Assembly (NCBI GenBank): GCA_951406725.2
Contig: OX597821.1
Location: 65,658,001-65,722,000, forward strand
Reading direction: 5' to 3'
From: Octopus vulgaris
Taxonomy: Eukaryota
Length of the DNA stretch: 64,000 bases
Part shown: positions 1 through 64,000 of the stretch, piece by piece
How the letters are laid out: every line of letters starts with the position of its first letter
Numbering within the stretch: position 1 is the first letter of the stretch
Program-made: the position numbers and the translations under genes
Notes under the pieces: generated by a model
What the model was told of the DNA's origin: nothing
Database searches by the model: none
Seen by the model: the letters and a program-made list of their open reading frames with translations, nothing else

Positions 1-310
1 GCTGCAGCACCGCCTTGAACTGTTTTCTGGCGGAATAAGTCGAGTCCAGTATTTCTTTTTAAAACTTAGCTAGTGTTAGATGGTTGTAAACTGACCAACA
101 CCGGTTGTCAAACATTGGCGGGAGACGTATCGGCCGCACGTATCCAATGTATGTGTTTCCCATGTTCGATGACTTTCAAGTGTTTTAATCCCTGGTGTAA
201 TGAGGGAGTTGTCCCCAGCACGCTGTCTAGCGGCGAACAGGCTAACAAGGAACGCACATACATTGAGTACGTGCGTTCGATAATATTTACAACACTACCA
301 CTGCTTTTAA

Positions 311-366
311 CTCCTACTGATGAGGCTACGGATGTACCCGAAACTGACCCGTCAATATAGGGAATT
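311..366 (+). ncRNA. Type I hammerhead ribozyme motif, near-intact (Penelope/retrozyme-type)
   Basis: Stem I TCCTA(312-316)/TAGGG(358-362); core CTGATGA 317-323; stem II GGCTAC/GTACCC with one mismatch; GAAA 340-343; stem III C-TGA..TCA; cleavage triplet ATA (355-357), whose A mispairs with C344. Confidence 0.6.
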
Positions 367-569
367 CTCGATCGGTGCTTTTGGCCGATTATAGCCCCTA
401 TCAGTACATATGTATGCAATAATGTACTTTAATTACAGCACTGGAGCATTTAACTCTTATTTCTAGCAATGTAGGTGTTCTAACACTCTAGTCACATTTA
501 GTGACAATTACAGATTTCCTTTTTGATAAAACATTGCACACAGCTCTCCTCTCTTTCTCTCCCTCTACC

Positions 570-628
<59 letters not shown>

Positions 629-665
629 TCATCATCATCATATATATATATATATATATATAAGC

Positions 666-823
666 TATTAATAAAATAGGAGATGCAATGTGTAATAGGC
701 TTTTTTGGGTACAACACACGTTTCGACTTTTTATTGATGTACCCAAAGAGACCCAGAACAGGGCGAAACATGTGTTGCACCCAATAAAATCTATTACGCA
801 TTCCATCTCCTATTTTATCAATA
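666..823. repeat. 60-bp inverted repeat (foldback), probably an inverted Penelope-like terminal remnant
   Basis: 666-725 matches the reverse complement of 764-823 with 8 mismatches. Decayed hammerhead-like CCAAAGA-GACCC..GGGC-GAAAC-ATGT-GTT spans the loop and right arm. Lies next to (TA)n. Confidence 0.7.
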
Positions 824-1315
824 CTGTTACCGCTACCGCCACTACGAAGTCCCTGCAATAAATCTACGGATAACAACGGGGAAGCGAAACTGTGCCGGTG
901 CTTTACTCATCATTTATTTATACATTTTTTTTTACAATTCTCCCTTATATATATATGTATATATATATATAACAAAACCATTCTCACCGGAAGCACATAT
1001 TTTTTTTACAAAAAACAACTACGAACTAATATAGTTCTTGAATTTGACAAAAACAGGGAGGCTAATTCCCAGTGTAATGGTAACAAACTTAGTCGCGTTA
1101 ACAAAGGGATGTGGGTTCGAGTTTCACGCGGATGGGAAAGCCTATTTTCCTGTCGAGGGCTTATATGCCCCATTATTAGGCTATTTTCCTTAGTCATTGC
1201 ACGGTGATCGCCATAAGCACATATAAGTACCATTATTTAGAGGATTGTAAAACTCAGCGCTGTATAACAAACCCATTCGCACTGAAACCATATGCATACA
1301 TACATACGTGTGTGT

Positions 1316-1548
1316 GTGGAGGCGTGTGGTTTAGTGGTTAGGGTGTCAGCATCATGATCGTAAGATTGGGGTTTCGATTCCTGGACCAGGCGACGCGTTG
1401 TTTTCTTGAGCAAAAGCACTTTATTTCACGTTGCTCCAGTCCACTCAGCTGGCAAAAATGAATAACGCTCCGATTGACTGGCGTCCCGTCCAGGAAACCG
1501 GGAAACCGAGCCCATGAGCCTGGCTAGGCTTTAAAAGGGCGCATTTAT
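1316..1548 (+). mobile_element. tRNA-derived SINE family C (CORE-like centre)
   Basis: A box TGGTTTAGTGG, B-box-like GTTTCGATTCC, central TTCTTGAGCAAAAGCACTTTATTTCACGTTGCTCCAGTCCACTCAGCTGG; closely similar copy at 6534-6749. Confidence 0.85.
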
Positions 1549-2006
1549 TATATATATATATATATATATCAAGATTAATCAGCCGAAATTGCGAAGATGA
1601 TCCGGTTCTTGACTGAAGATTGAGGGCTTCGAATGTTCCGTCCGTGTTTTTTGTGTCGTCTTCTAAATGTTTCACGTTCTTGTCCCAGTTTGTATATTTT
1701 TTTACTTTTACATATATATATATATATATATATACATAATACACTCATATATGCATGAGTGTATGTATGTTTTTTAAATATGTTTGTATGTATGTGTGAA
1801 TGTATTTATATGCCTGGACACGAACATAAAACTTCTACACCAATCTGAATGCATGTATACACGTTCACACAACACGAAACATACACAATCGTCTGCTTAG
1901 CTTCGTATAACGTAAGAGCAACAGACGACAATACACACAACACGAACTATGAACATACACGCACCAAACGACATAACACAACATTCACACATGCAAAATA
2001 AAATCC

Positions 2007-2045
<39 letters not shown>

Positions 2046-2284
2046 TACACACGCACTCCTACCACTGTGCGTGCGTGCGTGTGCATTTGTGTGTGTGTGT
2101 TTGTGTTTGTGTGTGTGTGTGTGTTTATGTTTCATTTAGAAGTGAGTAGATAGAAATTAACTATCCTTCGGCAAACTATAAATGGTTTTCTTTGTTGAAA
2201 TGGTAAATTGCTACAAATGTTTGTTTTGTTAGTTCTCTCTTTCTCCCCGCTCCCCCTCTCTGTCTCTCTCTCTCTCTCTCTCCT

Positions 2285-2338
<54 letters not shown>

Positions 2339-2859
2339 TTGTTGTTTACCACACAAGCACTTTGATTCTTGTAAACAACACTCCGTTACTCACACAGTTG
2401 TCGATGTATATTTAGTACTTTTATTGGTAGTTGTTCGAGATGATATTGATGTCCTTGTATGTTATATAGAAAATGTCTGCGATATTTTTTTCTTTGTTAT
2501 TAAGATTATTAATTTCTTTGCTTTTTTTTTTTGCTTATGTTTTTCTTTTATTTTATATTCTCTGCTTCTTTGTTTTGTTTTATCTTCGATTATTGTTTTT
2601 TATTTTATTTTTGTTGCTCCTCTATATATGTAGTGAGTATGTATAAATATAAATACGCACACACACACACACACAAATCACACACACATATGCACATTCG
2701 TAGATATAGATAGTTTGATAGATATATAGATTCCCTCACATAGATATGTATCTATACATATATATATGTATGCATTATGTACAGTATATATACTTATATG
2801 TGTGTGTCTGTGTATGTGTACATTTGTACATATATATGTGACTTTGTCTAACTATTTAA

Positions 2860-3159
2860 ATTGTATGCATGTATGTATGTATGTATGTATATATGTGTGT
2901 ATGTACGTACGTACGTATGTATGTATGTATGTATGTATGCATGTATGTATGTATGCATGTATGTATGTATATATGAAGGCATGCATGTATGTATGTATGT
3001 ATGTATGTATGTATGCATGTATGTATGTATGCATGTATGTATGTATGTATGTATGTATGTATGTATGTATGTATGTATGTATGCATGAATGTATGTATGC
3101 ATTCATGTATGTATGTATGTATGTATGTATGTATGTATGTATGTATGTATATATGCATG

Positions 3160-3193
<34 letters not shown>

Positions 3194-3224
3194 TGTATGT
3201 ATGTATGTATGTATGTATGTATGT
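2860..3224. repeat. (TATG)n microsatellite
   Basis: Direct reading; it produces the MYVC/HTYI pseudo-ORFs. Confidence 0.97.
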
Positions 3225-3587
3225 GCAGTGACTATAGCTGTGTAGGTAAGACATCCAATTTGCAGCCATGGACATCCTGTTTCAACCCCGTTGCGATACC
3301 GCATGCATCCGTCAAAGTTATTTTTCTGCTATTGTAGCCCCTCTTCGACCAATACTTTTTGAATGGAACTTAGCTGGGAGACACTGAAGAATTCCAGTCA
3401 CATAAGTGTGTGTGTGTGCGCGCGTGCGTGCGCGTGTTTGAGAGTGATAGAGAGGCGGGGTAGAAACCGCGCAAGTATGGCCGGTGGGTATTTATCTTTT
3501 CACCGGAACTAGCTGTTCGACAATGAGCATCGATAAAATGGATAACAGAGTGAAAAATATGTCAGAAGCTAAGGGTCTACCACTACC

Positions 3588-4440
3588 CAGGACCGGATGA
3601 ATGCCCATTGCGGCCCTAAGCACTTACGGATTTTGGTGCCCCCATATATGTCTAATTCAAAATATAAACAATAATAGACCATAAAATAAATTCTATTTTT
3701 CAGAATGAAACATATCTACCAATAAGATTGAAAACATTGCATATTTTTATATACTTCCATTTTATTTAGACTTTGAAAGTTTTCTCCTGTTTTATTTTAT
3801 CAATTACAAAATCTTTGATCAGATCCTCACTATGACACCGTGAACACTTCAAAATTATATTTCCGATCATATAAACCACTCCGAATATTATCTTAGTAAT
3901 TTTAAAGTGATTTGTTCTGTACCGTAAATCATTTACCATTGCTGGTATCAGTGGACTGGGTAGTCACAAAAGGATTGTCTTTGTATGCATATCTGCTCAA
4001 TAAGGGTTTCCTTGGAGTTAACCAATAATAACTACAGAAAAATTTCGAGAAAATGAAGCAGTCTCATTGTGGTTGTTTGACCAGCTAAAAATCGCGACCA
4101 AAGCTCCCTCAAATTAAACTCCACCTCTTAGGTAAAATACGTATTGTGGTACATCTGGAGGTCATTGGAGGCACATTTGAGCACAATGTAGACGTGGGTT
4201 CACTGCAGACTAGATCCCTCCTCTTACCTTGAGGCCTTAAGCACATGTTAATTTTGCTTAATGGTTAATCCAGTGCAACCACCGCCCGACCGCGAACCAG
4301 AATCGGGCCGCAGACCAGTACTGGGACATAGATTATTTAATATCGGGCCGCACAGAAAGAATAAGTATTCAAATTCTATTTATATTCCATAGACTATCAA
4401 CATCTACTAGATGTTTTTGCATTAGATGTGTATAATATAA
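3588..4440. mobile_element. Degenerate hAT-like MITE remnants with an older repeat nested inside
   Basis: CAGGACCGGATGAA..GGCCCTAAGCAC start, GCCTTAAGCAC..ATGGTTAATCC end, then GGGCCGC subterminal motifs. 3950-4215 is homologous to 23400-23650. Confidence 0.45.
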
Positions 4441-4450
4441 GTTATGTCAG

Positions 4451-4545
4451 GGCGGCGAGCTGGCAGAAACTTTAGCCCGCCGGGCGAAATGCGTAGCCGT
4501 ATTTCGTCTGCCGTTACGTTGTGAGTTCAAATTCCACCGAGGTCG
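4451..4545 (+). mobile_element. SINE family A, 5' part only
   Basis: GGCGGCGAGCTGGCAGAAAC..GAGTTCAAATTCC head; stops abruptly at the LINE junction. Confidence 0.9.
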
Positions 4546-6377
4546 GAGTGGAGAGAACGTGTCTCCCTGGAATATTCCTCTTCTAATGGGGATGGCTTTG
4601 ATTTTCACGAGTCCCTCTTTTGTTTGGAGCTGTAGCACTGTCTGCCATTTATTCATGGAGTGTTTTATGTATTTTATAATTGTTGGTTCTACCTTGTTAA
4701 TGGCTAGTGTTTCTAGGATCCACGTGGGGGGAATGCTATCAAACGCCTTTCGGTAGTCGATCCAGGCCATACTGGGGCCTTTCTTCTTTCTGCGGCTGTC
4801 TTCAGTTATGGCTTCATTGATCATTAGTTGATCTTTACAGCCATATGAGCCCTTGCAGCATCCCTTCTGCTTTTCTGGAAACAGGTTGTTTTCGTCCAGG
4901 TGCTTGTTCATTCTTTGCGATATTACTGCAGTAAGGGCTTCGTACATTGTAGGGAGACAGGTTATAGGTCTGTAGTTTTCTGGTTTTGCTGTCTCATTGG
5001 ATTTGGGAATTAAGATGGTTTTACCTTTCGTGAGCCATTCAGGCATTGTCTCTGGCTCTGCCAGTATGGCGTTAAAGTTTTCAGCCAGCTTTTTGTGCAT
5101 TCCTGTCAGATATTTCAACCAGAAGTTGGGGATCTTGTCGTGCCCAAGTGCCTTCTAGTTGCTTAGTCTTTGCAGTGCCTGGGTGACCTCTTCAGTTGTT
5201 ATGGGGGTCCAGAGTTGCTCAGGTGCTAAGTTTTCTGTTTTAATAGTCTTTTTCTGTGGTTGTTCATTTGCCGACCATATTTCTTTCCAGAATTCTTCCA
5301 CTTCTTCTGCCGTTGGTGCTGCAGTGATGTCTATTTTATTTTTGCCAAGTTCTTGGTAGAACTTTTTGAGGTTGGAGTTGAACTGTTTATTTTGTTCAAA
5401 GAAACGTTGGCGTTTCTCATACCGGCGGATCCTTTGTGCTTTGGCAAGGATATCTTGCTTTAACTTTTCTTTTATCTCAGGTAAATCTTTTTCTGTGATG
5501 TTGTACTTGCACAGTATTTTTGTTTTCTTTTTGTTGCTTAGTAGCGTTGATTGTCGACTAATTTCGTGAAGAATCGACAGATCTTTTCTCATTTTTTGTA
5601 TTTTGTTTTGGATGTTATTTATCCACAGGGTTTGTTTGAGTGGTGGTACTCCTGTTTGGATGGGTTGGAAGGAGTCTCCAGTTTCTTTTGTGGCGGCAGT
5701 GGTTGCTGCATATATTATTTCATTTAGCTCAGTGATATTGTTATTTGTTTCAATGGCTATTAATTCCGTGACGGCCAGGTTTATGCTATTTATTATTGAT
5801 GTTGTTTTGATGTCTATTTTGATTTTTGGGAGGTATGGTCGAGGGTCCATTCTGAGATCTGTGGTATTCTAGTTTTTTATAGTATCATAATCATTAGGTT
5901 CCCCTTCGTTGTTTCCAGGTTTTAGATGTGTTTCGTTTTCTTTCTCATTCGTATGTTTGTCTGTCTGTGGTGTTTTGTACATTATTTTGCTTCGCTACGG
6001 TCTGGGTTTGTTGTTTTTTGTTTACTTCGTTTTTGTTGGAAATGTTACGTTTGCTTTTACTATTTCAGTGTTTATATTATTTGGCATTGTTGTGTGGCTT
6101 CTATCTACATTTTCCTGATATATCTTTTCTTTTAAATGTTCTATTTCTATTTCTGATATTTTTTTGCGTTGAGAATATATCTTCGTATATTAGCTAGTTT
6201 ATTAGGGTTCATTGCTGTATCCAAGTCTTTATTTAGGTTATTTTTCTTCCATATTTTATATGTATATGTTGTTGTATTTTCGTTCTTTGGGTACAGCACT
6301 GCTGTAAAGTAAGCGTGTAGGATTGAAATATATTCCTCACGTGTCCATTTATGCCTATGGTTAGTCAAAACGTTCAA
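4546..6377 (-). mobile_element. R4/Dong-like non-LTR retrotransposon, N-terminal and RT portion (pseudogenised, 3' end missing)
   Basis: HRHKWTREEY N-terminus; AKAQRIRRYEKR; RT motifs YRPITCLPTMY, AWIDYRKAFDSIP, RRGIFQGDTFSPL; stops and frameshifts. Confidence 0.9.
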
Positions 6378-6414
6378 AGATTCGCAGTATAAGGACGAAA
6401 ATCTTCAGACTTCT

Positions 6415-7050
6415 TTTATCTTTTACTTGCTTCAATCATTCGTCTGTGGCCATGCTGGGGCATCATCTTGTAGGATTTTTTCGGGCGAATCGACCACTGT
6501 ACTTATTTATTTTTACGCTTGGTACTTCTTCTAGGTGGAGGCGCGTAGCTTAGTGGTTAGGGCGACGCGTTGTGTTCTTGAGCAAAGCACTTCATTTCAC
6601 GTTGCTCCAGTCAACTCAGCTCGCAAAAATGAGTAACGCTGCGATGGACTGGCGCCCTGTCCAGCTGGGGAACACATACGCCATTGAAACCGGGAAACCG
6701 GGCCCATGAGCCTGGCCAGGCTTTAAAAGGGCGCATTTATTTTTTATTTTACTTCTTCTATCGGTCTCTTTTTCCGAAGCGCTACGTGACGGGGACGTAA
6801 ACAAGTGGTGATGGTGGGGAAAAACACAGACACAACGATACACACATGCATGCACACACATACACACACACATGCACATATATACACGACAGACTTCTTT
6901 CAGTTTCCACCTGTCAAATCCACTAACAAGACTATGGTCGGTTTGAGGCCATCGTAAAAGACATTTCCCCCAAGGTGCCATGCAGTGGGACAGAACCTGG
7001 AACTACGTTCTCAAGAAGCAAACTTCTTACCACGCAGTCACACACGCGCC
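6415..7050 (-). mobile_element. SINE family B copy interrupted by a SINE C
   Basis: Family B motifs on both sides of 6534-6749. Confidence 0.8.
6534..6749 (+). mobile_element. SINE family C with 11-bp TSD
   Basis: TACTTCTTCTA at 6523-6533 and 6750-6760. Confidence 0.9.
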
Positions 7051-7432
7051 TATGAGAAATTTTAAAATAAAAAACGGAGGTGGTCATTGTAGATGATGAA
7101 ATAATCTCAGGAGAATACAATGCCTAGGGTTATAGAGGTGGCTTGTTAAAGGGTAGCATGTTTGCATGTCTCGGTGCAAGTGTATGTGAAGGTCTTTTGG
7201 TGAATTGGTGGGGTATATAAAGTTATTTGAATATAGGGATTGTGACGACCGTGATGAAAAAGTTAAATTTGAAATGTCAATTGTTGGGCAGTAACAGACG
7301 CAATATGATAGCGTGGTAATTAAAAACAAACTTTAACAACTTACGTAGTTTTTGCGAATTTAATTCTATTTATAGTAGGGGCGTTATTTATTCGAGAGGG
7401 TTGCTGAAGACCAGGCCATGCGTTAGGGCATA

Positions 7433-7648
7433 AGAGGGTGTGCAGAAAAGTTCCTGGCTTTGGGTAAAAGAAAATACAGGTGGATCAGTTAGTTATGATT
7501 TTATTCAACATAATCCCCTTCTCAGATTCACACACTTATTGCAGCGGTCCTTCAGTTTTTCTGAGCCCTGTAAAAGAACTTGGTACGTTGGGCCTCCTAC
7601 CAGGCCTTTTACGGTACCCTTAGAGTCGAGTACTTTTCAACACTCCTT

Positions 7649-7650
<2 letters not shown>
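7433..7650 (-). mobile_element. Mariner-derived MITE (internal deletion), copy 1
   Basis: Degenerate TIR GAGGGTGTGCAGAAAAGT..ACTTTTCAACACTCCTT; minus strand reads LQGSEKLKDRCNKCVNLR then GDYVE* after a 1-nt shift, matching a mariner transposase C-terminus. Confidence 0.8.
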
Positions 7651-7703
<53 letters not shown>

Positions 7704-7779
7704 TCAGGGTGAATACTTGATAAGTGTAAGCACCTGTACATGCCAGGTCCTGTTTTTCATTTTATTTCATTTGATACAT

Positions 7780-7845
<66 letters not shown>

Positions 7846-7852
7846 TTATGTA

Positions 7853-8063
7853 CGATGCTGAAACGTTCCTCGCTTTGGGTAAAAGAATATACAGGAGGAT
7901 CACTTAATTACGACTTTATTCCACATTTCCCTTCTCAGATTCACACACTTATTGCAGCGGTCCTTCAGTTTTTCTAAGCCCTGTAAGAGAACTCGGAAGG
8001 TTAGGCCTTAAACCAGGCTTTTCGCGACATCCTTAAAGTCAGGAACTTTTCAGCACCTCCTCA
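7853..8063 (-). mobile_element. Mariner-derived MITE, copy 2
   Basis: Same family as 7433-7650; LQGLEKLKDRCNKCVNLR; right TIR AGGAACTTTTCAGCACCTCCTC. Confidence 0.8.
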
Positions 8064-8479
8064 TGCAATGGGCGGTTAGGAAAAGAAGTAAATTTGAAAC
8101 AGTATTAGGAATAAAGTACAGATTAAAGATATTAAGAGATTAAGAGATCTCGTAGCGAGGTTGTAGTAAGAAATAAGACGCACGAAGGCGATTTGGGAAA
8201 TGTGCTTCCTTTTGGTTTCCAATTTTAAGAATGAAAAGCTTTTTAATTAGGAGTGGGGTAGGGGTGAGGTAGGGGTGGGTAATGGTTAAAGTCTAGAGGA
8301 AAATGGTAGTCATTGGGTTCTTGTCGTATCATGGATTTGGTGGTCAGAAAGGAGCAAAAAACCATGTTGGTTGGTTTAAGGAAGATTAAGGATCGATTAT
8401 GTACAAGAGGGCTTACATAGACAAATGCATAGTGTTAGCTAATCTTACATGGCAATAATGCCCAAGAATATACATCTAC

Positions 8480-8526
<47 letters not shown>

Positions 8527-8639
8527 TCATACACGCGGACAGATACACACACACCCGCGCACAGAAACACCTACTCTCACATACAGTATCTGCATATGTT
8601 TGTGACTGTGTGTATGTATGTATATATATATATATGCAA

Positions 8640-9180
8640 GAGTTGGTGTGTGGTTAGAAGCTTGCTTCTCAACTACGTGGTTCCAGGTTCAGCCCCATTG
8701 CGTGGCACGTTGAGCAAGTGTCTTCTACTATAGCTTTGGTCCGATTAAAGCCTTGTGGATGGATTTAGTGGACGGGCACTGAAAGAAGCACGTTGTATAC
8801 GCACGTTGTATACATACATACATACATACATACATACATACATACATACATACATACATACATACATACATACATACATACATACATACATACATACATA
8901 CATACATACATACATACGTACATACATACATACATACATATATATATGTATGTATGCATATATTTGTATGTATCTGTTTTTGTACACGCACTCTCATCGC
9001 TTGACAATTAATGTTGGTGTGTTTACGTCCCTGTAACTTAGCAGTTCGCAAAAAGGATAGAATAACTACTAGGCTTAAAAAGAATAAATCTTGGGGTCGA
9101 TTTCTTAGACTAAAAACCGTTTCAGGTGGTACTCTAGCATAGCCGCAGTCAAATTACTGAAACAAGTAAAAGAAATAAAA
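8640..9180 (+). mobile_element. SINE family B (tRNA head, CORE-like, internal microsatellite)
   Basis: GGTGTGTGGTTAGAAGCTTGC..GGTTCAGCCC..GAGCAAGTGTCTTCTACTATAGC..CAGTCAAATTACTGAAACAAGTAAAAG. Confidence 0.88.
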
Positions 9181-9194
9181 TAAAATAACATATA

Positions 9195-10055
<861 letters not shown>

Positions 10056-10119
10056 ACTAATATAAAATGCTCTACTTCTTAGAGTGTGCTTCAATCTGGA
10101 TTTATGTTTTTCTAAAAAG

Positions 10120-10298
10120 TAGCTTGCTTACGAACCACATGGTTCCGGGTTCAGTCTCATTGCGTGGCACCTGGGGTAAGTGTCTTCTACTATATCCTTG
10201 AGCCGACCAAAGCCTTGTGAGTGGATTTGGAAGACGGAAAGTGAAAGAAGCCAGTCGTATATATGTATATATATAAATATGTGTGTGTGTGTGTATGT

Positions 10299-10350
<52 letters not shown>

Positions 10351-10557
10351 ATATGTTTGTGAGTCTGTGTTTGTCCCCCAACATCACTTGACAACTGATG
10401 CTGGTGTGCTTACGTCCCCGTAACTTATCGGTTCGGCAAAAGAGACCGATAGAATAAGTACTAAGCTTACAAAGAATAAGTCCTGGGGTTGATTTACTCG
10501 ACTAAAGGTGGTGATCCAGCATGGCCACAGTCAAATGACTGAAACAAGTAAAAGAAG
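10120..10557 (+). mobile_element. SINE family B
   Basis: Family motifs as above. Confidence 0.9.
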
Positions 10558-10567
10558 ATATATATAT

Positions 10568-10798
10568 TATTTCTTTACTACCCACAAGGGGCTAAACACA
10601 GAGGGGACAAATAAGGACAGACAAAGGGATTAAGTCGATTACATCAACCCCAGTGGGTAACTGGTACTTATTTAATCGAACCCGAAAGGATGAAAGGCAA
10701 AGTCGACCTCGGCGGAATTTGAACTCAGGACGTAACGGCAGACGAAATACGGCTACGCATTTCGCTCGGCGTGCTAACGTTTCTGCCAGCTCGCCGCC
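10568..10798 (-). mobile_element. SINE family A, full length, tail type A
   Basis: Reverse complement of GGCGGCGAGCTGGCAG...GTGGGTAGTAAAGAAATA. Confidence 0.93.
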
Positions 10799-11209
10799 TT
10801 AAATACATATATATATAAATACATATACATATACACATAAATACATACATATGTATAGATATGAACTTGTACTAAGGACATATGCAAACGTGCTCATTGA
10901 GATAAGTACTAAGACAAACGTGTATGTAAACATACGCACATAGGTACTGAATTACATAGAAATGGAGCCGTGCTTATTACCAAAACGGTGGGGATTCATA
11001 TCAGTCGTTAGAGACGATAATAGTTATGGAAGAAGGAAACTGGCTGTTCTTTTTAGTTTAAAGGAAAAACTAAGGTTATCTCTACGACATATTCGGCTGA
11101 CAGCTTCCGTCAACTAACTGTTTAACTCTTTCACTAATTGGGTCTCTCAGGCCGTTTTTGCACTGGAAGCAATACATCCAGCATTTAGTAACCTCTTAGG
11201 AGTTGACAC

Positions 11210-11600
11210 GGGCGTGTCTGTGTGGTAAACTGTTTGCTTTCAAGTCCCAGGAATCCGGGTTCATTCCCACTTTGTAGTACCTCGGTCAATGTCTTCTTTT
11301 TTTTTCCCTGCAGACCAGAGCCTACCAACACCTTGTGAGTGGATTTGGTGGACGAAATCTAAAAGAACCCCATCGTGTGCGTGTGTGTGTGTGTGCGCGC
11401 TTATGTTTGTTCCCTGCCACCGCTTGACAACCGGTGTTGGTTTGTTTACGTCCCTATAACCTAGCGGTTCGTCATAAGACTCCGATGGAATAAATACCAG
11501 ATTTAACAATAATAAATCCTGGAATCTAGTTGTTCTACCAAACCTTTCAAGGCGGTGCTCCAGCATGGCCACAGTTCAATAGCTGAATCAAATATAAAGG
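11210..11600 (+). mobile_element. SINE family B, diverged
   Basis: CCTTGTGAGTGGATTTGGTGGACG..GGCGGTGCTCCAGCATGGCCACAG. Confidence 0.82.
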
Positions 11601-12152
11601 TGAAAAGGCTACTGACAGTAAATTTTATATAGCTGACCAGCTAAAATAGTGGTCACTTTATACTGTCCCTATCTTGATTTTCCAAATCTTGTAGATAAAG
11701 TATTTGGTCCCCAACAAACATTCTTTATAGAGAATTGCCTGATTTGTCCTAGACAACAGCAGTTCTGCAGAATTCCATGTTCTAGCAACCCAGACACATT
11801 AAGAGTTTCATCGCTCTACTCACAATTCTGGACTGCTAAATCTGATTGAAAGTCTGTGTTTGTATAGTTAATCGCGAGACAATAATGTTCTCTAGGTAAC
11901 AATAATGGGATAAAGATTTCTGAAAGCTATACGTTGTAGTAGTCTTAGGTCTGAAACTCTTCTGAGTAACATACAGCGGCTTCACCGTCATCAACGCATA
12001 ACATTTCTTCGAGAAACCGACTATTAGTCACACGCACACACACACGCACTCACTCACACATCTATACATGAATGTTTGTATATGTCTGTGTGTATGTATG
12101 TATGTATGTATGTATGTATGTATGTATGTATGCATGTATGTATGTATGTATG

Positions 12153-12228
12153 TTTCTAATCTAGCTGGTTTCTAATCTAGATCCAAGGCTCCTTCATTGG
12201 AATTTCAACATCAACAACAGCGTACTTT
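12153..12228 (-). mobile_element. Very short 3'-end remnant of an (ATAC)n-embedded RLE retroelement
   Basis: CTGGTTTCTAATCTAGATCCAAGGCTCC resembles CCGGTTTCCAACAAAGATACAAGGCTCC at about 43908; (TATG)n on both sides. Confidence 0.55.
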
Positions 12229-12599
12229 GTATGTATGTATGTATGTATTTATGTATGTATGTATGTATGTATGTATGTATGTATGTATGTATGTATGTAT
12301 GCATGTATGTATGTTTGTATATGTGAAGATTTGTGTGTTTTGTTTTAAGTATGTTTTCTCATGCATATACTTGCATATCTAGATAGGCTCATATATACTT
12401 AAGTGATGTATGTATGTATGTATGTATGTATGTATGTATTATACTTTTACAAAAACGACGTCTAGTATACCAAACCTTCGAAGTCACTATCACACCCCTT
12501 CTTGTAAATGTATAATATATATGTACTCTACAAAAATTATCGAGCAATTCTTCATTTTAATGTTAAATGTGCCTAAGGAAGCAAGCTAGCAGGAACGTT

Positions 12600-12715
12600 A
12601 GCACCAGGAGAGAAGACAAAAAGACAAAACAAACTGGCAAAAATATCCAGGTTCTGGAATTATCCAGTAATTTTTTGCTAGTTTATTTTGTCTTTTAGTC
12701 TTCTCTCCTGGTGCT
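12600..12715. repeat. Small palindromic MITE-like element (44-bp arms)
   Basis: AGCACCAGGAGAGAAGACAAAAAGACAAAAC.. pairs with ..GTCTTTTAGTCTTCTCTCCTGGTGCT, 3 mismatches. Confidence 0.75.
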
Positions 12716-12817
12716 GTATGAACATTTAATGTGGTTTTAAAGTCAAGTTTTAGCTGCTATTTCCAGCGTGCTGGTATCTCTTAGATACCCTAAATTATAA
12801 TTTTAATAATAATTATA

Positions 12818-12904
<87 letters not shown>

Positions 12905-13615
12905 GTATGTATAGATTTGATCAGAGGGGTATCCATTAAGTATTGAAGTGAAGCACGCAACCTTTGATGGCTAAGCAGAATGAAGCAAATCAGATGGTTA
13001 ACTAATCCATTAACCATTGCACGGAAACACATCGATGAATGAAAGTTCACTGTCGCTTGATTATCGGCAAATCTAACAGTTTCCAAAGATGAATGGAACC
13101 TTCATTGTGGCGTAAAATCATGACAAAACACGCGAATCGGTTACAATTGTTTCACTGTATGTCTCTATTGCGACGTAAACATGGTACGAAGCAGTTTCGC
13201 ACGAACTACTCGATGCTTGAAGTGTTGAGTGAGAACGAAAGGATAGGATTTCGGTTCCCTCCATGTCATGGTTATTGCTGTTACTGTTAATAGAGTTAAT
13301 TTTTTTTTTTGGGTCATCCTAAAACGGTTAATAGCAGCGATGTTTTTCGGCTAGATTAGGTGCGGCAGAAAAGGACAGCTTAATCTTGTATTTGTTAAAG
13401 ATTCCAGTGTTCTGACTAGGAGGAGAGCGCTTTTGCAAAATACTGAAAAATGTGATCATCATCATCATCATCCTCATCATCATCCTCCTCCTCATCATCA
13501 TCATCACCATCACCATCATCACCATCATCACCATCATCATCATCATCATCACCATCATCACCATCACCATCATCACCATCATCACCACCATCACCTTCAC
13601 CATCACCACCACCAT

Positions 13616-13650
<35 letters not shown>

Positions 13651-13664
13651 TCATCATTCATCAT

Positions 13665-14530
13665 CGCTATTTTAACTCGGTTTCCTCATTCTGGGATAGA
13701 TATCTCAGCAAGCTCAATATACATGCAGTCTTGCATACTTACCAGTCCTCTTCTCCCATTTGCTCTCTTCATATATAGGCGATCTGTGTCTGCACGTGGA
13801 TGATGGGCCACATGCATAATATGAGTTTTCTTGTCTTCCTGTCCAAATTCTTTATTTCATCCTCTTCAGCGCCAAACCGAACTACTGCAACTGTACGCGA
13901 TTTTATTGCCGAAATATTTCTGGCATTCAATTCTAAATTCAATATTTTTTACTCAGTCGCCATAGATACTCCTTTGATGTCTTTTCTTCCATACATGATG
14001 CTTAATTGCATCATTCCCAAGTATTCCCAGGTACTTATATCCAGATTCAGGTTCAATTACCTTCATCACTTCACCACTTGTCATACGTATAACTTCTATT
14101 CTGACAAACTTTCCTCGTCTCATCACCATTTCATCATATTTTGAAAGTTCAAACTCCATGTTGATATCACTGGAGAACATCTGCACAGACTGGAATAGGC
14201 TGTCCAGTTCTGTCTCACGTTTTGACAACATCTTCAAATCATCGATGAATAGCAGGTGATTAAGCTTTGCTTTACCACTTCGCAGATCATATCCCAATTT
14301 TGTCCTCACTTAAAGAAATACATTGTCCCCGTGGAAGATTCCCTTCCTAATTTCCACTTTTAAAACCTGATTCCCCGCTGTCAATTCAGTTCTCCAACAT
14401 TTCATACTGTTCCATATAAGGCACCACATATTTTCTGCTACTCCATACATTTCCATAGTTCTTCTTAACCAAGAGTGTACTGTCATATAGTTTGCCTCAA
14501 ATAACCAATCAATGCCACGCTCAGATCTGT
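13665..14530 (-). mobile_element. RLE-type (R4/HERO-like) LINE RT fragment, decayed
   Basis: KLNHLLFIDDLKMLSK, SDINMEFELSK, GYKYLGIL, IRKGIFHGD. Confidence 0.82.
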
Positions 14531-14584
14531 GAGTCTTCTATTACGGTATTATTACAATTATTATCATTATTATTTCTGTTGTTG

Positions 14585-15090
14585 TTAACATTTTTTCTTA
14601 ATGGTGTTAGAAGTATTACGTTTAGAGCTACTAATATTATAGTAGCTTAATCCATTATTGCTGAGAGGTCTCCTAGATCTAGGTATAAATGTAATTTTCT
14701 CCATGTAACCGGTCCTATAGAGGGCTTTATTGTAATATTGAGAATGCAGACAAAAGATATTTTCATTAGATGACAGATAAGAAATTCTATTGGAGACCCC
14801 GTTTATGACAAAATTAATTACACTTCTCATGTGATTGGAGCAGTGGTTTACGTAATTAAGATTATCTTCCGACTAGCAGTATGAATAGAATAACCCAGAG
14901 TTAAGGTCCCAAGTGATGTCGAGGAAGTTAGCTATGTTAAGATTATTTTACACATTAATTCTCAGTCCATGGTTGTTAAACATTTTCATAACCGCTTCCA
15001 AATCCTTTTAATGCAAACATTGCTAGTGTTATGAATTATAAACAACGCATCATCTTGGTACAAACCACCTGAGAGATTAGGGAAAGTAGC
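14585..15090 (-). mobile_element. Penelope-like element RT C-terminal fragment
   Basis: LYQDDALFII (YxDD), NFLDITWDLNSG, YVNHCSNH, GVSNRISYLSSNENIF..YYNKALYRTGY are typical of PLE RT. Confidence 0.72.
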
Positions 15091-15248
15091 TTACAAACAG
15101 TGTAAAAAAAATAAGTCACGGGATCCCATCATAATTTTGAAATTATTAATTCTGTCCTTTCAAAACAACAAATAGCAAGCAAAAGCACTAGCTTAAGATA
15201 GTTGTTTTGACTCTTATTTCTAGCAATAGATAGATAGATAGATATAAT

Positions 15249-15405
15249 TAACAAGGATGTACTGGTGTCAATACATTTCGGCCGTTTCAAGCGGCACCAT
15301 TTAATTGATTAATGCTTAATTTAACTGATTCATGTTTTCTTTAATCGATTAAATGAAGCCACTTGAAACGGCAGAAATGGATTGACACTTGTACATCCTT
15401 GTTAC
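15249..15405. repeat. Foldback with about 65-bp arms
   Basis: AACAAGGATGTAC..GCCGTTTCAAG..CATTTAATTGATTAA versus TTAATCGATTAAATG..CTTGAAACGGC..GTACATCCTTGTT. Confidence 0.75.
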
Positions 15406-15618
15406 TTATTTGGCATATAATGTACAAACATCCCTACACGGTAGGGGTACAAGGTACAAACACTCCTATATTCAATATTCAACTAATGTTGTTGTGCTAT
15501 GCGGACTATACGGAACTGGCAAGGTGGCTCAATTTAAGTACCTAATTCAGCTGAATCTTAATTATATTCTGTATGTACGTATGTATGTGTATACATACAT
15601 ACATACATGCATACATAC

Positions 15619-15669
<51 letters not shown>

Positions 15670-15691
15670 CATACATGCATGCATACGTATA

Positions 15692-15727
<36 letters not shown>

Positions 15728-15800
15728 ACTATATGTACGCATACATATTTAACTATATGTACATATACATATGTATATATATGTATGTACGCATACATAT

Positions 15801-15854
<54 letters not shown>

Positions 15855-16544
15855 ATACGCGCGCACACGCATATTTTGTTTTAATAATAGTAAGTTCACA
15901 CAACAACAACATAAGAACATAAACTAGATGGAGACAAATGCTGACATTTCTACAATATAAAAGAGAAAATAATCTTGATTGTTAATTAATAAATTAATTT
16001 ATCTCTTTTTTTCTTTTTACTTTTGGTTAGTTGCGGCAAGCTCAGCTGAAGAAACAGTTAATTGAGGAATTACATCAACATACAAATGAGTTGAATGAAA
16101 AAGGCCTTACTTTTTACATTGAAAGACTTTGATCAATCGATATATAAGGAGTCACTTAAAATCTTTCGCCTCCTATATTCATACTCTTCAGTAAAAATAT
16201 AACAATGATTCATATTGCTGTTCGTTGTTGTTGTTGTTGTTGTTGTTGTTGTTATTGCAATTCTTTTTGTGTTTCTTTATATTTGTTTCGGTCATTTGAC
16301 TGCGGCGATGCTGGAGCATCGCCTTTAGTCGAACAAATCGGCCGCAGGACTTATTCCTTGTAAGCTTGGTCCTTATTCTATCTATCATTTTGCCGAACCG
16401 CTAAGTTACGGGGACGTAAACACACCAGAATTGGTTATCACGCGATGGTGCAGGGACAAAGACAGACAGACACACACACACACACATACGACGGGCTTCT
16501 TTCAATTTCCGGAAATTCCTTACTCCACGCAGAAACTTCATGAG

Positions 16545-17032
16545 CGAGGTCGACTTTGCCTCTCATCCTTTCAGAGTCGATTAATTAAGTACCAGTTACG
16601 CACTGGGGTCGATATAATCGACTTAATCCGTTTGTCTGTCCTTGCCTGTCCTCTCTGTGTTTAGCCCCTTGTGGGTAGTAAAGAAATAGGTATTTCGTCT
16701 GCCGCTAAGTTCTGAATTTAAATTCCGCTGAGGTCGACTTTACCTTTCATCCTTTCGGGGACGATTAAATAAGTACCAGTTATGCACTGGGGTCGATATA
16801 ATCGACTTAATCCGTTTGTCTGTCCTTGCCTGTCCTCTCTTGTGGGTAGTAAAGAAATAGGTATTTCGTCTGTCTTTACGTTCTAAGTTCAAATTCCGCC
16901 GTGGTTGACTTTGCCTTTCATCCTTTTGAGCTCGATAAATTAAGAACCAGTTGCGTACTGGGGGTCAATCTAATCGAATGGCCCCCCCCTCTCCAAATAT
17001 TTCAGGCCTTGTGCCTAGAGTAGAAAAGAATA
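16545..17032 (+). mobile_element. SINE A trimer (body+tail A, body+tail A, body+tail B), 5'-truncated
   Basis: Units restart at GGTATTTCGTCTG directly after AAAGAAATA (about 16689 and 16860); the last unit ends CCTTGTGCCTAGAGTAGAAAAG. Confidence 0.88.
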
Positions 17033-17515
17033 TTTGATTGTATGGACTCCATCTTGGCACTTCGATTTTATTTCCACGAACGGTTCATTTACCAACACTA
17101 CGATTTCTACTCATTTTTAGAACTATTTTTAAGAATTAAAGAACACAAAGAATAAAAGATATTATGGTAGGCTCACTAATAGTTTCAAATGAAATAAAGC
17201 TATTTTCACATCAGCTTAATCATATATTCTTACTTAATTTGTTTGAATTAGATATATGCCATTTACAAAATTAAATTACTAAATATGTAGTTAATATTGA
17301 GTGTGTATCTGCAGCACAGTGCATTAAAGATCGAACTGCTGTAAACGTATTAGTTAACAATTTAATTTCTTACATGAAAGATTACTTTTCAAGCCGAATC
17401 AAATAGTATTCTATTAAAACCGAATATGCTTTCATTAGGAACAATTCCTCATTAAGAACAATTTATAGCTACTTTGCAGCCTGGGAGACGCCTGCCACAT
17501 GTATGTATGCATATA

Positions 17516-17617
<102 letters not shown>

Positions 17618-17622
17618 GTATG

Positions 17623-17656
<34 letters not shown>

Positions 17657-18473
17657 TGTATGTATGTATGTATATGTATGTATGTATGGTATGTAGGCAT
17701 ATATATGTGAATATGTATGTACATATGTATGTGTGTACGTGTTTGTGTATACATCAATGTATATACATGTATCTATGTATGTATAAATATATGTGTGCAT
17801 ATATACATGCATATATGCATATATTTACATATGATACATAGAAGCATATATATATGTATATATATTTATATAATCATATATGTATATATGTATATATGTA
17901 TATATATATATTATGTGTGTGTGTAGAAAAATGCGTGTGTTTGTGTATACATACCATACATGTATACACATGTATATACACACATACTTTACGCATACGA
18001 AAAGACTATTTTGTCGTCTCTGTTCAGTTTTCCAATTTAATTTGATTTCATTTCTTCAATACTGCGGTAGACCACATTTTAATATAGCGCTTAAGACATA
18101 ATTAACTTCTGTTTTGTTTTTGAATTTTTGCTTCTAATATTTAGTTAAATATTTTTGAAATTGAATAATAGACTTTCAGAAGTCAAGAAAGTTAATTTTT
18201 CTGGACATATAAATTAAGATATTAAATCAACTTCAAAAACAGTTAAAAGAAACGAAGAAAAAAGTTGGATCTTCCGTAACTTTAAAAAATACACCATGCA
18301 TTCGTTGGAGACAGTGGGGAAAACTCTATGATTTCGAATAGAAAATTATTACCCGAACGTGTTTGTGTGTATGCGTACGTGTGTGTGTGTGTGTGTGCGT
18401 GTGTCTGTGTGTGTCTGTGTGTGAGTGTGTGTGTCTGTATGTTTCGAATCATTTCACTATCTTTTGTCTTTTA

Positions 18474-18706
18474 GGGCGGCGAGCTGGCAGAATCGTTAGT
18501 ACGCCGGGCGAAATGCTTAGCGGTATTTCGTCTGTATTTACGTTGTGAGTTCAAATTCCGCTGAGGACGACTTTGCCTTTCATCATTTCAGGGTCGATAA
18601 ATTAAGTACCAACTACGCCCTGGGGATCGATCTAATCGACTTAATCCCTTTGTCTGTCCTTGTTTGCGCCCTCTATGTTTAGTCAACTGTGGGCAGCAAA
18701 GAAATA
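18474..18706 (+). mobile_element. SINE family A, full length
   Basis: Head and tail A; probable TSD containing TTTTGTCTTT. Confidence 0.9.
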
Positions 18707-18729
18707 TATATATTTTGTCTTTGATCGAT

Positions 18730-18849
18730 TATTTGTTTCAGTCATTTGACCGCAGCCATGCTGGAGGCACCGCGACCATGCTGGAGGCACCGCCTTGAAA
18801 GGTTATAGTCAAACAAATCGGCCCCAGAGCGTATCATTTTATTTCTAAG

Positions 18850-18899
<50 letters not shown>

Positions 18900-19068
18900 T
18901 ATATATATATACGATGAGCTTCTTTCAGTTTCTCTCTACGAGGCTTTGGTCGGTCCGACGCTATAGTAGAAGGCACTTGCCCAGGGTGCCATGCAATGGA
19001 ACTGAACGCGAAACCATGTAGTTGAGAAGTAAGCTTTCTACCACACAGCCATGCCTGCACCTATACAT

Positions 19069-19109
<41 letters not shown>

Positions 19110-19385
19110 GCCGAACGATTAAAATCCATCGAAGGACACTGTTAACACACCACCATCAGTTGTCAAGCGATGTTGGGGGTACAAACATAGACACGCAAAC
19201 ATATACACCAATACGTACATATATATGTATACGACGGGCTTCTTTCAGTTTCCATCTACCAAATCCACTGACAAGGCTTTGGTCGGCCCGAGGCTATAGA
19301 AGAAGACACTTGCTCAAGGTGCCACGCAGTGGGACTGAACCTGGAACAATGTGGTTGGTAAGCAAGCTACTTACCACACAGCCAT
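18730..19385 (-). mobile_element. Two partial SINE B copies
   Basis: Family motifs at 18730-19060 and 19130-19385. Confidence 0.8.
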
Positions 19386-19800
19386 AAAATTTCTTCATAA
19401 GGAGGGAGCATGCTATTGAAACGAAAATACCGAGCATGATCACTGATGACAAAAAAAAAATATGTATAATATCGATGAGTTTGCCATACCATATGATTGA
19501 AGAGCGGATGAAAAAGAAATTGAAGTAGCTGAGAATTATCAGAAGCTTGCCAATCAAGAGATGAAGAGATTGTGTTATGCAAAAACGAAAATTGTTCCTG
19601 AGATAATTAGTGCACATAACACAACACTGAAACTGCTACCTAAAAAGCTGAAAAATATCGGTAGTGAAACGTGTAGCTGTCAACTTGCAGAAAAGCGTCC
19701 GACAGAATCCTATGAAAGGTTCTTGAGATTTGAAGAGACTTGTTGTCACAGTACCTCCGGAGAAAAATTTCTCTCGACTAAATTACTATGAAATTGCTTT

Positions 19801-19856
<56 letters not shown>

Positions 19857-19857
<1 letters not shown>

Positions 19858-20342
19858 TCATGCCTCCCCAAAACATGCCTCCTCATTGATATGACTGTCC
19901 CAATAGATATAAACGTATCTGTCAAGACCTACCAAAAACTGAGCAAATATAAAGATCTTGAAATATAAATTAGTAAAATGTGGAACCTGAAGACTAAAAC
20001 AATACCTGTTGTCATAAGTGCCCTGGGAATGATAGCAAAAGGGGCTGATTGCTACATAGCTCAGATACCAGGAAGCCCAAAAATGGCAGAAATTCAAAAG
20101 ATAGTGCTCATGAGAACTGCTTATATCCTACGCAATATGCTTTCTATGTAATCTCAAGTTTTAAAACAAACATAATTTTCGTATGGTTTTTTTAGGTATT
20201 CACTAGTACAACACTAAGTACAAAACCAAATATATGGCACCCTAGGCATAACACCAACATGAACTTCCAACTTGTTGTCTCTTGAGGTCTCGGGGTGAGA
20301 CTTGGAGCCAACTTGTACAAATGTAAAGCAAAAGTCAAACAT
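19857..20342 (+). mobile_element. Dong/R4-like LINE 3' end (subfamily 1) in (TAA)n
   Basis: CLLIDMTVPIDINVSVKTYQKLSKYKDLE..IPVVISALG RLE domain plus 3' UTR; TAA tracts on both sides; paralog at 37596-38285. Confidence 0.88.
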
Positions 20343-20353
20343 ATAATAATAAC

Positions 20354-20427
<74 letters not shown>

Positions 20428-20428
<1 letters not shown>

Positions 20429-20793
20429 TAATTGAGAAAGAAAGCAAACGATACTGAATCATAGATATAGCATGACCTGCTGACAACAAGGTATGCGATA
20501 AGGAAGTAAGAAACGTCGATAGATATGACAGGTTAGCTTAGGAGGTTAAGCAGTTGTGGTCTATGAAAAAGATGGTAGTAGTGCCAATAATTGTCGGAGC
20601 CCTCGGACCAGCGAGTAAAAATCTTAAGAAGTACATGGAACAATAAGGGTGGAGCATTTTCAGTAAACAGCACTGCTTGGAACAGCTCGAATACTTCAGA
20701 TGGTGCTCGAAAAATAAGGAGTGTTACCTTTGTTCACTGGTAGTGAACAGCTGGCACCGTACTACATTTCCAGCGTTAGAAACTGTGCAAAAG
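20428..20793 (+). mobile_element. Dong/R4-like LINE 3' end (subfamily 2) in (TAA)n
   Basis: PADNKVCDKE..RYDRLA..VVPIIVGALG; paralogs at 24242 and 36814. Confidence 0.88.
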
Positions 20794-20798
20794 TAATA

Positions 20799-20869
<71 letters not shown>

Positions 20870-20946
20870 TAGTAATAATAACAACAACAACAACAACAAC
20901 AATAATAGTAGTAGTAGTAATAATGATAATAATAATCATAATAATA

Positions 20947-21002
<56 letters not shown>

Positions 21003-21099
21003 TCTGACTAACCATCAAATTGTTATTAATAATATGAATATTATTGTTATATTATTAATGTTATTAATAATAAATTGTGTTACTGTATATTAATATATA

Positions 21100-22411
21100 T
21101 CAGGTCATGTCATTAGTTCCGTCTGAATTTTGAATAAAGAAAACAACTGATCAAATGTTATATTTAATTGAAATTTAGTCATCATTGAACTTTCTCTGCT
21201 TATCTATGACTTCCTTCCATCTATTTACAAGCATCTAAATCCCATCAATGTAAAACTCTTTTGGTTTCAAAGCGAAGAACTCTGAAATGTCAGTTTCGAC
21301 CTCCACCTGGCTTGCAAAAATTATGTCCCCCAAATGATTCTGTAAACTACGAAACAAATGGTAGTCAGAAGGAGCAAGGTCGGGGGAATAAGGTGGATGA
21401 GGAATTTTTTTCCCAACCAAGCTCTTCAATCTTCTGTGATGTGATCTTTGCAGTGTGGGGTCGCGCATTGTTCTGATGAAACATCCCTTGTTTTCGATTC
21501 ACTAAAGCAGGTCTTTTGAACCAAGCTTTGAAGAAAACTTCAAAGCTTGGTTCAAACGCTCTAATTGCTGACAGTAGACTTGAGCATTGATCGTTGCATT
21601 AGGTGGTAACAATTCCAAGTGAATTACTCCTTCGCAATCCCGCCAGATAGAAAGAAGAACCTTTTTTCCATGAAGTTCCCTTCTCGGTGTGATTGAGTTT
21701 TTTCCCTTTTACCAAGCCACTGTTTACGACATTTAACTGTTTACCTCATTTACAAAATTCATTTTTCGGCACCAGACACAAGTCTATCCAAAAAGGGTGA
21801 AATGAGTTCGCGAGAATGGAGAGAAGAGTAGATGTCAACTGGGGATTTGCATTTGCTTTCGGACAATTCATGTGGCACCCATTTTCCAAGTTTAGGAACC
21901 TTTCCAAGTTGTTGAAAATGACGATGAACAGTTGTATGGTTTGCACTAAGCTTTATTACCAATCCTTCAACTGATAATGCAGGATTTTCTTCAAGTAATA
22001 CCTCAAGGAGCTTATCATCAAATTCAACTGAACGTCCTGTTCGATCTTCATCTTCAAGGCTGAAATCTCCACTTCTGAATTTTGCCAACCATCGTCTGCA
22101 AGTTCTTTTATTCAAGCATTCTTTCCCATAAACTGAGTGTATGTTTCGAGTCGCTTCGGCTGCAAGAGTTTCCTTATTTGTACTCATAAAGCATTATGTC
22201 CCACAAATACTCTTTGGATACTTCCATGTTAGAAAGGGTTTTAATCAAAGAAATTTTCATTCTGTTATTCTGTAAAATAATGTTTAATTAATTAAAGTGT
22301 ACACAAATGCATAAAAATAATTTTTAATTCCATTAGACATTCTAAAATACTATTAAATTTCATTCAGTTTTAAGAAAGGTAAAATCGGACAGAACTTATG
22401 GGATGACCTGA
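21100..22411 (-). mobile_element. Full-length mariner (Tc1/mariner) transposon with a pseudogenised transposase
   Basis: About 30-bp imperfect TIRs TCAGGTCATGTCATTAGTTCCGTCTGA and TCGGACAGAACTTATGGGATGACCTGA; TA flanks; 1312 bp; WVPHEL and PHPPYSPDLAPSDYHLFRSL; frameshifts. Confidence 0.95.
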
Positions 22412-22789
22412 TATTTATATACAACTAATATTAATAGTAAATAACAATATTATTCATAATCAAATGATTGCCCTGAGAATTTTCAGAAACACGTACACAG
22501 AAAGAAATATTTAGCATCGTTAATCATCATAGAACTTTCTTGAGTTTCGTGTTTGTTTGATTAGAATTTAGAAGGAAGAAATAAATCACTTTTTCCATAA
22601 ATGTCTGTAATCGATGGATATTTCCTCAGAATTAGAATTGTCAACATTTCTCTCTGAATGATAATACAAAAATAAATAAAAAGACAATATCCGTTAAGCA
22701 AACACATAATATTCCTTTAGTTTTGACAAATAGTGATAGTGTACGAGAGAGAAGGAGAGAGACTGAGAGACAGAGACAGACAGACAAAG

Positions 22790-23160
22790 AGAGTCTCTGT
22801 GAAGAAGCTCGTTTTGCAACCATGAAGTTTCGGGTTCATTTCCACTATGTGACTCCTTAGGCAAGTGTTTTCTAATATCGTACCGGGCTGACCAATACCA
22901 TGTGAATGAATCTGGTGGACGGAAACCGTGTGGAAGCCCATGTATAAGTTCGTGCGTGCATGTGTGTTTGTGAGTGTGTGCGTTTTTGTGTCTGTGTTTG
23001 TCCCCCAGGAGTTGGTTTGTTTATGTCCCCATAACTTAGCGGTTCGCCAAAAGAATTAATAGTATAAGTACAACACTTAAAAAAAATAAGTCCTGGGGTT
23101 GATTTGTTTCGACTAAACCTTAAAGATGATGCTCCAGCATGGCCGTATTTCAGTGACTGA
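22790..23160 (+). mobile_element. SINE family B, diverged
   Basis: GGGTTCATTTCCAC..GGCAAGTGTTTTC..GCTCCAGCATGGCC. Confidence 0.78.
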
Positions 23161-24112
23161 TATAAATATAAGACAAATATCCCTCAAATCGCAACCTATT
23201 GTCTTAAGACAGTGTATTCCAAGGTACACTGAGCTTAAGCCACCCACCCACAAAATCAGACAAAAAAGGAAAGACAAAACGGTCGTTGACCGTAGTTATG
23301 CTCAGTCAGAACTGACCTAGGGTTAAACAACAACACAACGATGGCGGAGCGGCTCTTTAGAAAGTGTTGCGTTAGATACAGTATGGGTGAAAAATACCAG
23401 CGCACTGGATGGTCGCAACAGGATTGTCTTTAATCGCATATACGCTTAATGAGGGTTTATTTGGAGCTAATGAACAATAGCAGAAAATTTTCTAGCGAAT
23501 GAGGTAGTCTCAATGTGTTGCTTGACATGCTAAAAACGGCGACCAAATTTCTCTCAAATCATACACAACTTTTTACGATAAGCGTATATTGAGACACTTT
23601 AGGGGTACCTTGGGGGTACAATGTAGACCTGGGTTCGCTGCATGCTGGAAAAAACGTGACGGTCATGTGCGGAATAACTTTGTTCGTGGGTCTGCTCGCT
23701 CAACGCTGACTTAGGCTAAACAACAGCAATATGACGACTACAACAGCAGCAAGATAAAGAGCAACAGCAGCAATTGAAAAAGCAACAGCAACCACCGAAA
23801 GAGCAACAGCAGCGACCAAAACAGCAATAGCAGCAGAAAGAGCTGCAGCAGCAGTAGCAACGGTAGATCAGCAATAGTAGCAGTAGAAAGTGTATCAGCA
23901 GCATTGGAAACAGCATCAGTAAAAGCAGAAACAAAAACAGCAGCAGCCGCAGAAACAGAGACTGCAGCAGCAACATCATTAGCAGAAACAGGAGGAGAGG
24001 ATAAGTGGGGGAGGGGATAAGTGGATTACATCGACACTAGTGTTTCACTGATACTTAATTTATCGACCCCGAAAGGATGAAAAGCAAAGATGACCTCGGT
24101 GAAATTGATAAC

Positions 24113-24177
<65 letters not shown>

Positions 24178-24241
24178 CAACAACAACAATAATAATAATA
24201 ATTATAATAAAAATAATAATAATAATAATAACAATAATAAT

Positions 24242-24962
24242 GAGGCTCTAATCTTTGCTCCCCAAGAGCAAGAATTAAGAACAAATTACATCAAATACAG
24301 AATAGACAACGCATCATAAAGTGACATGTGCAGAATTTGTGGAGAAAATGGTGAAACTATATGGCATATTACTTGTCAATGTACGCCACTAGCCCAGAAG
24401 GAATATAAGAGACGTCATGACAATACAGCAAGGATTGTCCATTGGACACTTTGCAACAAGAGCAAAAGAGTGGTACGAACATAAACCCGAAGGCATCATC
24501 GAAAATGATAATGCAAAAATCCTATGGTATTTCATGACTGAGTGCGACCATGAGATAGAGAATAGGAAACCAGACATAGTATTAATTGAGAAAGAAAACA
24601 AACGATGCTCGATCATAGATAAAGCATGCCCGGCTGACAACAAGGTATGCGACAAGGAAGAAAGAAAAGTCGATAGATATGACAGGTTAGCTTGGGAGGT
24701 TAAGCAGTTGTGGTCGCTGAAAAAGGTGGTAGTGGTACCAATAACTGTCGGAGATCTGAGAACAGCGAGTAAAAATCTTGAGAAGTACATGGAACAAATA
24801 GGGAGGCCAATAAGGGTAGAGCACTTACAGTAAACAACACTGCTTGGAACCGCTCGAATATTCCGGATGGTGCTCGAAAACTAAGAGGTGTTACCTTAGT
24901 TCACTGGTAGTGAACAGCTGACACCGTTGTACATCTCCAGCGTTAGAAGCTGTACAAAGACA
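24242..24962 (+). mobile_element. Dong/R4-like LINE 3' end with CCHC and RLE domains in (TAA)n
   Basis: CRICGENGETIWHITCQC, KRRHD, KPDIVLIEK..IID..CP; TAA flanks. Confidence 0.9.
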
Positions 24963-24981
24963 ATAAAATAATAATAATGAT

Positions 24982-25335
24982 AACAAGAGCACTCAGAGAG
25001 CGCAAACCTTCGCCAAAGCAACACCAACGTCCTCTTAAAGATTAGCCAGAGATGATTTTTTAAATGAGAATATCTTAAATAAATTCGACTGCTCTCACAA
25101 ACGAGAATACTAAAAATGAACCCGAGCGCTCTCAAAAATTAAGTAAAAAAACAAGAAAAATAATCCAGAATCATTGTCCGGTACTGAATCGATCCCAAAA
25201 TCTAACCAATTCGTGCCAGACACGAGGCCAAACATCCCTGGAAGTTTCATCCGAATCCATCCGACGGTTCTTGAGATATCTTGTCCACGGACAAAACAAA
25301 CAAATAAACAAACACGGGTAATAATAGAACACGAG
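24982..25335 (+). mobile_element. Non-autonomous Helentron-type (HINE/DINE-1-like) element
   Basis: Start AACAAGAGCACTCAGAGAGCGCAAACCTTCGCCAAAG; body shared with 27148-27297; ACAA repeats near the 3' end. Confidence 0.6.
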
Positions 25336-26654
25336 ACAAACATTTTGCTCTTTCAAGGTGTTTGCAAAATTGAATATTCAGATTTTAAACAGAGAATCCC
25401 ATTGCGAAATACCAAATTCTATTTTCAATAATATTTTTAAAAATCCGTTTCTAAACCTTCTAAACCTTCTCAGCCTTTCTTTTTCTCTTTGACCCTCTTT
25501 TTCTATTTCCCTTCCCCTCTTTCCCGTCCGTCTGTCAGTCTCTCTGTTTCTCTCTAAATTACATTTCTTATCTTTCACCATAACATGTCTCCACCCAAGC
25601 AGTCAACCTTTATTTCCACATCAACAGAAGTGCTTGTGCGTGATTTTTCTAAAGCTAATATATTATAGAAGCCAAATTTCACCGAATTCCCGCTCTTACT
25701 GTCTTAAATATAGAAAAGATAAGTTAGGTATATTTATATATTAGGAATATTGCCTCCAACAGAGAACGGATGGACATGACTGAAATGATTTTCATCATAG
25801 ATTAGTTCAATAAGGTTGATCTAGTAGTCAAAGAACAATGGCAGGAATAACAAGTATATAGGCCAGAATGAGGCGATTTGGCGTTGCTGTTTGGATGCAG
25901 ACAACTTGGCATAGTTAACTGGACGTTCACCCTGTTTTTGGTACCAGTATATTTTGAAACTTAAGACAAACACGCGTGTGCGCATACGCTCCTAGAAATA
26001 TACACATAGGGATAAAAGTGTGAGAGAGGGAGAAATACAATTTATCAATTTAACACGATTTACATAAGCGCTTTCCTTCTCATATTCATAAAGAGGAATA
26101 TGTTTACTGACATAAACAGAGAAACGGAAGGGAAAGGAAGGAGAGAACGAAAAAACTTAAAACGTCGGATGTCAAGTAAGTCAGTGTCGAATCAGCGACG
26201 GCAAGTAGTCAGCGCCAAAACGGCTGTGTCAAAACGTCCTATATTCTATATAGAATATCGGGCGAAATGCCTGGCACTATTTATCCTGGCGTTTAGCGTT
26301 CCGAGTTCAAATCCCATCAATACCAAGTCTGCTTGTCGTTGGATTGCGGAATCATTTAAGTGTCTTATGGTATTTGTTTCGTTTTGAGTTCAAGTCTTGC
26401 CGTGACTATGAAGATCACAGTACAATTTGAACTCAACAGCAAACTTAATCCACCATTCGTTTTAATAACACCACCTGATCCTTGGGTGGCTTTACTTGAG
26501 CCCATTCTGTTACGAATATTCGAATAGCGTCCCTTATTTGAAAATATCTTCATCTTTAATTTCCTTCTGCTCACCAGTCTCAAAGGCCCACCCTGTAAAA
26601 CATCTTCGCCATCGTCCTACTTTCTGACTAAGCGATAATCATCTATATATTCAG

Positions 26655-27125
26655 TCATTTATCCATCCATTTTCGCCGCTTACTGTTACTGGAAGGGTCA
26701 CGGTGGGACTGAGTACTCGGGTACCTCCACCATAGGGTCCCGTTAGAAGCAACCGCTATTACACTTTCTAGATGAATTTCCAAGCGTGACCAACTTAGAT
26801 TAACTGTCCTGCCTAACCGTCCCGTTCTTGGTCTACCCCTGTGTCTCCTGCAGGTTGGCTCAGCTTAAATAATCTGCCCTGCGATCTTTTCTTACGGCAG
26901 TCTAACCGCATAACCACAGTACGGAAGCTGTGACCAGTCATTGTGGTGAAGTAGCATCGCGACCTGAGGAGATTTCTTGATCTCTGAGCTATACACCCTG
27001 TCGAGTAACATTACACCAGAAATCCTTCAGAGGAACCCCATTTTGGCCGTCTCAATTAGCTGTCGTACTCTTCCGGTCAGCACCAAATATTCATGACCTT
27101 AGGTGAGGATGACGATAAGCGAAAC
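26655..27125 (-). mobile_element. RTE-clade (Rex3/Expander-like) LINE 3' end
   Basis: Decayed QGRPRTGR segment; tail AAGCGGCGAAAATGGATGGAT. Confidence 0.7.
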
Positions 27126-27147
27126 AACAATAAAAAAGAAACCTATT

Positions 27148-27297
27148 GAGTTCGTGCCAGTCACGAGGCCAAACATCACTGTGAGTTTCATCCGAAACCA
27201 TCCAGCGATTCTTCGGATATCTTGTCCAAGGACAGACAAGTAGACAAACAAACACCACTGAAAACAATACCTCCGCCTTCGCTAAGGCGGAGATAAT
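27148..27297 (+). mobile_element. Helentron-type element 3' end
   Basis: Terminal hairpin CTCCGCCTT-CGCT-AAGGCGGAG at 27271-27292. Confidence 0.65.
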
Positions 27298-27562
27298 AAA
27301 TATGATTTAAACTCAAATACGACAGAACGAAGCACACAGATGACAGGTTTTGAGAATATTCCTTTTATTGCATCATCCGCTGAACAGGAGGGTAATCCTA
27401 AGGAGAGATGCACATTATCATCTCTGCCTACTTTTTCATTCGGTTTGAAAGCCAAGTTTTGAACATCAAGCATACGGTTCCAAAAACTATATCACACACG
27501 ACAGAGGAGATTATAGCTCCCGCGTCGATGACGATTACGTTAATTTCTTCTTCTTTTCTTTG

Positions 27563-27617
<55 letters not shown>

Positions 27618-27772
27618 GGGTTAGCGTGATGAGATCTGGAGATAGGTGAATTTCTTCCTTACACGCTCTTAAATATAGACTTCCAGCAGGGTGGCGTTTT
27701 CTTTATCACGTATATCTGCCACGTGTATATGTGTGTGTGTGTGTATGTGAATGAGTGTGAGTGTGTGTGTGT

Positions 27773-27840
<68 letters not shown>

Positions 27841-28409
27841 GTGTGTATTGCACGTCACTTTTTTTGCTAGCTTCTCTTGTATAAGAATTTTTGACAGTTT
27901 CTTCTGAGTCGCTCAAAACAGTTTCGTCTATTCAATTTGGTTTGTTTATTTTGGCGATATGTATGGGTGTTGTTCTTGTTGTTGCTGATGATGTTGATGT
28001 TGTTAACGGTATTCTTCAAATTGTAGCACTTGCTGTGAAATTAAATTTGTTCCGTTTCTTCACTTTTTTTCTTTTTTTTTTTTTGCATGTAGTTATTATT
28101 CATTTTTCAATTTTTAGAGTAGTGTTTTCTCTGCGGAGAAGCCATCATTATTTGAATGTAAACTGAAGCATAAAAATACGCTTATGTCCAAAGTTGATAG
28201 GACTTACATGTTAGACTACCCAACACAGAATTGTCGACCAACAATTTCTGTGAGTTTCTTTGTTGGATAATACAAAAAAAATATTTTCCTTCCAGTTGTA
28301 GTCGATAAAAACTAAAAACAAATTTGGTACACGATCAAATCTCATCTGCTTACGTCAACATCTGTTAATAAAAATTCCTTCTACTATAAATAAAATGCTT
28401 GAAATTTTG

Positions 28410-28755
28410 AAGGGATTACATTGACCCCAGTCGATTACATTGACCCCAGTGCTCAACTGGTACTTATTTTATCGACCGCAAAAGGATGAAAGGTGACTAG
28501 ACATCGGCGGCATTTAAACTTAGAACGTAAAGACGGACAAAATACTGCTAAGCATTTTGGGCGGCGTGCTAAGAATTCTACTAACTCACCGTCTTGCATC
28601 AAATAATAATAATAATGGCTTCGAATTTTGGCACTAGGCCCGCAATTTTGGAGGGAGGGGAGAGTGGATATCATTGATTCCAGTACACAACTGGTATTTA
28701 TTTTATCGAACACAGAAGGATGAAAGGCGATGATGACCTTAGCCAAATTTCAACA
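28410..28755 (-). mobile_element. Two diverged SINE A copies (one with tail B)
   Basis: CTGGTACTTATTTTATCGAC..GGATGAAAGG motif occurs twice. Confidence 0.75.
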
Positions 28756-28797
28756 TTGAATATTATTATTATTATTGTTATTATTATTATTATTATT

Positions 28798-28856
<59 letters not shown>

Positions 28857-28858
<2 letters not shown>

Positions 28859-29391
28859 GTGACTCTCATGGCTTCTGATCTTAACTGATTGGAAGTGCTA
28901 TCAGGTACATTGTTTTGTCTTGGTATAAAAGATGGGCTACAGCAAATATTCTGCTCAATACCACGGATTTGCTTGTCAGTTGTTTGACCTTAACCAGCTG
29001 ACCATGTCCCTTAGTGGCTGACGATATGTGCATCTCTGATCATGAGCAGAAGTAGTGGTGGAGCAACATAGCCATATGCTGAAAGGAATTCTTGGAGGTT
29101 TGGATAATTCACCCTTAGAAACATTGGTGGTTCGCTCAACATCCTTAAACAATCCTTTATCAGGGACCTTTTGAGCGGGATGGGCTACTCAACCAGAAGA
29201 AAATTCTAACTGTGTCCCCCCTGCAAGGTCATGCGCTCTTTATTTTTATATGAGATCACCATGTCGCGCGCATATGGTTGTGATGCATGTGTCTGGTGTA
29301 CCCTTGTCAGATGGGTAGTCATGATGGGTATACTGGGCTTCATATATTTTACCCCAGTGTCACTTTGATGGCATGTACTGCTCTCTCACTC
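28857..29391 (+). mobile_element. Non-coding 535-bp repeat X ending in (AAT)n
   Basis: TAA tracts on both sides; reverse-complement copies at 34742-34960 and 60273-60715. Confidence 0.85.
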
Positions 29392-29401
29392 AATAATAAT
29401 A

Positions 29402-29451
<50 letters not shown>

Positions 29452-29453
<2 letters not shown>

Positions 29454-29814
29454 CATTGAAATTGAGAAAATGTGGCATCTCAAGGCGGTTACAATACCAG
29501 TGATCGTAGGAGCACTAGGAATGATCAAGAAGGAACCGAAAATTATATGAGAATGATCCTGGCTTACCATCCCTGCAAGAAGTGCAAAAGATTGTCTTAA
29601 CTGGTACATCACACGTATTGAGAAGAGCATTGTCGATGTGAGAACTGTTGCTGCTCATGTATTTTAATTTAACTTTAAAAAAAAATTAAAAAAATGAACG
29701 AACTACTGAGTTTGGTTTAATGGCCTACCAATGTATGCTATGAGTTTCTTTGACCTAGGAGTCGGGAAGACACTCGGCAAGAAATGGAAGCAAATTTGAA
29801 AGAAGAAGAAAAAA

Positions 29815-29815
<1 letters not shown>
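29452..29815 (+). mobile_element. Dong/R4-like LINE 3' end (subfamily 3) in (TAA)n
   Basis: IEIEKMWHLKAVTIPVIVGALGMIKK plus 3' UTR; TAA flanks. Confidence 0.85.
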
Positions 29816-29846
<31 letters not shown>

Positions 29847-29849
<3 letters not shown>

Positions 29850-30953
29850 TCCAACCCCCAAAAACTCTACCAAGAACTTGGCAAAAATAAAATAGCAGAA
29901 GTGGAAGAATTTTGGAAAGAAATATGGTCGGCGAATGAACAACTTCAGAAAGGACTATTAAAACAACGAACTTAGCACCTGAGCAACTCTGGACCCCTAT
30001 AACAACTGAAGAGATCACCCAGGCACTGCAAAGTCTAAGCAACTGGAAGGAACCTGGGTACAAGTTCCCCAACTTCTGGCTAAAGTATCTGAAAGGAATA
30101 CACAAAAAGCTGGCTGAAAACTTTAGCGACATACTAGCAGAGCCAGAGACAATGCTTGAATGGCTCACGAAAGGGAAAAACAATCCTAATTCCCAAATCC
30201 AATCAAACGGCAAAACCAGAAAACTACAGCCTATAACCTGTCTCCCTACAATGTACAAAGCCTTTACTGCAGTAATATCGTAAAGATTGAGCAAGCATCT
30301 GGAAGAAAACAACCTGTTCCAGAAAAGCAGAAGGGATGCTGCAAGATCAGCTAATGATCAATAAAGCCATAACTGAAGACGGCCGCAGACAGAAGAAAGA
30401 CCTCAGTATGGCCTGGATCGACTACCGAAAAGCTTTTTATAGTATTCCCCACACGTGGATCCTCGAAACACTAGCCATCAACAAGGTAGCAACAATTATA
30501 AAATACATAAGACACTATATGAATAAATGACAGACACTGCTACACCTCCAAACAAAAGAGGGACTCGTGAAAACCAAAGCCATCCCTATTAGAAGAGGAA
30601 TATTCCAGGGAGACACGCTCTCTCCACTCATTTTCTGCTTGGCACTGACACCTCTATCTGATATGCTAAATAGAACTGGATGCGGATACAAATGTTACGG
30701 CAAAACAATCAGCCACCTTTTATATATGGATGACTTAAAACTATACGCTACAAATGACAAACAGCTGGAAACACTACTACAGACAGTACAGGGATTTACC
30801 AAAGAAATAGATGTGAAATTTGGATTAGAAAAATGCCCCATGCAACCCTGAAAAGAGGAAAACTAGTTAAGTGTAGTAACATCACACTAGATAAAGCCAA
30901 TGAAATAAGAGAATTAGACCAAAGCCAGACATACAAATATTTAGGAATCCATG
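29847..30953 (+). mobile_element. R4/Dong-like RT fragment, same family as 4546-6377
   Basis: EVEEFWKEIWSANEQ, AWIDYRKAF, QGDTLSPL, LLYMDDLKLYA, YKYLGI. Confidence 0.92.
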
Positions 30954-31114
30954 TTAGAATTGAAGGAAACATAGATCACCTCAAAATAAATACAGTAACA
31001 TCTGAGGGAAAGTATCATCTGTCTAAGGTCCCTGTTGTGACATGACAGATGACTAAAGACTCGGGTGCATTTTTACCTACACTGTGTTACGAAGGAATAA
31101 TAACAATGATAATA

Positions 31115-31400
31115 AAACTTGGAAAATTAAAAGTGTAAAAGGTTGTGCCTATAACAATTGGTGCAATGGGAACTGTAAGCAAAACTATAGACAAAAGGTT
31201 GAAACTGATTGGAATAAAATGCTCCGTAGAACTTCTACAGTAAGTTTGCCTCTTAAGGACGGGGAAAATTATCAGGAAGATTCGAAGCACTTGAAGGACC
31301 ATTGAAAAGTTGTGGATACCTAAGGTTACAGATAGTAACCCGTTATGCACATAAATCCAACAAGGAATAAGACCGAACCTGAATCAAATCAACAGCGATA
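31115..31400 (+). mobile_element. Dong/R4-like LINE 3' end (subfamily 4)
   Basis: KVVPITIGAMGTVSK; degenerate AAT flanks. Confidence 0.7.
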
Positions 31401-32870
31401 ATAAACATCCTTTTATGTTTTGGTCCAAAGCCAACAATTTTAGAGGTAGATAGTTTAGTCGTTTATGTCGATCCCAGTGCTCAACTAGGGTCGACGTAAT
31501 CGACAGTCAGCATCGGCCTCACCATCATTCTTGTAGTCGTAGGCGTTGCCATACATCTCCTGCTCCTCCTCCTCCTAATTTTTCTCACGATCATCATGAT
31601 CATCACCACCATGATCATCATCGTGGCCATCACCATCACTGTCGTGGTCTTAATCGTGGTTGTGGTCGTGGTTCTGGTCATCGTCAACAAGTTCGTCATC
31701 ATTAACGTTGATCGTCGTCGTCGATGTCTAATGATGACGATGATGATGACAATGGTGGTGGTGGTGGTAACGGTGGCGATGATGATGATGATCATCATCA
31801 TCATCGTCATCATCATCATCTTCACGAGCATCATCATCATGAACATCATCATCATCATCATCATCACCACCACCACACTTATCATCATCATCAGTCGTGA
31901 TCTTCGTTGCGGTTGCCGCCGTGGCTCCGGGCGTCGGTTGTCTTTGTCATCGTCGTGTGTCATCATGATCGTGATCACCACCACCACTACCACCACCACC
32001 ACCACCACCACCGCCTACCACCACCACCACCTGCCGCCAACATACCACCACCGTTCTGATCGACGCTGTCCTCTTCTTCCTCCTCTTCTTCCTCCTCTGC
32101 ACCATTCCGCTTTTTCTCTTCCCTTTAGTATCATTAATCAACATAATATGGTCTTATGTGACAACACTAACAACGTCAATATATTTGCTTTATTTTTTTT
32201 TTCCTGCTCTATTCTATCCCATTCTATTTCTATTTCTATTTCTATTTTTATTTCATTTCATTTTATTTTATTCTATTTTAGTTCCTCAAATACTCTTACA
32301 AACAGTCGCTATTGAATATTTGAGACTATGATTCAACAACTGACAAGTTCACGACCCCAACCTCTCTAGTCGGGGCATGAGTCAGGCTTGCAACAACTTT
32401 TAAGTTACAATGAGTCACCTAACCAGTCCTTCCCGTTATCCCCCCGCCACACATATATATATACACGCACACACACATATATATATATGTACACACATAT
32501 GTGTATGTACGTACATGTACATTACATACACGCACACGCACACACACACGCATATAAGTGTTATCATGCGTGTGTGTGTGTCTATCAATAAGCATGCGTA
32601 TGTTTGCGGGTATATCTGTATATATATATATATATGCGTGTGTATGTGTGTGCCTGTGCGCGCTTATACATGTGTATGTATATATGTATATAGATGCATT
32701 GATATAGATTTAGATAAATAGATAGATAGTTAGATAGGTAAATGGATAAATAGATCGATGGGTCGATCGATAGAGAGATAGATAGATGGATCGATCGATG
32801 GATCGATAGATAGATGCATGTTGTGTGTGTGTATGTATGTGTTTGTTTGTTTGTTTGTTTGTTTGTGTGC

Positions 32871-32950
<80 letters not shown>

Positions 32951-33328
32951 ATCCTCCTTCGGTTTCGGCCATGATATTCTTATTTGTGGATCTGTTACGG
33001 CATGAGGTGTCGTCTTTATTCAGGGTTGTCCTTCATTTTCGTAAGACGGAACATGTTTTCGGGTTCATGGTTTATAGTGATTACATAACTTTGGTATTGC
33101 TTGATTGACTTCATATGGATAATCTTATTAGCCTCGAGCAATGTTCAATTAATGGTTTCTTGCTTCTGGGATGTTCTGCTTAGCGGTATTTCGTCCGTCT
33201 TTATGTTCTATGTAATAATGCCACCGAAGTCGACTCTGCCTTTTATCCTTTCGGGGTCGACTGAGCACTGGGGTCGATGTAACCAATGTTCCACCTTCCT
33301 CGAAATAACGGGCCTTGTTCGTTCAACT

Positions 33329-33799
33329 TGTAGTGACGTCATTCTTCATTGTGCGTGTGCGGGGCTGGAACCTTCTGGAAAGGCCTAAAGAAGTTCCCTC
33401 ATGCACATGCACTAAAAACTGGAGAAAAAAATTCTGTCGCGTTCCTTGTTAGCGTCGGTGACTTGAGACACGGCTATTAAAGAGAGAAGACGTGTTTAAC
33501 GTGTTATAAGCCTATGCTACTGTCCCAGACGCTTGGGATTTGACCGGCTCTGTTGCTGCTGGAGTTGTTGTGAGGTTTATCTTTACAAATGTTCAACTTC
33601 AGTCTTGCTGTACCTACACCAAGTGGTTACCAATTTACCAGCGTGCCTTCTTTATGTAAATAACGAAATAAAGTGTCATATTTTCTAAGGTTGCTTTCTT
33701 GTTCCTGACGCCGGTAGTTTTTGGAAACAAAGAAGGAAATTGTGTTGCACCCAAACAGTGAAAAAAAAGACACAACCTGTTCTAGACAGTACCTTTACA
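33329..33799 (+). mobile_element. 5' LTR of a gypsy element, followed by a tRNA-Trp-like PBS
   Basis: TGTA...TACA termini; AATAAA at about 33667; TGGTGACACCGA at 33801 is close to the Trp PBS TGGTGACCCCGA. Confidence 0.75.
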
Positions 33800-34347
33800 G
33801 TGGTGACACCGAGTCTGGTCCTTGACCATAGAACACTCAACCAAGATCCAGTTTCTACCGAGTCTGAACCAGTCAGTCAACTACCATCTCCGCCGCCGTC
33901 ATCATCATCGTTCAACAATTTTAGGTCGTCTCAAGCATTTGACAGCCATTCCATCGTCCACAGAAAATTTTACTTAAGCTGTTAGTGTGATCCTTGCACC
34001 AAGCATAACAGGCAGTCCAACTTAAGAATATACAGTTTAAAATACATAACATTAAAAAAAAATTTTCATATTAGCACACACACACACGACAAAAAAATAT
34101 TTTTTAGACGCGACGAAGGTTGGTAAATAAAAAAAAAAATTTTTTTATTCTCTGTGCATACAGTACAAAAAAACATATTTTTTTTGGTAAATTGTACACA
34201 TAGAACAAGTTTGTTGGTTTAATTGCTGGTCTTGTTTTAATTTCTATTTATTTTTGTTCCTTTTCCTTTTGCGTCAGTTCAACTTTCATTCGTTTTTATT
34301 TCCCCTTCCTTTGACAGACTCATTTATTAAAATTAAAAAACAACAAA

Positions 34348-34741
34348 ATGTCTCTGGCATCATTACCCATTTTCACAGGAGATGCAACACTTTGGTTTGC
34401 ACAACTGGAGGCATGTTTTTGTGCACATAGTGTTTCTCCTGAGCAGCAGTTGCAACTCCTTTATAGTTGTATACCTCCACAACATGCAACTACTGCCAGA
34501 GATCTTATTACAGATCCTTGTCCAGACGCCACTTATGGGTCTGTTAAGTTAGAAATTTTAAGAAGAAACACTAGAAGGGAGGAAAGTCGTTTCAACGAAC
34601 TGATGGCAGACGAAGAGTTAGGAGATAGAACTCCTTCAGAATTTTTGCGACGATTGAGAGAGTTAAGCGGTAAATCCGCTGACGGTCCTCTACGTCGAAA
34701 AATATTTTTTTCAAGGTTGCCTTCTAATATTCAAACTATTT
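34348..34741 (+). pseudogene. gag: Gypsy (CsRn1-clade-like) gag, truncated by repeat X
   Basis: LPIFTGDATLWFAQLEACF, ELGDRTPSEFLRRLRELSG, IFFSRLPSNIQTIL; lies downstream of the LTR and PBS. Confidence 0.85.
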
Positions 34742-34960
34742 TGTTTAAGGATGTTGAACGAACCGGTCATGTTTCCAAAGGTGAATTATCCAGACCTCCA
34801 AGAATTCCTTTCAACACACGGCTATGATGCCCCTCTCCACTACTTCTGCTCGTGATCAGAGATGCACATATCGTCAGCCACTGAGGGACATGCTCAACTG
34901 GTTAAGGTCAAACAACTGACAAGCACATCTGTGGTACTGAGCAGAATATTTGCTGTTGCC
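34742..34960 (-). mobile_element. Repeat X internal fragment
   Basis: Matches the reverse complement of about 28935-29152. Confidence 0.85.
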
Positions 34961-34993
34961 CTCCTCCTCCTCCTCCTCCTCCTCCTCCTTCTT

Positions 34994-35101
<108 letters not shown>

Positions 35102-35111
35102 TTTTTTTTTT

Positions 35112-35468
35112 ATAGCGTGCTTTCACTTCACTACCGAGCGCAGCTCTGTGTGCCTTGGGTATGTGCTGTTGTTTGCTGTGATGCTCTTATGGTTACTGCA
35201 TTGAAAGTGTTTTGCGTAGGATGTGTGCAATGCCCAGTAGTGCAATTTTCTGTATGTTATATATATTTGTAAGTACTGGTGTTTTTGTTATGTATTTGTC
35301 TGAATATTTTTTTATCATGCCTAATGCACCTACTATGATAGGAATCATTTCTGATTTTAGATTCCACATTCTGGTTACCTCTATTTCCAGGTCTTTGTAT
35401 TTTGAAAGTTTCTCCATTTATTTTAGAGACACGTTGTCATTTGCTGGTATTGATACATCAATTAGAAT
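35112..35468 (-). mobile_element. Dong/R4-like LINE 3' end (subfamily 5) in (TTA)n
   Basis: EKLSKYKDLEIEVTRMWNLK..IPIIVGALG..LLGIAHILRKTL. Confidence 0.88.
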
Positions 35469-35489
35469 ATTATTGTTATTATTTTATTA

Positions 35490-35533
<44 letters not shown>

Positions 35534-36285
35534 TTCTCTTTCTTTATTACCCACTAGGGGCGACACAGAGGGGACACCACAAAACATTGGGGACATAGAA
35601 CATTATAATTACTAGTATGGAGAATGAATTTTTAGAATGATAGTGATAATATGAAAGCGATGCTGACGGCCCCATCCGCCAGCATCACTTACCTGTCCTT
35701 CACCTATCATCTCCAATCAAAAGTCCCTCTTTTCTTATCACTTTCTCAAATATCCTTTCATACTCTTTTATCTTCTCATTCGAAAATTCCATCTCAATTG
35801 CTTATTATTATTATTATCATTATTATTATTATCATTATTAATATGATGATGAAGAGGACAAGGACAAAGATCATGATGATGTTGATGACGATGACGATGA
35901 TGATGATATAAAGCACGTGTTTGTCATGTATACAATACCGTTGATCACCATAATATGAGTTAGACATCGAACTATACAGCTATTCATTGACAAACGCATA
36001 CCTTGCGTCCGCGTCTCGCACGAACATATCCTTGTTCTGTTTTGGTGTTTTCGTGTTACATTCACGCACAAGATGAGTCACCTGACCGCTACAAAGCTGG
36101 TAATATGTTGTTTTTTTTTTTTCATTTTCTGAAACACGCGAAGCCTTTGTCAATTTTGTCTTTCATCCTTTTGAGGATCGATAAAATAAAGTACAAATCA
36201 AACACTGTTGTCGAGGGTATTGATTATCTCCATCCCACTAAGACCTCTGGCCTTATGCCTACATTACAAATCATCATCATCATCA

Positions 36286-36346
<61 letters not shown>

Positions 36347-36350
36347 CATC

Positions 36351-36451
<101 letters not shown>

Positions 36452-36486
36452 CTTCGTCATCATCGTCGTTGTTATTGTTGGTGAAA

Positions 36487-36705
36487 GGTGGTAAGCTGGC
36501 AGAGTCGTTAGCAGGCTGGACGAAATGCTTAGCAATATTTCGGCTGTCGCTACGTTCTGAGTTCAAATTCCACCGAGGTCAACTTAGCTTTTCATCCTTT
36601 CAGGGTCGATAAATTAAGTACCAGTTGCCTACCGGGGTCGATCTAATCGACTGGTTCCCTTCCCCAAGATTTCAGACCTTGTGCCTATAGGAGAAAGGGT
36701 TATTA
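36487..36705 (+). mobile_element. SINE A with tail B, ending in (ATT)n
   Basis: Head plus CCTTGTGCCTATAGGAGAAAGG tail. Confidence 0.85.
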
Positions 36706-36738
36706 CTTTTATTATTATTATTATTATTATTACTATTA

Positions 36739-36813
<75 letters not shown>

Positions 36814-36815
<2 letters not shown>

Positions 36816-37557
36816 TTTGCATAGCTTCTAATGCTGGAAATGTACTACAGCGTCAGCTGTTCACTACCAGTGAACTAAGGTATCGGCTTTCATTTTTCGA
36901 GCACCTTCCAAAATATTCGAGCGGTTCCAAGCTGTGCTGTTTTCTGCAAGTGCTCCACCCTTATTGCAGCCCCTATTTGTTCAACGTACTTCTCGAGATT
37001 TTTGCCCACTGTTCCCAGGGTTCCGACAATTATTGGTACAACTGTTGCCTTTTTCATCGATCGCAACTTCTTAACTTCCCAAGCTAGCCTGTCATATCTC
37101 TCGACTTTTCTTTCTTCCTTATCGCATACCTTGTTGTCAGCTGGGCATGCTATATCTATGATCAAGCATAGTTTATTTTCTTTCTCAATTAAGATTATGT
37201 CTGGCTTCATATTCTCTATCTCATGGTCGCACTGAATCATAAAATCCCATAGCATCTTTGCATTTCTATTTTTCGACTATGTCTTCAGGTTTGTGGTCGT
37301 ACCAATTTTTTGCGCTGTCAAGGCCATACTTGTTGCAGAGTGTCCAATAGACAAGCCTGGCTATATTGTCGTGGTGTCTCTTATATTCCTTCTGGGCTAG
37401 TGGCGTACATTGGCTGGTAATATGCCATACGGTTTCACCGTTTTGACCACAGATTCTGTACTTATCACTTTCTGCTGTGTTGTCTATTCTGTATTTTATG
37501 TAGTTTGTTCTTGGTGCTTGCCCTTAGGCAGCACAGATTAGAGCCTCCGTTTCCGGT
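36814..37557 (-). mobile_element. Dong/R4-like LINE 3' end (subfamily 2) in (TTA)n
   Basis: LWDFMIQCDHEIENMKPDIILIEK..IDIACP..GTARIFWKVL. Confidence 0.9.
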
Positions 37558-37595
37558 TTTATTATTATTATTATTATTAATATTATTATTATTAT

Positions 37596-38285
37596 ATGTT
37601 TGACGTTTGCTTTGTATTTGTACAAGTTGGTGCCAAATCTCACCCAGAAACCTCAAGAAACAAGTTTAGAATTTCATGTTGGTGCCATGCCTAGAGTGTC
37701 ATATATTTGGTTTTGCACATAGTATTGTTCTACTGAATGTTTTAAAAAAACATAACAAAATTATGAGTTTGTTGTAAAATTTGAGATTACGTAGAATATG
37801 GGGAGTTCCCAAGAAAATTTATCTTTTGAATTTCTGCCATTTTGGGGTTTCCTGGTATCTGAGCTAGTTAGCAATCAGCCCATTTTGCGATCATTCCTAG
37901 GGCACCTACGACAACAGGTATTGTTTTAGTCTTCAGGCTCCACATTTCGCTACTTTCTATTTCAAGATCTTTATACTTGCTCAGTTTTTGGTAGGTCTTG
38001 ACAGATACGTTTATATCGATTGGGACAGTCATATCGATGAGGAGGCATGATTTTTGCCTGAAGTCTTTCAATATGATGTCTGGACTATTAGCATCTGTTT
38101 TTCCGTCAGTTTGAATGGTGCAGTTCCAGAGGAGATGTGATCATTTTCAAGCACTGGGGATGGTTTGTGTTCCCACCAGTTTTTATCATGGGGTAAATCC
38201 AGGTTTTTGCAAATTACCCAGTGAATATATTGTGCTGCTCTATCACGCCTCATGAGATACTCTGTAGGCGTAAGAAAACTGCACT
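37596..38285 (-). mobile_element. Dong/R4-like LINE 3' end (subfamily 1) in (TTA)n
   Basis: RRDRAAQYIHWVIC..WWEHKP; LIDMTVP..KLSKYKDLEIE. Confidence 0.9.
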
Positions 38286-38304
38286 ATTATTATTATTATT
38301 ATTA

Positions 38305-38381
<77 letters not shown>

Positions 38382-38427
38382 GTTGTTGTTGTTGTTATTA
38401 TTATTATTGTCATTATCATCATCATCA

Positions 38428-38464
<37 letters not shown>

Positions 38465-38467
<3 letters not shown>

Positions 38468-38683
38468 CTCTTTTACTCGTTTACTTGTTTCAGTCATTTG
38501 ACTGCGGCCATACTGGAGCACCCATTTAGTCGAACAAATCGATCCCAAGACTTATTCCCTGCAAGCCTAGAACTTCTGCTACTGGTGCCTTTTGCTGAAT
38601 CGCTAAGTTACAGGGACGTAAACACACCACCATCGGTTGTCAACCGATGGGATGGGAACAAACGGAGACACGCAAATACATGG

Positions 38684-38718
<35 letters not shown>

Positions 38719-38950
38719 CAAACATACATACACTCACACACACACATATACATATAAATATGTATGTATATATACAAATATATATACATATATGAGAAGC
38801 TTCTTTCAGTTTCCGTCTACCAAATCCACTCACAAGACTTTGGTCGGCCCGAGGCTGTAGTAGAAGACACTTGCCTAAGAGGCCATGCAATGGGACTGAA
38901 CCTGGAACCATGTGGTTAGGAAACAAGCTCCCTACCACACAGCCACTCAT
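38465..38950 (-). mobile_element. SINE family B
   Basis: Family motifs. Confidence 0.88.
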
Positions 38951-39080
38951 GTGTGTGTGTATGTGTATGTGTGTGTGTGTGGGGGGTGTCTGTGTGTGTG
39001 TGTGTGTGTATTTGTGTGTGTGTGTGTATTTGTGTGTGTGTGTGTGTGTGTGTGGGTGTGTGCATTTGTGTGTGTGTGTG

Positions 39081-39138
<58 letters not shown>

Positions 39139-39299
39139 GTGCGTTATTACTGTCTTATTTTTTCATACGTGCTTTTCCAATGATTAACAATGATACATAT
39201 TGTGCTGGAATAAGACAAGAATCTCAGAACTGAAATTCTACTGACTTGTAATATTTTAGTTTTGAAATAGTTTTAAGCGAGTTAAATATTTGCAAGTTG

Positions 39300-39615
39300 A
39301 CGCTGTCTTTGTTAGGATGTAAGCGGTCTCCGTGAGAACGAACTTTTGTAGTTCTTGATACCGTGCTGTTTCATGCTATTTGGTATTTGGTGTCGTTTCC
39401 AAAGCTCCAGTGATCACAGGTTCAGTTGTTGATCTTATATGCCACATTAAAGAGATCATCATTTTAAAGTCCTTATATTTATTTAACTTTTCAAATGTTT
39501 TTACAAAAGTGTTGCAGTCAGCTGGGATTGACATGTCTCTGAGCAGATATGTTTTGTCAACGAGATTTTTTTTAACCACAATATTTGGCCTATTGGCCTC
39601 AATAGCACGATAAGA
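39300..39615 (-). mobile_element. Old RLE LINE 3' fragment
   Basis: IEANRPNIVV..DMSIPAD..EKLNKYKD..PVITGAL. Confidence 0.75.
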
Positions 39616-41094
39616 CAGAATCATTAGCGTATCGGACAATATGCTAAACGACATTTCTTCCAGCTTTTTACGTTGTGAAATCAAATTCCGTCGTGGTCGG
39701 CTTAATTTTTTATCGTTTCGGGGTCGATAAAATAATTACCATGAAATAATAATTTCACTTTTAAAAAGTGATTTATTGCCCTAAATTCTATATCTCAGTT
39801 ATATGTATATCCTAATACATCTAGTTTTTCTTGGAATAAGATACAGGCTGTAACTATAATCTGATTAATATTCTGGCTGGAACTATTAACAATAAATAAG
39901 TTTCGGAGCAGACTTTATATTGTAAAATAAAGATTTGTAGGGATGGGAGAGGAAGTACGCAGAGTCACCTTCTGTATGGAAAACAAATAGCCAACTTAAC
40001 ACAAACATAAGATTATGAGCCTAGTGAGTTTAATTAATATCACAATCGTAGAGAAGTGGACAAAATAGTTTAAAAAATTAATCCTTATTGTAATCCTTAA
40101 TTCTGGTCATAAAATATAAGATAGAGTGTAAATCCAAAACGGATTTATATTAGTACGCTATAAATAACAGTCAACTATCTTAATTCCACTGTTTTAATTA
40201 AGGATGGACACACTGGTTAATTATAGTATTTTGTATGTAAAATGTCGAGGTGGCCAATATCTGATTGTCATTTATCAAATTTTTGTTTAACCAGTGCTAA
40301 ACTGGATTATATAACTACAACGTTCAAGTTTATATTAATGCTTCGTATCTTCTACCGTGAGTTACGACGGCGGCCTTGCGACTCCTTCGCCAGTTGAAAG
40401 TTCATAGCATAGCATAACATATGTTGTGGTAATTATTTTTGTTTTAAATCTTTGTAATTGTAGCTCAATAAATTAATGCTTTGAAAAGAATTCAAACCGT
40501 TCAAAGGGCAGATGTTAAGGATGTTACAATTACAAATAGAGAAATAGTTTTGCATGATCATCTTGGGGATATTTCTCCCATTTATACATTCTATAGAAGC
40601 AGGGAAAATTATTGTACAGCTGTAACTTACATTAATATTATTTCTATTGTAGGTATTATGATATCGACGCGTAAATGCTTATAAAAGTTTCTTGAAGGTC
40701 CTGGTCATATGAAATTGAAGAATTAAATGGTATGGAATATTATACCATATTATTTTTCATTTTCTATTTCCACTTTTATGAATAGTGGCATTCTGTTTGT
40801 AATGCCTCCTGTCTTTGAAGCCACTGTCTTTTAATGTATCATCTTAGTAATGAGCTGCGCGATTAAATGATTCCTCGTCAAAGGATATGCACTTACAAAT
40901 GCTATTTAATAAAATTTGTAGGATATTGCAGTTTATGTTCATATATTATATTTTCTTGTTAGGTTTATTACAAGGGCAGCGTTTGCCAATACCTGGATGT
41001 AAAGCTACATCTAAGAACATTGCTTAAATTCACGTCAATTCTATAATATCCGAATCTAACAATCGAACGCTTTGAAATGTTGTTAAACTTTATA

Positions 41095-41170
<76 letters not shown>

Positions 41171-41231
41171 AGTGTATATGTGTGTATGTGTGTGTGTGTG
41201 TATGTGTGTGTATGTATGTGAGTGTATATGT

Positions 41232-41272
<41 letters not shown>

Positions 41273-41849
41273 GTGTGTGTGTGTGTGTGTGTGTATTCGT
41301 TATTGGTGTTAGTGTCGGAAGCAGTGTTAGTTCCAGCTTGCATTCTGAATATCATATGCAGGATAACTAAATTTTATCCAGCCTCCTGTCTAGTTATGAT
41401 GCTAATGATTAGTTAATCAGTGTTTTTAGACAAGTAGAGGCTAAATTTTGTCTAAACATACAGTTGCTAGTGGATACTTATTACTGATGATGCTCAAAGA
41501 AGCAGAAATACGTATTCAGCAATTCCACCACCACCACCGTTGCTAGACATATTTTTCTACTATTGATATACGAGGTGCTTTCAAAAAATATCAGACCTTT
41601 AGGTGATAGGTAATAGCACCTTTTCTGTGTAAGCGCGATGTTTTTCGCGCCGGTCGGTTGCATCAGTTTCCTACAGTTTCGCATAGAGGAGTGCTTCTCA
41701 AACTATCTGATGTGGCGTACCGGCATTTTTTGTTTTCCAATGTGCCAGGGACCGATAATATTTCTTAGTAATATTAATTTATACCGGAAACAATATATAT
41801 AATGACTATAATAAAAGTTGACAAATTTGTTATCTTATATTTATTTTGT

Positions 41850-42250
41850 AGGTGTAGGAGTGGCTGTGTGGTAAGTAGCTTGCTTACCAACCACATGGTT
41901 CCGGGTTCAGTCCCACTGTGTGGCACCTTAGGCAAGTGTTTTCTACTATAGCCTCGGGCCAACCAAAGCCCTGTGAGGGGATTTGGTAGACGGAAACTGA
42001 AAGAAGCCTGTCGTATACATGTATATGTATATATATGTGTGTGTGTGTTTGTGTGTCTGTATTTGTACCCCCAACATCATTTGACAACCGATGCTGGTGT
42101 GTTTACGTCCCCGTAACTTAGCGGTTCGGCAAAAGAAACCGATTGAATAAGTACTAGGCTTACAAAGAATAAGTCCTGGGTCGATTTGCTCGACTAAAGG
42201 CGGTGCTCCAGCATGGCCACAGTCAAATGACTGAAACAAGTAAAAGAGAA
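41850..42250 (+). mobile_element. SINE family B, full length
   Basis: GTAGGAGTGGCTGTGTGGTAAG...GACTGAAACAAGTAAAAGAG. Confidence 0.93.
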
Positions 42251-42278
42251 TAAATATTTCTATATATATATATATATC

Positions 42279-42334
<56 letters not shown>

Positions 42335-42337
<3 letters not shown>

Positions 42338-42877
42338 TCTTTTCTCTTACGCGTTTCAGTCATTTGACTGCGGCCATGATGGATTACCACCTTAAATGGT
42401 TTTAGCCAAACAAATCGACCCCAGGATTTTTTCTTCGTAAACCTGGTACTTATTCTATCGGTCTTTTTTTTTTTACCGAACCGCTAAGTTTCAGGGACCT
42501 AAACACACCAACATCAGTTGTCAAGCGAAGGTGGGGAGAAAAACACAGACACAAAGGCACACACACACACACACACACAAACACACATACACACACACGC
42601 ACACATACATATATATATATATGTCTATATATACGACGAGCTTCTTTTAGTTTACGTCTACCAAATCCACTCGCAAGGCTTTGGTCAGCCTAAGGCCATA
42701 GAAAACTCTCGGCCAAGGTGCCACGCAGTGGGACTGAACTCGGAACCATGTGATTGAGAAGCAAATTTCTTACCACACAGCCACATGTGTATGTGTATGT
42801 GTGTGTACATATTATAGACCACCGTTTCTATATTGCATTGACCAAGCGAAGATGGGGAGAAAAACACAGACACAAAG

Positions 42878-42933
<56 letters not shown>

Positions 42934-43187
42934 GCACACATACACATATATATGTCTATATATACGACGAGCTTCTTTTAGTTTCCGTCTACCAAATCCA
43001 CTCGCAAGGCTTTGGTCAGCCTAAGGCCATAGAAAACACTCGGCCAAGGTGCCACGCAGTGGGACTGAACTTGGAACCATGCTATTGGGAAGCAAATTTC
43101 TTACCACACAGCCACATGTTTCTATACACATGTATGTGTATGCGTATGTACATATCATAGACCACCGTTTCTATATTGCATTGACCA
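42335..43187 (-). mobile_element. SINE B with a local tandem duplication of its 5' half plus flank
   Basis: 42522-42842 is repeated at 42843-43187, including the flank ATAGACCACCGTTTCTATATTGCATTGAC. Confidence 0.88.
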
Positions 43188-43862
43188 TTCACTAGGCACT
43201 CGCAGCAAATCCTACATAGCCATCCTGCTTCTGTCCGGAGTCTTGGAATATTCACCAATATTTTTTGGCATTAAGTGCGCAGGATCTCTATTAAGTAAGA
43301 GTCGATTGCATCGTCGAGAGAAGATATATATATTCACACACGCACGCACACACACACACACACACACACCCACACACACACACCTATAAAGTACGTTTGA
43401 AGGGTTTTATTATCCAGGTGTATATCGTATTGGCTCTCAGTTAGGTTCCAGTTAACGGCTAATCATAACGATCAGTATTTAACGCCAGTGTCTACGTTTA
43501 GTTTAATCGCTCCGTGAATTCTTCCGTGTTCGCTTCGTTGGACGGTAAAAATTGTCTAGTGAATATATTAATATTAATATTAATAGAATAAAGAGTATGG
43601 AGACTTGTACGTCCATAAAATTTATTTTATAGTAATATACAACATATCATAGTGATCTACACGTGTTTCCTCTGCAGCGGTTACTTATTGTTGCAAACGC
43701 AACCCTGCAATATTGTAGGTGCAGCTTCATCAGCGTCCGTCCATTTGGTCAACCATTTATGTATGTATGTATGTATGTATGTATGTATGTATGTATGTAT
43801 GTATGTATGTATGTATGTATGTATGGATGGATGGATGGATGTATGTATGTATGTATGTATGT

Positions 43863-44354
43863 TTCTGCTATTTTTTATTTATTATAAATCTTCCACTGAG
43901 GAGGGAACCGGTTTCCAACAAAGATACAAGGCTCCATCTTTGGGATGTAGTTAACACAGACAAATTCACATTTGGAACTTGAGAAAAGTCTTGCATATTT
44001 TTACTGTTCCACTCACAGATTGCACTTGTAATGTAAGAATCAGCCGGTCGATTTCTCTTTCTGAAAATCTCAGTTTATCCAGATTCTCCTTTAAGCATTT
44101 ACTAACACGAACTGCTGCTCCAGTTATCGGTATGAATATGAATTCATAGTCTGGATATGGAAACTGGAGGTTTCGAAGCAGTTGTCCATAGATATCCTCT
44201 TTTTCTTAGATTTTCAAAGAGATATTTATGTCTGCAGGGCAACTGACCTCTGTGATGGTGCATACCTTTACCCCTCTGTCTCAAACAATAATATCCGGCA
44301 TGTTATGTTTACATTTGACAGAAGCTTGATGGGAATATTCCACCAGTATTCGTT
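43863..44354 (-). mobile_element. RLE non-LTR retrotransposon 3' end embedded in (ATAC)n
   Basis: NEYWWNIPIK..KCKHNMPDIIV..TITEVSCPADINISL..YGQLLRNLQFPYPDYEFIFIPI, with frameshifts; (TATG)n on both sides. Confidence 0.8.
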
Positions 44355-44399
44355 GTATGTATGTATGTAGAAACACATATGTATATGTGTTTTTTTTTT

Positions 44400-44706
44400 A
44401 TATTCTTGGTTGCGGATATTTGTCCTCCGTCGTCAACCAGGAGAATTAATCTACGAAGCAATTTCCCAGCTCCCCTCCAGGGTTGGCGAAAGCGATGTGG
44501 TGGACAACGAAAAACCTGGCTGATGACAGTCAAGGCTGATCTGGAACCCAACCTAAGACCCCATATCTGCGGCATTCGCCGCTGGAATAAGGAGTGGTTG
44601 GAGATCATGCGGTCGTTAGCCTCAAATCGCCAGGCCTGGTCGGCGTTTGTGAGAGATGCAGCATTGAGGATGAATGAAGCCAGCTCAACCCACCCCGGGT
44701 GAATGC
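44400..44706 (+). mobile_element. RTE-clade LINE C-terminus
   Basis: GWRKRCGGQRKTWLMTVKADLEP..RWNKEWL..LASNRQAWSAFVRD..SSTHPG*. Confidence 0.82.
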
Positions 44707-45368
44707 TGTTTAGAAGAAAAAGAAGCGGAGACAAGATTGACCTGCCCGGAGTGTTGGTGGAGTTTGACGAACTGCCACCCGTAGTTGAATTCAGACTTGG
44801 AGCCTTTCATGAAGTATTAAAATGGAAAAAAAAAAGAGTAAGTAAAATTGCTCTGTTGAAAGAAAAAAAAGAAAAAGTAAAAGAGTTTCATGTAACAAAA
44901 AAGAGAAAAAGAAGATGATTAAGAAAAAACAGTAGAAAAATAGAACGATTGTAAATAGTGTGTATAAACGTTCAAATGGTAATGCATGGGGGTGGGGCCC
45001 ATGTGGCCATTTCCTTTCATTTTTATATAACATCTCATTCTTATTCGTTTTATGTTCTCATTGTGGTGTTGTGTCTGTCCTTGTAGTGTACCCGGCGAGC
45101 TGGCAGAAACGTTAGCACGCCGGGCGAAATGCGTAGCCGTATTTCGTCTGCCGTTACGTTCTGAGTTCAAATTCCGCCGAGGTCGACTTTGCCTTTCATC
45201 CTTTCGGGGTCGATAAATTAAGTACCAGTTACGCACTGGGGTCAATGTAATCGACTTAATCCGTTTGTCTGTCCTTGTTTGTCCCCTCTGTGTTTAGCCC
45301 CTTGTGGGTAGTAAAGAAATATGTAGTGTACCCCTCTGTGTTGTGGCCGTAGTGCCAAATAAAGAAAT
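44707..45368 (+). mobile_element. 3' part of a putative ORF1-only retroelement (copy 1) with nested SINE A
   Basis: GDKIDLPGVLVEFDELPPVVEF aligns with copy 2; 3' end TGTCTGTCCTTGT..CCCTCTGTGTT..AATAAAGAAATA. Confidence 0.65.
45094..45321 (+). mobile_element. SINE A with 12-bp TSD
   Basis: TGTAGTGTACCC at 45082-45093 and 45322-45333. Confidence 0.95.
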
Positions 45369-45960
45369 AAGTGTCTCCTTCTCTGTAGCGTCGAGTAGAG
45401 AATTTGGGGCGATTTGTTGTGTTTTGATTTCGCTCACATGTGAGTTGTTGCTGTGTTTGGTTGAATTGCTGAATTGTTGAAATTGTGATGTTGCATTTGT
45501 AACTTTTTGAATTCGTTGAAAATTTTGTGTGACTCCCCCATTTATGGGTGAAGCAGTAAATAACGAAAATATGCAGGCAGTTATGCGGCAGCTGAGCTAC
45601 TGCAGATACGCGAACTGGAAGTGAAGGATATGGACTATAAGATACCACCCAAGGAAGTGACAGAGAAGGCAAAGAGAATATAGCGACAAGGAAGGTGGAA
45701 ATAGCAGGCGTTGAAGAGATAGAGGAATGCTTAAAAGAAGTAGAAAATGTGAAGATATTTTATAACAGAGGACGAAAATATGGCCCGGTGGAGGTACGCT
45801 TCGTTAATGAGAACGAAGCAAAGATGTACTCCACCGTAGCCTTGAAATCAGCACAGTGGGCACTCTTCCCTACTTACTGTGGCAGACGCGCAGCCAGAAT
45901 GAGAATAGAGAGAGTGCCACCTGAAATAAACGAAGACTGGCTTGTGGCAGCCATCCTCTA

Positions 45961-46373
45961 GGATCTTTTCGGTTTGAACAGCAGTTTTTAACATAATTTC
46001 TAGGTAACTAAAAAATTTTAAACTTCGTATACTGGTAGAATGTGTTTATAAAACATCTTTTTCTCTTGGCTTTATTGAGAAAATACTATAGTTTGTAAGA
46101 TATTTGTTGTTTTTTTTCTTCAATTTCTGCAATTTCAACCAATCACTGACGTCTATTGAGGTAAAATAAACATTCTGTACCTATGGTCCCTCGTTTAAGA
46201 AACAGATTAGGTTTATTTACATTTGTGAAGAAAAAAATATACCCTTTCTCCCACCCCTAACCCTAACCCTAAAACAGATTGAAATGCAATAGATCGATAC
46301 TAGGGTCATAATTATGGGTGACAATTTCATATGACATCGCTAGAAAAAACTGCCGTTGAAACCGAAAAGATCC
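45961..46373. mobile_element. 413-bp MITE with GG..CC TIRs and 8-bp TSD (Merlin-like)
   Basis: TIR GGATCTTTTCGGTTTGAACAGCAGTTTTT and AAAAACTGCCGTTGAAACCGAAAAGATCC; TSD ATCCTCTA at 45953-45960 and 46374-46381. Confidence 0.92.
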
Positions 46374-47256
46374 ATCCTCTACAATACAGAGGAGAAAGTA
46401 GAGATATTGAAAATATCAAAGACAGCGGAGGTCAACTGGTGCGGGTATGGCCTAGAAGTGGTGGTACTTATCAGCCTGCCTGACCTCCACAAAATGATAG
46501 AAGAGATCGTCCTGCCCGATGAGACCAGACTGAGAGTCATGGTGGAGGGTAGACCCTCAATATGCTTCCAATGTGGAGTAAGGAGGCACGTAAAGGCAAG
46601 GTGTCCCCAGAAACACGAACAGGAGGTGGTGGAGAGGGAGCAAAAAAATGTAATAGCGGAGAAGGAAGTAGAGCTCACTGAGGTAGAGAAGAGAGGAAAT
46701 AGGGAGTCTCCATCGATAAAGAAAAAAGAAGCAGAGAAAAAGGAAACAAGAAAAAAATGAAGCAACGGGAGAACAAATACAAGGGTCGGAAGGAACTGGA
46801 AGATGAGATAGAAACACCAGCAATAAAGACAGAGAATGTTGAGAGAAGGCCGCGTAAAGGAAAACACGAAAGAATAATGGTGATGTACGAGGAAAGTGTA
46901 GAAATAGAAAAACGGATTGCAAAAATGAAAGGCGTAATAAAAGTGAGACTGGCAGATTAGGAGGAGAATCGAAACAAGAGAGCAGTGTTATTAGATGACG
47001 AAAAGGCAGCTAGACAGAAGGAGATATTTGGAAGGAGGATAGATAATACATCATTACGGTTTCAATACGATGAATTACCACCAGTGGTAAGTTTTGAAGA
47101 TCTAATGAATTTTCTGATATAAAAATGATACAAACTGAATTGTAAAAAACAGTAAAATGGAACTTTCTACTTTGGTGGGTTGAAAGCCATTTCATTATCA
47201 TAATTCTTCACAACTCATAACTCAATCGTTAATCGTTATATGTACCCCATATATAA

Positions 47257-47487
47257 GGCGGCGAGCTGGCAGAAACGTTAGCACGCCGGGCGAAATGCGT
47301 AGCCGTATTTCGTCTGCCGTTACGCTCTGAGTTCAAATTCCGCCGAGGTCGACTTTGCCTTTCATCCTTTCGGGGTCGATTAAATAAGCACCAGTTACGC
47401 ACTGGGGTCGATGTAATCAACTTAATCCGTGTGTCTCTCCTTGTTTGTGCCCTCTGTGTTTAGCCCCTTGTGGGTAGTAAAGAAATA
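47257..47487 (+). mobile_element. SINE A with 15-bp TSD
   Basis: GTTATATGTACCCCA at 47235-47249 and 47488-47502; 7 extra nt TATATAA at the 5' junction. Confidence 0.95.
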
Positions 47488-47849
47488 GTTATATGTACCC
47501 CACGTTTGTGTTGTCTGTCCATGTCGTGTCCTTTCTATATATATAAGGCCTTATGCCTACAATAAAGAAAAAGTGTCTCCTTCTCTGTATACATTTCAGG
47601 AGGTGGTTCAATATTGCGAAGTGCGAAATCGACGGGAACATTGTGACCACTTCTATGCTATAACCCCATTTTTCTCTCTCCGGCTTCCAGTCAGTTATTT
47701 ATCGAACATGTAGCCACGCACATCCTTTTTTTTTTATTTTATTTCTAACTCGCCATTCCTACCACCATTTCTTCCACTTTTCCTCTTTTTGGACTTTCCT
47801 TTCTATACGAACGAAGTGCTATACTCGAAAACATATTTTTATCTCTTTA

Positions 47850-48255
47850 ACTCTCTTTTATTTGTTTCAGTCATTTAATTGCGGCCATGCTGGAGCACCG
47901 CCTTTATAGTCGAGCAAATCAACCCCAGAGCTTATTGTTTGTAAGCCTAGTACTTATTCTATCGGTCTCTTTTGCCGAACCGCTAAGTTACGGGGACGTA
48001 GACACACCAACATCGGTTGTCAAGCGATGCTGGGTGGGGGGTGACAAACAGACACACAAACATATACGCACACATACATATACATATACCACGGGCTTCT
48101 TTTCAGTTTCTGCCTACCAAATCCACTCACAAGGCTTAGGTCGGCCCGAGGCTATAGTGGAAGACACTTGCTCAAGGTGCCACGCAGTGGGACTGAACCC
48201 GGGACCATGTGGTTGGTAAGCAAGCTACTTACCGCACAGCCACTCCTGCGCCTAA
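47850..48255 (-). mobile_element. SINE family B, full length
   Basis: Near-consensus copy. Confidence 0.92.
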
Positions 48256-48330
48256 GTTATCCTTAACTTTTTCTTTATAACTTTTTTCTTTCAGTGGTCA
48301 AACTAACAATATCCACCGTGACCGTCCCAT

Positions 48331-48669
48331 GTGAAGGCGCATGGCTCACTGGTTAGAGCGTCGGGCTCACAATCATGAGGTAGTGAGTTCGATTCCTGGA
48401 CCGGGCTGTGTGTTGTATTTTTGAGCAAGACACTTTATTTCATGTTGCTCCACTTCACTCAGCTGTAGAAATAAGTTGAGGCCTTCACTGGTGCCAAGCT
48501 GTATCGGCCCCTTTGCCTTTCCCTTGGATAACATCGGTGGCGTGGGGATGGGAGATTGGTATGCATGGGCGACTACTGGTCATCTATAAACACTTGCCTG
48601 GACTTGTGCCTCGGAGGGGAACTTTCTAGGTACAATCCCATGGTCATTCATGACCGAATGGGATCTTTA
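48331..48669 (+). mobile_element. SINE C-related head and core with a different tail
   Basis: GTGAAGGCGCATGGCTCACTGGTTAGAGCG..GTTCGATTCC..TTGAGCAAGACACTTTATTTC. Confidence 0.82.
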
Positions 48670-48774
48670 GAACGCCCCTTGGACTTGTGTTGTTTTTGTA
48701 CCTGAAGTCGTCATTTGTTATTCATTTGCCTATACAGAAACTCTACTTCAGATATATACGTGTGCAAGTGTACA

Positions 48775-48816
<42 letters not shown>

Positions 48817-49180
48817 ATATGTACTGTATATCTTCACTTAAATCTTGATATGTTAAAAGCGATCCTGAAATTTCAAAAACAACAAATCAACTTTTGAGTT
48901 TAAACGTATTTATCTTGTATTTACAAACGAGGAAAAGTATTCTAGTCTTTTTCGATATCATTAGGTCTTTTCATTTCAGTATACATTTTATTATTACATA
49001 ATAGATGTACCCTCCAAGGGGCACATAATTCTACTACTTACAAATAAAATTTATTAATATAGCCTTAACACAAATTTATGCAAACTTGTGGGGTTTTTTT
49101 TTAATATTTCAAGAGTGAATCTGTGACCGGTAACAACACCAAGACCTATAATAATTATTATATTATAGAACACGGCTGAA

Positions 49181-49765
49181 GGCGGCGAGCTGGCAGAAAC
49201 GTTAGCACGCCGGACGAAATGCTTAGCGGTATTTCGTCTGCCGTTACGTTGAGTTCAAATTTCGCCGAGGTCGACTTTGCCTTTCATCATTTCGGGGTCG
49301 ATAAATTAAGTACCAGTTATGCACTGGAGTCGATGCAATCGACTTAATACCTATGTCTGTCCTTGTTTGTCCCCTCTGTGTTTAGCCCCTCGTGGGTAAT
49401 AAAGAAATAGGTATTTCGTCGGTCGTTACATTCTGAGTTCAAATTCCGCCGAGGTCGACTTTGCCTTTCATCCTTTCGGGGTCGATAAATTAAGTACCAG
49501 TTACGCACTGGGGTCGATATAATCGACTTAATCCGCTTGTTTGTCGTTGTTTGTCCTCTCTGTGTTTAGCTCCTTGTGAGTAGTACAGAAATAGGTATTT
49601 CGTCTGCCACTACGTTCTGAGTTCAAATTCCGCCGAGATCGACTTCGCCTTTCATCCTCTCAGGGTCGATAAATTAAGTACCAGTTGCGTACTGGGGTCG
49701 GTCTAATCGACTGGCCCCCCTCCCACCAAATTTCGAGCCTTGTGCCTAGAGTAGAAAAGATTATT
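49181..49765 (+). mobile_element. SINE A trimer (head, A, A, B)
   Basis: Units restart at GGTATTTCGTC after GAAATA (about 49410 and 49594); the last unit has tail B. Confidence 0.92.
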
Positions 49766-50661
49766 GAACACAGTTACAAATTGTGATTCTTTAGGGGTTT
49801 TTTCTTTCACTATTTTTTATAACAGCTGTCTAAACATATCTTAACAGTTTCCCTCTGTGTGCAGATCAGGCAAGCTCAGTTGTTTTGAAGAATTCATGAA
49901 GTAATGTTTCCGCCTCTTCAGGTTGTGCACAAATGACCTCCATGCGAAACAGTAAAAATGTGGTAATAATTTACCTGAAAGTTATTGAAAGTGCTCTGCA
50001 GAAAGGTTAGCTGTTTTGTAGAAAAAGGTGAAGAAGGTTTCTTCTTTCGGAAGAAAATTGTGCGGAATGGGTAAAGCTATGAAAACAGCTTCAAAGAATG
50101 TCAAAATAAAGTGGAGCAACAGAAAAAGACCTCTCAAAAAGCCAGAAATGTTGCGGGAGTAGACACGACAAATTCGTCAATATGGAAGATTTATCGCCCG
50201 CTAAGTTGTTCGTATTTGTGCATCGAAAGAATAGAGAAATGCTAGAATTTAAATTTCAAGGACACACAGTTCAAGAAAAGAAATGCCTGAGTACTTTGGT
50301 AAAACTGCAAGAGAATAAATGCTGTCTGTTTTGTTTAGGATTGGATACGTTTTTTTTTTCAAATAAGTCTGTAAGACCGGGAGAGCTTTAATACAGATAA
50401 TAGGAGAAAAATAAGGGCTTCATTTGAATATACGCGCTGAACAAAATAAAAAAGGGCGACATTTGAGAATCACTGAAATGAAAGGTATTATAATTTCAGG
50501 AAGAAGTCTATATTATAGTAAGAGCTGCGTGAAGTTGTAGTTGTTCAATGAGTAGTGCACTTTCACGGGGTCCATGCATATTTTCGTAAAAACCCAGATC
50601 AAATGGCCTGATATTTCGAAATCAGTGTAAAATTCAAAGCCCAAAAGGTAGTTGTCGTGTA

Positions 50662-50863
50662 ATACTCTTTACTCTTTCACTTGTTTCAGTCATTTGACTG
50701 TGGCCATGCTGGAGCACCGCCTTTAGTCGAGCAAGTCGACCCCCAGGACTTATTCTTTGTAAGCCTAGTCTCTTCTGTCGAACCGCTAAGTTACGGGGGA
50801 CGTAAACACATCAGCATCGGTAGTCAAGCGATGTTGGGGGGGGGGGCAAACACAGACTCAAAA

Positions 50864-50894
<31 letters not shown>

Positions 50895-51060
50895 ATACAC
50901 ATATACACGACGGGCTTCTTTCAGTTTCCGTCTACCAAATCCACTCAATAGCTTTGGTCAGCCCGAGGCTATAGTAGAAGACACTTGCCCAGTGGGACTG
51001 AACCCGGAACCATGTGGTTGGTAAGCAAGCTACTTACCACACAGCCACTCCTGCGCCTAT
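50662..51060 (-). mobile_element. SINE family B
   Basis: Family motifs; CpGs largely intact. Confidence 0.9.
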
Positions 51061-51341
51061 AGTCAACTATTCAAATCAGAATGAATTATGGAGTTTCAAA
51101 CAGCAGCAGGCATTCTTCAAGGAAATAATCTAGCTACTTTTCCTTTTATGAAAGTGGACTACATCCGTAAGCAACTATGACCCCGTAAGAGAAAAGCATT
51201 AATATGAAATGACGAAGGCGTCAGAAGAGCATTTGTTTCTCTGATCTTGGCTATCAAAGTGTGATGTTTAAGACTTGTTAACACTCCTCCAGAATACTGC
51301 AGCTGAAATCGGTCTGTTTCTCACTGTAAAGAAGACTTAAT

Positions 51342-51664
51342 TTAGGAGCACTCCGTCGGTTACGACGACGAGGGTCCCAGCTGATATGATCAACGGAACA
51401 GCCGGCTCGTGAAATTAACGTGCAAGTGACTGAGCAATCCACAGGCATGTGTACCCCTAACGTAGTTCTCAGGGAGATTCAGCGTGACACAGAGTGTGAC
51501 AAGGCCGGCCCTTTTAAAATAAAAGTACAACTCATTTTTGCCAGCTGAGTGGACTGGAGCAACGTGAAATAAAGTGTCTTGCTCAAGGACACAATGCGTC
51601 GCCGGGAATCGAACTCACGACCTTACAATCTTAGTGCTCTAACCACTAAGCCACGCGCCTTCAC
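51342..51664 (-). mobile_element. SINE C-related element with a third tail type and 14-bp TSD
   Basis: AAAGAAGACTTAAT at 51328-51341 and AAAGAAGATTTAAT at 51665-51678. Confidence 0.85.
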
Positions 51665-53720
51665 AAAGAAGATTTAATGACCATCAATGAAGCAATGTAA
51701 GACCATCAATGAAGCAATGTAAGTCACCTACCAATTTGCTCAGTCGATGGCACATAATACAAGGCAGTGGGTAACATTTATTGGTTTTGGCCTCTCAGAA
51801 GCAGCATCAGCAACGTAAGATAAAGCAAAATGAAATGACAAAATTTTGTTATATCTCGGAAGGGTCACTTTACCAATAATAAACACACGCACCGGTACTA
51901 CTTAAGTTCTTTATTATTTATGTATCAATTGCTTAACTATTCAATCAATTAACTAATCAAGTGTTTGGTTAATACTTCGGTTAATCAAGCGATCTGTTAG
52001 GCTCGTCTAAGTTCTTACGCCACCATTCGCTGTCGTTAATGAAATCGCCAATGAAAATAAAAGAACTTACAAAAACCTAGCTGATTAATTGGCCGAATGA
52101 TTTATCAGAAGATTGATTAGTTAATTTGGTTACATAATTAACCAAATGATAAAGATGTGAAATAGAACTAATGCGTGTGTCTACGACTGGCAGAAGGAAA
52201 ACCAGCAAGCTGGTAGAATCGTTAGCATATCAGACAAAATCCAAAACGGTACTTTTTCCAGCTCTTTACATTCCGAGTTGAAATCCCGTTGAGTTCGCCT
52301 TTGCTCTTCATCCTTTTAGTGTCGATAAATTAATTACATATCAGTTGAGTACCGGAGTTGGGTGGCGGTCGATGCAATCGTCTACCTTCCGCCCACAAAA
52401 AACTTCACGCCTTGAGGCAATACTAGAAACAAGTGTTGGCATAACGACCCCCCCCCCACCGAGATACAACAACAATACATGTTTCAATACACGAATTCAT
52501 AGCAAGAATCTTGCAAATCAGATACAAAAACAAAATGACAAGAATAAAAGAGAAAATGGTAAAATTACGTATTTTATTATTTACAGTTTTCCTGTAGAGA
52601 ACTGAATCAAGTTCTGCTTTTTGCTTGTAGTGGTGTTGGTAATAGTAGTAGTGGTAATGGTAATGGTTGTCGTAGTAGTGTTCATCATTATAGTTATTAT
52701 TTTTATCTTTATTATTATTATTGTTATTTTTAATAATTTTTTAAAATTAATTTTATTAATTGTAGTCATGTGATTATGCTACAAATTTTAATTTTTGTTT
52801 TATATATCCTTTTTTTTATTATTATTGTTATGTTGTTCATATTGATTTAGACTGTAGCAGGAATAGTAATAGTATTGTTAGTAGTAATAGTAGTAGTGTT
52901 TGTAGTGGTGCGTTGTAAAGTTGAGTTTATAACACGGATAGTAGCGAGGGTTTTGCTAACAGTTCTTGTAACGGTACTGTAGTTCTTCATTTTTCCAGGT
53001 CAAGTGAAGTACTGGGGGTGAAGATATATTCGGTGGGCGTCTAAGGTGGGTAGATTTAATCCACAAAAAAAGAAAAAAAAAGTACTGTACTTGACCTTCC
53101 CAAATTTATGACCTCCCCCCAAAACCCACCCACCCACTCACCCCATATTAGTTACATGTCAATAATAGCGGGGGGATGGAGGAGGGTGGGGGTTTCGAGA
53201 CTGGCGGTTGGTGGGTGGGTGGGTGGTGGTTGTTGTGTCGCTGTTGCAGTAGCATTGAATGTCATTTCATTTCATTGTAGTGGTGGTAGTAGTGGTGGTG
53301 GTGGTGGTTGTGATGGTAGTGGTGGTGGCGGCGGCGGCGGCGGTGGTGGTGCATAAGTGATTGATGGCAAGGTTATGTAACTGATCATTGAAGAGAAATG
53401 GAGAGAGAGAGAAATATATATATATATTGAGAAAGAGAGAGAGCTTGATAGAGATGAAGAGATAGATAAAATAGATAGATAGATAGATAGATATATAGAG
53501 AGAGGATTAACAAAAGATACAATGACCAACAGATAAACCTATAAGTAAGGGTTTGTTGGGTGTGTTGTTGGTGGTGGTGGTCGTGGTGGTGGTGGCGGCG
53601 GTGGTGGTGGTGGTTGGGGAAAGGTGAGAGACTAGAGATAGAGGGAATAAAAGAGAAATAGCAGTTGGAATTGAGGGGAGGGGCAGCAGTGGAGAAGAGG
53701 AGGAAAAAGACAAGAAAAAG

Positions 53721-53751
<31 letters not shown>

Positions 53752-54699
53752 TATGTGCAAAGTCTTAGTAATGGAAGCAGATGATAAAACGGTGAGAGAG
53801 AAAGCAAGAAGTTTCTATATATGTGGTGTGTGTGTGTGTGTGTGTGGACAAATGAAAGAAAATGGCACTTAGCATGTTTGGTAGGACTTATATATATATA
53901 TTCTTAATTAACAGTTTGACTTGGCTCTGTATCACTCAATAATTCTTCTTTCAATTTCTGATGAGACGGGGTTTGTCCTATGCATCCATTCAGAGCTGAG
54001 ACAAAATGTTACATACATATATATATATATATATTCCTATAAGTACCGGTTCTTTGGAACATAGACCAAATAAATTAAAGAACTCAATAAGTGCCAATAT
54101 GTCCTTATCCAAACTAGAGAGTCCCACAAAAAAAAAAAAAAATGCAAACACTGTTCCACTGAAGGGCTCGTCAGCATGCCTGACGATCCTTTGAGGGAGA
54201 CAAAAATATGCATTTTATTCAACTCTTTGTTATGGATAAATCTTATACACACACACACACAATATCCATACATTATCTTAAACTCACTCAATTTATTGAA
54301 TCAAATTGTAAAAATAATTTATGATCACCCTGTGTGTATGTATATATATGTGTGTATATATATATACACACATATGTGTGTGTGTATATATGTGTGTGTG
54401 TGACACTTCTATCATTAACTCCTCTTTTCTGAATCAATCAATCAATTCCCACCAGGTCATTCTATATAAGTACATTCATCCATTCTGCAAGTGTATATAT
54501 TTACTAGTTCACTAGTGTCATGACTAAATGATCATGGGCCAATTATTGTGTAATACATATCACATTATCGATATCGCCAGCATTATTGCTCCCTTCCATC
54601 TCTTCATGCATGTTATAGGATTTATCACTCGTACATTGATAAAACAATTGTAAACAATGGAGTAAACAGCTCATTCTTCACTTAAATGCATACATATGT

Positions 54700-54744
<45 letters not shown>

Positions 54745-55614
54745 TATATATTTGTATATATATATATATATACACAAATATATATGCATATACATATAAA
54801 TATATATATATTAAATATATATATATACAATATATATATATATAAGTGGAAGAGTAGGAGGAGGAGAATGAGAAAGATTAGAAATTTCATATAATGCAAC
54901 AGAGGTATGTGGACAAATTGGAGAGTGAAAGACGGATGTGGAGACGAGGAAGGGATGGATGGAAAAAGATTGGAAGAGCAGGGTTATGCAGCCAGTTGCT
55001 AGCTAAGGGCTTGCAGACAACAATGTGTAACTAACTGACAAACAGAAACCCTGGGTAACAGCTAATTCGATAGAATTAGAATACACATACAGCAAGGTTG
55101 TGCATGTGAGTGTGTGATTATGTATGTGTTGAATAAGTTTTTGTGTACATTTGTGTGTATGTATGTATGTATGTATGTATGTATGTATGTATATGTAGGT
55201 AAAAAAGTTAAGAAAATAATAATGGGTGTGTGTATGTATGTATGTATGTACGTGAGTGAGTGGATGCATATATTTCCATGTAAGAGTACACGGGTGTTAT
55301 ACCAGGTTGTGTACATGCTTATGAGTTTGTGAGCACAGCTGATGTTGACGATGTTGATTATGGCAATGATGATGATGAGGCAGAATAGCAGTAGCAGTGG
55401 TAGTAGGAGGACGTTACAATGATGATGACGATGTTGTTTACATGTATATTGCTTTTGTTTGTTTTAATCATACAACAAAATAAATTTTTCATATACCTCT
55501 ATATAGTTGCGAATGTGTGTGTGTATATTATATATATACACATATACATATATATATATACAATATATATATACATATATATAAACATATATGTACACAC
55601 ATATACATATATAC

Positions 55615-55654
<40 letters not shown>

Positions 55655-55746
55655 TAGACACACACACATATATACTCATATATATAAATACATACATACA
55701 CATATATACTTACATTTACATATGAATATACACACACATGTATATG

Positions 55747-55798
<52 letters not shown>

Positions 55799-55847
55799 TA
55801 TATATATATACACGTATACATATATATGTATATTTACATGTTTATAT

Positions 55848-55900
<53 letters not shown>

Positions 55901-55931
55901 TACATATACATACATATATATATATATACAT

Positions 55932-55981
<50 letters not shown>

Positions 55982-57260
55982 CTATATTATTTCAAGGGTG
56001 TGATTGCCTCTTAAAGTGATGTCAGCATCCAAATTCCTCAGATTTATCCAGTGTAACAGTGAAATACTAAAAGATGTGAGCTTCACATTGATAAATATGG
56101 TTATATTACCATTTACGTATAAGAATAAGAAGAAAATGGAGAAGTGTTAGTATTGTGGAGTGCAATATGGTTTAGTTTAGTGTTATTTAGATCTGAGAAT
56201 CCCTGATAAAGTAAATATAGGCAGTCCAGCTGTGACTATCCCACTTATCAAGGACTGCACTGTTAATTGTAACCCTAATGTTTTTTTAAAGACAGAGTGT
56301 AATTGACGAAGATTTGATTGCAATATCTAGTGAGTTGAGGAATAACAGTAAGTCTCCCTAGTTTCAGATGGTATGAGATGTTGATTGTAACAGCTCTGCA
56401 AGTAGAAGAGTAAGAAGAAGTAAAGAACTTGTCTGTGGATGGTTATGGAAGACAGACTGATAAACAGATAGATAGATAGATATCTGATTGTCTATCTATC
56501 TATCTATCTATCTATCTCTAGATAGATAGATAAATAGACAGACAGACAAATAGATAAAAGGAGAGAGGGAAAAATTAGAAAAAGACAGACAGAATGAGTA
56601 ATGAAGGTTGTTTGATAAAGTAAGATGTAAATTAGACTGAAGGTGAGATTAGATGAGTCAGCTTAAGAGATAATGCTAAAATATCAGGGTTGTCAGAAAG
56701 ATCAATGGCCATGCAAGAGTGACTTATATTTTTATACAGAATGAGCCAACATAGGTGGTTCTATATTCAGGTACTCAACTGGCTAAGATTAGCAGCCAAT
56801 TTTCCCTTCAAATTACTTCCTATCAATTTGAAATAGGAAATAAGTTTTAATTGAAATTCTGAAATGTTAAAATATCTTTTAAGAAGCTTAAAAAACATGA
56901 TAAATAAATTTATTTGATGTAATTTTAACATTATTCTGAATATTATGATCTTACAAGTCTCATACTAATTTCCCAGCATTTTAATTCCCTACACATTACC
57001 CTTACATCCTGCTTTAAACAACATAGGAGGCTGATCTCATCCAGGGTGCATTGCACCAAAAAACTACCTGGAGTTACTCCCCAGGCAGTGAGATGTACCT
57101 GGAGGGTAACAGGGTAGATAGTGCAAAGCACCAATATAATTTAGCTCTACCAAGTACCCAACCACATAGAGATATTTAATAAACTTTCTATATTGCAAAC
57201 GCATTCAATTAAGTCTGATGAATTAATATAATAATATATATTATAACAAATAATATATAT

Positions 57261-57727
57261 ATTATTTAATAAGCACAATATGTATTTTTATGAGTCACTA
57301 ATAGTTTCATGTAATAAAAATAACTCAGACAGCATTTTATAACATGTCAGGTGCTTTCATGCAATCCTCAGACATGTTAAAAACTGCTGAGTTGTGGTCA
57401 TCACAAGAAACTTTTAGTAGCTCATAAAATTATATATAGTATTTATTTAATAATATTTATGATCCACCAGATGGAGTACTTTTGCTGTTAATCTTACCAT
57501 CATGGAAACGTACACTACATGTATTGCTTTATTTTGTATTAAGGCTACCATCGGTTTCTTGTTAAGAAAATCAATTTAATATAACAATTTTTCAAGTCAA
57601 TCACATAGAGGAATGGTGACCATCTCCGTTTTGGATAATGAAAACCATTCCTCCATGTGAGCGGCTTGAAAAATTTTTAAGGTAGTAAACTATTTTTCTT
57701 AACATGAAACTAATGGTAGCCTTAATA
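57261..57727. repeat. Two adjacent foldbacks of about 190 bp each
   Basis: 57261-57454 and 57537-57727 are each self-complementary; each is followed by ATCCACCAG. Confidence 0.75.
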
Positions 57728-57778
57728 CCTTAAAAAAACTATCCACCAGCACAGTGGATTTCATTGCTTAACATTTAC

Positions 57779-57817
<39 letters not shown>

Positions 57818-59354
57818 AAATTTACAGTAAATTTGAATTTTACAGTAAAATAGAATACATAGCTTATATATGAGTGATTATATATCATAAACATATTAGC
57901 TGTTAGTTTCTGTGGGAATGGACGAATTGATATAGATGCCTCTAACGAGAATCTAAAAGTCAATTTTTCAGTCTATCGAGAAATAGCTAAAGTACCCATC
58001 TTTGTACACCTACAAAATAGGTTACATATATGTACACACACAATACAAATGTGCCAGCATGAAAGAGCAGACACAAATATATAGATATATACATATGTAT
58101 GTATGTATATCTTGCTTGTCTATGACTTGCAGGTGTTTCAACACCAGGCGAATTCATGAGAATATATATTCTCTTCCACCTACAATCGCAGCCTGCCCAC
58201 GAACTGAAAAAACACATACTTTGAATGTGTTCGACACTGCTTATATATATATACATATATAGACACATATGTCTGTTTAAATACAAAGAGAAGGAAATAA
58301 AGAGATAGGCAGATGGTTAGGTATACAAACATACTATTATCTACTGCTGTTGTTTCATAAGATTGTTGTTTTGTCTGGTTTAACATTGCTTTCAAAAGAA
58401 TCACAACTTATGCATGGTCTAGGAGGACGAGCAGTTGTGTCTCATTATTACCATCGTTATCATCATTGCCATCATCTTCATCATCATCATCATCAATTAC
58501 ATTTTATTTTATGAGAGACACTTTACTTTAGAAGTACAAAATTGTAAAGGTAATACAGTGGGGGTATCACAGATCAAGTCGGTTATAAGGTGTGTAAGAG
58601 ATCAAGAAGACAAATGACATTCTAACTATGGCCATCCAGTCATATCGGTATATCTAGGACTATATTGTCCAATGTGTCCTTCTTTTTTCAAAGAAAGTAA
58701 GTTATTAAAATGAAGGAGATTTGGCAGCAATGTCTAGCAAGAATTACTCAAGTTGAGTGACCATGCAGAGTGGACATATGTGGAGAGTATTTTCTAAGAC
58801 ATTTGGGTAAAATTTGAGGGAGATTTGGTTGCTGTTTCTTGTTCATTGACCAACCAGTGAAAGGCTTTTTTGTTGTTGCGATTATGATAATCGTTATTTT
58901 TTTATCCCCAGTTCAAACATAATAGAGTAAACCTATGATCTATGAGCATGCTAGCCATAATCACCTCTATTGAAACAAATTTACTCATGCGTTGCTAGTG
59001 TGTGTGTATATATATATATATAATGGAGATGAGTACCATCACATCCATGTGGCATGCTTGAACAATTGTGAAGATCGCTAAGCATGAAACTATCGGTAGC
59101 CTTGTTAATCCACAAATAAAAACATTTATCCACCAATATGGTGTTGAACACTCATTCTCACTGTTCAATTTTAGCATATATATATATATATATACACATA
59201 TATATACATACATATATATATACATATACACACACATATATATATATATATGTATGTTTGTTTTTATGTTCAGTTATAATATAAAAACAATTTTACATTA
59301 ATCTGAAGAGTTATTCCACACTTTTGTTGAGTACAAACTTATTATACAAATTTG

Positions 59355-59385
<31 letters not shown>

Positions 59386-60272
59386 CACACACACACACAC
59401 ATATATGTGTGTGTGTAGATACACATGCATATATTCACACACACATACACAGATGGAGCAAAAGAACGATTGTGGTCATTTTATTATTGCTGGGAGAGCG
59501 GTGCTGATATTGGTGCTGTAGTAGTTTAGTAGATGTTGTAAGAGAAATGGTTGACTATGATGATGATGATGATGATGACATGACAGCATTGTAGTTGTTG
59601 TAGAAGTACTAGTACTGAAACAAGAATTTGTTTTCGTTGTTATTGTTGATGTTGTTGTTGTTGTTGCAGTTGTTTGTGTGATGGTTATTACTGTTGTTAT
59701 TAATGCATTTTTCTTTACTTTTTTGGTTGTTGTTTTGTTTTGTTTTAGTTGATATTTTTGGGGTTGTTTTCTTGCAGTATATATTCCCCCACCCCCGGTC
59801 ATTTCCTTTTTGAAACACCACTGATATTCAACATATATTTGGGTGGGGCTGCAAAACATCAGAATGAAATAAGCATGAAAAGAAAAAAAAAAGTGTGTGT
59901 GTGTGGGGGGGAACAAAACAAGAGTGGAAAAAGAGAAAGAGAGACAAAGATAATGAGACACAGACATAATATTAAGAAATATACTTTTAGAGAGATTGTA
60001 ACAAGCAAGGCGAGATGAATGTGCTCAGAAGAAAATAAAGGACCCCCCACACAGGAAGTATTTCTTTTTATTTTATTTGCTATTTTTTCTCTCTTTACCT
60101 TCATCTACCCTTTACCTGTAATTCATCATCATACTAATTAATATTATTAGCACTGAGTTCAATTTATTTAACTACCCACTCATCCAAAATACCAGGCCTT
60201 GTGCCTATAGTAGAAAGTGTTTTGTGTTAGGCCCTCGGGGCCAATCATGAAAACATTATTATTAATATTATT

Positions 60273-60715
60273 GAGTGATAGAGCAGTGCATGCCATCAAA
60301 GTGACAGTGGGGTAAAATATACGAGGCCCAGTATACCCATCATGACTACCCGTCTGATAAAGGTACATCAGGCACATGCATCACAACCATATGTGCGCAA
60401 CATGGTGATCTCATATCAAGATTAACAGCACATGACCTTGCAGGTGGGGCCCAGTTTGAATTTTCTTCTGGTTGAGTAACCCATCCTGATCAAAAGGTCC
60501 TTAAGGTTTGTTTAGGGATGTTGAACGAAACACCCACGTTTCCAGAGGTGAATTATCCAAACCACCAAGAATTCCTTTCAGCATATGGCTATGATGCTCC
60601 CCTATTACTTCAGCTCATGATCAAAGATGCACATATCGTCAGCCACCAAGGGACATGCTCAACTGGTTAAGGTCAAACAACTAACGAGCAAACCTGTAGT
60701 ATTAAACAGAATATT
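60273..60715 (-). mobile_element. Repeat X in an ATT-rich site
   Basis: Reverse complement of about 28943-29391, with the same 3' end. Confidence 0.88.
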
Positions 60716-61949
60716 TATTAATATTATTATTAATATTATTATTATACGTCATCAACGAGAGTGCTATGTTTCTCTTTTGGTTTTTGGTGCATAATTCGTG
60801 TTGGTTTCCATATTTTTTTTTTTTGTGTGTGTGTGTGATGGAATTTTCTCTCTGCTCCCGTTTCATGTGTGTGTGTGTGTGTGTGTGTTATTTTTCCCAA
60901 TCTCCTCTTCACCAATGTTAGTTCTTCATCGTTCAACCGATTGGCCGATTAAAACCTGCGATGGTTTGTTTGGGGTTGAAAAGGATGATGCAGAAGAGAA
61001 GAAGATAAAAAGATCGGAAGAGAAAGACGTAAAGATAACAGGAAATAGAATAAAAGATGAACTTATAGGAATTGACAGGTGGGATGATGGAAAGGCTGAA
61101 AGGGTTAAGGGTTAGGGATTAGGGATTAGGATTAGTGTGGCGTTGTTGTATATGTGTTGCAGCAACAGCTGTTGTTGTTGTTGTTGTTGTTACTTTTACT
61201 CATACTGTCTGTTACTCAAGTTGTTGTTGTTGTTGTTATTGTTGCTGCTGCTGCTGGTTGTTCTGTTTTTCCTTTTTTGGTTATTGGCAGCAACAGCAGC
61301 AGCAGTGGCGATGGCAGAAATGGTGTCGGTGGGCTGATGGCAGGCCGTTTTTGTTTTTTTTTTCAGTTTTTAAAGTTTTTTTTTTTTTTTTATCATCCAG
61401 TGGCAGGAATGAAAAAAAGCCGATTTGTCCTGGCACTATCACAGAAGACAACAGTGTCATCAAAGACACAATCAAAGACACAACATCATTTGTAGTAGTA
61501 GTAGTAGTAGTAGTATTAACAGTAGTAATGGTGGTAGTGGTAGTAGTAGTAGTAACAGTAGTAAGAGTAGGGGGGGAGGTATGTATGCTTGTGTGTATGT
61601 GTCTATATATATATATATGCATATATATATTATACATGTATATATATATAGTGTGTGTGTGTATATATATAAACATATATATATATATATATACATATAT
61701 ATACATATTTAAACATACATATATATACACACACATATATATATATGGATGTTATTTTGCTGTATAAAAAAACACATTTGATTTATACACACACACGCAT
61801 ATATATATGTATATATACATATACACACACACGCACACACACATATATATATATGTATATATCTTCTTTATTTCTTTTGATTCTTTTTTAAAATTAAATT
61901 TTTTTTTTAAATTTAAAATTTTTGTTAATTTTTTTTTTTTTAAAGGAAT

Positions 61950-62024
61950 TCAGTTTCTGTTCTGCGGGATGGCATTGATGGTGTTACTGTTGATATCAGC
62001 ATTGCCTGTGTGGCAGTTGTTTGT
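61950..62024 (-). CDS. Putative last coding exon (TNNCHTGNADINSNTINAIPQNRN*) of a cholinesterase-like gene
   Basis: Long polypyrimidine tract and CAG acceptor immediately right of 62024; phase 0 matches the upstream donor; TGA at 61950-61952. Confidence 0.65.
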   Translation of the reverse strand, partial: TNNCHTGNADINSNTINAIPQNRN

Positions 62025-62200
62025 CTGAAAAAGAGAGAGAGGAAAAAAAAAGGGAAAATAATTATATATTTATATATTTAGATTTGGATATGTTGAGTCA
62101 TGTGTTAATTAATAATAATAATAATAATAATCATAATGAAGATGATAACAATGATGATGAAAATGCTTGTCATGGTAGTTGTAAGGGTGATAGTGTTATC

Positions 62201-62381
62201 ATCATCATCATTGTTTAACGTCTGCTTTCCATGCTGGCATGGGTTGGACGGATTGACTGAGGACTGGTGAACTATATGGCTGCACAAGGCTCCAATCTAG
62301 ATCTGGCAGAATTTCTATAGCTGGATGCCCTTCCTAATGCCAACCACTCTGAGAGTGTAGTGGGTGCTTTTACATGTCACC
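62201..62381 (-). mobile_element. SINE family D fragment with (ATG)n tail, RTE-like
   Basis: Minus strand reads GGTTGGCATTAGGAAGGGCATCCAGC..CCGTCCAACCCATGCCAGCATGGAAAGCAGACGTTAAAC then ATG repeats; second copy at 63945-64000. Confidence 0.78.
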
Positions 62382-62561
62382 AATAATGAGGATAATAATG
62401 ATGATGATGAGAATACTTGTGATGGTGGTGATTGTAAGGATGATGGTGTCAATGATGATAACAATGATGATGATGAAAATGCTTGTGATGATGGTGATGA
62501 TTTTCTTTATGCCAAGGATGAAACTGAGATATAAAAGTTGATAATGTTCATGATGATAAAG

Positions 62562-62962
62562 ATACTCTTTTACTCGTTTCAGTCATTTGACTGTGGCCAT
62601 GCTGGGGCACCACTTTTAGTCAAGCAAATCGACCCCAGGACTTATTCTTTGTAAGCCTAGTACTTATTCTATTGGTCTCTTTTGCCGAACCGCTAAGTTA
62701 TGGGGACACAAACAAACCAGAATCGGTTGTCAAGCGATGTTGGGGGTGGTGGTGAGAAACACAAACATATAGACACACACACACATATATATATATATAT
62801 ACTATGGGCTTCTTTCAGTTTCCGTCTACCAAATCCACTCACAAGGCTTTGGCCAGCCTGAGGCTATAGTAGAAGACACTTGCCCAAGGTGCCACACAGT
62901 GGGACTGAACCCAGAACCATGTGGTTGGTAAGCAAGCTTACCACACAGTCACTCCTGTCCCT
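62562..62962 (-). mobile_element. SINE family B in the predicted intron, CpG-decayed
   Basis: Full-length copy with many CG>TG/CA changes. Confidence 0.9.
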
Positions 62963-63174
62963 ATGATGATGATAATAATAATTAAGATGAAGATAACAAT
63001 GTTTGTTCATGGTAATAATGACAATAATATGCAATGATCACAGTGATGATTACGATGGTGAAAGCAATAGTGTTGGTAGTAGTAGAAGCAGTAGTGGTGG
63101 TGGTGGTGGTGGTGGTGGTGGTGGTGATGCAGCAATAAAGACAATGATGGCGAATTTAAAAGCAAGACACTTAC

Positions 63175-63263
63175 CCATTTGTCACGTTCTCTTTTGTAAT
63201 CCTCAAATAAGTCGCACCATTCTTGGAACTTCAGCATCCAATCTTTCTCAATATCTTCCTTGC
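63175..63263 (-). CDS. Internal 89-nt coding exon (xKEDIEKDWMLKFQEWCDLFEDYKRERDKW), cholinesterase WAT/tetramerisation-peptide-like
   Basis: Acceptor TTTATTCATTTATTTTTCAG and donor TGG/GTAAGT; open frame; aromatic spacing W-x3-F-x2-W-x6-Y as in the AChE T peptide. The exon call is firmer than the family call. Confidence 0.75.
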
Positions 63264-63342
63264 CTGAAAAATAAATGAATAAAGATAAAACATACATACA
63301 CACATACATACATACATACAGGCATACACATACACATATATG

Positions 63343-63735
63343 TTGAGTTCGGTCACCCACTTCATTGATGACCTTCTGGAACTTGGAATCATCTGCAATG
63401 ATTCTTATGTTGCTGTGCTTGATGATGTCAGTAATGTCATTGATGCAGATGATGAGAAGAAGTGGGCCCAACACAGTGCCTTGTAGAACACCACTACTGA
63501 CTTGGGCTGAGATTGAGTTTACTCCTTCGACTCCAATGTGTTGGTTGTCTGTCTGTCAGGAAACAATCGATCCATTGTAGTAACTTTCCAAGGACACCAA
63601 TGCTGGATAGTCTTTTTTTTCACGAGAATCTTATGATCAACCCTGTCAAAGGCCTTGCTGAAATCAAGGTAGATGACATCAGTGTTGGAGCCCTCTCCCA
63701 AAGCTCTCAAAATGTCATCAAAGCGATACATACAT
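63343..63735 (-). mobile_element. CR1/L2/jockey-group LINE RT fragment
   Basis: DVIYLDFSKAFDRVDH, SGVLQGTVLGPLL..INDI, IIADDSK. Confidence 0.88.
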
Positions 63736-63944
63736 AACTATAAGAGAGAATCCACTATGTGGATGTTCTTACGCTAGATATAGATCCGCAAAGGGAATCG
63801 ACCACCAAGAATTGTTCTCAAAAAATAATTCAACACACCAAGAGCATGAACATACATATATATATATATATATACACACACATACATACACACCCACCCA
63901 AACATACATATACACACACACAAACATACATACACATATACATA

Positions 63945-64000
63945 TCATCATCATCATCATCGTTTAACGTCCGTTTTCCGTGCTAGCACGGGTTGGACGG
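63945..64000 (-). mobile_element. SINE family D 3' end, cut by the window edge
   Basis: (CAT)n CGTTTAACGTCCGTTTTCCGTGCTAGCACGGGTTGGACGG. Confidence 0.75.

Follow-up and report, generated by a model that had tools for sequence, protein, structure and literature searches.

A decayed, probably ORF1-only retroelement with a SINE-type tail in Octopus vulgaris

Element A and its upstream paralog

The 64-kb stretch of Octopus vulgaris DNA analyzed here (the window) contains on its forward strand a decayed retroelement-like unit, element A, which is flanked by a perfect 19-bp direct repeat (45369-45387 and 47571-47589) that we interpret as its target-site duplication (TSD). With up to three mismatches allowed, this 19-mer occurs only twice in the 64 kb (starts 45369 and 47571), where chance would yield a mean of 0.02 and none of 100 shuffles reached two. 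The span inside the repeats is 2,183 bp; once a MITE and a SINE are taken out, along with the 8-bp and 15-bp duplications that they respectively generated, 1,509 bp remain, in keeping with the preliminary description, which had proposed a unit of about 1.5 kb between 19-bp direct repeats. The unit comprises a GT-rich 5′ untranslated region (UTR) of 156 nt (45388-45543), multi-copy as judged from contigs with a variant base, one broken open reading frame (ORF; 45544-47122), and a 3′ UTR (47123-47570; 195 nt without the SINE) that ends in a SINE-type AATAAAGAAA tail. The 1,509-bp unit bounded by the 19-bp repeats leaves no room for a reverse transcriptase (RT) gene. Element A is the one TSD-bounded copy seen within the window.

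The ORF1-like gene is decayed, with breaks near 45575, 45680, and 46757 and an in-frame stop at 46958-46960. It had been placed at about 45630 to 47122, of which the end stands and the start probably does not: a SYAAA motif lies upstream at about 45582 in the same frame, as in the N-termini of relatives, so that the ATG at 45630 is probably internal and the ORF, as read from these motifs, probably began near 45544. The frame is interrupted by the 413-bp MITE (45961-46373), whose 29-bp terminal inverted repeats are identical at 27 of 29 positions and which is flanked by 8-bp repeats at 45953-45960 and 46374-46381. On either side of this insertion, the frame lines up with uninterrupted relatives, which upholds the earlier proposal that removal of the MITE and one copy of its TSD restores the frame. 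Alignment to an intact relative (P0043) and its structural model places two RRM-like domains, split by the MITE, at 45680-46560 of the forward strand. They are followed by the CX2CX4HX4C zinc knuckle that had been reported for this ORF, here located at 46563-46604, and by a conserved C-terminal domain of about 88 residues at 46856-47116, all on the same strand.

Directly upstream, and also on the forward strand, lies the 3′ part of a second copy, paralog B. Its 5′-truncated ORF remnant (44707-44820) represents the end of the C-terminal domain, with a frameshift near 44790 and the ORF end at about 44820; scored with a profile of that domain, it was equaled by none of 1,000 shuffles. The 3′ UTR that follows (44821-45368) measures 308 nt without its SINE and ends in a AATAAAGAAA tail, and no ORF2 lies between stop and tail in either copy (195 nt in element A, 308 nt in paralog B). 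In the C-terminal block, paralog B and element A share 11 of 22 residues, and homology of their 3′ UTRs is evident from 92 identities over 119 aligned bases (0/1,000 Markov shuffles), as would be expected of the diverged paralog with a like tail that was originally described; the match between the two ORF ends at the DNA level is not significant (329/500 shuffles). The A and B subfamilies are thus both ordered as ORF stop, homologous UTR, and tail. A 5′ duplication of paralog B was not detectable in the window sequence.

Missing from the preliminary account of the UTRs is that each holds a SINE with its own target duplication. The insertion in the B UTR (45093-45321, forward strand) carries a 12-bp duplication at 45082-45093 and 45322-45333, and the one in the A UTR (47250-47487, forward strand) a 15-bp duplication at 47235-47249 and 47488-47502; the two SINEs are identical at 220 of 229 bases. 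Contigs match parts of element A with no differences, and a contig under another organism label crosses the 5′ break of paralog B with one difference; hence these parts are not assembly artefacts.

Diverse octopod relatives and predicted folds

A phmmer search with the knuckle-containing piece matched 122 proteins, about a dozen of them multi-knuckle host proteins and the rest looking like family members. Because the protein library holds one representative per 50% cluster, these matches point to a highly diverse family. Octopod names are attached to 24 of the 30 relatives looked up (Octopus bimaculoides, O. sinensis, O. vulgaris, and Argonauta hians). From the matches, 38 of 122 were left out of the alignment A2 (the dozen or so host proteins, the rest short or chimeric), and 84 of its 87 rows were used for trees and identities. 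Median identity across these 84 rows, which are fragments, is 29% over 73 columns, and the tree places the window copy in a group with P0008, P0005, and P0003. The Cys and His ligands of the knuckle are retained in 61-76 of about 80 rows at this level of divergence, a sequence pattern that is suggestive of purifying selection on ORF1.

The fold of the protein was predicted for P0043 (404 residues). In the AlphaFold2 model, residues 31-230 form a block with a pLDDT of 85-95, within which two alpha/beta domains are modeled, the first at about 60-142 and the second at about 142-225. A Foldseek search with this model retrieved tandem RRM proteins (seven matches at E ≤ 0.001; best E 2e-4, to IMP3 RRM12), and VIA-align gave Z scores up to 7.9 among RRM, ACT, and S6-like folds. 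Beyond the RRM-like pair come a single knuckle, a charged linker modeled as disordered, and finally the C-terminal domain of 88 residues. Folded alone, this last domain reached a pLDDT of 81 with a beta-alpha-beta-beta-alpha-beta arrangement, and its best structural match (Z 6.1, rmsd 3.2, 77 aligned residues) is a generic ferredoxin-like one that names no family; Foldseek returned no match to it at E ≤ 0.001. The folding of the N-terminal and C-terminal domains that had been proposed as a check therefore yields, as predictions, tandem RRM-like folds and a ferredoxin-like C-terminal domain.

A sequence search of the PDB returned knuckle proteins only. In the Atlas, the neighbors of the RRM-RRM-knuckle part include ZCCHC3-type (0.89) and DUF4283 clusters, both leads under the naming bar, and those of the N-terminal piece are unnamed clusters plus one DUF4780 lead under 0.9. 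The combination of RRM and CCHC domains is that of the type I LINE ORF1 (PMC5203782). The element A protein is accordingly predicted to be type I LINE ORF1-like, by modeled architecture and not by sequence homology to any named LINE.

A common 3′ tail, element C, and head-to-tail copies

The last ~60 nt are common to element A, paralog B, and the abundant SINE (48 of 58 bases for B, 41 of 55 for A; each 0/1,000 shuffles), and about nine such tails occur in the window. The head and body of the SINE do not match A or B (97/1,000 and 440/1,000 shuffles). A common 3′ tail is described as the usual sign of a single LINE partner (PMC4824008, PMC5786205). Since they share this short tail, the element A family and the SINE are likely both copied by the enzyme of the same full-length retrotransposon.

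A third relative, element C, lies on the reverse strand at 35539-35801. It is a 5′-truncated 3′ end that comprises a 33-codon coding end, a UTR, a strong hairpin, and the tail. Its UTR is homologous to those of B (105 of 137 bases) and A (66 of 82), each at 0/1,000 shuffles, and its tail is the closest to that of the SINE (39 of 43 aligned bases, 0/1,000 shuffles); with the tails removed, the match of C to A is not significant (156/1,000). The coding end was considered as a distant form of the C-terminal domain and rejected as such (HMM 680/1,000 shuffles, ungapped 263-617/1,000; paralog B as control 0/1,000), and Pfam gave no match to these 33 codons. Element C is a candidate for the autonomous partner; its coding end may derive from the partner's ORF2 or from a distant subfamily.

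The hairpin is possible in all three copies (at about 47155-47192 in A and 44974-45012 in B), ending 117-125 nt before the 3′ end. In element C it is strong (z -5.4), whereas in A and B it does not reach significance (16/200 and 62/200 shuffles, respectively). For the tail, RNAalifold gave no compensatory pairs, and for the hairpin it gave a weak seven-pair consensus from an alignment that is poorly registered. An Rfam search returned nothing, and the tail pattern had no match in viral and prokaryote contigs. Neighboring fragments in the window are labeled RTE-like and RLE-like.

Element A sits exactly at the tail of paralog B, and the A and B UTRs have each been hit by a SINE carrying that same tail, a coincidence noticed after the fact. 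Similar pairings appear among annotated proteins: P0010 and P0053 (both from O. bimaculoides) and P0011 are gene models that splice together two different subfamilies in the same orientation. Past the B-type ORF end of P0010, the residues match the translated B UTR (52% over 60 residues). Its A part is 60% identical to P0012 and 44-47% identical to the window copy; being nearer to P0012, it probably does not stem from the window locus. These observations suggest that copies pile up head-to-tail, and would be explained by a putative insertion preference for the family's own 3′ ends. In the Tx1-driven SINEU-3, tandem insertions that sandwich a target duplication have been reported (PMC4494074).

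Alternatively, B and A could be parts of a single composite element that carries two ORF1-like genes, the 19-bp repeat then being a terminal motif or a fixed target. Each 19-mer does come after a AATAAAGAAA tail, and P0010 keeps the order of a B-type end followed by an A-type ORF. The two 19-mers are, however, identical, whereas the UTRs are only 77% alike, and the tail of element C comes without the 19-mer. Nor is the pairing fixed: P0012 (60%) is a closer relative of the A-type portion of P0010 than the window copy is (44-47%), and P0053 and P0011 combine other subfamilies. We consider a composite element quite improbable.

Copies, origin, and known ORF1-only systems

To gauge the wider population of copies, Logan contigs from runs X1 and X7 were placed on the locus at 80% likeness; the number of contigs only approximates that of copies. 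A variant base was carried by 26 and 21 contigs (X1 and X7, respectively) at 45825, 27 and 39 at 46590, 9 and 10 in the 5′ UTR at 45529/45535, 5 and 7 in the A UTR at 47181, and 29 and 44 in the B UTR at 44982. Two of the 16 contig pieces listed (of more than 470,000) are diverged copies in which the ORF stop is followed by this UTR (records 14 and 16 of X7, which differ at 41 and 32 letters), and none of these 16 shows the ORF end running into other sequence. The tables of contig joints and loose ends are dominated by the SINE and the MITE, and copies that continue into an ORF2 could hide there. Dozens of contigs represent other copies, and two of those listed cross the stop into the UTR, which makes a one-off deletion unlikely. 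The family is multi-copy and old, and the earlier view of an old, diversified family is borne out by relatives in three Octopus species and Argonauta at 29% median identity.

Summed contig depth relative to single-copy sequence, which is not a copy number, is 27-40x over the core and 6-16x over the C-terminal domain, a fall that fits either faster divergence of this domain or relatives with other 3′ parts. Raw runs X22 and X23 showed zero depth both over the conserved ORF bins and over the single-copy bin. The short-type relatives P0003, P0010, P0015, P0043, and P0053 stop 8-10 residues past the C-terminal domain, and the intact longer relatives P0028, P0052, and P0079 (527-623 residues) may represent the ORF1 of ordinary LINEs with two ORFs. 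The 87 alignment members, 35 further proteins, and 17 scanned proteins have no RT or endonuclease family listed, which counts for little, given that a LINE encodes these activities in a separate ORF2. Word-index protein searches gave weak negatives: nothing above 222 residues with the knuckle piece, four matches with the alignment, and no fused long form at 1092-3115 residues. A metagenome scan yielded two loci, of which L001 was rejected as a relative (a chance peptide match in an unrelated ORF) and L002 has match statistics equal to those of L001.

Longer intact relatives and the falling depth over the 3′ part would also be compatible with the copies being internal-deletion accidents of a two-ORF L1-Tx1 element, in which ORF1 became linked to the 3′ UTR either once the element had inserted or in the course of a single reverse transcription, without any ORF1-only lineage. 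Autonomous L1-Tx1 families are present in O. vulgaris (PMC13282606), and element C has the same UTR behind a different coding end. Against this, A and B, which are 50% alike in their last block, both join an intact ORF end to the UTR, two further diverged copies have the same ORF-UTR junction, and P0010 of O. bimaculoides passes from a B-type ORF end into UTR-like residues. We regard such deletion accidents as unlikely.

It is very improbable, in our assessment, that the copies instead stem from a host gene family domesticated from an ORF1 (ZCCHC3- or L1TD1-like) and are processed pseudogenes that LINEs copied passively. Such an origin would suit the ZCCHC3-type Atlas clusters (at 0.89, a lead only), the annotation of some members as genes, and the AATAAA signal at the end. 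The end is, however, a SINE-type structured tail with no poly(A) run at the 3′ junction, and there are many deep subfamilies. Moreover, the annotated members consist mostly of fragments and chimeric models, among them one that is fused into an RGS gene, and no conserved single parent stands out among the matches.

We consider it probable that element A is a dead copy of an old, multi-copy, ORF1-only element that borrowed a tail-recognizing RT from a full-length LINE, which supports the preliminary interpretation. An RNA consisting of 5′ UTR, ORF, 3′ UTR, and tail would serve as template for a protein in which two RRM-like domains precede the knuckle and the C-terminal alpha/beta domain (this order is observed, and the folds are predicted), and this ORF1-like protein would bind and coat its own RNA in cis, by the precedent of HAL1 and HeT-A. 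The ORF2 protein of an autonomous LINE, most likely L1-Tx1, would recognize a conserved stretch of ~150 nt at the 3′ end, made up of the hairpin and the ~60-nt tail, and carry out target-primed reverse transcription, giving rise to the 19-bp duplication. New insertions would favor sites at or within the 3′ ends of relatives, producing head-to-tail clusters. After its insertion, element A gained the MITE, the SINE, three frame breaks, and one stop.

The element displays L1-Tx1 traits, namely a type I ORF1 (RRM + CCHC) and target duplications, which are not exclusive to Tx1. Type I ORF1 is also found in other clades. L1-Tx1 is the likeliest RT donor on the basis of the type I ORF1, the long duplications, and the 13 L1-Tx1 families reported as recently active in O. 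vulgaris (PMC13282606). In non-mammalian animals, type I ORF1 has been linked to Tx1 (PMC5203782), and Tx1-driven elements favor particular repeats and form tandems around a TSD (PMC4494074). The octopus element resembles Tx1-clade LINEs and the crocodilian SINEU in its type I ORF1 and, apparently, in tandems that sandwich a TSD; it differs in having no ORF2 and in its apparent target, putatively the family's own 3′ end.

ORF1-only LINE derivatives are known from L1 (HAL1), Jockey (HeT-A), and CR1 (Ag-Sponge) (PMC5786205). HAL1 of mammals encodes ORF1p only, is non-autonomous, arose several times, and has long kept its coding capacity (PMC5753468, PMC3627910), a layout shared by the octopus element. 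Mammalian L1 ORF1p is, however, type II, with a coiled coil, one RRM, and a CTD (PMC5203782), whereas the octopus element combines a predicted pair of RRMs and a CCHC knuckle with an alpha/beta domain that stands apart at the C-terminus, is molluscan, and ends in a specific SINE-type tail. Transposase_22, the type II ORF1p of HAL1 proper, is not listed in the Pfam scans of members. The label "HAL1-like" in the preliminary description is hence fair as an analogy; by its modeled ORF1 type (RRM + CCHC), the octopus element is not HAL1 proper. HeT-A, other telomeric Jockey elements, and Ag-Sponge are ORF1-only derivatives found in head-to-tail arrays, and such lineages can found new ones (PMC5786205, PMC13534243). 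The octopus element appears to share the ORF1-only derivation and the head-to-tail arrangement, but it shows no sign of a telomere location, has a much shorter unit and UTR and a single knuckle, and is interspersed with target duplications. The ZCCHC3 RNA-binding domains and the DUF4283 plant L1 ORF1 are neighbors by feature and structure, as leads only, and no Pfam match to either family is found among the octopus members listed.

In the literature searched, we found no description of such an octopus ORF1-only family, and the terms HAL1, ORF1, and non-autonomous do not occur in the supplement of PMC13282606. A consensus may exist under another label in Repbase, in Dfam, or in the Zenodo library that accompanies PMC13282606. 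More speculatively, the locus might reflect an octopod three-party system built on one 3′ RNA module, comprising a LINE of the element C type, the major SINE, and an ORF1-only radiation with an extra C-terminal domain that predates the Octopus-Argonauta split; its self-targeting into non-telomeric head-to-tail arrays would be HeT-A-like and have arisen independently in a mollusc. We put this forward tentatively, as a possibility that we judge less likely than its negation.

If the ORF1-only reading is true, a diversified type I case in a mollusc would add an independent origin to those known. A SINE without a protein and an ORF1-only element would then be using the same tail and the same RT, and comparing them would therefore provide a direct test of the benefit of ORF1 in cis. 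The tail would also offer a handle for finding the LINE partner of the abundant octopus SINE. Many octopus gene models annotated as "CCHC-type domain" or uncharacterized proteins are likely fragments or chimeras of this ORF1-only element.

Insertions and tandem SINE units

The high-copy MITE that lies within element A, a decayed copy of the probably ORF1-only retroelement, occupies 45961-46373 and is characterized by GG...CC ends, an 8-bp duplication, and internal CCCTAA repeats. In the UTR of the same copy, an 11-nt sequence at the joint where the second SINE begins (47249-47259) recurs at 47539-47549, in the UTR approximately 35 nt beyond the insertion site, and this repeat possibly represents microhomology at the 5' joint of the SINE.

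SINE units are also arranged in tandem, with a spacing of 184 bp at 49183-49712 and a shorter spacing at 16545-16977. Later units begin at SINE position 47, and the tail of the last unit differs. The 184-bp joint was found again in 15-18 contigs.

LINE-like and gag-like sequences

Directly abutting the 5' break of paralog B, the truncated relative upstream of element A, is a plus-strand coding remnant (about 44420-44706) of very high contig depth, which we take to resemble the 3' end of an RTE LINE. A decayed ORF end on the minus strand (43966-44340) presumably resembles the restriction-like endonuclease domain of R2/R4/Dong-type LINEs; a Pfam search of this ORF end returned no match. Further retroelement-like fragments, drawn from ORFs of at least 150 aa, are located at 4447-5868, 24389-24880, and 29755-30357 (minus) and at 34315-34827 (plus), and we assume these to be LINE RT-like regions and one gag-like ORF.

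Relatives of the ORF1-like protein and a candidate partner

Among the protein relatives of element A, P0032 is an RGS gene model into which ORF1-like family sequence is spliced. For P0026 and P0046, the O. vulgaris accession numbers differ by 25 and the longest contigs are of equal size, hinting that the two sit in one local cluster.

Element C (35539-35801, minus) is a 5'-truncated element end inside an (AAT)n tract, combining the UTR seen in element A and paralog B with a SINE-like tail. Its hairpin is strong (z -5.4), and its coding end comprises 33 codons that matched neither Pfam nor the C-terminal domain of the ORF1-like family. This element is a candidate for the autonomous partner of the probable ORF1-only family.

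What the first reader, a model, noticed from the sequence alone, without database searches (positions are those of the whole stretch)
45061..45368. The ORF1-only elements and SINE A share a 3' tail
Seen: SINE A tail TGTCTGTCCTTGTTTGTCCCCTCTGTGTTTAGCCCCTTGTGGGTAGTAAAGAAATA. Copy 1 tail with the insert removed TGTCTGTCCTTGTAGTGTACCCCTCTGTGTTGTGGCCGTAGTGCCAAATAAAGAAATA. Copy 2 tail TGTCTGTCCATGTCGTGTCCTTTCTATATATATAAGGCCTTATGCCTACAATAAAGAAA. Each has a short stem-loop (CCC..GGG or GGC..GCC) just before TAAAGAAA. Known: shared 3' ends mark SINE/LINE partners recognised by the same RT. Inference: a three-member system of an unseen autonomous LINE, an ORF1-only element and a tRNA-SINE.
Basis: partly seen in the sequence, partly recalled or inferred. 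Interest (0 to 1): 0.7.

Follow-up and report, generated by a model that had tools for sequence, protein, structure and literature searches.

The report
Octopus half-LINEs share a SINE's tail
In this stretch of a likely octopus genome, two decayed jumping genes with a predicted RNA-packaging protein gene but no copying enzyme end in the same 55-base tail as a very common short repeat, so all three likely borrow the enzyme of a full-length element that I could not see.

Summary
Observation confirmed. A 228-bp SINE (45094-45321, 12-bp TSD) interrupts the tail of a truncated ORF1 element (copy 1). Copy 2 (45388-47571, 18-bp TSD) follows head to tail: 1,510 bp without inserts, one broken ORF of type I ORF1 build (two predicted RRM-like domains plus CCHC), no RT. 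SINE tail versus copy 1: 46 of 58 columns, 0 of 5000 shuffles as high; versus copy 2: 41 of 61, 2 of 5000. Public contigs show the uninterrupted tail in 13 of 105 laid contigs in each of two runs. The 4-bp stem is not stable by energy, but two pairs switch C-G to G-C across families. New here: a third tail-bearing remnant (35539-35790) with the SINE's own stem type, and a sister SINE with the same head but another tail with the same hairpin. The autonomous partner was not seen: no genome is held and no RT piece in the window has this tail. An L1/Tx1-type partner is inferred; unchecked earlier scan notes report one. ORF1-only LINEs and shared tails are each known; the three-way, poly(A)-free L1/Tx1-type case in an animal was not found in my searches.

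The parts
44703..45369 (+). Copy 1: 3' remnant of an ORF1-only element (ORF1 C-terminal codons, 3' UTR, tail), interrupted by SINE A; its 5' part is absent and an RTE-like 3' fragment (name recalled) abuts it
   Evidence: C-terminal-domain profile built from database homologues hits 44724-44795, E 1.3e-5 among 2054 pieces; UTR homologous to copy 2
45082..45093 (+). Left TSD of SINE A (12 bp), part of the copy 1 tail
   Evidence: identical to 45322-45333
45094..45321 (+). SINE A (head, core, 65-nt tail 45257-45321; hairpin 45297-45309)
   Evidence: very high summed contig depth
45322..45333 (+). Right TSD of SINE A
45334..45369 (+). Right half of the copy 1 tail; hairpin 45344-45357 with 6-nt loop, then AATAAAGAAATA
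   Evidence: many related contigs
45370..45387 (+). Left TSD of copy 2 (18 bp); also the exact site at which copy 1 ends
   Evidence: identical to 47572-47589; only these 2 exact matches in the window
45388..47571 (+). Copy 2: complete ORF1-only element, 1,510 bp without inserts; one broken ORF (frameshifts, stops, MITE) ending at TAA 47120-47122; 196-nt 3' UTR; hairpin 47546-47558
   Evidence: related contigs start aligning at 45387 with other letters before it
45961..46373 (.). MITE with terminal inverted repeats and 8-bp TSD (ATCCTCTA) inside the copy 2 ORF
47250..47487 (+). Second SINE A (47257-47487 plus 7 extra 5' bases) in the copy 2 3' UTR; 15-bp TSD 47235-47249 / 47488-47502
47572..47589 (+). 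Right TSD of copy 2; the flank beyond it is unidentified and near single-copy depth
35539..35790 (-). Copy 3: 5'-truncated relative in an AAT microsatellite, same tail with the CCC/GGG stem of SINE A, no SINE head or core; its upstream reading frame was not assignable
49713..49765 (+). Example of the SINE B tail: same head and core as SINE A, different tail with a GGC/GCC hairpin like copy 2
   Evidence: (6 of 5000 shuffles vs copy 2)

Best explanation
The SINE and two ORF1-only elements end in a homologous 55-60 nt poly(A)-free tail that likely serves as the handle by which the reverse transcriptase of an unseen, likely L1/Tx1-type LINE recognises and copies their RNAs. Shown: tail homology, TSD-bounded insertions, an ORF1-only build, a covarying 4-bp stem with a C-U/G/A-rich 5-6 nt loop. 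Inferred: the ORF1-only elements arose from such a LINE by loss of ORF2, keeping ORF1 and the 3' UTR; the SINE core picked up the last 65 nt of one lineage by template switch (tail A) and the end of another lineage separately (tail B); ORF2 supplied in trans nicks the target, binds the hairpin and primes reverse transcription, leaving 12-18 bp TSDs; the TSD rebuilds the site so that a second element can land at the same base. The copies here are dead.
For: Tail alignments beat shuffles. Uninterrupted tail in 13 of 105 contigs in each of two runs; summed depth over the tail about 8,950 and 5,100 against about 76 and 64 for contigs matching this locus, so many relatives exist (depth is not a copy count). 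Stem: 87.5% of 48 cells paired, 2 of 4 pairs changed on both sides, covariation 0.58 against at most 0.23 for slid controls, 0 of 500 shuffles. UTRs of copies 1, 2, 3 are homologous upstream of the tail (0, 0 and 3 of 2000 base shuffles) and unlike the SINE head or core (568, 1862, 1979 of 2000). SINE A and B share head and core and part after AATCGACT, so the tail is the acquired module. ORF: 113 hits at E<=0.001, a few of them unrelated knuckle repeats; of 20 looked up, 17 are named octopod proteins and 3 unnamed. The model of homologue P0041 (pLDDT about 90 over residues 40-220) matches tandem-RRM proteins (Foldseek best E 1.8e-4); Atlas structure neighbours of P0040 include DUF4283 and RBD_ZCCHC3 clusters. 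RRM plus CCHC is type I ORF1, seen in Tx1 and plant L1 (PMC5203782, passages). L1-Tx1 has 80 families in O. vulgaris (PMC13282606 supplement).
Against: No autonomous element with this tail was seen by me. Type I ORF1 also occurs in I, Jockey, R1, Tad1, L2 and CR1 (PMC4120745, passages), so the clade is not fixed by ORF1. The hairpin has no energy signal. The covariation rests on 12 related sequences and about two stem types, with the structure picked by eye; copy 1 is out of register by one base in that alignment. VIA-align ranks ACT/ferredoxin-like folds as high as RRMs (best Z 8.2, rmsd 2.4, 79 aligned), so RRM identity is predicted only. 3' flanks of relatives in public contigs are heterogeneous (agreement 0.45-0.56), which does not show one fixed target for this subfamily.
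Confidence: 0.72

Rival explanations
1. Same shared-tail system, but the partner LINE belongs to another clade with a type I ORF1 (I/Nimb, L2, CR1, Jockey group), where stringent tail recognition is ordinary.
For: Type I ORF1 is spread over many clades (PMC4120745, passages); CR1 and L2 are tail donors for mollusc SINEs (PMC4824008, passages); no ORF2 was available to place on a tree.
Against: One CCHC knuckle rather than three; DUF4283 and RBD_ZCCHC3 neighbours; no tandem-repeat 3' end on tail A; stacking at one base and 12-18 bp TSDs fit Tx1 behaviour (PMC4494074, passages). Unchecked earlier notes report Tx1 ORF2 with this tail (leads only).
Confidence: 0.13
2. The tails share ancestry but recognition is relaxed: the enzyme needs only the terminal A-rich bases, and the shared sequence is a passive relic or serves 3' end formation (it contains AATAAA in copies 1-3).
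For: [quoted passage not shown] Weak folding energy. SINE B keeps only the hairpin region.
Against: No poly(A) after any tail; compensatory stem changes; SINE A usually lacks AATAAA (GTAAAG in 5 of 8 A tails) yet is amplified.
Confidence: 0.1
3. The ORF1 elements captured their 3' end from the SINE (or the likeness is a by-product of the SINE landing there), so the direction is the reverse or there is no common donor.
For: The SINE is vastly more abundant and sits inside both tails.
Against: No SINE head or core upstream of the tails; UTR homology among ORF elements extends about 130 nt further; uninterrupted tails elsewhere; the SINE core carries two alternative tails.
Confidence: 0.05

Closest known systems
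ORF1-present non-autonomous LINEs: HAL1 (L1), HeT-A (Jockey), Ag-Sponge (CR1) (PMC5786205 and PMC5753468, passages; primary papers not read)
   Same: One ORF1 protein, no RT, 5' and 3' ends of a LINE-like element, presumed mobilised in trans.
   Different: Type I ORF1 (RRM-like pair plus one CCHC) with its own C-terminal domain, octopod host, no poly(A), and a tail shared with a SINE.
Stringent L1-clade SINE/LINE pairs: maize/sorghum LINE1-1_ZM group with ZmSINE2/3, Chlamydomonas L1-1_CR with SINEX-3_CR (PMC3747384, passages)
   Same: About 45-80 shared terminal bases with a hairpin showing compensatory changes.
   Different: Those are plants and an alga (the algal pair ends in poly(A)); here an animal, no poly(A), and an ORF1-only third member. 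The LINE side is unseen here.
SINEU with Tx1-Mar in crocodilians (PMC4494074, passages)
   Same: A SINE inferred to ride on Tx1; tandem insertion at shared sites.
   Different: SINEU has poly(A) and no LINE sharing its 3' part was found; the link there is the target, here it is the tail.
Octopus SINEs OR1/OR2/OK and the tRNA-Deu class (PMC4824008, PMC4758252, PMC8967140 passages; Ohshima and Okada 1994 not read)
   Same: Very abundant octopus SINE with box-like head motifs.
   Different: I could not compare sequences, so which named family SINE A is remains open; no partner LINE for it appeared in the passages read.

Membership tests
ORF1-present non-autonomous LINE | Encodes an ORF1-type protein | tested here: met
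   CCHC knuckle in sequence and in homologues; tandem RRM-like model; predicted only
ORF1-present non-autonomous LINE | No RT or endonuclease between 5' end and tail | tested here: met
   copy 2 is 1,510 bp without inserts, 196 nt from stop to end
ORF1-present non-autonomous LINE | Dispersed multi-copy retroposon with TSD | tested here: met
   18-bp TSD; related contigs over the ORF and both ends
ORF1-present non-autonomous LINE | Ends shared with an autonomous LINE | not testable with these tools
   no genome held; only unchecked earlier notes
HAL1 proper | Derived from mammalian L1 with type II ORF1 (Transposase_22) | tested here: not met
   octopod homologues; CCHC-bearing type I build, no Transposase_22 hit in 27 homologues scanned
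Tx1 clade | RT phylogeny within L1/Tx1 | not testable with these tools
   no ORF2 linked to this tail was obtained; searches for fused longer proteins missed known positives and are uninformative
Tx1 clade | Type I ORF1 (RRM plus CCHC) | tested here: met
   not exclusive to Tx1 (PMC4120745)
Tx1 clade | Target-site preference | tested here: inconclusive
   two diverged copies end at one base, but relatives' 3' flanks are mixed; contigs that break at repeats would hide a high-copy target
tRNA-derived SINE | tRNA-related head with A and B boxes | tested here: inconclusive
   ARAGORN 0 genes; Rfam no tRNA match; box-like motifs judged against recalled consensus
tRNA-derived SINE | Short, non-coding, high copy, TSD-flanked | tested here: met
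   228-231 bp; TSDs 12 and 15 bp; over 300,000 contigs laid per run on a stretch dominated by it
Stringent SINE/LINE pair | Conserved 3' stem-loop with compensatory changes | tested here: met
   few independent events
Stringent SINE/LINE pair | Tail required for mobilisation by the partner RT | not testable with these tools
   needs a retrotransposition assay

The most novel reading that the evidence does not exclude
A whole octopod Tx1 radiation uses a poly(A)-free hairpin handle that has been captured twice by one SINE core and kept by many ORF1-only passengers, and the tail region is also a preferred landing site, so members nest into each other's tails (2 of 2 near-intact ORF1 tails here carry a SINE A within 84 nt of the 3' end), possibly aided by RNA-DNA pairing between tail and target.
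Probability: 0.15. Interest if true: 0.7.

Novelty: new variant of a known kind. Interest (0 to 1): 0.4.

Why it matters
It would name the likely engine of one of the dominant octopus SINEs (SINEs are 11.6% of O. vulgaris, PMC13282606) and give an animal example of stringent, poly(A)-independent RNA recognition in the L1/Tx1 group, where such pairs were reported as rare (PMC3747384). Natural stem variants (CCC/GGG, GGC/GCC, 5 or 6 nt loop) make the recognition rule directly testable. Each ingredient has precedent, so this is a new combination rather than a new mechanism.

Tried and rejected
No genome held. Tail-pattern scans of metagenome and viral contigs: 0 matches each; these collections hardly cover animals. 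Searches for longer ORF1-ORF2 fused proteins: none among 557 and 7991 candidates; one search missed known relatives in its length range, so the blank says nothing. Run X22 gave only 161 mostly distant reads and was disregarded; no RNA holder listed. One search used a structure string shifted by one column (29% paired) and was corrected. The first tail join was off by one base and was corrected. First structure model (fragmentary alignment) gave no Foldseek match at E<=0.001. My guess that copy 3's upstream frame is an ORF1 C-terminus failed (1.2 bits). Tail-to-landing-site likeness was tested for 10 insertions against 4000 random window 22-mers: only the SINE-in-copy-1 site stood out (15 of 4000, expected from homology); copies 1 and 2 scored 203 and 180 of 4000; the other 7 were at background; not support for RNA-guided aiming. 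An LTR reading was rejected: the 18-bp repeat is identical while the tails differ by about 30%, and related contigs start at 45387 with other flanks. RLE-type LINE pieces (clade name recalled) end in other UTRs plus TAA repeats. PDB sequence search found only knuckle matches. Literature searches found no description of this system; Repbase, Dfam, SINEBase and subscription papers were not searchable, the O. vulgaris supplement held is a summary table without sequences, and one MetaSINE supplement file was not searchable, so prior description there cannot be excluded.

Full report
Setting. The window is microsatellite-rich animal DNA. No whole genome is held. Of 20 ORF homologues looked up, 17 carry octopod names (O. 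bimaculoides, O. sinensis, O. vulgaris, Argonauta hians) and 3 are unnamed, so the host is likely an octopus.

Anatomy. SINE A occupies 45094-45321 between two copies of a 12-bp TSD. Removing it restores the tail of copy 1, which ends at 45369. An 18-bp sequence follows (45370-45387) and recurs exactly at 47572-47589; these are its only exact matches in the window. Between them lies copy 2 (45388-47571). It holds a MITE with an 8-bp TSD (45961-46373) and a second SINE A with a 15-bp TSD in its 3' UTR. Without inserts it is 1,510 bp, with one broken ORF and 196 nt from stop to end. Copy 1 keeps only about 25 homologous C-terminal codons (E 1.3e-5) plus UTR. In neither is there room for ORF2 between ORF1 and tail.

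Is the tail likeness real? SINE vs copy 1: 46 of 58 columns, 0 of 5000 shuffles as high; SINE vs copy 2: 41 of 61, 2 of 5000; copy 1 vs copy 2: 45 of 63, 0 of 5000. Laying public contigs on 45308-45620, 13 of 105 contigs in each of two runs carry the right half of the tail preceded by the expected left half with no SINE. Summed depth over that half is roughly a hundred times that of contigs matching this locus, far above the 5' end of copy 2, so the tail is shared by more elements than this subfamily; depth is not a copy count. The same call places related 5' ends at 45387, confirming the TSD reading.

Whose tail is it? The UTRs of copies 1 and 2 are homologous well upstream of the tail and show no SINE head or core (base shuffles, which may overstate significance given the composition gradient). 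The SINE core occurs with two different tails, A and B, parting after AATCGACT. A third remnant at 35539-35790 (minus) has the tail and UTR homology but no SINE core; its upstream frame could not be assigned. The simplest order is that the SINE acquired tails from LINE-type elements.

The hairpin. Folding energy is unremarkable in 6 of 6 tails. On 14 aligned tails (12 distinct) the 4-bp stem has 87.5% of cells paired, two pairs switch C-G to G-C, and the covariation score is 0.58 against at most 0.23 when slid (one search was my one-column error). SINE A and copy 3 have CCC/GGG; copies 1, 2 and SINE B have GGC/GCC. The rows are related and the structure was chosen by eye, so this is a few events, not many. 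It suggests that SINE A's donor is nearer copy 3 than copies 1 and 2 (35 of 43 columns).

The protein. A 128-aa unbroken piece found 113 representatives at E<=0.001, a few being unrelated knuckle repeats. A model of homologue P0041 is confident over residues 40-220 and matches tandem-RRM proteins (6 matches at E<=0.001), though a second aligner ranks ACT-like folds equally. Atlas neighbours include DUF4283 and RBD_ZCCHC3 clusters. RRM plus CCHC is type I ORF1, found in Tx1 and plant L1 (PMC5203782, passages) but also other clades (PMC4120745, passages).

The partner. I did not see it. Seven LINE pieces in the window score at background against the tail in the flanks examined; two RLE-type pieces end in other UTRs with TAA repeats. 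Collection scans and fused-protein searches were blank and uninformative. L1-Tx1 is present in O. vulgaris with 80 families, 13 recently active (PMC13282606, part 1 of 3 and supplement table). Earlier unchecked notes on this genome report an intact Tx1 LINE with the same tail; these are leads, not support, and I could not test them.

Targeting. Two diverged elements end at the same base, which fits a site rebuilt by the TSD. Yet relatives' 3' flanks in public contigs are mixed (agreement 0.45-0.56), the flank here is near single-copy depth, and tail-to-site likeness is weak. Contigs break at high-copy repeats, so a SINE-head target could be hidden. Both SINE A copies in the cluster lie 48 and 84 nt from the 3' ends of ORF1 elements; a post hoc chance estimate is 0.0002-0.001 for 7-16 SINE insertions. 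All 4 tandem SINE junctions in the window join tail A to head base 48, and this joint is common in contigs.

Mechanism. Shown: homology, TSDs, ORF1-only build, stem covariation, tail swap. Inferred: loss of ORF2 from an L1/Tx1-type LINE, template-switch capture of the tail by the SINE, recognition of the hairpin by ORF2 in trans, target-primed reverse transcription. Confidence 0.72.

Known or new. ORF1-only LINEs (HAL1, HeT-A, Ag-Sponge; PMC5786205, PMC5753468, passages) and shared SINE/LINE tails are established. L1-clade tails on SINEs were reported for only 3 SINEs, with examples in plants and an alga (PMC3747384, passages); crocodilian SINEU is tied to Tx1 by target, not tail (PMC4494074, passages). 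I also read passages of PMC4758252, PMC5804259, PMC4824008, PMC9115989, PMC10294476 and PMC8967140; none describes this system. Nine searches found no description, but repeat databases and subscription papers were out of reach. Verdict: real feature, new variant of a known kind, interest 0.4.

Noticed in passing
window 16688/16689, 16859/16860, 49409/49410, 49593/49594: All 4 tandem SINE junctions join the end of tail A to head base 48 (GGTATTTC); upstream units have tail A and the last has tail B. The standalone copies at 4455, 10794, 45094 and 47257 have C instead of G at that base. The same joint is frequent in public contigs. Fits insertion of the SINE into its own head.
   Followed up: partly
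window 45082-45093 and 47235-47249: Both SINE A copies in the cluster landed in 3' UTRs of tail-sharing ORF1 elements, and both TSDs contain TGTACCC.
   Followed up: partly
window 35539-35790 (-): Third tail-bearing remnant in an AAT microsatellite with the SINE A stem type; a short open frame upstream matches nothing tested.
   Followed up: partly
window 45961-46373: High-copy MITE with about 30-bp terminal inverted repeats and 8-bp TSD (hAT-like by recalled rule) inside the ORF.
   Followed up: no
protein P0010 (O. bimaculoides prediction): A predicted protein joins a copy-1-like C-terminus to a copy-2-like ORF, suggesting the same tandem order elsewhere or at the orthologous locus.
   Followed up: no
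window 47250-47256 and the 5' flanks of copies at 10794 and 49183: Several SINE copies have 3-8 extra bases, often ending in AA, between the left TSD and the head.
   Followed up: no
window 4447-5868, 13953-14309, 24393-24833, 29939-30851, 36890-37276, 63007-63555; 21759-22193; 34315-34827: Fragments of other LINEs (RVT_1 hits in three), a mariner transposase piece (HTH_48) and a DUF7041 piece.
   Followed up: partly
window 47590-47850: The flank beyond the stack is unidentified and near single-copy depth; it is not a SINE head.
   Followed up: partly
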